A DNA stretch of 63,598 nucleotides, filler included, from Collodictyon triciliatum (lineage: Eukaryota): NCBI GenBank assembly GCA_043381765.1. It is 6 parts of 6 records of this genome, joined end to end, with 100 filler letters (N's around TTAATTAATTAA, not from the genome) between each part and the next. Parts side by side here need not be neighbours in the genome. Positions count along the whole stretch, not along the records: positions 41,489 to 54,511 come from JBHJMP010000289.1; 5 more parts are not named here. One strand, given 5' to 3'. The position numbers were made by a program, and so were the translations under genes. Numbering within the stretch: the first letter of the stretch is position 1; the number at the start of each line of letters is the position of its first letter. The notes under the pieces are model-generated. The model saw only the letters and a list, made by a program, of their open reading frames with translations, was not told where the DNA came from and made no database searches. This document shows, piece after piece, positions 1 through 63,598 of this stretch.

Positions 1-23
1 GCATTTTCAAAGTGATGTTATTA

Positions 24-2623
<2,600 letters not shown>

Positions 2624-2707
2624 CTTATTTGTACTTCGAATATGTCTCTTGATGCATGAAGAGCAATATTTCTTAGGGTATTCTTTTTTCTCTTTCAATT
2701 CTTGTAG

Positions 2708-4032
<1,325 letters not shown>

Positions 4033-4266
4033 CCACCGCATATCTAATAAACCTTGCTTGTGACAAAGTAGCCACCAAACAAAGGATATCCATCCATTCA
4101 TACCAAAGGTGGAAATTACGGCGCGCACCTTAAGCCACTCCACTCTTCCATGTCTGCTTTGCAGATGAATCACGCTTCGCTGCGGACGTCGCATAGTTGA
4201 TTCGACAACAAAGCCTTGTGGGGCGACAGGGAGGTATGCAGCGGGCCACTGACAAAAGACACTAGG

Positions 4267-7200
4267 ATGGCCACATTCGGAGAAGTCGATCTTGTAGAGT
4301 CGCTAGAGGAAAGTGACGATGGCTACCCTGGGGAGGATGAAGAAATCCATGAGGAAGAGGAAGAGGAAGAGGAAGAGGAAGAGGAAGAGGAAGAGGAAGA
4401 GGAAGAGGAAGAGGAAGAGGAAGAGGAAGAGGAAGAGGAAGAAGACCTATGCTCCGATTCAGACAGCGAACAAGACAGGAGTGACTTCATTGAGAGTCAA
4501 GAGGACGATCAAGAGCATCGGCCACATGCGAATGGACGCAGTCGCTTTGTGATCAAAAAACCACTGCAGAGGCCCAACAAAGACAAAAGGAAACACATAG
4601 GGATATTACCGCAAGGAGGAGACTGGCAGGACATTCAACCTGTTCAATATTCTTTTCGAATCCGTCGCAAGGAACTTAGAATCTCACCCATTCGCGCTTT
4701 TCGCAGCCATATTGTGCGGCTCCGGAGCAACGCAGGGTTGAATGCAGAACTTGATCCAACCTCCATTCCGCTTTCGAAAAAGCTGAGGCGAAGCGTATGC
4801 AAACTTTACAGACTAACGGGATCGTTCTTTTGGAATCGCAGGGAGATTGATGTGGGTGGATGGGGACTGCATCAAATGCACCCAGACTTGCTTGCTCTTA
4901 TCCTCGCATCAGGACCCGAAACTCTGATGATGCGCGAAAACCACCTCGAGCAGTTTCATCTTGCAAGAGCCATCCACAGGCTCGGTCGTCCTCCACGTGC
5001 ATTTGAAGGTCTGATGGGAATAGGTTCCTTCGTAAACGAGCTTCACAGACAAGAAAGCGATGTTCAGCCGTCTTTGCACGAAACTATATATCTTGCAGAC
5101 AATATCGATTCCAGGGTCTCTGCGCTGCTTGCCACTTTGCAAACGCTGGATGTGTCCCACAATAATCTGGGGACATTGCCATCTGCCATCAGCAGACTGG
5201 AGCAGCTTTTCTCTTTGAATGCATCACACAACCACTTGACACGAATAGCCTCTGGTGCGCTCTGGCTCCCGAATTTAGTTGCTCTTGATCTTTCACACAA
5301 CAACCTAGTCGCCTTTGGTGATGTTCCAAAAACCAGTCTTAATATTGCTCTCCTCCCAAGGCATGGGACACTGTCTTCTATAGACTTGCAGGATGAAGAC
5401 CTGCTCGGGTCACATCACAGTATTAAAAACGTTGTAGAAGAGGAATCCTCTATATTTCTTGGAAAGCTCAATTCATTAGACCTTTCGCACAATCAAATCA
5501 CTCTGTTATCCGGAGCGTTGTTGTTCCCAGGGCTGCAATCACTGGATTTATCTTATAATAGATTCACATCCTTCGCTCTTCGAAAAGATATGCAGTTCCC
5601 GGGGTTACACTCTCTAAAATTGTCGCACAATCAATTGATCTCATTCGAATTGCCCCATAACCCAGAATCTACTCATAGTATTCAAAACCTACAAGTTCTG
5701 GACCTTTCCTACAATCTATTGTCCTTTTTGCCCCTCTCCTTTCCTTTTGTAGTGCCCAGACTCCGCTCTCTGAATCTTTCACACAATCAGATTTCTTACA
5801 TGCCGCCAGCTTTCGCTGCCCTGTCATACACCCTGGCAGATTTGGACCTTTCATACAATCATATTTCAGTTCAATCAATCGCTCTGGCCCGTCTCCAGTC
5901 CTTCTCCTTGGCCAAAAATGGACTCGCCACTCTGTCATCCACATTTGCATTTTTCCTTCCAAACTTGCATAGCCTGGATCTCTCAGACAACCAAATATCA
6001 GCACTACCTCATGATTTGCGGTCATTTTCACATATCCATACGCTTAATTTGTCTCGCAACTGCCTCTCGGGGTTACCACCGTCTTTTGCTGCATTGGCTC
6101 GATCTTTGAGCGCGCTGGACCTGTCCCACAATCGCCTTGCTAACCTCCCTGACTTTTTCTCTTCTCTCCACGCCGTGCAACGTCTTATCCTTAAAAGCAA
6201 CTTCTTTTCAGGATTTCCAGTTCCTATTTGGCATATGGGGAAACTCAAGCAATTATCGTTGGGAAATAACTCGATGACCGAGCTACCTGAACCCTCATGG
6301 ACACAATCCATGACCTCAACATACTCTGCCTGGCCATCAATAGAGTATTTGGACCTATCCAACAATCATCTCGTGAATATTCCAACTGCGTTATTGGTTT
6401 CCTTACCATCTCTAGTTTTCGTAGACCTTTCGGGAAACAAGATTGTGGCAGATCCATATGCATATGTATCGCTTGGCATACTACCAAGCATCCAGACGGT
6501 ATTGCTCTGTCGTAATCAAGGACTTCCTCCCATAGAATTGCCAACTAATTTGCGTGAACTGGATATATCGCACACCATGTCATCAGACCTGCCCATTGGT
6601 CTTTCGAAGTGCTCTCTTTTAACGTCACTTTCAGCCAGCAAAAATTCGCTTCTCTCTATACCCGCATGGTTTTCGTCCCTGACCAAGGTTCATGAAATAG
6701 ATTTCTCAGAAAACAAGCTCTCTTCCATACCCCAGGACGTTTGTCATTTTTGGGGAAATCTCAAGTTGCTTAATCTATCTGACAATCTATTTTCTCATCT
6801 ACCAACTGCTGTATCCTTATTGACAGGAATAACGCACCTGAATTTATCCGGAAATCAGCTGTCCACTTTTGCGCCTGACAGCGATTCAGTCAACATCGCA
6901 CTTGATAGACTTGCCAGTTTGCAGTTGGCCAGAAATTCATTCCAATCTATTCCCTCTGCCATCACATGCGTTCCAAACATTTTGGACATTAATCTGATGT
7001 CAAACTTTATTTCATCGATTACAAAAGACATATACAAACTCAGTGCTGTAGAGTCTTTGAATTTATCCTCAAATTTGCTATCTGTACTGCCCGTGACTTT
7101 TGGTCATTTGGTATCCTTGAAGAGACTATATTTATCTTCAAACAAGTTTAATCGAATTCCTGAGCCGATATCCACCTTGGTAAATCTCGAAACTCTTCAC

Positions 7201-10200
7201 CTTCATGATAACCAAATATCCATACTTCCTACACATTGGCAGAATCATTCTGGTCTTCTAGATCTCACTCTTCACAACAACCAAATTTCGTGGCTACCTC
7301 CGTCATTCTCTGGGCTCTCCTCTTTACAAAATCTATGCATTGCGAATAATCCTGTGGGATATCTGAATCCTCTGTTATCTTTGTGGAGCCTCACCAGTTT
7401 GGATTCTAACAGCGCTGAAATCGGGCCCATCCACTTCACACTACCAAAGGCATACCCAATCAAACAACTACTATTATCCAACAACAACATTTCGTCCATC
7501 CCACCATCTATTAGTTTACTCAGCTCCTTGCAAGTGATGGACATTTCAAAAAACCTTTTGTCTGTGCTACCAGCAGAGGTAGAGAGTTTATCTCACCTTA
7601 GTGTCTTGAATTGTGCTGGAAACGTCATATCTGCTATCGACTTTTCTTTTAAAAATTTCCACCACCTTCGAACGTTATTGCTGGGAGATACAGAGAATGG
7701 AAACTTGCTCACAAGCATCCCATTATCACTAACATACTGCACATCATTGCTCATTCTGGATTGTTCGTTCAACAAGCTATCTTTCTTGCCTGAAGAAATC
7801 AGTGCCTGCTTGAATTTGCAGGAGCTGATACTAGAGAAAAACCAATTCAGTGGGCTACCAAATACGTTGTCTATGCTAAGTTGTCTTTCTAGCCTTAGGA
7901 TTAGAGGAAATCCGATGCCGCATGCTACTCAAAGAGTGTATGAATCCCTTACAAACAAGGACCGAAGTCGCTTGAACCTGTCTCAATTGGACTCGGCAGT
8001 TCGTCTGGAGCATATTCAGCATGCGTTGCAACTAGTAGATGTTATAACTTTGGATTTGTCATCTAATCGCCTGACGGAATTGCCACCATGGATTAGTACA
8101 CTATCAAATCTGAAGCATCTCATTTTAGACTATAATTTACTGCAAGTTTTGCCGCCCTGGATTTGTTCCATGAAGCTCCATCAATTATCTCTGAAGGGGA
8201 TTCTTCAAATGAGCCCGAAGCTGTCATCTAGCTATGCATCCATCATCCCACTAAAGAGTATGAACACTATGGAGAAGACATTAAAAATCCTCCAAGTGTT
8301 GAGAATTGTGGAGTCACCAAAGGACAAAATCTTTGAAATCTACGAAGAATATGCATGCCAGCAGCTCAATCAGCTATCACAGTCGTACACAATCAACGGA
8401 GAGGTTTATGATGCCTCCTTGACAACAGTCGAGCTGGCGTGCAGTTCGAGTGCAAGTCAGTTTCTTTCTCAAGATCAAATGCAGGATTCTGTTTGGAGGC
8501 GCTGGACAAACTATGCAAACCCTCGCCGATACTTGCGTGAAAAGTACAACCGGAGCAACTGGTGGAGTGATGGGTTTACGAAAGGCACGTCTACTTTTCT
8601 AGAGTCGTGTTACCACGAGCTTTACCCATTTATCATCTCTCCGTTGGCAAAATATCTAACGTCAATTGCTGCCTTTACTCTATACCTTTTAGTGCTGATT
8701 TCAGTTATTATGGCCAGCAACCAAACATCAAATACTCCAACATATGAGTACTCAAAAGCGCTTCACAGCGCGTTTGATCCATCTATGGTGCGAAGCACAG
8801 CCGATTATTGGGCTTATATAGAAAACGTATTTATCCCATTCACTTTTTCTCATCAACACTACCTGAACTCAAACTCGAGCGGCTTATGGCACGGTGGAAA
8901 TTCCTTCTTCCGACTGCAAAGTCCAGTCAATCAAAGGCAAATCAGGAGTTGGAAGAAGAACTGTGTTTATCATTATCATTTATACCATCAGCCGAATTAT
9001 GATGTGGATTCAAATAACACAGCCCCTGTAATTCAATACTGTGTCCCTCCATATTCCTTCAATACAGAAGAGTTTGAATCTTTTGGGACAAACAACACAT
9101 TTGAATGGACATCCCATAATCCAAACTTTAATTCCAAGATACAAGGTCACTCTGGGACTTGGTACTCGTCAGCCGGATACATTATTCACATGGGATGCAC
9201 TGAACATGAGGCACATGAAAAGAATCAAGCACTGAAAAGAGAAGGGTGGATTGATGAGCAAACGCGTGCTGTCTTTGTTGAATTTGTTGTTTCTAATCAA
9301 AACCTACGAGTTGTCTCGCAAGTACTTGTCTTTTTCGAGTTCAATCCAAGCGGGTTACTATATCCAAATTTACGAATCACAACAATTCCTATCTCATGTT
9401 TATCGGGTGGTTATTCGTCAACTCTATCTTACTACTGGGTTCTTTCGTTGTTTGCGATGGCTTTCATCTCCCACGAGGTGTCAAAGTACGAACTTGAGCG
9501 TAAGAAATATTGGAAACAAAAATGGAACTATTTAGATTTGGGGATAATCTCTTTACTATGCGTATTGATTTTCAACCAGTTTGGTATTTTCCTTTTTGCG
9601 CCGCATGTTGTAATTGCCCCAGACGTCGACGGAAGCCTTCCAATTGACGTACAGGAAGCATCTTTCGGAACATCTGTCGCTTTGCACAATATTCAAAGGG
9701 AGGTGTCTGGAGTACTCGTGCTGTTTTCGTTTGCAAAATTCTTTTACTATTCACGACTCCAGAGCATCCTGGGCCCATTACAGATATGCGTATGGGAAGT
9801 ATTAAGTCGCTCATTTCGCTACTTTTATGTGGTATCTATCTTCTTTGCAGCCTTTAGTGTCAGTTTATATGCGGCTTTTGGAGATGCACTTGCAGAGTTT
9901 TCATCGCTTCCTCAATCCATAAACAGCTTGACCCAGCTGATGTTTGGTGTCTTTGACTTTGAAGTCATACATCAGGATGGAACCATACTTGGGTCTCTTT
10001 TCTTTTATGTCTCTCTCACAACTTTTGGTCTGCTATTAATTAATCTCTTGATTGCCATGATGACTGGGCTGTATGCCGATGCCAATCGAGCTGCCCATCA
10101 GAAGCATGCGTTGTTGGTAGCTTCAGCGACGTTGGACATGATGAACTATCCAACGCCACCACCTTTCAATCTGTTCTCTGGGACATGGACTCTTTTGAAA

Positions 10201-10263
10201 AAGAACCTATTCCCACTTATTGATATGGAGGGGGCTGATGAGGTGAGAAAAAGAAATGCATAA
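4267..10263 (+). CDS. Poly-Glu N-terminus + roughly 40 leucine-rich repeats + polycystin-2/TRPP-like 6TM cation channel (single ~6 kb exon; probable donor at 10243)
   Basis: 2015-aa ORF, ATG at 4267. LxxLDLSxNxL repeats over ~5130-8200. TOP-domain motifs RQIRS...C, YSSAGY, LKREGWIDEQTRAVFVEF; WNYLDL; pore FSSLPQSINSLTQLMFGVFDF; S6 LLINLLIAMM. Confidence 0.92.
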   Translation: MATFGEVDLVESLEESDDGYPGEDEEIHEEEEEEEEEEEEEEEEEEEEEEEEEEEEEEEDLCSDSDSEQDRSDFIESQEDDQEHRPHANGRSRFVIKKPLQRPNKDKRKHIGILPQGGDWQDIQPVQYSFRIRRKELRISPIRAFRSHIVRLRSNAGLNAELDPTSIPLSKKLRRSVCKLYRLTGSFFWNRREIDVGGWGLHQMHPDLLALILASGPETLMMRENHLEQFHLARAIHRLGRPPRAFEGLMGIGSFVNELHRQESDVQPSLHETIYLADNIDSRVSALLATLQTLDVSHNNLGTLPSAISRLEQLFSLNASHNHLTRIASGALWLPNLVALDLSHNNLVAFGDVPKTSLNIALLPRHGTLSSIDLQDEDLLGSHHSIKNVVEEESSIFLGKLNSLDLSHNQITLLSGALLFPGLQSLDLSYNRFTSFALRKDMQFPGLHSLKLSHNQLISFELPHNPESTHSIQNLQVLDLSYNLLSFLPLSFPFVVPRLRSLNLSHNQISYMPPAFAALSYTLADLDLSYNHISVQSIALARLQSFSLAKNGLATLSSTFAFFLPNLHSLDLSDNQISALPHDLRSFSHIHTLNLSRNCLSGLPPSFAALARSLSALDLSHNRLANLPDFFSSLHAVQRLILKSNFFSGFPVPIWHMGKLKQLSLGNNSMTELPEPSWTQSMTSTYSAWPSIEYLDLSNNHLVNIPTALLVSLPSLVFVDLSGNKIVADPYAYVSLGILPSIQTVLLCRNQGLPPIELPTNLRELDISHTMSSDLPIGLSKCSLLTSLSASKNSLLSIPAWFSSLTKVHEIDFSENKLSSIPQDVCHFWGNLKLLNLSDNLFSHLPTAVSLLTGITHLNLSGNQLSTFAPDSDSVNIALDRLASLQLARNSFQSIPSAITCVPNILDINLMSNFISSITKDIYKLSAVESLNLSSNLLSVLPVTFGHLVSLKRLYLSSNKFNRIPEPISTLVNLETLHLHDNQISILPTHWQNHSGLLDLTLHNNQISWLPPSFSGLSSLQNLCIANNPVGYLNPLLSLWSLTSLDSNSAEIGPIHFTLPKAYPIKQLLLSNNNISSIPPSISLLSSLQVMDISKNLLSVLPAEVESLSHLSVLNCAGNVISAIDFSFKNFHHLRTLLLGDTENGNLLTSIPLSLTYCTSLLILDCSFNKLSFLPEEISACLNLQELILEKNQFSGLPNTLSMLSCLSSLRIRGNPMPHATQRVYESLTNKDRSRLNLSQLDSAVRLEHIQHALQLVDVITLDLSSNRLTELPPWISTLSNLKHLILDYNLLQVLPPWICSMKLHQLSLKGILQMSPKLSSSYASIIPLKSMNTMEKTLKILQVLRIVESPKDKIFEIYEEYACQQLNQLSQSYTINGEVYDASLTTVELACSSSASQFLSQDQMQDSVWRRWTNYANPRRYLREKYNRSNWWSDGFTKGTSTFLESCYHELYPFIISPLAKYLTSIAAFTLYLLVLISVIMASNQTSNTPTYEYSKALHSAFDPSMVRSTADYWAYIENVFIPFTFSHQHYLNSNSSGLWHGGNSFFRLQSPVNQRQIRSWKKNCVYHYHLYHQPNYDVDSNNTAPVIQYCVPPYSFNTEEFESFGTNNTFEWTSHNPNFNSKIQGHSGTWYSSAGYIIHMGCTEHEAHEKNQALKREGWIDEQTRAVFVEFVVSNQNLRVVSQVLVFFEFNPSGLLYPNLRITTIPISCLSGGYSSTLSYYWVLSLFAMAFISHEVSKYELERKKYWKQKWNYLDLGIISLLCVLIFNQFGIFLFAPHVVIAPDVDGSLPIDVQEASFGTSVALHNIQREVSGVLVLFSFAKFFYYSRLQSILGPLQICVWEVLSRSFRYFYVVSIFFAAFSVSLYAAFGDALAEFSSLPQSINSLTQLMFGVFDFEVIHQDGTILGSLFFYVSLTTFGLLLINLLIAMMTGLYADANRAAHQKHALLVASATLDMMNYPTPPPFNLFSGTWTLLKKNLFPLIDMEGADEVRKRNA

Positions 10264-10718
10264 TTAACATTATATCATGTACAATCATGAGCATTTCGTT
10301 CTAATAAATAGCCAACGATATCCCTTTTTACTCTTTATAAAAAATTAAATTAACATGTAAAATTAATTAAATGATTACCGACGTTGGTCTTCGGACGCTG
10401 TGCATTCAATAAATCAAAACAGCACTTCAATGGTAATCGCAAATATGAATACTAATAACACTTGTATTTTCTTGAGAGATTACATCATATGGTTCCTACC
10501 TTGTTGGTGAATGAAAAACAAATGAATCATTAGACCGAATGCCCCCATCCTTTTTTTATTACATTTTATTTTTTTCTCTCTATTATGCACTTCAACGTGT
10601 ATTTATTTGTCAGTAAGCCTTTTTGTAATTCGTTACCCGTTTCGTTTCCTTCTTGGTTTCCTATACCAATCAGAATCCATCAGACACTTACGAAAACACA
10701 CTTGTTAACACAACTCAG

Positions 10719-12608
10719 TGACAGCCCTCCAGTTCAACCGGTTCAAAGCACCACTTTCCCACGACAGGGACGCGCCAGAGACAGCGTGCAACATCACCGC
10801 CGACGGACTCAGTATTTGCCTCACCAGCAGCCAAGCAGCAAACATCATCGCAGTATATGCATGGACGCGCCGAGATAAGTTCCAGTACTTTGAAGTGGAG
10901 ATGATTCAGCCAGGCAGAATCTTTGTGGGGCTTGTGTCGAAGGCATCGGACTTCCAAGGCGTGCCTGGTGTCAATCTGGAGTCAATCGCCTTCAGCGGGT
11001 TTGATCAGGCATCTGTCTGGTCCAGCTCCTTGTGCGACATGGTCGGAGATTCCTGGAACAGCCCGGGGGCCATCATCGGCTGTGGCGTGGACTTTGCCAG
11101 AAACTACATCTTTTTCACGCGCAATGGAGTCCCCGTTCCGCGCAAGTTTGGGTTCTTTTGTGACGGCGACATGTACCCGATGATTCATCTGGGCGAAGCA
11201 GGCGCATGTGTGCGAGCAAACTTTGGAAAGACGCCGTTTGTGGGGAACCTCAAAGAGCTGCGCATGATGTCGTCCAGTTCGCTGGGTCGCTCCATTTGCA
11301 ACCAGCAGCGCGAAGAAAGCAGAGTCTTTGAGGCGCCGCAGTCGACGAAAGTGTGGGCGTCCAACTCGGGCGGGTTTCTCTCATACACGGCAGAGACCTG
11401 TGCGCGCGCAGTTGCATCAGACATTGTCACGGTCCTTGCCCAGGAGGACTGGATCAAAGAGAAGGGCTCGTCGTCCTTTGGCATCCTTGTTTTGCATGCG
11501 GGGCTGTCTCGCGATATCACCATCGGCTTTTGCGACCGAACGTTCCCGAGAGACCAGCGGCTCGGCTCGTGCGACAACTCGGTTGGATTCACGCTTTCAT
11601 TTGAGAAAAAGAAGGTTACCATGCAGACGTCTCTCTTTGGGTAAGGATGAATGTTTGGGTGCAGGCAAAGGCTCGCTTTTCTAACCTTTTTTTATTTATT
11701 TATTTATTTATTTTTGCTATTTGTTTTCTCAGTGGCTTACTTTGCTCATGTAATGATATGGTGGCGCAGCGCGATGCGATGTGTTTTTCTTTCTTCTTTT
11801 TTTAAAAAAGAAACAACGGAAACACAAGAACAAAATAACAAAAGAAAGATAAAATAAGAGACTATAGCAGAGAATATTATGCACAATGATGATTGTAATC
11901 AGCTTTAATTGAATCCACAAAACAATTCCATACGCGAGCAGCTCATCTCAACCACCTGAATGTGCGAAAAGAATCCAACTAATCTGACACATTCTCTTGC
12001 CAACTTTCCAACTTTCTTTTCTCTCATCTTTTCTCCTCACCATGACATGCATCTGCCTTTTCCTGCCTCGTGATTCGCCCGACCAATCACGCACCGAACC
12101 GCCCAGAGTCAGCACTAAAGCAGAGGCGTCTCTGGAGGCAACCGACACGCACAGCATCCGCACCATCGGCCTGCAAGTCCGCGAGGAGACACAAGGGCAG
12201 TGCGTGATTCAGCTGCTCATCAACGAGGCCCCATCACACGACATGTGCAGCTCGTTCTCCTCGCTTGTGATTGCACACTTGCATCCGGCAGTCACGCTCG
12301 AGGCCAAGCCGCAGTCTGTGTGCATGCACAGCCTTTGCCTGTTGCCCGACACAACGCCGAGACCAGAGCCGCATGCGCACAGCTTTGCGCAAAGCAGACC
12401 GCTTCGCTTTTCCGACTCACTCGGCCCGGCTCCGGGTCTGGCTCTGTCTGGTACAGCCTCTGCGTTCAGCCCGCTGCGTGTGGCAGAGGCCGATGTCTCG
12501 TTCTCTTCCTTGGATGCTCGGCGCTCGAGCAGCCTTCTTGAGAACCAGTCCAATCGTACGAATATGCGGCATCGCAGGCGCATCCGCTCCAATCAGAGCA
12601 CAGCCTAA
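10719..12608 (+). CDS. Two tandem SPRY (RanBPM-like) domains; exons ~10719-11640 and 12107-12608; probably the C-terminus of the LRR-TRPP gene
   Basis: YFEVEM..GRIFVGL...VPG..ESIAFSG...IIGCGVDF..NYIFFTRNG...MYPMIHL...VRANFG. The second, degenerate copy is split by a phase-2 intron (GTAAGG 11641 / CAG 12106). No in-frame ATG precedes the first domain. Confidence 0.8.
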
Positions 12609-13398
12609 TAGGTCTTCTTTTTTTTTTTCTTTTTAAGTCATCTTTTTCTCTCCGCCTTTTCTTTTCTTTTTTTTTTTCTCTTCCCCCTTTCCTTTTAACT
12701 TTTTAACTTTGTGGTGTGTCTCTTTGTGTTTTGTTTCGTTCGTTGGTCAAATCGGTGGGAGTTGGGCATTGAGAAAGTGCCTTCGGGAGCGGAATAAAGG
12801 AAACTTAAACATAATCATGACCAATGAAAGATTGATTCTTGTTCAATTATGGCTGTACTGATGGAATAATTAATACTAAGACGGCGAGAATCTAATGTGT
12901 TGGGGTCTCAATTGTTTGTTTGTTTTTTCCTGAAGTGGGACGCTTGCAATAGCATCTAGACGTGTTCTTTGTTGCCTGCGAGTGATGAAGAGCCCTAGCA
13001 TACGACCTCCTCCCAGACATACGTCTGATGAAGCCGTGGAGCGATGGTTAAACTTTTAAATATTACGAGGCGAAGTTGCATACTAACAAATAATAATGAT
13101 AATAATTACATTTATCGCAGCACACATCAGGAGCACGTTAAGAATGGAAAGTCCCCAGACAAGGTTGGCTTTGTTTTGGTTTCTCTTCCGATAGTTGTTC
13201 TAGTGAAGGTTGGTTGGTGTTAAATTTTACTATTTTTTCCCCATCCCCTTTTAATAGAATATCCATTTTTTCTAGCAGCTTATGGATGTAAAATATAGAT
13301 ATTTGATTACGACATTTGTTTCGATTGGCAATAGTTTAAGGGTTTGGCTCTGAATTTTAAAATATAAAGGAATTTAAAATACATCGTATATGATTTAC

Positions 13399-14544
13399 AA
13401 ACCACGTAAAAGAACAGGATTGTAGACATGAAAAGGATGACACTCATTAGAAAGTGCTGATATGCATCATAGACTCCGTAGTACACACCAACACAGAACG
13501 ATGCCTTTGATTACGTGTTATACTGAATGGGTCAAATAGAAAACTGAAACAATTGCACAAAAACATAAACACCATACACAGTAACAATAACAATAGCAAT
13601 AGCAATAACAGTAACAATAAGAATAATCATAATCATAATAATAACATTAATAATAATCATAATAATAACCATAATAATTATGATAATCATCATAATAATA
13701 CTGATAATCATAATCATAATAATAATAATACCAACGATATTATATTAGCATATGCAAATGTAATCAAACAAATAAATAGTGCATAAAGAGAAACATGACA
13801 GTGAATATAAAAAATATTAATATATTAAAAATAATAGGTAAATCATAGATTCACAAATAGATAAAGAAATAGATATAAATAATGAATAACTTGACTCACA
13901 CTCACAGCCATTCCAATTACTATCTCCACAAACAAAGTCAAGTGTTCCTCCTTCCATATTTTGCAGCAATTTGTTATGAAAGGAGGTAGATAAAGAAAAT
14001 CTTGGTGAGTCTTGCAATCGCAAAACGCAGGTTGGCTTTGCAAAAAAGAATACAAGCAAGTGGAACGAAGAGCTGACCCTAAAAAAACGGGCGATTCCAA
14101 AGTACAGAGTTTGCTCACCCACTCAGACATATCCCTTTGTCTCAGCCTGATCGGATCTGCGCTTTGCTTTGTTGACGTTTCAGACAAGTCTGCCTTTTTG
14201 ACTTGGCAGGCGCTGGGAATAACTAGTGTGTTCCTTCTAACGTGAAACCTAACACAGAGCCCTACTCTCTTGCCTTTTGCCCTTCCCTCAAAAACATGTA
14301 TATAAAAACAATACAAAAAAAAACACAAAAAAACACAAAAAAACACAAAAAAACACAAAAAAACATAAAAAACACAAAAAAACACAAAAAAACACAAAAA
14401 AACACAAAAAAACACAAAAAAACACAAAAAAACACAAAAAAACNNNNNNNNNNNNNNNNNNNNNNNNNNNNNNNNNNNNNNNNNNNNNNNNNNNNNNNNN
14501 NNNNNNNNNNNNNNNNNNNNNNNNNNNNNNNNNNNNNNNNNNNC

Positions 14545-14641
<97 letters not shown>

Positions 14642-41388: not shown

Positions 41389-41488
41389 NNNNNNNNNNNN
41401 NNNNNNNNNNNNNNNNNNNNNNNNNNNNNNNNTTAATTAATTAANNNNNNNNNNNNNNNNNNNNNNNNNNNNNNNNNNNNNNNNNNNN
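41389..41488. other. Artificial assembly linker
   Basis: 44N-TTAATTAATTAA-44N. Confidence 0.95.
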
Positions 41489-41497
41489 ATAATAATC

Positions 41498-41559
<62 letters not shown>

Positions 41560-41571
<12 letters not shown>

Positions 41572-42284
41572 GGGGAACAAAATATGACCTACGAGCTCTA
41601 GCCATTAACCCACGGACACCAAGATAAGTATGAATATAGTGCTCAGTATTAGTTTCTCTGTTTCTTTTCTATATTTTCTTCATCTCTTTTTTCTTTTTTC
41701 TTTTTTCTTTTTCTTTTTTCTTTTTCTTTTTTCTTTTTCTTTTTTTTCCGGTCTCATCCAGCCTGTAAACGGATAAAATTCATTACAAATGTTGTGACGA
41801 ACTTGGGTTTATCCCTTTCAAAGGACACAACACTTTTCATACAACGAAAGTGTACCCATATATAGCGGTTTATGGCACAGACAACCATCGAATTAAATCT
41901 AGATTGACAAGAGCAGGAGCTTTGATGAATCCAAACAATCTGAATAATATAACAATATAATTAGTATACATAATAAGGGTTATAAATACATAATAATCTC
42001 AACCCACTCATATAATCGATTTATATTTTATTTTCATTTATGCGATATTATCATTAAAATTCAAAAAATACAAACACGCCCTTGCCTTGGCCCAGATAGA
42101 ACATACCCTATAAACCTGCCACCACACATGGATTTCAAAAAAAGCATACTATCCACACTTGTGGCGGCAATCATGTTGTTTGAGGCCGATATGTTGACTT
42201 TCAGTCGCAATGGCTCTACGGCCATCCTTTCGAACTCGCCGAGTCAGCTCTCAGCGTTTTGTCTCAAATCACTTCTAAAAAAAA
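41560..42284. repeat. Dispersed ~720 bp repeat, copy B, abutting a (TAA)n tract on the left and ~160 bp upstream of the Fanzor remnant
   Basis: Colinear with 19228-19944; roughly 80% identical by eye. Confidence 0.9.
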
Positions 42285-42443
42285 TCGTGCGTCAGTTTGC
42301 CACAATGCGCAAATTTTGAAAATCTCAGTAGATGCTTAATTTCACCTGAATTGATATTGTGCAGTTTTTTTATTGTTACATTGACTGATTGACTAATTGA
42401 CTAAAGTTTTATTAAATTAAAAAAGTAAAGCGAAAACTTTCAG

Positions 42444-44345
42444 GTGAAGAAAAGGAAACGTCTTGAGTCTGAGAATCTAAAGTCTGTAAAACCAGACCGT
42501 CGAAACGTGAAAACATCTCTAAAGTCGATTGTAAAGAATGCGAATGACTATGACGAAATCAACGATACGGTTTTATTGTGTCATAATTTGGTTACCGACA
42601 CTTTTCTATTTGCAAGATGTTACATATTGAAATCAATAAAACTTCCAACAATCGATGAAATGTTTTTTTTTTTATTTTTATTTTTGGATTTAAAGACAGT
42701 CAGAATAGTTTCACAAGATAGCCCCACAAGATTAAGAAAAAAAAAACCAGATGTGAGAGATGACATGATGACTTTTTATCTCAATGATGTTCGATTCCTT
42801 TTGTCCCGATAAGAACGCTTTCCGTTGGTTGGACTGTCTCATTATTACCGTACTTGGCGAAGCAAACGTTAACAGCTTATCATAATAACCTTAAGGAACA
42901 TTTTATAAAGAGGTTACTGCGCTTTATAAATCAAACAGTACCTAAATATGAGATTATTACGGAACCTATTAAAAGGCAGAGTTAAGAAAGATAAAAAAAA
43001 TCATCTTCATGAAACTCGAAATATCGGAACAATAGAGAGAATGGGCTATAACGCATTTATCATATCATTCCCAGCGATATTGTAAAATGGTATCAAATAA
43101 ATCGTCAAAGTCAATCCAAATAAGTACATCCCATGTCTGATTTACATGAATCGCATTTTGAGGACATTGGAACCAAACTGTTTCAACCAATCTCTATAAG
43201 AACTAACAATATACCGTGTCATATTACTCTAGATACCGTATGTTTGATAGATCTATTAGTATTGTCTAGAAAAAAAAATCATTACTGAAGAATATATCAG
43301 GATGCAAAAAGACCCTATGGGATGACTTCTTTGAAATGAAGAAGATGGTCTTTCATCAAATAGACTACAATTTCTAATACATTATACAATCAGACGGCTT
43401 GGCGGTGTCATTATTGTTTGGAAAGAAAGGTATTTCAAATTCAAAATCTAATTTAATCAAAAAACCCAAGAAAACGTTTATATAGATGACCTTTCCGAAG
43501 ACCAGTTATCTTTATTAGTGACAAAAAAATAACAGTTGGAGTGGACGCAGGCAAGTTTAATTTGGTTTACATGGTGGATGAGACAGGTAAGAAATTATGT
43601 TACACGACACACCAAACAAGACATGATAGCAAATCTCTTCAAAATCACAAAATACTCTTGCGCGAGAAAAAAAGAAAAGTACAATGCTTCAGGGATATGT
43701 ATGACAACAGATTTACAAAGTGCTATTTCTTTTGGTCACATGACTTTTCAAGAGAATCGACAGTTTGAGACATCAAGAGTATCTTAAATCGATTTAGAGA
43801 CAGAACTGAGTAAACATAATTCATGCACGGTCGATTATGAATAATTTCGAAAATAAATATCTATGAAACTAAGATATCAGATAGAATTTTCCAGATTTTA
43901 TGAACACGTGACTTTTTCGAAAGATGATATGGAGCCAGTATGTTAATACAAAAAGAAGTGAGCTATTGTTTATGGACTTAATCGAAAAGGCATTTGGCAA
44001 GGATGTTGTACTGGCGTATGGAGACTGGAGCAGAAAATGTCCGATGAAACATTTTATGCCATCAATCGAAAGAGGATTACGAAAAATACTAACTAACCGT
44101 TTTGAACAACTTAGTGTAGATGAATTTAAAACCTCCAAGATGTGCTGCAACTGCGAAAAAGAACTGGATTATATGACACTGAAAGGAAATTCAAAAAAAA
44201 AGTACATAGATGTCTCATATGTAAAGAATGCAATCGCTCAGAAAGCAAACAAAGTGTATTCTTGACAAGGGACTTTAACAGCGCTAATAATATACTCGGG
44301 AAAGTTTTTTTTAATCTTTTAAAAAATGCCTACACCTCGCTTTAA
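42444..44345 (+). pseudogene. Fanzor1 (eukaryotic TnpB-like RNA-guided RuvC nuclease), disrupted by several frameshifts and stops
   Basis: Ordered motifs across frames: VKTSLKSIVK..INDTV..HNLV..TFLF.R.YIL..LPTID; LPYLAKQTLTAYHNNLKEHFIKRLLRFIN (~42845); KLFQPISIRTNNIPCHITLDT (~43175); IQSDGLAVSLLF; RuvC-I VGVDAGKFNLVYM (D 43544); LETELSKHNS; FRKMIWSQYVN..SE; AYGDWS..MKHF.P...GLRK; RuvC-II VDEFKTSKMCCNC (E 44122); CLICKEC; RuvC-III TRDFNSANNIL (D 44271). Confidence 0.9.
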
Positions 44346-44352
44346 AAAAATA

Positions 44353-44614
44353 GGCTGTTGGGTCTTTCCTGGCAGCCTTCACCACTACACGACCATAGTG
44401 AAAAAAGTGGTGAGACCTTGGATGCTAGCACACCAGGTTTACCAATCGAAAGATTCGTATACTCCTTCGAGTCATAATACAGCAAAGGATTTAAATAGGA
44501 AGGAAATTCGCCGAAAAGCCCCGACAACCGGCTACTACCTAATGCAGGATAAGACTCAGTCCTCAGTCTTGCGTCGCAATTGGCTTTGATCAAAGCTGAT
44601 CGCCTCTGTGGGCG
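44353..44614 (+). ncRNA. Candidate Fanzor omega-RNA scaffold / element right end
   Basis: Begins 7 nt after the apparent stop. Consecutive stems at 44353-44377, 44379-44413, 44414-44439 and AATC-GAAA-GATT (44444-44455); further stems to 44614. The position matches known Fanzor omega-RNAs; boundaries are uncertain. Confidence 0.55.
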
Positions 44615-45898
44615 CATATTGTGAAATTCGGTTTGCCTTTAACCTTCGCATGCGTCTCGCTTTCCCTCTGTTTTCCCATTTTTCTTTTGAGTGGGCGAAA
44701 CAATTGCAAAATGCCGCGGGGTTTTCAGCAACTGCATTTCATTCTGAGCGAGATGTTGATAAGTTTGATAAGGTTGGATCGTTCTGATGGCTGTGGAGAC
44801 AGAAATTCACTCGCCGCGGTTTAATGATTCTCTCACTCATTTAATACCGGCTAGGGAAAAGGATAATGAAATTGATAAGTAGAAAAAGAAAGAAAGAATA
44901 ATACAAGAAAAAAAAGAAAGATAAAAGGATCAGATATGAACAGCAGAATATATCGGAAAAAAGCATGCTTGCTCTCCATATCTTAATTCTTATTGAAAGG
45001 AATGGCGTTTCTAATTGGAAGACCGTATTAAACAGAAACGTAGATTCTTTGTCCCTGCATTTGCGTCGTTATCATTTCGAGTTAATGTGCAAAATTATTA
45101 CTTATCTATGAGAAAAGAAAGGAAATATAAAAGAAATACTAATAAATCTAATAATACTACTAATCATAACAACAATTATGATGACAACACCAAAACCAAA
45201 GTGAAAATGAAACGCCTGGCTCTATATACTCGATTGATGCCAACTACAGTGCCATGCTCTTACCCAGATACGTCAAAGTATCCAACAGTTTGTCGTTTGA
45301 TCCCAAACCATTTTTTGCATCCAAATGATTTCGTATAATAATGTCCTTGTGTATGCTTCTTACACACCTGTGTCTGAATGTTTTGTTACCGGGCATTACA
45401 ACTTGTTCTCAAAAAGAAGAAAGAAAAGGAAAGAAAAAAAGCCTTAGCCTACGCGATATCCTCTGTTATATCACCCACGCCTTCCTCCGTCATCACCCCC
45501 AAATCGAGCTTTTCTAATTAGCGAAGCATACCAGCGACCCCAACTGAGCTTTACCCACGTGACATGAGCATCAATTTATTTCGAAGTGTATTTGGATTGC
45601 ATAAGCTCCATGAAAAAAGCCCTCGATCAATCCCTCTCTATCTTAGCTGAAGCGGCCAGCGAACGAAGCAAACTAGTAGTCGTTCATCTCTCCCTCGATA
45701 CTGGAGTGAAATGATATATATGAATTCTTCTAATGTTGTTTCCTTCGTTTCTTTCGTTCTCTAAATCTCCCTCTCGAACCAACCAGCCTTTCCATTATCT
45801 CACTCAGTTGGGTCTCCCTTTATTTCTTAAACGTTTCTTTCATCTGTCCCCAAGGCTCTGTCTTTGGTTCAACCACCACGTTGCCGAGCTTGCCATCC

Positions 45899-46004
<106 letters not shown>

Positions 46005-46469
46005 AAAAGTAATAATAATAATTACCACACACTCACAGCCTTCCACCATTATACCCGAACACAAGAGTATTTAAAATCACCAGTAGTTATTTCCCCCTTT
46101 TCATGATTATCATTCTGAAATCTTTCTTTCATTATTCCCTTTTTTTTTTATCTTTATTTATTTCAGCCAACGCCCTCCCTTTTCATAACGTTGGGCGCCA
46201 GTAATTCGATCAGAATTCCGCCAAACGATTCGTCCTGATCATGCAAAAAAACAAAGCAAGGGAAAAAACAAAAGAAAAACAAACCGACAAGCAGACGCTT
46301 TTCTCTCTTTTTCTCTCTTTCTCTTTCTCTTTCTCTTTCTCTTTCTCTTTCTCTTTCTCTTTCATTCATCACTACTTTTCTCGGGCAAACAAAAACAAAG
46401 AACCACACACAGAGGCCATTCAAGTAACAAACAAAGGCGATCAGAAAAGAAAAGAAAAGAAAAGAAAAG

Positions 46470-46500
<31 letters not shown>

Positions 46501-46565
46501 GAAAGACATCAGACATACACGCCAACAAACTAACACACAAGAGAGTAGCAGAGCCCAACAGACTC

Positions 46566-49500
46566 ATGCAGACGCGATCCCACAAGAGCCCCGGCTCCGA
46601 GGCTGCCGAAATGCCGCGCCCGATTCGCCGCTCGTCTCGCTCCACGCCTGACAGTTCGCAGTCGCCCACACAGCAGAGTCAAAGCTCGCCGCAATCCGCG
46701 GGCCGAGCAAAGAGTTCGCCAAGTCCCGCGCCTGCCGCTGCAAAGAACAAGGTGTCCAAAGCCGACAAAGACGAGGTCGCGCCCGCAAAGCCGCACACAG
46801 CAGAAAGTGTCCCTGTGGCCACTCCGGTAAAGGCTGCGGACACCCGGTCAAAGCGAATCCTTTCCCTGCGCAAACCTGCTGCTGAGGCCGCGCCACCTGC
46901 GAAGGCCCAATCTGTATCTTTGGCAAAGAACGTGCAGCTGAAGGTATCGGGCGTGTCTCGAGGCGGCGATTTGCCGAGGAAGAGAAAGAAAGGAAGTGGC
47001 ACTGCCGAGGACGTGGATGACGAGGATGCCCGGGAGGAAGAGGAAGAGAACGCAGATGGCGATGGCGATGGCGATGATGGTGAGGGTGGCGACAATAATG
47101 ACGTGGAGGAGGACGAGGATGATGAGAATGAGGATGAGGATGAAGAGAATAATGATGACGACGGGGAAGATAACGAGGAACGTTCAAGTGTCGAGGAGGA
47201 CCAAGGATCTGGAGAGGATGCTGATACAATGCAACTCTCTTCACAACGGAACACACCCCAAGTCAAGATCAAGCTGCGGGGGAGCTTACTTCCACCGCAT
47301 AGTAAGTTATTTTAAGCAAGGTGTTTAAAAGGAACTCGTCTATGCTTATGATTATTCTTGTCTCTATGTCCGTTGCGACAACATAAATATTTTTAGAATA
47401 TTGAAGAGTTAGTAGAAAAAACAGAACAAAACAAAAAACGCTCGCTTATATTTTTGATTGTTTTTCACAGTTTCCCCCTATATTATGTATTTTGATTTGT
47501 GAACGTGCGGGATTTCATCCAATTGCATACAAGGATGTAGATTTTAACTTATATATATCTCATTTTCTACCCAAGAATCACGCACATCATCACACGCAGT
47601 AACTACAAACAGCCGAGATCCTGATACTCAATCTAGTAACAAGTATTTTTTCCTGAAATATTTCTTCAGCAATTTTTCCCCATATAATATACAGCGGCAC
47701 CATAAATATACGATTTATAAACTTAACATACAACTCTATACCTTTCCCCGCGCAGTTTATCGTCGCTCAAACGTATAAAGATGAGACTCGGCGCAAATAA
47801 AAGGCAGGCTGAGCACGAGGATGCAAACGAGGCTGGTATCGAAGATGCCCCCGAGCCAGTTGAACACAAAGCGGATGCCTCGTCCGATTCCCTCAACGCC
47901 AAGAAATTTCCAAAGATTGTCGCCCGCAGAAGTTCTGGGCTTGCTCAAGGGCCCATGTCGCCACCCAACTCTGAGTCGCTGCATAATACAGATGTATCAT
48001 CTTCGCTACAAACTTCATCAGCAAAAAAAATCATCAAGGCTCGCCTGGGCTCAAGCAAGATTCTGAATGATAGTGTTGAAGAAGGCTCTTCAAAGAAAGA
48101 ATCCCTTGACAGCTCCACAGGTGACAATGCCAATGATGATGTGATTGGTTCAAGCCAGCGAAAAGGTTACTTTCCTATTAGATGAGATCGATATACCCAA
48201 CACACTATAAATTCATATTTACCTGTATATGTTGCCATACTTGGTTTAATAAGGACATTATTTATTATTTATTGTGACTAAGGTTCAGGTAATCTCACAT
48301 GTTGTCTTACATACACGTCACTCACTTGTATATGATCATCCAGGAAAGCTGTCTCGTAATGAAAAGAATCGGACCATTAAACACGAGGATGCACAGCCTC
48401 AGACACCACCCCCTAACGACGATTCTCTGGAAACCCCATCAAAACGAGTTCGTCGGACAAGAACACCAGCCGATATCCCGGAAAGGCGCCAGAGTATCAC
48501 CCGACCTGCTAGCGTGTCGAGAAAACCGAGTGACATGGATACTTTGCAAACCCCAAAGGCAAAGCCGAAGGCACGAGCCACACCCCTTTCGCGGGGCAGA
48601 TATTCGTCTGGTGAGTTTGAGAATCCAGACTTGGTGATCGACTCCGAGGATAGCGAAGATGACTCCGATGAAGACTCCGATGAAGATGATGACTCTGAAA
48701 ACGACGACGGGGCCGAAAAAGATGCTGATGTGGATGACCCTCGCACTGGACGTCGGCTGCATGCATCTGTCGGTTCAAATAAAGCACGTCGCCTCAAAGC
48801 AAAGAGGCCTAGTGCAAAGAAAGGATCAGACGCAGACCAAGGCTCCGGTAAAAAAGGAGGCTCGGAATTGAACTCTGAGAGCGATGATTTTTCGGAAGAT
48901 GATGGTAATGTGGATATATGATGCATGCGCATTCCGTTCTCAATTTAAAATCCAAGCCATATTTATTCATCTCTGTCAAATATTTCTTGCCTATCGACAA
49001 TGCATTTATTTAAACATTACGATATATCTGATGTCATTGGCAGAAATATAATTTTGCGAGATCTCTTTATCATTTTTCATCCGGACTAATCAAACCAAAA
49101 AATATCAATTTTTTCCTCCTTTGTTTTGTATGTGTATTATACAGATAGCGGAACTGAAAGAAAAACAGATAAGCAAGGAAAGAGACGCGATTCATCATCT
49201 TCTCCGAAACTTGGTAAAATTTGTTCATGTAGCTTCGAGCTTAACAGTTACTTTATCTCCTGTGTTGATGTTATTAGGATAATTTTCAATCTGGACTGTA
49301 TTGTGATTAGTGGTGGAATAATAGTATGAATACATAATAAGCAAAAGTAGGAATTATTAGTAAATTATACTACATCAATAATAACCACCATGTCGGAATG
49401 TAGCCCGCATGACTGGTCCAAAGCCAAGGTGTCTCCCTGACTTGTACAGAGCTGTGGTCCGTTTCGGTAAAAGGTTGGTATTGACATGTTTTACTCTTTC

Positions 49501-52500
49501 AAAATAGTTCTTACAAACTGTACCAAAGAAGTATGATTATATGCATAACTTAAAGACATCGTCCAGGAAAGATCGACATGAAATTTTCCAACAGCCTGTC
49601 ACAGAAGAGGAGGCACCGATGTATTTCTCAATTATTGATATTCCCGTAAGTTTACCCAACACTTATAGTGAGGCTTTTTACAAAATTATTTTATTGCTCT
49701 AGGACCAATATAAATCACTATTCTCTTCGTTACATTTTCTAAATTAGTTGTGCCTTGTTTATAGATGGACTTTGAAACCCTTGCATCAAATGTGGAAAAA
49801 AACATGTACCCCAATTTTGAAAAATTCAAGGTAATGCTTCACATTTCGTTCATGTAAAGCAAGATAGCCCTTCTTTTTATATATATATATATATTTATGA
49901 AATTCCTACTGTCAAAAAAAAAATTAATCTAATCGTCGCTTGTGTATATTCAAGTTTGCATATGTCAAAATCATGTTTTTTTTTAAATGTAATACTCCTA
50001 CGAACACACGCATAAATTTTAGAACCATTTGTTCCTCATCTTTAAAAATGCCATGAAATACAATCCGTCTGACACAATATACTACCGTGAGGCCAAAAGA
50101 TTAAACAAGGTATGAAACTAATATTATGCATGAGGTTGATTTTCTATTTTTTTTCTTTTCTTGTCTAGTTCCAAGAAAAATTTGCGCTACCACCAGTTCT
50201 TATTTTATTTCTATTCCTCTATCGAAGTGGGTTGTTAAGTACATCACAAGGATGTCTGAGCGGCTAGATATTCCAAACCTTCCTTACGTTGCTGAACCTA
50301 AAGTGAAGAAGACAAAAGGTAATCATTGTCCCCTTATGTAATCTTTTCTTTATTGTGCACAAATTTTGGTAAACCCACCAACTTGGTACATCTCTTTTCT
50401 TTTTCTTCTTTTCTTTTTCTTCTTTTCTTTTTTCTTTTTTCTTTTTTCCTTTCTTCTTTTCCTTTCTTCTTTTCCTTTCTTCTTTTCCTTTCTTCTTTTC
50501 CTTTCTTCTTTTTTCTTTTCTTTTCTTTACCTTTCTACTCTTCTCTTCTCTTCTTTTACTCTTTCTCTTTCTCTTTCTTTTCCTCTTTCTTTTCCTCTTT
50601 CTCTTCTTTCTCTTTCTTTCTCTTTCTTTCTCTTTCTTTCTCTTTCTTTCTCTTTCTTTCTCTTTCTTTTCTTTCTTTTCTTTCTTTTCTTTCTTTTCTT
50701 TCTTTTCTTTCTTTTCTTTCTTTCTTTTCTTTCTTTCTTTTCTTTCTTTCTTTTCTTTCTTTCTTTTCTTTTTTTCTTTTCTTTTTCTCTTTCTTTTCTT
50801 TTTCTTTTTCTNNNNNNNNNNNNNNNNNNNNNNNNNNNNNNNNNNNNNNNNNNNNNNNNNNNNNNNNNNNNNNNNNNNNNNNNNNNNNNNNNNNNNNNNN
50901 NNNNNNNNNNNTCTTTTCTTTTTCTCTTTCTTTTCTTTTTCTCTTTCTCTTTCTCTTTCTCTTTCTCTTTCTCTTTCTCTTTCTCTTTCTCTTTCTCTTT
51001 CTCTTTCTCTTTCTCTTTCTCTTTCTCTTTCTCTTTCTCTTTCTTTTCCTCATATTATGATATTGAGTTTCCATCCCTTTTGTTTTGAATATTGTAATTG
51101 GCTCTTGGTTATTTCAAAATTTCATTTGGCGCTATACCTTGTTTACTTATTTTTATTCACCTTCATTGTAATTCCACAGGGCCCGAATATAGTGCGTTGC
51201 TTTCACCAGGGTCAAGTCGGAGTGGTCCAAGACTCGATTCCTTCAATTCTCACACCCTAGGCAGCAGACCTGATATGTCTCATGGCTCAGATTCATTACC
51301 ATCTCATCTGCATTCACACGGTACATTTATGGCTTCGTCGCAAACAACACAATATCCTATGACATCTCCAACATCGAGATATCCCAGCACTGGCTCTCTA
51401 TCGAGCGAACACCCTCCGGCTCGATATCCTTCTTCGTCTTCTAATTTAAATAGTGTGGCATATGCTCATCAATCACATTCAATCACCAACCCGAGCTCTA
51501 GTGATGTCGGTAGGGAAATATGGCATTCTTCATTTCCATTTGAACATCCTTCTTATCTATACTTTATTTATATATATCTTTTCTGCATGCATCTTGCTTC
51601 ATTTTCTTTTTTTCTTTTCTCTTTTTCTTTTCTCTTTTTCTTTTCTCTTTTTCTTTTCTCTTTTTCTTTTCTCTTTTTCTCTGCATAACTTTAATTTTTA
51701 TTCCAAAGTTTTTACTTTATTTTTGTTTCATTTTTTTATAGTATTCAGAATTTTCACTTCTCCACACTTTCCCTAGAGCGTATCCATGGCCTCGTCTCAC
51801 CTTTAAAAAACATCACATGTTAACATGAAATCTCTTAACACAGGACATGGCGCATTCACTCATTCGGCTGCCATAAGCAACCTTAGATCGCCAATGACAT
51901 CTCGAACACTCGAACAATCATATCCAAATGATGATTCCACTTTATCTGCCAGCTTTTCTCGTCCAATCGCCAGTCATCCACCAAGGTTGTCGCAGAATGT
52001 ATTCCCTCATGAAATGCGGAGTGTTTACGACTCTACAGGTTCCGAATCAATCCAAGCTAGCCTCAATAAGTCCAGTTTCCAGTCATCCAATGATACACCG
52101 TTCAAACTGTTCAGCCAATTCTACAAACAAGTTTCTGTCGATGACCGTAAAGACCAGTCCCAGACAAAGCCCCCTCAGAAAGAAAATGAGCAACAGAATT
52201 TAACGCCCGAACAAAGCTACCTGACCAAACTCTATTCACTTGAGAATGAAGGATTTGACATGAGGTTATTTTATTTTATCTCCTTTTGTTTTGTTTTGTT
52301 TTGTTTTGTTTTGTTTTGTTTTGTTTTGTTTTGTTTTGTTTTGTTTTGTTTTGTTTTTCTATTTTGTTCTGTTTTGTTCTGTTTTGTTCTGTTTTGTTCT
52401 GTTTTGTTTTTAAGAAAAAAATCACTATCTCGATTATAAAAACAATTGAAAAGTCATTTACATCATTTACATCATTACCGTTATTGTTATTACGATAGAA

Positions 52501-53624
52501 TGTTTTTTAAACATAAGAGAATACTAATATAATGACGAGCTTTAATTAATGCTCATTACGTAGCTTTCTTGCCAAGATATTCCCTTGGTTTCAACCTCCA
52601 CAGACACAAAAAACAAATTTAAAGTCAGTAAAATGTATTGCTTCATTTACATCTTAGTTCTGCCAGACCCCGCTGAACAATCAGATAACACTTTCACTTT
52701 TCTATTCAGCGACCGAAAGGCTGTCATAACGAAGCTTAAGAGTCATGTTGATGAAACTCCGAAGGAGATGTCTAACCAAACCAGCGAGTGAGGATTTAAA
52801 TTATTGTTATTTTATTTATTCTAATTAAATTTCTACAGTAAAGTCATAATATTAAAGAAATCGCATACCATACCAAGATTAAATGACAAAAAAATTTTCA
52901 ACGCATTCGAACACACTACCACATTTTTCTTTTGGTTGTGGGCTCTTGCTCAACCCGTGATTACGATTTTAATTAGATCTCCTGTTATTGATGCTATCCT
53001 AAGTCAGAATTCACAATTATTATATAATCTACAGGTGAGTATTCTCATAGATTGGATGATTGGATATATTTAAGTGTTTTTATTAGAGCTTCTTTTTTTT
53101 TTTTTTTTTTTTTATTCCTCTTCAATTTTCCACAAGTCTAAAAAAAAATTATGAAAAAAGTGACATTCAAACTTTCATTCTTTACTATATATTTAAGGCT
53201 CTTCAAATAGAAAGAGCCAATCCCAATCCGAGCCAAAATGAACGTGTCTTATGTGGGTCATCGTTTGCTTTAACTAACTTATCTAGGAAATTTTGGTATT
53301 AAGAACGAAACAAAAAAATGGGTAAAAAATCAAATGTTTTATTTTTTTACTCATTTCTTTTTGCTATCAGATAATGCCGTGCAGCGAACCCTCGAGACAC
53401 TCGCCTGTCTCACCAAACCATCCGCCTTGGCTTCAAATCTTCGGGTAACTTAATCGCCATAAATTCCCAAGCAAGAACTTAGCACATTACAACACGCTCA
53501 ATCGCTTGTACACGCCAATCAGAATGATGCTGACCTGCGAGCAAAGTACCATGTCCTCCTTAATCAACCCAAAACGTCAGAAGTCGCTCCATCAATTAAA
53601 ACGGATTCTGTCCCGCGCTCGTGA
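46566..53624 (+). CDS. Bromodomain protein, BRD7/BRD9-like (SWI/SNF-family subunit); multi-exon
   Basis: Basic/acidic disordered N-terminus. Spliced bromodomain KDRHEIFQQPVTEEEAPMYFSIIDIPMDF...FKNAMKYNPSDTIYYREAKRL (49.57-50.11 kb). C-terminal ILSQNSQLLYNLQALQIER..P...ERVL...TLETLA..TKP resembles the BRD7/9 tail. Confidence 0.75.
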
Positions 53625-54511
53625 TGACATGATAACAAATTTTACACAGCTAGTCGTCATCGAATATCAAGCCAAATAAATAAATAAATAAATAACAAAA
53701 AGGAGTTTTCTCTTACCTTATTCTGCACATGCTGGTAGTTCTTTTTCTTTTTCTCTCTCGATCGAGCCTATCAATCATGAGCTGATTGGTGATACGTTCG
53801 ACAAGTGTGGTATCCAGCTAGATTAACGCTGATGGAAATGATTGCTCTATCGTTTGAGACGAGCGCGTTATCTAAGCTCAATAGGGATGTATTGCAAAAT
53901 TTATTCTATTTTTTCTGCAAGTAATAGCATGCTGTCATTTAATACTATTTCACTCCAGGTGTTTGATTGGTTGACATTAGTTGATGGGCGATGGTGAGGC
54001 GTCGTTATGCCCAGATTCATTTCACGTTGCAAGCCTGGCGATTATTAGGCTACTGGTTCACTATATATTTGATTCTATTTCTACTTCACAGCATATTTTC
54101 TCAATTCAGCTTTTGCTGTCGATGCCCCTTGCTATCCGAATGCAACAATCACTAGTTTTCTCCCTTCAATTAATAAACTCAGAAAAAAAATAGGCCGGTG
54201 CGTTGTGCTAAACCTTTGATAAAGGAGAGAAGAATAAGATGTGCTCTGGCTGAACCTGTTTGACTCCCGGACTACCAGCTTCTATTTTTCGTGACCTAAT
54301 CACCTGTTGTGCTCCTCTGGTTCTTTTTCTTGGAGTTTAAGAATGGGGGCATTAGGTGCGCTCAATATTTCTTTTTGTCTTCCGCGGGTCTCCGGTAGGT
54401 CAATGACTCGCTCTTTTTCTTTCTTTCTTTTTTTTTTTTTTTTTATTTTTACGAGATTCTGGGATGCACCCGGGGAGTTTGTGATGAACTTTGTTTTATT
54501 TAGTTAAAAAT

Positions 54512-54611
54512 NNNNNNNNNNNNNNNNNNNNNNNNNNNNNNNNNNNNNNNNNNNNTTAATTAATTAANNNNNNNNNNNNNNNNNNNNNNNNNNNNNNNNN
54601 NNNNNNNNNNN
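54512..54611. other. Artificial assembly linker
   Basis: 44N-TTAATTAATTAA-44N. Confidence 0.95.

Positions 54612-63598: not shown

Follow-up and report, generated by a model that had tools for sequence, protein, structure and literature searches.

The locus and its gene model

The window analysed here is a stretch of 63,598 nucleotides from Collodictyon triciliatum (assembly GCA_043381765.1, filler included). An open frame spans positions 4201-10263 on the plus strand and, from an ATG at 4267, encodes 1998 amino acids without interruption; an open frame of 1998 codons is well outside chance expectation. An earlier note on this DNA had described the uninterrupted ORF, and everything that this note read from the sequence could be reproduced. 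When this frame is spliced to two downstream exons on the same strand (Table 1), the resulting three-exon model encodes 2461 amino acids and contains two SPRY domains. We put the probability at roughly 70% that the locus is a single three-exon gene for a PKD2-like (TRPP) channel subunit of about 2461 amino acids, carrying a cytosolic leucine-rich repeat (LRR) solenoid and a tandem SPRY module. As a variant of the TRPP family, the LRR-bearing channel is real, conserved and, apparently, undescribed.

Table 1. Features of the LRR-polycystin channel-SPRY locus; positions count along the window.
Feature	Position	Strand	Description
Exon 1 of proposed gene	4267..10242	+	1992 codons covering the N-terminus, the LRRs, the linker and the entire channel; uninterrupted ORF with Pfam matches; donor next at 10243
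N-terminal 290 aa	4267..5136	+	Extremely acidic at first, basic further on; neither signal peptide nor recognised domain
LRR array, ~36-40 repeats	5137..8172 (residues 291-1302)	+	23-24 residues each, LxxLxLxxNxLxxLP type
Helical pre-S1 linker domain	8215..8634 (residues ~1317-1456)	+	Conserved columns shared with the Diphylleia family
S1	8644..8724 (residues 1460-1486)	+	Hydropathy 2.36; AlphaFold model helix 219-244
Polycystin/TOP domain, S1-S2 loop	8785..9387 (residues 1507-1707)	+	Pfam PF20519
S2-S6 pore module, PKD_channel	9424..10077 (residues 1720-1937)	+	Pfam PF08016
Selectivity-filter position FGVFD	9943..9957 (residues 1893-1897)	+	HMMER alignment to PKD2L1 LGDFD
Post-S6 proline motif PTPPPFNL	10150..10173 (residues 1962-1969)	+	Family-specific
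Proposed intron 1	10243..10732	+	490 nt, GC 0.32; donor GAG/GTGAGA, acceptor CCTCCAG/
Exon 2	10733..11640	+	SPRY1 (~10886-11230) and first half of SPRY2
Proposed intron 2	11641..12106	+	466 nt, GC 0.38; donor G/GTAAGG, acceptor CCCAG/, phase 2; splits SPRY2
Exon 3	12107..12608	+	Second half of SPRY2 and Ser/Pro/Arg-rich tail; stop 12606-12608

The N-terminal region is of unusual composition. A perfect (GAGGAA)15 repeat at 4351-4442 (+) encodes poly-Glu, and the first 60 residues hold 43 Asp or Glu and not a single Lys or Arg. Pfam, searched at E<=10, returns only low-complexity matches for this region, none of them significant, and a hydropathy scan of the ORF finds no strongly hydrophobic segment upstream of S1. 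Composition and hydropathy together bear out the earlier claim that the protein has no signal peptide.

The LRR array follows directly. A repeat HMM derived from this same protein is circular by design, so the independent support for the LRRs is that of Pfam, which matches the 1998-residue ORF with LRR_8 (E 3.7e-83) and LRR_4 (E 1e-64). The self-built HMM places 36 units across residues 291-1302, and 37 of the 44 matches to an LxxLxLxxNxL-type pattern fall within residues 291-1282, mostly at a spacing of 23-24 residues. The estimate of about 40 repeats in the earlier note is fair, because four gaps in the array may conceal a few degenerate repeats. LRRNT or LRRCT caps are absent from the Pfam matches to the array.

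The linker and the channel module

Between the solenoid and S1 lies a linker domain that has no match in Pfam or among PDB sequences and that the AlphaFold model folds into eight helices, mostly at pLDDT >90. Its top Foldseek rows, 24 of 24, are TRPM or TRPC chains, all at E >=0.5 and hence none significant. The junction of LRR array and channel is conserved and, in the model, folds with confidence into a domain common to the independent transcripts of Diphylleia rotans described below.

The channel module is recognised by both of its characteristic Pfam domains, Polycystin_dom (PF20519; E 1e-17, score 64.8 bits, cut-off 23.6) and PKD_channel (PF08016; E 2.8e-20, score 73.2 bits, gathering cut-off 22.4), and in the PDB it matches the sequences of PKD2L1 (E 3.4e-25) and PKD2 (E 5.7e-23). 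Hydropathy and model helices agree on six transmembrane helices, the last two of which, S5 and S6, flank a pore loop. The AlphaFold model (mean pLDDT 87.5, pTM 0.83) has PKD2 as its best Foldseek match (9dwq_A; E 9e-21, TM 0.85 normalised to the target length), with the TOP domain included in the superposition. This domain contains three N-x-S/T sequons and a Cys pair at residues 1566 and 1592 (C326 and C352 in alignment numbering) that is nearly invariant in the alignment. By domains and predicted fold, the window protein is best classed as a TRPP, PKD2-like polycystin channel, with assembly into a tetramer and conduction as its presumed properties.

The pore itself deviates from that of PKD2L1. 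At the selectivity filter, FGVFD takes the place of LGDFD, a change that keeps the Gly and the second Asp but puts Val where the first Asp would be. The family alignment gives the pore motif as LFG[DENV]F[DN]F, and the first acidic position is occupied by D, E, N or A in the Diphylleia relatives. Because this residue is Val in the window protein, ion selectivity or conduction itself may differ. Past S6, the PxPxPxNL motif occurs in 11 of the 164 proteins scanned, nine of which are the window protein or its Diphylleia relatives and only two of which are others.

Relatives in Diphylleia rotans

A HMMER scan with the channel part as query was carried out in full against 1.84 billion protein representatives and returned 2097 matches at E<=0.001, only seven of which lie below 1e-30. 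All seven are transcripts of Diphylleia rotans. They are the sole close relatives in this set and share the order LRR, polycystin channel and tandem SPRY. The EukProt identifiers (EP00002) of the Diphylleia transcripts compared here are P033110, P011439, P022272, P035109/10, P032528 and P025998, for which we use, in the same order, the working labels P0006, P0007, P0157, P0009/P0158, P0159 and P0011. LRR, Polycystin_dom and PKD_channel were matched by Pfam in all six of the transcripts scanned and SPRY in four, and the two entries lacking SPRY have longer isoforms that align over both SPRY modules. The architecture is thus carried by at least six transcript genes of this species. In a phylogenetic tree, the window protein and eight Diphylleia proteins form a clade with support of 100/100 against 11 other PKD2-like proteins, and the LRR/TRPP family in Diphylleia comprises at least eight genes.

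The transcripts resemble the window protein in having N-terminal LRRs, the pre-S1 linker, S1, the polycystin domain, S2-S6 and an LFGxFxF pore motif, and they resemble the locus as a whole in that the PxPxPxNL motif is followed, in unchanged order, by tandem SPRY. The claim that an LRR array is fused to a TRPP-like channel is upheld as real and conserved, by the Pfam matches and by the linker that is common to both species. The differences are nonetheless considerable. Identity to the window protein is only 24-28%, the Diphylleia proteins have far fewer LRRs (N-termini of 350-730 amino acids as opposed to 1440), and six of them have about 200 extra residues, with approximately two hydrophobic segments, between S6 and SPRY1. 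This insert is absent from the window model, and a tblastn search for it in 10243-10732 found nothing. The design is conserved although the window protein and the multigene family of Diphylleia have diverged deeply, so it is functional and not an accident.

The same evidence bears on whether the locus might be an assembly chimera or a decaying pseudogene that yields no functional fused protein. The window is a draft assembly, as its 22 runs of N indicate, the branch of the window protein in the tree is long (1.87), and the filter of this protein has lost an Asp to Val, all of which would suit such an origin. Yet there is no N in 4267-12608, 1998 codons are open, the LRR-channel junction is conserved, confidently folded and found in independent Diphylleia transcripts, and the identical domain order recurs in at least six Diphylleia genes. 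We regard this explanation as extremely improbable.

The Diphylleia transcripts are uncharacterised, with no name or function attached, and no description of an LRR, polycystin channel and SPRY architecture was found by full-text searches of the literature or in passages of one preprint. To this extent the earlier note, which did not recognise the architecture, was right; the architecture is not, however, unique to this locus, given the Diphylleia genes.

The SPRY exons and their proposed junction with the channel

The frame at 10709-11644 matches SPRY (PF00622; E 4.1e-16, 59.6 bits against a gathering cut-off of 26.3) and, as previously noted, has no usable start codon, its first Met falling inside the domain. 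Against a profile of six Diphylleia C-termini, exon 2 ranks at the top of 459 window ORFs (E 3.7e-31), and tblastn with Diphylleia P0006 also finds it (E 8e-17); among solved SPRY domains, its best match is RanBP9 at E 1.1e-12 only. Exon 3 is colinear with the Diphylleia SPRY2. Alone, it has no match in Pfam and ranks third of 459 ORFs against the Diphylleia C-terminal profile (E 0.88), whereas splicing it on raises the Diphylleia-only profile score from 103.1 to 117.8 bits (+14.7), a value reached by none of 200 shuffles of the exon (mean 102.4, maximum 111.4). From these sequence comparisons, the SPRY exons are very probably part of the same gene-family module as the LRR-channel.

The splice from 10242 to 10733 that would join channel to SPRY is proposed from the sites themselves. 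The donor GAG/GTGAGA at 10243, reported in the earlier note and reproduced here, is in phase 0, is the sole GT in the final 64 nt of the ORF and is followed after 18 nt by the stop at 10261-10263. The acceptor ending at 10732 is likewise in phase 0 and is the first in-phase acceptor in the SPRY frame, and the spliced frame is open. Both acceptor routes that had been suggested hold up, the second, through a mini-exon at 10479-10506 to 10719, being open and in phase as well. Retention of intron 1 would instead yield a channel-only isoform of 1998 amino acids. A parallel may exist in the Diphylleia gene DN4362, where a short isoform parts from its longer counterpart at residue 1221, a little upstream of the SPRY module, and reaches a stop 42 residues on; this is consistent with a retained intron at the equivalent module boundary.

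The stop of the LRR-channel ORF, a mere 18 nt past the donor, could also be its genuine end. The locus would then hold two genes, a 1998-residue LRR-channel ending at 10263 and a separate tandem-SPRY gene downstream, which would have arisen by fission of an ancestral fused gene and could start at a short ATG exon (e.g., 10489-10506) spliced to 10733. An ATG at 10489 is indeed followed by a donor, TTG/GTGAAT at 10507, in phase with the acceptor at 10732, but the exon so defined encodes six residues only and is unsupported. Base composition speaks for this alternative. GC at third codon positions (GC3) goes up from 0.45 to 0.69 precisely where the junction is placed, with 0.36-0.54 in 20 of 20 blocks of 100 codons in exon 1 and 0.67-0.75 in four of four in exons 2-3 (z 9.4), while other window ORFs have 0.35-0.56. 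A jump of this kind is compatible with a separate gene or with recent acquisition, and because it is so abrupt at the junction the splice is not to be assumed. Members or isoforms without SPRY exist in Diphylleia (P0012, P0161 and P0008), and the linker from S6 to SPRY1 is about 200 residues shorter here than there, both of which also suit two genes. On the other hand, the stop and the acceptor are 469 nt apart, in a window where genes elsewhere are separated by kilobases, and only 226 nt would be left for the 3' UTR of one gene and for the promoter and 5' UTR of the next. The SPRY module is moreover specific to the family and shares strand, order and phase with the channel. Taken together, these observations make two genes somewhat unlikely, and a single gene remains the preferred reading.

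Topology and proposed function

Both the LRR and the SPRY modules are predicted to lie on the cytosolic side, since no signal peptide or hydrophobic segment precedes S1 and the TOP domain keeps its Cys pair; the cytosolic LRR array of the earlier note agrees with this topology. In the single-gene model, both protein ends would face the cytosol and the polycystin/TOP domain the outside or a lumen. The solenoid would be linked to S1 via the conserved helical linker, the tandem SPRY module would stand at the C-terminus downstream of the conserved proline motif, and the subunits would presumably form a tetramer. Most plausibly, the LRR and SPRY modules serve as cytosolic protein-binding platforms that, via the linker and the post-S6 segment, would control how a Ca2+-permeable cation pore is gated, placed or anchored. 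What the analysis establishes is the domains and their order, the fold, the logic of the topology and conservation within the family; the splice, the tetramer, conduction and any coupling of these modules to the gate are inferred.

More specific roles can be envisaged. In one, the channel would serve mechanosensing or anchoring: its LRR solenoid would tie it, like a tether or spring, to the cytoskeleton or the flagellar axoneme, as the 29 ankyrin repeats do in NOMPC/TRPN, and the SPRY domains would be docking sites. In favour of this, the solenoid is single, very long and immediately followed by the structured helical linker, PKD2 channels are typically ciliary, Diphylleia is a flagellate, and the Foldseek rows of the linker point to TRPM and TRPC. 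Those rows fall short of significance, however, and LRR solenoids may or may not be stiffer than ankyrin stacks; we consider this role distinctly unlikely. Quite improbable, in our estimate, is a one-component immune sensor along the lines of the earlier note, in which cytosolic LRR and SPRY modules would recognise molecules of pathogens or of other foreign origin and themselves open the channel, in the manner of a resistosome. LRR and SPRY are recognition modules of other immune proteins, both are placed in the cytosol here, and the Diphylleia family is large and very divergent. Pfam, however, finds no NB-ARC or NACHT domain of the NLR/resistosome kind and no TIR or death-fold module, and LRRs of the 23-24-residue type occur in cytosolic signalling scaffolds as well.

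TRPP channels have been studied mainly in animals, their cytosolic parts are short, and what triggers their opening is still debated. A TRPP pore and TOP domain equipped with about 1000 cytosolic LRR residues and, very probably, two SPRY domains amounts to a natural experiment in which large modules for recognising proteins have been joined to a TRP gate, and with it the question whether binding events in the cytosol can open a polycystin pore becomes tractable. It also shows that TRP channels have come to carry repeat solenoids of a kind other than ankyrin, and the possible group-1-like linker bears on the divergence of the two TRP groups.

Comparison with known channels

Polycystin-1 (PKD1) likewise combines LRRs with a C-terminal module resembling the PKD channel, and its TOP region gives a weak match (E 2e-7). 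PKD1 has a signal peptide, two capped extracellular LRRs, PKD/REJ/GPS/PLAT domains and 11 transmembrane segments (PMC10932423). Pfam finds none of these PKD/REJ/GPS/PLAT domains in the window protein, which also differs from a PKD1-like receptor in its acidic N-terminus that lacks a signal peptide, in having no transmembrane segment before S1 and in the cytosolic position of the LRRs.

With PKD2 and PKD2L1 (TRPP2 and TRPP3), the window protein shares the six-transmembrane fold, the TOP domain, the conserved Cys pair, and the Gly and second Asp of the filter. PKD2 has a short unstructured cytosolic N-terminus and a C-terminal EF-hand and coiled coil. The window protein differs from it by about 1000 residues of LRRs, the helical linker, the probable SPRY module and Val at the first filter Asp. 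Neither the EF-hand nor the coiled coil has a Pfam match in the 1998-residue ORF or the downstream exons, and the proposed SPRY domains occupy their place.

In NOMPC/TRPN, TRPM and TRPC, as in the window protein, an extended solenoid of cytosolic repeats precedes a helical linker and S1, although these group-1 TRPs use ankyrin repeats or MHR rather than LRRs, and a TOP domain is typical of group 2. Neither Foldseek nor Pfam gave a significant match to the cytosolic parts of group-1 channels. The post-S6 proline motif seems similar to the proline-rich segment past the TRP box of TRPC and TRPM, and in a non-significant alignment Chlamydomonas TRP1 (6pw4) matches its PPFNL. A hybrid TRP lineage can be imagined on this basis, in which a group-1-type linker and a TRP-domain-like proline motif are combined with a group-2 TOP domain, LRRs replace ankyrin repeats as the sensor of force or ligand, and the tandem SPRY provides a second cytosolic receptor site. 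We think this unlikely; if true, sensor-gated TRP channels would gain a new class, and the ancestral TRP architecture would come into view.

Each of the two cytosolic modules also has a precedent outside the TRP channels. Pannexin-like and RyR-specific domains were sought at the locus with Pfam and none was found. Although their pore folds and families are unrelated or only distantly related, LRRC8 (VRAC) shows that LRRs can be cytosolic parts of a channel subunit, and the ryanodine receptors, to whose SPRY domains exon 2 bears a weak match (E 5e-5), show that SPRY domains can be cytosolic parts of one.

LRR Array and Channel in One Reading Frame

The joining of an LRR array and a TRPP-like channel in one polypeptide is close to certain. 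An earlier note on this DNA had claimed that the two share a single uninterrupted ORF devoid of a signal peptide, and the evidence bears this out. The region 4267-12608 is free of N in a sequence scan, and the Pfam matches of the 1998-residue ORF include LRR_8 (E 3.7e-83), LRR_4 (E 1e-64), and Ion_trans as well as the two polycystin domains in the table below. The LRR pattern occurs 44 times, with 37 of these matches falling within residues 291-1282 at a spacing of mostly 23-24 residues, and a repeat profile made from the same protein delimits 36 units across residues 291-1302, interrupted by four gaps in which degenerate units may be hidden. The N-terminal 290 aa returned nothing significant in Pfam at E<=10. 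Residues 1-60 comprise 43 acidic and no basic residues, and there is no strongly hydrophobic segment upstream of S1 (residues 1460-1486), so that both a signal peptide and an additional membrane pass are absent. Near the N-terminus, a perfect (GAGGAA)15 microsatellite (4351-4442) lies within the coding sequence and encodes a run of about 30 Glu.

The channel itself is of the PKD2 kind. When the protein from residue 1440 to its end was compared with all PDB sequences, PKD2L1 (E 3.4e-25) and PKD2 (E 5.7e-23) were matched from S1 to past S6, while matches of the channel part to PKD1 and TRPC3/6 were much weaker. Residues 1241-1992 were modelled with AlphaFold from a 40-row alignment at a mean pLDDT of 87.5 and a pTM of 0.83, and Foldseek matched this model best to PKD2 structures (E 9e-21; TM 0.85, normalised to target length). 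Across the alignment the TOP domain keeps its Cys pair almost without exception, and three glycosylation sequons are found in the S1-S2 loop. The filter reads FGVFD where PKD2L1 has LGDFD; Val replaces the first Asp, and both the Gly and the second Asp remain. The membrane topology of PKD2 is established; by that topology S1 would be the first of six membrane passes, which would place the N-terminal LRR array and everything after S6 on the cytosolic side.

Features discussed in the text, with candidate splice sites as predicted (a slash marks the exon boundary)
Feature	Position	Strand	Remarks
Open frame	4201-10263	+	1998 residues from ATG at 4267
Polycystin_dom	residues 1507-1707		Pfam E 1e-17
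PKD_channel	residues 1720-1937		Pfam E 2.8e-20
Candidate donor, GAG/GTGAGA	10243	+	sole GT within the final 64 nt of the ORF; phase 0; stop 18 nt downstream
Candidate acceptor	ends 10732	+	first phase-0 acceptor in SPRY frame
SPRY frame	10709-11644	+	Pfam SPRY E 4.1e-16; first Met inside domain
Candidate intron 2	donor G/GTAAGG 11641, acceptor CCCAG/ 12106	+	leads to third exon; stop 12606-12608
Uninterrupted ORF	28883-33613	+	1576 aa; pentapeptide repeats, WD40 propeller, Sel1 repeats

Relatives in Diphylleia rotans

When the channel part was compared by HMMER with the full set of 1.84 billion representative proteins, 2097 matched at the cut-off of E<=0.001. Only seven had E <1e-30 (25-28% identity), every one of them a Trinity transcript in EukProt from Diphylleia rotans, a flagellate. 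By word-indexed search, the channel part retrieved four animal PKD1-like proteins only and missed Diphylleia; a further search of this type, started from P0007 as the most central of the Diphylleia members, retrieved P0007 itself, P0011, and two weak channel matches, with no further taxon. The family alignment offers no stretch of sufficient conservation for a metagenome query; a metagenome scan with the single protein matched 12 patterns and 0 relatives, and tblastn found no paralogue elsewhere within the window, with no match outside the gene.

In Pfam, LRRs, Polycystin_dom, and PKD_channel are present in all six Diphylleia relatives analyzed and SPRY in four; for the other two, the longer isoforms P0157 and P0159 align across both SPRY modules. 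Among 163 other proteins compared, the LRR region of the window was matched by Diphylleia only (12 proteins), as was the SPRY exon (5). In a tree of 20 channel domains inferred by maximum likelihood, the window protein groups with eight Diphylleia proteins (100/100 support); within this clade it forms a long branch, weakly placed as sister to the remaining members. P0006, P0007, P0009, P0011, P0157, and P0159 have about two additional TM-like hydrophobic segments between S6 and the first SPRY module, possibly giving eight membrane passes. P0159 (2237 aa) also extends for about 600 more residues beyond its SPRY modules.

Downstream SPRY Exons: One Gene or Two

The donor at 10243 and the phase-compatible acceptor at 10732 pointed out earlier are both present, and the SPRY exon indeed lacks a start of its own, the first Met of its frame falling inside the SPRY domain. 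Splicing the three exons in silico yields an open frame of 7386 nt (2461 aa), and the two candidate introns are alike in length (490 and 466 nt) and both low in GC (0.32 and 0.38). The best solved SPRY domain for exon 2 is that of RanBP9 (E 1.1e-12), and an ESM Atlas search with this exon returned generic SPRY clusters only. Against a profile made from six Diphylleia C-termini, the exon 2 frame ranks top of 459 window ORFs (E 3.7e-31). Exon 3, for which Pfam gave nothing significant at E<=10, ranks third by itself without reaching significance (E 0.88) but aligns at the next profile positions; splicing it on raises the profile score from 103.1 to 117.8 bits, whereas 200 exon 3 shuffles averaged 102.4 bits and peaked at 111.4. 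We put the probability of one fused gene, with a predicted product of 2461 aa joining channel and tandem SPRY, at about 0.7 to 0.75, judging from the sequence.

The SPRY exons could instead form an independent gene starting at ATG 10489, which is in phase with the SPRY frame and is followed by a GTGAAT donor at 10507. Third-position GC (GC3) speaks against a single gene: it is 0.45 in exon 1 (4267-10242; 0.36-0.54 in 20/20 blocks of 100 codons) and 0.69 in exons 2-3 (10733-12605; 0.67-0.75 in 4/4 blocks; z 9.4 vs exon 1), with the step located exactly at the proposed exon 1/exon 2 junction. The remaining window ORFs have a GC3 of 0.35-0.56, making the SPRY exons the most GC3-rich coding sequence of the window. 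In addition, the insert of about 200 residues that separates S6 from the first SPRY module in the Diphylleia proteins, and that holds their extra hydrophobic segments, is missing from the window gene, and tblastn of intron 1 found no hidden exon homologous to it. A two-gene layout would, however, leave an intergenic space of only 226 nt. The GC3 step is compatible with a gene evolving on its own, with SPRY exons that were acquired or converted recently, or with an effect of local recombination.

The three isoforms of the Diphylleia Trinity gene DN4362 (P0008, P0157, P0156) bear on the same boundary. The 1263-aa form and the 1632-aa form are identical through residue 1221, a point directly ahead of the SPRY module; from there the shorter one runs for 42 hydrophobic residues, rich in Tyr/Ile, before its stop. 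The third transcript is partial and covers the SPRY part only. The short form likely reflects a retained intron at the module boundary seen in the window gene, a pattern which hints that forms with and without SPRY may exist side by side.

Pre-S1 Linker and Post-S6 Motif

Between the LRR array and S1 lies a helical linker of about 140 residues (8215-8634) that is conserved in the family and confidently modelled by AlphaFold, with no match in PDB sequences and none of significance in Pfam (E<=10). Folded alone it has a pLDDT of 78, and chains of TRPM2/3/4/5/8 or TRPC4 fill all of the first 24 Foldseek rows, with every E >=0.5, the rows being redundant and given without residue ranges. After S6, a PxPxPxNL motif occurs in 11 of the 164 proteins scanned, nine of these being the window protein or Diphylleia proteins. 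It resembles the proline-rich segment that follows the TRP box in TRPC and TRPM channels. TRPC3 PDB sequence matches of the channel part reach as far as PPFNL, which also aligned, non-significantly, with Chlamydomonas TRP1; the post-S6 tail alone gave non-significant matches only. The modelled linker may be group-1 TRP-like inside a TRPP-type channel. If real, the family would join group-1-type cytosolic coupling parts to a group-2 TOP domain.

Surroundings of the Gene

The window is eukaryotic DNA in which coding islands of 42-60% GC are separated by spacers that are rich in AT and microsatellites and contain assembly gaps. The spacers are dense with long microsatellites and strongly strand-skewed T/C-rich arrays (e.g., 2289-2563, 14313-14659, 36098-36492, 50393-51048, and 62176-62326). 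Most of the 22 N runs adjoin such repeats and so have the appearance of assembly gaps in repetitive sequence. At 60960-61048, TTTTGG is repeated perfectly over 14.8 copies, an array that is telomere-like in composition, but internal to the window. The 1576-aa ORF gave 111 generic WD40 matches, the best at 27% identity; its top database matches are WD40 proteins of bacteria and eukaryotes, with identity of at most ~27-35% over small parts. No tRNA genes were found in the window.

Comparison With Known Channels

In the portions of the literature covered, LRRs in polycystins appear solely as the extracellular LRRs of polycystin-1, and SPRY occurs together with polycystins solely in two unrelated contexts. 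A 2026 preprint that surveys the TRP channels of holozoans, choanoflagellates among them (10.64898/2026.06.15.732245), never mentions LRR, leucine, or SPRY in the passages covered. Within these bounds, the architecture is present in public transcriptome data yet apparently undescribed. The earlier note, which did not recognise it from described proteins, was right insofar as no description was found in the literature covered, but Diphylleia transcripts share it. What emerges is a variant of the TRPP channel, shared with Diphylleia, that bears an LRR array in the cytosol and probably a tandem SPRY as well.

Most likely, the protein is a PKD2-like cation channel in which the LRR solenoid and the SPRY modules, both on the cytosolic side, would bind proteins that set channel gating, position, or anchoring. 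The earlier note had gone further and proposed a one-component, sensor-gated cation channel, with LRR and SPRY as common pathogen-recognition modules. Its observation is confirmed and its interpretation supported in part, in that the cytosolic LRR-channel fusion holds and the SPRY part is probable. An immune sensor, in which LRR/SPRY recognition would open the channel, is possible but speculative, and an NB-ARC or NACHT domain is absent by Pfam. An equally concrete alternative, drawn by analogy, is that the LRR solenoid would act as a tether or spring, as the ankyrin repeats do in NOMPC.

What the first reader, a model, noticed from the sequence alone, without database searches (positions are those of the whole stretch)
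42444..44345. Decayed Fanzor1 RNA-guided nuclease with all RuvC acidic residues still readable
Seen: a near full-length (~600 codon) series of Fanzor1 motifs spread over several frames, with D43544, E44122 and D44271, two CxxC pairs and an N-terminal KKRKR. Several frameshifts fall in A/T homopolymers, but in-frame stops also occur. Known: Fanzors are transposon-borne eukaryotic OMEGA nucleases guided by a 3' omega-RNA. Inference: this genome hosts, or hosted, a Fanzor family; intact copies or a consensus could give a new programmable nuclease.
Basis: partly seen in the sequence, partly recalled or inferred. Interest (0 to 1): 0.85.

Follow-up and report, generated by a model that had tools for sequence, protein, structure and literature searches.

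The report
Dead copy of a Fanzor1 transposon nuclease
This stretch is a broken, non-functional copy of a Fanzor1 RNA-guided nuclease gene from a repeated mobile element in a eukaryote, which makes it an ordinary fossil of a well-known family.

Summary
Window 42444-44369 (+) is a full-length pseudogene of a Fanzor1 protein.

- **Alignment.** A frameshift-aware alignment to the closest intact relative, P0002 (648 aa, metagenomic), gives 379 of 630 identical codons. It needs 11 frameshifts and 7 internal in-frame stops, and the start codon reads GTG.
- **Family.** P0002 and a 5-protein profile hit only solved Fanzor1 structures: SpuFz1 at 4e-47 end to end, PpFz1 and GtFz1.
- **Active site.** SpuFz1 D383/E541/D606 map to window GAC 43544, GAA 44122 and GAC 44271. 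The zinc-finger cysteines and KKRKR are also readable.
- **Repeat family.** The 5' region has a second partial copy at 19228-19943. Two public runs each hold about 400 contigs that are 80-99% alike. Most of those contigs lack this copy's stops, and part of them lack several of its frameshifts.
- **Relatives.** The window copy groups with four intact-looking metagenomic proteins. That group is sister to a clade that includes giant-virus contigs.
- **Not shown.** No omega-RNA and no transposon ends could be shown for the window copy. No intact copy from the same genome could be shown either, because no genome is held.

Verdict: a new, dead member of a known kind, of low to moderate interest.

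The parts
42444..44369 (+). Fanzor1 pseudogene, aligned to residues 1-635 of intact relative P0002. It has 11 frameshifts and 7 internal stops, plus a stop at 44343. By homology the original ORF would have ended near 44408.
   Evidence: Frameshift-aware alignment; tblastn.
42444..42461 (+). Former start codon, now GTG, followed by KKRKR, a basic NLS-like N-terminus that P0002 shares as MKKRKR.
   Evidence: NLS function is inferred from passages of PMC10530073.
43544..43546 (+). RuvC-I aspartate (GAC) in VGVDAGKFN. It is equivalent to SpuFz1 D383. The neighbouring family-invariant Pro is replaced by Ala.
44020..44022 (+). Glycine of AYGDWS at the canonical RuvC-II strand, the 'rearranged' site described for Fanzors.
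   Evidence: Read from the sequence. The rearrangement is described in passages of PMC10530073. The assignment of this strand is inferred.
44122..44124 (+). Alternative RuvC-II glutamate (GAA) in SVDEFKTSK, equivalent to SpuFz1 E541.
44143..44231 (+). Zinc-finger cysteines: CxxC at 44143/44152 and CxxCxxC at 44211/44220/44229. A frameshift near 44194 interrupts the segment.
   Evidence: Weak Cas12f1-like_TNB Pfam hit.
44271..44273 (+). RuvC-III aspartate (GAC) in TRDFNSANNIL, equivalent to SpuFz1 D606.
41559..42443 (+). Non-coding 5' part of the same repeat unit. It is 81.5% identical to 19228-19943, and contigs in other runs join it to the ORF. The left end is not visible because the contig starts at 41489 inside a (TAA)n run.
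44346..44515 (+). 3' tail of the ORF plus about 100 nt downstream. This is where an omega-RNA scaffold and right end would be expected. It folds into a row of hairpins (z -2.68). Related contigs stop covering the window between about 44400 and 44500.
   Evidence: Not confirmed by the covariance model. Inferred only.
19228..19943 (+). Second, partial copy of the element's 5' region, cut on both sides by assembly gaps.
41389..41488 (.). Artificial contig linker (44 N, TTAATTAATTAA, 44 N). Sequence to its left is not necessarily adjacent in the genome.

Best explanation
Window 42444-44369 is a dead copy of the nuclease gene of a Fanzor1-bearing DNA transposon that is or was present in many copies in a eukaryotic genome.

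The ancestral protein was about 650 aa. By homology it was an omega-RNA-guided double-strand DNA endonuclease with these parts:
- an N-terminal basic nuclear-import signal;
- REC/WED regions;
- a split RuvC domain with the Fanzor-type rearranged triad (D, alternative E, D);
- a zinc finger between RuvC-II and RuvC-III.

Its guide RNA would be transcribed from the 3' end of the gene and the transposon's right end.

This copy cannot make the protein. The start codon is lost, and 11 frameshifts and 7 internal stops interrupt the frame. Its long terminal branch points to neutral decay after insertion.

**Shown:** homology, the lesions, the catalytic positions and repeat-family membership. **Inferred:** RNA guidance, the role in transposon maintenance and the omega-RNA position.
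For: **Alignment and lesions.** Frameshift-aware alignment: 379 of 630 codons identical to P0002, with 11 frameshifts and 7 internal stops.

**Family.**
- P0002 against the PDB: GtFz1 2.1e-28, PpFz1 2.7e-24, SpuFz1 3.7e-23, and nothing else at E <= 0.01.
- Profile A1: PpFz1 2e-49, SpuFz1 4e-47 (profile positions 4-607 against chain residues 398-1027), GtFz1 3.1e-39.

**Catalytic residues.** SpuFz1 D383, N385, E541 and D606 coordinate Mg (PMC10432273 passages). D383, E541 and D606 map to window codons 43544, 44122 and 44271.

**Repeat family.**
- Contigs laid on the stretch: 401 in X2, 417 in X6, 354 in X3 and 6 in X1.
- Bins with cover: 27-28 of 30 bins in X2, X3 and X6; all four runs read zero in 44500-44707.

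**The lesions are private to this copy.**
- At 4 of the 7 internal stops the printed table shows most or nearly all related contigs with a sense codon: 42810 T>G, 43100 A>T, 43375 T>A, 43786 A>T.
- At 5 of the 11 frameshift sites a share of contigs carries the compensating indel: 42842, 43155, 43268/43270, 43667, 43913.

**Other copies.** A second partial copy lies in the window at 81.5% identity over 736 bp.

**Tree.** The window copy groups with P0002, P0013, P0009 and P0001 (SH-aLRT 100). Its terminal branch is 0.49, against 0.02-0.17 for the other four.

**Constraint.** The window keeps 165 of 209 positions that are invariant in A1. The more distant intact members L004 and L005 keep 187 and 176.

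**Host.** Other contigs of the window carry eukaryote-type genes: LRR plus polycystin channel, SPRY, WD40/Sel1.
Against: - **Pfam is weak.** Run on the fragments alone it stays below threshold. Even the intact relatives score below Pfam's cut-off for Cas12f1-like_TNB. Family assignment therefore rests on PDB and profile homology.
- **No omega-RNA shown.** A covariance model of the related clade's 3' RNA gives no hit at the window's 3' end. A search restricted to that region scores 2.5 bits, E 0.73.
- **No ends or transposase.** No inverted repeats, target-site duplication or transposase were found. 'Transposon' therefore rests on repetition and family knowledge.
- **The runs may be another organism.** Those with related contigs hold at most 0.11 of the stretch's 31-mers. 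They may come from a related organism and not the window's own.
- **Biased control.** The invariant-position control is biased for L001 and P0012, which are near-identical to a member of A1.
Confidence: 0.9

Rival explanations
1. The gene is intact in the organism, and the breaks are sequencing or assembly errors (homopolymer miscounts) or unrecognised introns.
For: 6 of 11 frameshifts lie next to A or T runs of 5-9 bases. The assembly is a gapped draft joined with artificial linkers. Fanzor genes are reported to have captured introns (PMC10530073 abstract passage).
Against: - 7 internal stops arise by substitution inside well-aligned coding blocks.
- 5 of 11 frameshifts are not at homopolymers.
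- The start codon reads GTG.
- The alignment has no inserted block that could be an intron: only 6 inserted and 5 deleted codons.
- The terminal branch is long.
- Family-invariant residues such as the Pro of DPGK are replaced.
Confidence: 0.04
2. The host uses a variant genetic code in which TAA/TAG are sense codons, so the 'stops' are not stops.
For: 6 of the 7 internal stops are TAA and one is TAG; none is TGA.
Against: - The stops align to different residues of P0002, including Q, Y, L and K, so no single reading fits.
- Where printed, other family copies carry GAA, TAT, AAA and TTA at those places.
- Long neighbouring ORFs of 2020 and 1576 aa are open under the standard code.
- The 11 frameshifts remain unexplained.
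Confidence: 0.01
3. The segment is part of an integrated giant-virus fragment (an endogenous viral element) or a viral contaminant, not a host transposon.
For: The next-closest clade (47-48% identity to P0002) sits on contigs that IMG/VR lists as giant-virus MAGs. These contigs reach 255 kb, are dense in ORFs, have 27-35% GC, and carry topoisomerase IA, ribonucleotide reductase and helicase genes next to the Fanzor.
Against: - The rest of the Fanzor contig (41489-54511) shows no viral hallmark. Three ORFs tested there (46428-47315, 47727-48185, 48253-48921) had no Pfam family.
- About 400 diverged contigs per run, and a second copy on another scaffold, fit transposon amplification and not one insertion.
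- The window's own subclade was not found on any of the 160 fetched loci. The best protein identity of its members to any locus was 47-63%.
Confidence: 0.05

Closest known systems
Spizellomyces punctatus Fanzor1 (SpuFz1; PDB 8GKH, 9CEU-9CEZ)
   Same: It matches the profile of the window's relatives over its whole length (E 4e-47). It has the same D / alternative E / D triad and the same cysteine-rich segment between RuvC-II and III. The locus is a single ORF of about 2 kb, and the genome holds many full, partial and ORF-less copies (PMC10432273 section 7).
   Different: Sequence identity is low and only detectable with HMMs. SpuFz1 N385 is Gly in this subfamily. SpuFz1 has defined 30-nt inverted repeats and a 75-nt omega-RNA scaffold downstream of the stop; neither could be shown here. 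The window copy is broken.
Guillardia theta and Parasitella parasitica Fanzor1 (PDB 9CER-9CET, 9CF0-9CF3)
   Same: GtFz1 is the best single-sequence PDB hit of P0002 (2.1e-28) and PpFz1 the best profile hit (2e-49). In GtFz1 the omega-RNA overlaps the last 17 codons, which is the arrangement inferred here.
   Different: They align in two or three separate stretches with large insertions. There is no evidence of a shared omega-RNA.
Metagenomic protein P0002 and its close kin P0013, P0009 and P0001
   Same: Closest relatives of the window copy: 60% identity over 630 codons and the same clade with SH-aLRT 100. P0002 is an intact 648-aa ORF with all motifs.
   Different: They are intact or partial ORFs with short branches, whereas the window copy is decayed.
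Giant-virus-borne Fanzor1 clade (L001-L160; IMG/VR GVMAG contigs)
   Same: It has the same protein architecture, and the subgroup with L001-L004 is the sister group of the window's subclade (SH-aLRT 92). P0002 is 38-47% identical to these loci.
   Different: Their ORFs are intact: 78 of the 80 metagenome loci have a complete 576-641 aa ORF. In 74 of the 80 (71 distinct sequences), a short conserved stretch follows the stop and ends in ...GGTGTAA, with strong covariation. A model of that RNA does not match the window.
Fanzor2 / prokaryotic TnpB / Cas12f
   Same: Same superfamily: RuvC plus a zinc-ribbon TNB domain. Pfam OrfB_IS605 and Cas12f1-like_TNB give weak hits.
   Different: No Fanzor2, TnpB or Cas12 chain reached E <= 0.01 with P0002, or E <= 0.001 with the profile. 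At about 650 aa with a large N-terminal REC-like region, the protein is of Fanzor1 type.

Membership tests
Fanzor1 | Full-length sequence homology to experimentally characterised Fanzor1 proteins | tested here: met
   The window copy is 60% identical to P0002 over 630 codons. P0002 and profile A1 hit only Fanzor1 chains. SpuFz1 matches end to end at E 4e-47.
Fanzor1 | RuvC triad with the rearranged RuvC-II: inert residue at the canonical site and an alternative Glu downstream | tested here: met
   D 43544, G 44020 (AYGDWS), E 44122 and D 44271. The three acidic residues are equivalent to SpuFz1 D383/E541/D606.
Fanzor1 | Zinc-finger / TNB segment between RuvC-II and RuvC-III | tested here: met
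   Cysteines at 44143, 44152, 44211, 44220 and 44229. Pfam Cas12f1-like_TNB is only sub-threshold: E 0.027 for the fragment and 4e-4 to 1e-3 for relatives.
Fanzor1 | Open reading frame able to yield the nuclease | tested here: not met
   The start codon reads GTG, and there are 11 frameshifts and 7 internal stops. It is a pseudogene member, not a functional one.
Fanzor1 | Omega-RNA encoded at the 3' end of the ORF and the transposon right end | tested here: inconclusive
   - The 3' region folds with z -2.68.
- Model R1 of the related clade finds nothing there. The restricted search gives 2.5 bits, E 0.73.
- Rfam gave no hit at E <= 1.
- No RNA run was available.
Fanzor1 | Residence in a transposon with defined ends (inverted repeats, TSD or TAM) | tested here: inconclusive
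   The element is repeated. However, the contig starts inside it, and no convincing inverted repeat spans it.
Fanzor1 | N-terminal nuclear localisation signal | not testable with these tools
   KKRKR at 42447-42461 is read from the sequence. Function is inferred from PMC10530073 passages.
Fanzor1 | Eukaryotic or eukaryotic-virus host | tested here: met
   Window ORFs carry LRR plus polycystin channel, SPRY and WD40/Sel1 domains. They lie on other contigs of the same concatenated record.
Fanzor2 / TnpB | Closer homology to Fanzor2 or TnpB than to Fanzor1 | tested here: not met
   No Fanzor2, TnpB or Cas12 chain is among the PDB hits at E <= 0.01 or E <= 0.001.

The most novel reading that the evidence does not exclude
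The window copy is a fossil of a high-copy Fanzor1 transposon lineage that is still active in this organism or a close relative. That lineage is sister to a Fanzor1 clade carried by freshwater and marine giant viruses, which would imply exchange of the element between virus and host. Intact members such as P0002-like proteins would use an omega-RNA different from the viral clade's conserved scaffold ending in GGTGTAA. That would give a distinct, compact (about 650 aa) programmable nuclease subfamily.
Probability: 0.3. Interest if true: 0.5.

Novelty: new member of a known kind. Interest (0 to 1): 0.27.

Why it matters
A single decayed Fanzor1 copy adds little. Fanzor1 is already described in fungi, protists, arthropods, plants and giant viruses (PMC10432273 section 5). 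The homology search here returned 3147 cluster representatives.

The modest value lies in three points:
- The locus marks an organism with a large Fanzor1 repeat family.
- Its subclade has intact natural members that could be tested directly, so no consensus needs to be rebuilt.
- Its nearest neighbours are giant-virus copies with a sharply defined, covarying 3' RNA. That offers a clean system for comparing viral and cellular Fanzor1 guides.

Tried and rejected
- **Whole-genome search for intact copies.** No genome is held for this window.
- **Source reads.** No listed run holds more than 0.11 of the stretch's words, so the homopolymer-error test on source reads could not be done. No RNA holder was listed. 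X2 and X6 are only guessed to be RNA, so nothing can be said on expression.
- **Rfam on 41000-45500.** 0 matches at E <= 1.
- **Inverted repeats over 41500-44900.** 44 pairs were found, all low-complexity or internal, and none is a plausible pair of termini.
- **Covariance model R1** (built from 71 viral-clade 3' regions):
  - On the whole window, the best of 18 matches is 60310-60499 (-) at E 0.063, taken as chance, and none lies at the Fanzor 3' end.
  - Restricted to 44280-44600, it scores 2.5 bits, E 0.73.
  - By eye the window seems to share a first hairpin and a TTTAAAT box with that clade. This is not statistically supported, so I drop it.
- **Folding.** Window 44230-44600 as a whole gives z -1.27, not significant. 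The 5' conserved block 42060-42290 gives z -2.18, unexplained.
- **Near-length protein search.** It was meant to find near-identical intact fragments. It gave only 3 hits, at best 78% identity.
- **Variant genetic code and intron readings.** Both rejected; see the rival explanations.
- **First tree run.** It did not finish. It was rerun with a simpler model.
Full report
**What is in the sequence**

Stop-to-stop ORFs on the + strand between 42429 and 44345 carry recognisable Fanzor/TnpB motifs in three frames: VGVDAGKFN, AYGDWS, SVDEFKTSKMCCNC, RCLICKEC and TRDFNSANNIL.

A search with the 117-aa piece 43912-44265 found full-length relatives of 621-648 aa. I wrote a frameshift-aware dynamic-programming alignment of the closest one, P0002 (648 aa), against window 42300-44500.
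- It runs from 42444 to 44369 and covers P0002 residues 1-635.
- 379 of 630 aligned codons are identical.
- It needs 11 frameshifts and passes 7 internal in-frame stops (six TAA, one TAG).
- A further stop lies at 44343, about 20 codons before P0002's own end.

The first codon reads GTG where P0002 has ATG. tblastn of four intact relatives against the whole window hits only this locus.

**What family it belongs to**

Pfam is of little help.
- 2 of the 7 frame pieces give sub-threshold hits to OrfB_IS605 and Cas12f1-like_TNB.
- 3 of the 5 intact relatives scanned give sub-threshold Cas12f1-like_TNB hits, and the other 2 give nothing.
- The collection's precomputed label PF26935.1 was not returned by the local Pfam copy. 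I cannot name it.

The PDB searches are clear.
- P0002 alone hits only three distinct chains, all Fanzor1: GtFz1 2.1e-28, PpFz1 2.7e-24, SpuFz1 3.7e-23.
- A profile of five relatives (A1) hits the same three. The SpuFz1 match is collinear over profile positions 4-607, at E 4e-47.
- No Fanzor2, TnpB or Cas12 chain appears.

The Nature 2023 paper names D383, N385, E541 and D606 as the Mg-coordinating residues of SpuFz1 (PMC10432273, passages). The MBP-fusion chain is offset by 394 residues. With that offset, D383, E541 and D606 align with P0002 D364, E555 and D604, and so with the window's three acidic codons.

The Gly of AYGDWS, together with the downstream Glu, fits the 'rearranged RuvC-II' described for Fanzors (PMC10530073, passages). 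That strand assignment is my inference.

**Is it really dead?**

- **Homopolymers.** 6 of 11 frameshifts touch A or T runs of 5-9 bases and 5 of 11 do not.
- **Stops.** They align to different residues of P0002, including Q, Y, L and K. A recoded stop cannot explain them.
- **Introns.** The alignment contains no inserted block that could be an intron.
- **Branch length.** In a maximum-likelihood tree of 53 rows the window copy has a terminal branch of 0.49. Its four nearest relatives have 0.02-0.17.
  - Rows included: the window read-through with X at every break, P0001-P0004, P0006, P0009, P0013-P0045, and 13 metagenome ORFs.
  - Rows left out: P0005, P0007, P0008, P0010-P0012, P0046-P0160 and the other 147 loci.
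- **Invariant positions.** The window keeps 165 of 209 positions that are invariant in A1, although it is the closest sequence to P0002. The more distant intact members L004 and L005 keep 187 and 176. This control is biased for L001 and P0012, which nearly equal a member of A1.

**It belongs to a repeat family**

Within the window, 41559-42284 (upstream of the ORF) matches 19228-19943 at 81.5% over 736 bp.

No run holds more than 0.11 of the stretch's 31-mers. Four runs were laid at 80% likeness or more.

| Run | Contigs laid | 99% or more | 95-99% | 90-95% | under 90% |
|---|---|---|---|---|---|
| X2 | 401 | 29 | 104 | 125 | 143 |
| X6 | 417 | 35 | 90 | 159 | 133 |
| X3 | 354 | 15 | 33 | 75 | 231 |
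| X1 | 6 | 1 | 0 | 1 | 4 |

- Cover spans 41900 to about 44400-44500 and is zero in 44500-44707 in all four runs.
- Contigs join 42138-42254/42284 to 42420-42539, so the 5' region and the ORF belong to one unit.
- Where the truncated tables show it, most or nearly all related contigs have sense codons at 4 of the 7 internal stops: 42810 T>G, 43100 A>T, 43375 T>A, 43786 A>T.
- A share of contigs carries the compensating indel at 5 of the 11 frameshift sites: 42842, 43155, 43268/43270, 43667, 43913.
- The lesions are therefore private to this copy or to a minority of copies.

These runs are coded organisms and metagenomes. They are not shown to be the window's source.

Two short NCBI-derived fragments (P0010 and P0011, on contigs of about 530 bp) are 78% identical to the window piece.

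**Limits set by the assembly**

The window is a concatenation. Linkers of 44 N, TTAATTAATTAA and 44 N occur at 19945-20044, 34827-34926, 41389-41488, 54512-54611 and 61869-61968.
- The Fanzor contig is 41489-54511 and begins inside a (TAA)n run. The left end of the element cannot be seen.
- The ORF to the left of the linker (40852-41088) is not necessarily a neighbour.
- No inverted repeats that could be termini were found.
- No transposase lies in the visible element.

**Relatives elsewhere**

- **Family size.** The representative library holds 3147 clusters at E <= 1e-3 and 537 at E <= 1e-30.
- **Numbers of loci.** Pattern scans found 366 related stretches in metagenome contigs and 261 in IMG/VR. 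80 loci were kept from each.
- **Intact ORFs.** 78 of the 80 metagenome loci have complete ORFs of 576-641 aa. P0002 is 37-47% identical to the loci.
- **Viral setting.** Many IMG/VR records are labelled as giant-virus MAGs; L081 is the same 254,533-bp contig as L002. The flanks of 5 loci examined are ORF-dense (76-91%) with 27-35% GC. In 4 of them, flanking ORFs include topoisomerase IA, ribonucleotide reductase small chain and a DEAD helicase.
- **Tree position.** The window's subclade (window, P0002, P0013, P0009, P0001; SH-aLRT 100) is sister, at SH-aLRT 92, to the group with L001-L004, P0003, P0004 and P0006. No member of the window's subclade matched any of the 160 loci above 47-63% identity. 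The tree is midpoint-rooted for drawing only, so no direction of transfer is claimed.

**Omega-RNA**

In the viral clade a short conserved stretch follows the stop and ends 44-167 nt downstream (about 80 nt in most loci) in ...TTTAAATGnnnAAAGGTGTAA. Similarity stops abruptly after it.
- 74 of the 80 loci have this motif, giving 71 distinct sequences. In 4 loci it was not found, and 2 have no stop inside the locus.
- Three helices covary strongly: 93.7% of cells are paired, against 47-60% when partners are slid. 134 cells have changes on both sides, against 5-24. 0 of 500 shuffles reach the observed score.
- This looks like the clade's omega-RNA scaffold and right end, by analogy with SpuFz1 and GtFz1.

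The model built from it (R1) does not detect the window's 3' region. Window 44346-44515 folds into a row of hairpins with z -2.68; 2 of 200 shuffles fold as well. That is suggestive only. The window's omega-RNA and right end remain inferred from position.

**Verdict**

This is a decayed Fanzor1 gene in a repeated element of a eukaryote, which makes it a new, dead member of a well-known and very large family.

Interest is low to moderate.

**Papers: what I saw**
- PMC10432273: passages and sections 5 and 7.
- PMC10530073: passages.
- PMC11423790, PMC11832414 and PMC3627910: search listing and start of the abstract only.
- Supplementary files were not consulted.

Noticed in passing
window 19945-20044, 34827-34926, 41389-41488, 54512-54611, 61869-61968: 100-bp linkers of 44 N, TTAATTAATTAA (a stop in every frame) and 44 N. 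The window is an artificial concatenation of contigs or scaffolds, so gene order across these points carries no information.
   Followed up: partly
L001-L080 3' flanks (for example L006:6798-6959); alignment A3: The giant-virus-associated Fanzor1 clade has a short conserved stretch after the stop (ending about 80 nt downstream in most loci). It has three strongly covarying helices and a sharp end at ...GGTGTAA, and is probably its omega-RNA scaffold and right end. In L001-L004 it overlaps the last codons of the ORF.
   Followed up: partly
L002:3638-4678 (-): A DDE_3 (Tc1/mariner-like) transposase ORF lies directly upstream of the Fanzor ORF on a 254-kb contig that IMG/VR lists as a giant-virus MAG. 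It may be the partner transposase of that copy.
   Followed up: no
window 42060-42290: This is the most deeply covered and best conserved block of the element's 5' non-coding region. It is relatively GC-rich and folds with z -2.18. Its role (promoter, left-end sequence or RNA) is unknown.
   Followed up: partly
window 41225-41388: A 14-bp minisatellite (ACATAGGACATAAT-like units) runs into the contig end just left of the linker.
   Followed up: no
window 4201-10263 (+) and 28883-33613 (+): Two very long uninterrupted ORFs. One (2020 aa) combines LRR repeats with a polycystin-type cation channel. The other (1576 aa) combines pentapeptide repeats, WD40 and many Sel1 repeats. They point to an intron-poor eukaryote.
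   Followed up: partly
window 60310-60499 (-): Best whole-window hit of the viral-clade RNA model R1 (23.3 bits, E 0.063). It lies in AT-rich sequence next to a 629-N gap and is probably chance.
   Followed up: no
whole window: Very frequent microsatellites and low-complexity runs (GT/CA, AGAAA-type, TAA, poly-A/T). Many 100-N scaffold gaps are placed inside them.
   Followed up: no

What the first reader, a model, noticed from the sequence alone, without database searches (positions are those of the whole stretch)
44353..44614. Hairpin cluster right after the Fanzor stop: candidate omega-RNA
Seen: GGCTGTTGGG/CCTGGCAGCC (10 bp with three G-U pairs), perfect TCACCACT/AGTGGTGA, GACC.TGG.TGC/GCA..CCAGGTT, and AATC-GAAA-GATT (GNRA loop) packed into 44353-44455. 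Later come AAGACT/AGTCTT (44551-44570), the palindrome GCTTTGATCAAAGC (44583-44596) and CGCC/GGCG (44601-44614). G-U pairs and a GNRA loop favour plus-strand RNA structure. The structure looks better preserved than the ORF, so it might still supply a guide in trans; the guide would be the ~15-20 nt beyond the element end.
Basis: partly seen in the sequence, partly recalled or inferred. Interest (0 to 1): 0.75.

Follow-up and report, generated by a model that had tools for sequence, protein, structure and literature searches.

The report
Guide-RNA relic of dead Fanzor transposon
The first three hairpins are most likely the decayed guide-RNA scaffold at the tail of a dead copy of a Fanzor jumping gene, an expected feature of a known system, while the later hairpins are ordinary flanking DNA.

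Summary
Only the first cluster is above chance: 44353-44457 on the + strand has z -3.61 (0 of 200 shuffles), against -1.02 on the - strand. The GNRA mini-hairpin, 44458-44550 and 44551-44614 are not above chance.

The cluster closes a dead Fanzor1 gene (42444-44345), which has 10 frame switches and at least 3 in-frame stops. The "stop" at 44343 is itself decay. In intact relatives the ORF runs 37-46 codons past the RuvC-III motif, into the first hairpins.

Giant-virus relatives (38-47% protein identity) carry a conserved, strongly covarying RNA of about 150-165 nt. It spans the stop codon and ends at the right inverted repeat. A covariance model built from seven of them hits window 44345-44475 (+) at 25.5 bits, E 9e-5; the next hit scores 10.2 bits. 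It matches the first hairpin 11/11 pairs with different letters, and it matches SL1. Two other models (the 50-sequence set and the terminal 48 nt) miss the region.

The right end is unresolved, with candidates at 44443, 44475 and 44497, all upstream of 44551-44614. Any guide would therefore start within 44444-44500. Expression and present function are untested.

Verdict: a new, decayed member of a known kind; interest is low to moderate.

The parts
42444..44345 (+). Dead Fanzor1 gene. It is collinear with the 648-aa relative P0002 but is broken by 10 frame switches and at least 3 in-frame stops. The RuvC-I (VGVDAGKFN), RuvC-II (VDEFKTSK), Zn-ribbon cysteine and RuvC-III (TRDFNSANNI, ends 44294) motifs are still readable.
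   Evidence: A 229-nt metagenome contig identical to 43190-43418 spans one frameshift site and one in-frame stop.
44346..44398 (+). Ancestral C-terminal coding tail, now out of frame. FKK(I)G... and then AVGSFLAAFTTTRP* align with the P0002 tail FKKQAVGYSSTALTVTHK. TAG at 44396-44398.
   Evidence: Six X2 contigs lack one base at 44344. The reading-frame reconstruction is inference.
44352..44378 (+). Hairpin H0: 10-11 bp with three G-U pairs and a 5-nt loop. It corresponds to the covarying hairpin that sits just 5' of SL1, inside the CDS, in the group-A relatives.
   Evidence: z -4.32; 11 of 11 model pairs formed, mostly with different letters; helices 1-2 in relatives.
44379..44413 (+). SL1. 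Outer stem TCACC(ACT)/(AGT)GGTGA, A-rich 3' internal loop GAAAAAAGT, and an inner stem reduced to CAC/GUG.
   Evidence: The motif pair TTCAC..AAAAAGT occurs only here in the window.
44414..44441 (+). Third hairpin (GACC.TGG.TGC / GCA..CCAGGTT). It is the variable middle part of the scaffold and aligns poorly to the relatives.
   Evidence: z -1.69; four non-standard pairs in the model's hairpin.
44442..44497 (+). Decayed 3' part of the scaffold, holding the unresolved right end. Candidates are 44443 (AGGTTTACC), 44475 (end of the R2 alignment, terminal stem 44446-44453 with 44463-44470) and 44495-44497 (CAAAGGATTTAAA, like the relatives' CAAAGGTGTAAA).
   Evidence: and the depth. Not supported by R3.
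44498..44614 (.). Flanking DNA that is not part of the element. Its first ~20 nt would be the guide if the right end is at 44497. The hairpins at 44551-44614 are at chance level.
   Evidence: z +0.32 and -1.34. No model match here.

Best explanation
Window 44352 to about 44443-44497 (+) is the relic of the omega-RNA (guide-RNA) scaffold of a dead copy of a multi-copy Fanzor1 transposon.

In working relatives the 3' end of the Fanzor transcript folds into four parts: a hairpin inside the last codons (H0), a two-tier first stem-loop (SL1), a variable middle, and a terminal stem whose 3' arm is the right inverted repeat. The 15-20 nt of flanking DNA transcribed beyond that end serve as the guide, which directs the nuclease to a matching, TAM-flanked site.

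In the window, H0 and SL1 are still well formed, the distal part is decayed, and the nuclease gene is destroyed, so this locus cannot act on its own.

Shown here:
- Position and strand of the structure.
- Above-chance folding.
- A model match to the relatives.
- Covariation in the relatives.
- Decay of the gene.

Inferred:
- That the relatives' RNA is an omega-RNA.
- That the window's copy once made one.
- Where the element ends.
For: (1) Gene identity.
- A 117-aa piece hits Parasitella Fz1 9cf0 (1.1e-9) and SpuFz1 8gkh (3e-5).
- The closest full-length relative, P0002 (66% identity over that 117-aa piece), hits GtFz1 at 2.1e-28, PpFz1 at 2.7e-24 and SpuFz1 at 3.7e-23.

(2) Folding. 44353-44457 + has z -3.61 (0 of 200 shuffles), against -1.02 on the - strand. 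The three G-U pairs in H0 work only on the + strand.

(3) Relatives.
- 415 metagenome and 261 viral-contig stretches encode relatives; 80 of each were kept, and many names mark giant-virus bins.
- Nucleotide conservation runs across their stop codon and falls from about 0.9 to 0.3-0.5 right after GGTGTAAA.
- 50 non-redundant sequences: 92.5% of cells paired against 44-51% when partners are slid; 122 cells with changes on both sides against 16-41; 0 of 500 shuffles as high.
- 7 group-A sequences: 94.6% paired against 39-53%; 14 pairs with changes on both sides against 1-3.
- Frequent U-G pairs in the terminal stem argue for + strand RNA.

(4) Model match.
- Model R2, built from group A only, finds window 44345-44475 + at 25.5 bits, E 8.7e-5, in a filter-off search of both strands. 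The next hit scores 10.2 bits.
- R2 also finds 42 of 47 loci of other sub-clades at their known scaffold, at 21.5-62.7 bits. The table listed 42 matches in all, at most one per locus.

(5) Motifs taken from the relatives.
- TTCAC..AAAAAGT occurs once in the window, at 44378-44408 (1.12 expected per whole window).
- CAAAGG(N)TNTAAA occurs once, at 44483-44495 (0.17 expected).

(6) Copy number. 337 and 353 short contigs of runs X2 and X7, 80-99+% alike, lie on the element and run into the cluster. Depth is 235/142 in 44332-44415 and 20/31 in 44416-44499.

(7) Literature. Fz1 omega-RNAs lie at or over the ORF's 3' end. GtFz1's is 150 nt and overlaps 17 codons. SL1 is the conserved part, and the region beyond SL1 is described as unconstrained (PMC11423790 section 5 read; PMC10432273 passages read).
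Against: - Model R1 (50 sequences, mostly the other sub-clade) gives no match at 44346-44620 at E<=10 over the window. In a 381-nt local search it gives only 6.5 bits, E 0.094, for SL1.
- Model R3 (terminal 48 nt) finds nothing on the + strand at 44400-44660.
- E-values of these models are rough, because calibration was shortened.
- R2's structure was drawn by me from the same 7 sequences.
- The middle hairpin and terminal stem align poorly.
- There is no covariation test for the window's own family, because no DNA of closer copies could be fetched.
- The window holds no inverted partner of a candidate right end and no transposase remnant.
- The CAAAGG pattern was relaxed after seeing the window.
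- No RNA data exist.
Confidence: 0.72

Rival explanations
1. A still-functional 'ghost' guide locus. The scaffold is kept by selection although the gene is dead, is transcribed, and is loaded in trans by intact Fanzor paralogues, as at the ORF-less Spu-1 ghost loci.
For: - H0 and SL1 are thermodynamically intact.
- The family is multi-copy in two runs. Some contigs carry, at eight of the window's ten frame-switch sites, a one- or two-base gain or loss where the window changes frame, so less broken copies may exist.
- Ghost loci are documented for SpuFz1 (PMC10432273, passages read).
Against: - The inner SL1 stem is reduced to 3 bp and the distal scaffold is not recognisable by R1 or R3.
- The one listed contig across the cluster is no more like the window than the ORF contigs are.
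- No right end could be defined.
- Expression is unknown.
Confidence: 0.1
2. The structure reflects constraints other than a guide RNA. It could be a DNA-level transposon end (transposase binding, an inverted-repeat copy), or an mRNA 3'-end or coding constraint of the C-terminal tail.
For: - In the relatives the terminal stem is formed by the right inverted repeat and an internal copy of it.
- H0 and half of SL1 lie in coding sequence.
Against: - Compensatory changes and many G-U pairs in the relatives fit a + strand RNA and not duplex-DNA recognition or protein coding.
- H0 in the window keeps the pairs while the letters, and hence the codons, differ.
- Solved Fz1 complexes show such 3' RNAs bound as guides (PMC11423790).
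Confidence: 0.1
3. Chance hairpins in ordinary 3' flanking DNA, unrelated to the relatives' RNA.
For: - Two of three models miss the region.
- Half of the listed hairpins are at chance level.
Against: - z -3.61 with strand asymmetry.
- The R2 hit is 15 bits above any other place in 127 kb searched, and it falls exactly where the scaffold should be relative to the RuvC-III motif.
- A motif pair occurs only here in the window.
Confidence: 0.06

Closest known systems
Guillardia theta Fanzor1 (GtFz1) omega-RNA (PDB 9cer; PMC11423790, PMC10432273)
   Same: - It is the best PDB match of the closest full-length relative P0002 (2.1e-28).
- Its scaffold is long (150 nt), has several stem-loops and overlaps the last 17 codons.
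- The relatives' RNA is about 150-165 nt, multi-hairpin and spans the stop. The window's H0 and SL1 lie in the ancestral coding tail.
   Different: No sequence or structure comparison with the GtFz1 RNA itself was possible, because its sequence is in a closed supplement (Table S3). The window's copy is decayed and its gene is dead.
SpuFz1 and PpFz1 omega-RNAs (PDB 8gkh, 9cf0)
   Same: - Fanzor1 on the same strand, with the scaffold between or over the ORF end and the right inverted repeat.
- SL1 is the conserved element and the guide is 14-15 nt beyond the end (SpuFz1).
- If the window's right end is at 44443, it would be a two-hairpin design like these.
   Different: - These scaffolds are 75 nt or less and start after the stop.
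- The window has an extra coding-region hairpin (H0) and a two-tier SL1.
- Protein similarity is remote (E 1e-9 to 1e-24).
Giant-virus Fanzor1 elements with TIRs and a DDE_3 (IS630/Tc1-mariner type) transposase
   Same: - Homologous nuclease (38-47% identity to P0002).
- Same placement of H0 and SL1.
- The R2 model built from group A finds the window.
   Different: - The relatives have intact ORFs.
- 16-nt inverted ends were found in 14 of 14 loci examined.
- The larger elements carry a transposase.
- The window has no detectable inverted ends or transposase, and its distal scaffold is diverged.
Spu-1 'ghost' loci of Spizellomyces punctatus (PMC10432273)
   Same: A guide-RNA scaffold without a working nuclease gene at the same locus.
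   Different: Ghost loci are ORF-less, conserved and expressed, with intact inverted repeats. Here a decayed ORF remains, and conservation and expression are unknown.

Membership tests
Fanzor1 omega-RNA scaffold | Lies on the coding strand at, or overlapping, the 3' end of the Fanzor gene | tested here: met
   The RuvC-III motif ends at 44294 and the structured stretch is 44352-44441 on the + strand.
Fanzor1 omega-RNA scaffold | Homologous to the conserved 3' RNA of related Fanzor loci | tested here: inconclusive
   R2 (7 group-A sequences): 25.5 bits, E 8.7e-5, top hit of the window. R1 (50 sequences): no hit window-wide, 6.5 bits locally. R3 (terminal 48 nt): no hit.
Fanzor1 omega-RNA scaffold | Base pairs kept by compensatory changes among copies | tested here: inconclusive
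   Met in distant relatives, and H0 keeps 11/11 pairs with different letters against the model. The window's own family could not be aligned, because only depth tables of contigs were available.
Fanzor1 omega-RNA scaffold | Scaffold ends at the transposon right end, with a variable guide beyond | tested here: inconclusive
   The relatives show a sharp conservation drop after GGTGTAAA. The window has three candidate ends (44443, 44475, 44497) and none is confirmed.
Fanzor1 omega-RNA scaffold | First stem-loop of about seven base pairs bound by RuvC/TNB (PMC11423790) | tested here: inconclusive
   In the window there is an 8-bp stem TCACCACT/AGTGGTGA, read by R2 as a 5-bp outer stem plus a 3-bp inner stem. 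The relatives' inner stem is 7 bp. Binding is not testable.
Fanzor1 omega-RNA scaffold | Transcribed and bound by the nuclease | not testable with these tools
   No run on record as RNA holds the stretch.
Fanzor1 nuclease (the adjoining gene) | RuvC-I, II and III motifs and a Zn-ribbon; similarity to solved Fz1 proteins; open reading frame | tested here: not met
   The motifs and similarity are present, but the frame is broken by 10 switches and at least 3 stops. It is a pseudogene of the family.
TIR transposon with DDE_3 transposase (as in the relatives) | Terminal inverted repeats and a transposase gene | tested here: not met
   No inverted partner of either typed candidate right end (44443, 44497) at up to 3 mismatches. 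No end-to-end inverted repeat. No tblastn hit of the relatives' transposases. Contigs of other copies diverge from the window before 42420, so the left end may be missing.
Rfam families | Match to any curated RNA family | tested here: not met
   0 matches at E<=1 in 41000-46000.

The most novel reading that the evidence does not exclude
The dead locus survives as a ghost guide. H0 and SL1 are kept because intact paralogues of this high-copy family load the transcript in trans, so that a pseudogene still programmes cleavage next to its own insertion site. A corollary follows from H0, the coding-region hairpin shared by this eukaryotic family and giant-virus group A: it would mark an obligatory overlap of mRNA and guide, so that each transcript yields either protein or guide.
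Probability: 0.08. Interest if true: 0.5.

Novelty: new member of a known kind. Interest (0 to 1): 0.3.

Why it matters
The locus is an expected by-product of a known system: a Fanzor1 element with its guide-RNA scaffold, here dead.

Its use is mainly practical. It shows that a structure model built from giant-virus Fanzor1 elements can recognise the scaffold of a distant, decayed eukaryotic copy through the first two hairpins alone. That agrees with the structural finding that only SL1 is constrained.

It also flags a large family whose scaffold I did not look for in the literature. The family has hundreds of giant-virus loci plus a multi-copy eukaryotic branch, and its guide scaffold is long and overlaps the coding sequence. 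If intact members were tested, it could add another compact RNA-guided nuclease with a defined scaffold.

The locus itself opens no new question.

Tried and rejected
- **Own genome.** None is held for this window, so other copies could not be fetched.
- **Window self-search.** blastn of 41501-45200 against the window found no second copy of the 3' region. tblastn found only one Fanzor copy.
- **Rfam.** No match.
- **Closer relatives with DNA.** P0002 and A3 (P0002+P0001) gave nothing in viral contigs. A3 gave nothing in genome contigs. A1 in genome contigs gave one 3'-truncated giant-virus-like contig in a bacterial MAG. The L007 protein gave nothing in viral contigs. The metagenome scan kept only the best 80 of 415 relatives, so short contigs of the closer P0001 type may have been dropped.
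- **Translated search.** The + frame over the cluster (44323-44586) found no candidate protein.
- **Sequencing runs.** Only small shares (0.09 or less) in 9 runs, and no RNA holder was listed. X2 and X7 are 'RNA?' by guess only.
- **Uncovered stretch.** No contig of X2 or X7 was laid on 44500-44835. I read this only as compatible with an end before 44500.
- **R1 and R3.** Neither matched the region. R1's best window hit, 17971-18142 (E 0.4), overlaps a - strand ORF and was judged noise.
- **Pfam.** Nothing for the ORFs overlapping 44323-44824 on either strand.
- **Inverted ends and transposase.** Not found in the window.
- **L007.** Its RNA looks most like the window's SL1 and it may have a minimal scaffold, but its contig ends there.
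- **Earlier scan notes.** Nothing for this genome or by sequence.
- **Closed supplement.** Table S3 of PMC11423790 (omega-RNA sequences) is closed, so no direct comparison with the solved RNAs was made.

Full report
**What is in the sequence.** They are not equally meaningful.
- The first cluster, 44353-44457 on the + strand, folds at -36.6 kcal/mol with z -3.61 (0 of 200 dinucleotide shuffles as good). The - strand gives z -1.02.
- Within the cluster, the first hairpin (H0, 44353-44377: 10 bp, three G-U pairs) has z -4.32. The second (44379-44412) has z -3.26 and the third (44413-44442) z -1.69.
- The AATC-GAAA-GATT mini-hairpin is at chance (z +0.04).
- The stretch 44458-44550 gives z +0.32. 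The later group, 44551-44614, gives z -1.34 on the + strand and -0.76 on the - strand.
- Over all 275 nt the + strand gives z -2.39 and the - strand -1.14.
- Rfam has no match in 41000-46000.

**The gene in front of it.**
- The + strand at 42444-44345 is a Fanzor1 pseudogene. A 117-aa open piece matches Parasitella parasitica Fz1 (9cf0, 1.1e-9) and SpuFz1 (8gkh, 3e-5).
- Pfam gives only sub-threshold OrfB_IS605 and Cas12f1-like TNB hits.
- A search for longer proteins found 8 relatives among 103 candidates. The closest are P0001 (67% identity) and P0002 (66%, 648 aa).
- P0002 matches GtFz1 (2.1e-28), PpFz1 (2.7e-24) and SpuFz1 (3.7e-23).
- Stop-free pieces of the three + frames tile P0002 residues 1-626 in order, but with 10 frame switches and at least 3 in-frame stops.
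- A 229-nt metagenome contig identical to 43190-43418 spans one of these frameshift sites and one stop, so they are not errors of this assembly.
- The window holds only this one copy.
- A DHHC palmitoyltransferase exon lies upstream on the - strand, and the scaffold has runs of N. The host is therefore a eukaryote in draft assembly, and no whole genome is held.

**The 'stop' is decay.**
- Of 80 metagenome loci, 79 carry the RuvC-III motif. In all but the few cut by a contig end, the ORF runs on for 24-50 codons, mostly 37, and 46 in L001-L005.
- In the window the frame closes 16 codons after the motif.
- Homology to the P0002 tail (…KLFKKQAVGYSSTALTVTHK…) continues in two other frames (…PRFKK, then AVGSFLAAFTTTRP*) to the TAG at 44396-44398.
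- Six contigs of run X2 lack one base at 44344.
- H0 and the 5' half of the second hairpin therefore lie inside the ancestral coding tail. This frame reconstruction is inference.

**What the relatives show.**
- Back-translated patterns found 415 relatives in metagenome contigs and 261 in viral contigs; the best 80 of each were kept. Many are on contigs of 50-290 kb named as giant-virus bins, and protein identity to P0002 is 38-47%.
- Their nucleotide sequence is conserved across the stop codon. Column identity falls from about 0.9 to 0.3-0.5 immediately after …AAAGGTGTAAA.
- Of 160 loci, 140 had the complete region, 108 were distinct, and 50 were kept at under 90% identity (alignment A2).
- The consensus fold has three parts. 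The first is a two-tier first stem-loop: a 4-bp outer stem, a C-G pair, a 7-bp inner stem and an A-rich internal loop. The second is a short second hairpin. The third is a long terminal stem whose 3' arm is the element's end.
- On A2, 92.5% of cells pair, against 44-51% when partners are slid. 17 pairs and 122 cells have changes on both sides (16-41 cells when slid), and 0 of 500 shuffles reach the observed values.
- The end is an inverted repeat. In 14 of 14 loci examined, the last 16 nt recur inverted upstream with 3 or fewer mismatches. One further locus was dropped because it lacked the end motif.
- The larger elements carry a divergently oriented DDE_3 plus HTH transposase.
- The sub-clade closest in protein (group A, 7 distinct sequences, A4) has an additional 11-bp hairpin inside the last codons, just 5' of SL1. 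On A4, 94.6% of cells pair against 39-53% slid, and 14 pairs have changes on both sides against 1-3. I drew that structure from these same sequences, which inflates the paired percentage.

**Does the window belong to this RNA family?** Three models gave three answers.
- **R1** (all 50 sequences, dominated by the other sub-clade) gave no match at 44346-44620 at E<=10 in a filter-off search of the window. In a 381-nt local search it aligned only SL1 (44377-44410, 6.5 bits, E 0.094).
- **R2** (group A only) gave 44345-44475 + at 25.5 bits, E 8.7e-5, as the top hit of the whole window on both strands. The next hit scored 10.2 bits.
  - In that alignment H0 forms 11 of 11 model pairs with mostly different letters.
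  - SL1 is read as a 5-bp outer stem (TCACC/GGTGA), an A-rich loop and a 3-bp inner stem.
  - The middle hairpin aligns badly (four non-standard pairs).
  - A terminal stem is placed at 44446-44453 with 44463-44470.
  - As a control, R2 found 42 of 47 loci of other sub-clades at their known scaffold (21.5-62.7 bits). The table listed 42 matches in all, at most one per locus. It missed L007, which is cut by its contig end, and L023, L028, L040 and L142. The window's score lies at the low end of true distant members.
- **R3** (last 48 nt of 50 sequences) found nothing on the + strand near the region.
- Calibration of all three models was shortened, so E-values are rough.

Two motifs taken from the relatives each occur exactly once in the window, both here. 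TTCAC-N15-45-AAAAAGT is at 44378-44408 (1.12 expected in the whole window). CAAAGG(N)TNTAAA is at 44483-44495 (0.17 expected), but this pattern was relaxed after I had seen the window.

The pattern 'first hairpins conserved, rest not' agrees with the structural literature. SL1 is the conserved, protein-bound element of Fz1 guide RNAs, and the region beyond it 'may not be constrained' (PMC11423790, section 5 read in full).

**The family in sequencing runs.**
- No run holds the stretch as a whole (shares of 0.09 or less).
- Two small runs from two coded organisms hold 337 and 353 short contigs that are 80-99+% like the element, so the family is multi-copy.
- Depth is 235/142 in 44332-44415 and 20/31 in 44416-44499. 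One contig of a freshwater metagenome covers 44238-44442 and ends with the contig.
- That contig differs from the window by 22 letters and 6 gaps in 205 nt. This is about the same as the five of the six listed X3 contigs that lie wholly in the ORF, so the claim that the structure is better preserved than the ORF is not supported.
- Four contigs of X7 diverge from the window before 42420, so the left end may be missing here.

**Where the element ends.** This is unresolved. There are three candidates.
- 44443: …CCAGGTTTACC resembles …AAGGTGTAAA, and depth falls in that bin.
- 44475: the end of the R2 alignment. In the control loci the model's end coincided with the known end.
- 44495-44497: CAAAGGATTTAAA, preceded by a small hairpin ACTC/GAGT and an A/T spacer, collinear with the relatives. 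The spacing from TTCAC is 118 nt, against about 114-132 nt in the relatives.

I give these roughly 0.2, 0.2 and 0.45. The two ends whose letters I searched (44443, 44497) have no inverted partner in the window, and the inverted-repeat scan shows no pair of element ends. All three candidates lie upstream of 44551-44614, so those hairpins are flank, and a guide would start within 44444-44500.

**Mechanism.**
- By analogy with SpuFz1, GtFz1 and PpFz1 (PMC10432273 passages read; PMC11423790 section 5 and passages read), intact members should transcribe the 3' end of the element.
- The scaffold (H0?, SL1, variable middle, terminal stem) binds the nuclease on its RuvC/TNB and WED surfaces.
- The 14-20 nt beyond the right end pair with a TAM-flanked target, which the RuvC site cuts.
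- The step 'the relatives' RNA is an omega-RNA' is inference from position, covariation and family. It agrees with earlier notes of this scan on giant-virus Fanzor scaffolds, which I treat as leads only.
- In the window the nuclease is dead, so any present role would need paralogues acting in trans. That was not tested.

**Verdict.** The feature is a decayed new member of a known kind. Confidence is 0.72 that 44352 to about 44443-44497 is a relic omega-RNA scaffold. Interest is 0.3.

Noticed in passing
window 41559-42284 and 19228-19943: A 736-bp repeat at 81.5% identity lies just upstream of the Fanzor gene and again 22 kb away. It contains, on the - strand at about 41741-41779, a short fragment of another Fanzor copy (VYRLDETGKK, the RuvC-I region). 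That fragment is 83% complementary over 30 nt to 43565-43594.
   Followed up: partly
L001-L160 (e.g. L012:4747-4912, L002:4795-4952): Hundreds of giant-virus-type contigs carry intact Fanzor1 genes. They have a strongly covarying scaffold of about 150-165 nt that spans the stop codon and ends in the right inverted repeat. Elements are about 2.4 kb (Fanzor only) or larger, with a DDE_3 plus HTH transposase.
   Followed up: yes
L007:2249-2371: This relative's SL1 loop and 3' arm resemble the window's more than any other locus does. An end-like motif (CAAAGTTGTAAG) follows SL1 directly, which suggests a minimal scaffold of about 60 nt. The contig stops there.
   Followed up: partly
window 40852-41088 (-): Exon-like ORF with a DHHC palmitoyltransferase match (4.8e-6, just below Pfam's cut-off), so host coding DNA lies 1.4 kb upstream.
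   Followed up: no
window 43190-43418 and 44666-44899: Contigs of two lake or freshwater metagenome runs match these stretches with 0 and 1 differences. The organism, or a very close relative, therefore occurs in such samples.
   Followed up: no
window 17971-18142 (+): Best window hit of model R1 (13.9 bits, E 0.4), with CCATC…ATTGATTT as in the relatives. It overlaps a 111-aa - strand ORF and there is no Fanzor remnant nearby, so I judged it noise.
   Followed up: partly
window 41496-41600, 28324-28425, 45900-46022: Long trinucleotide (AAT/ATT-type) repeats. The scaffold also has paired 44-N runs 12 bases apart at several places, in a recurring gap pattern.
   Followed up: no
L161 (contig in a bacterial MAG): A giant-virus-type Fanzor1 gene (39% identity to P0002) sits on a 2.7-kb contig binned as an alphaproteobacterial MAG. 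This is probably a mis-binned viral contig.
   Followed up: no
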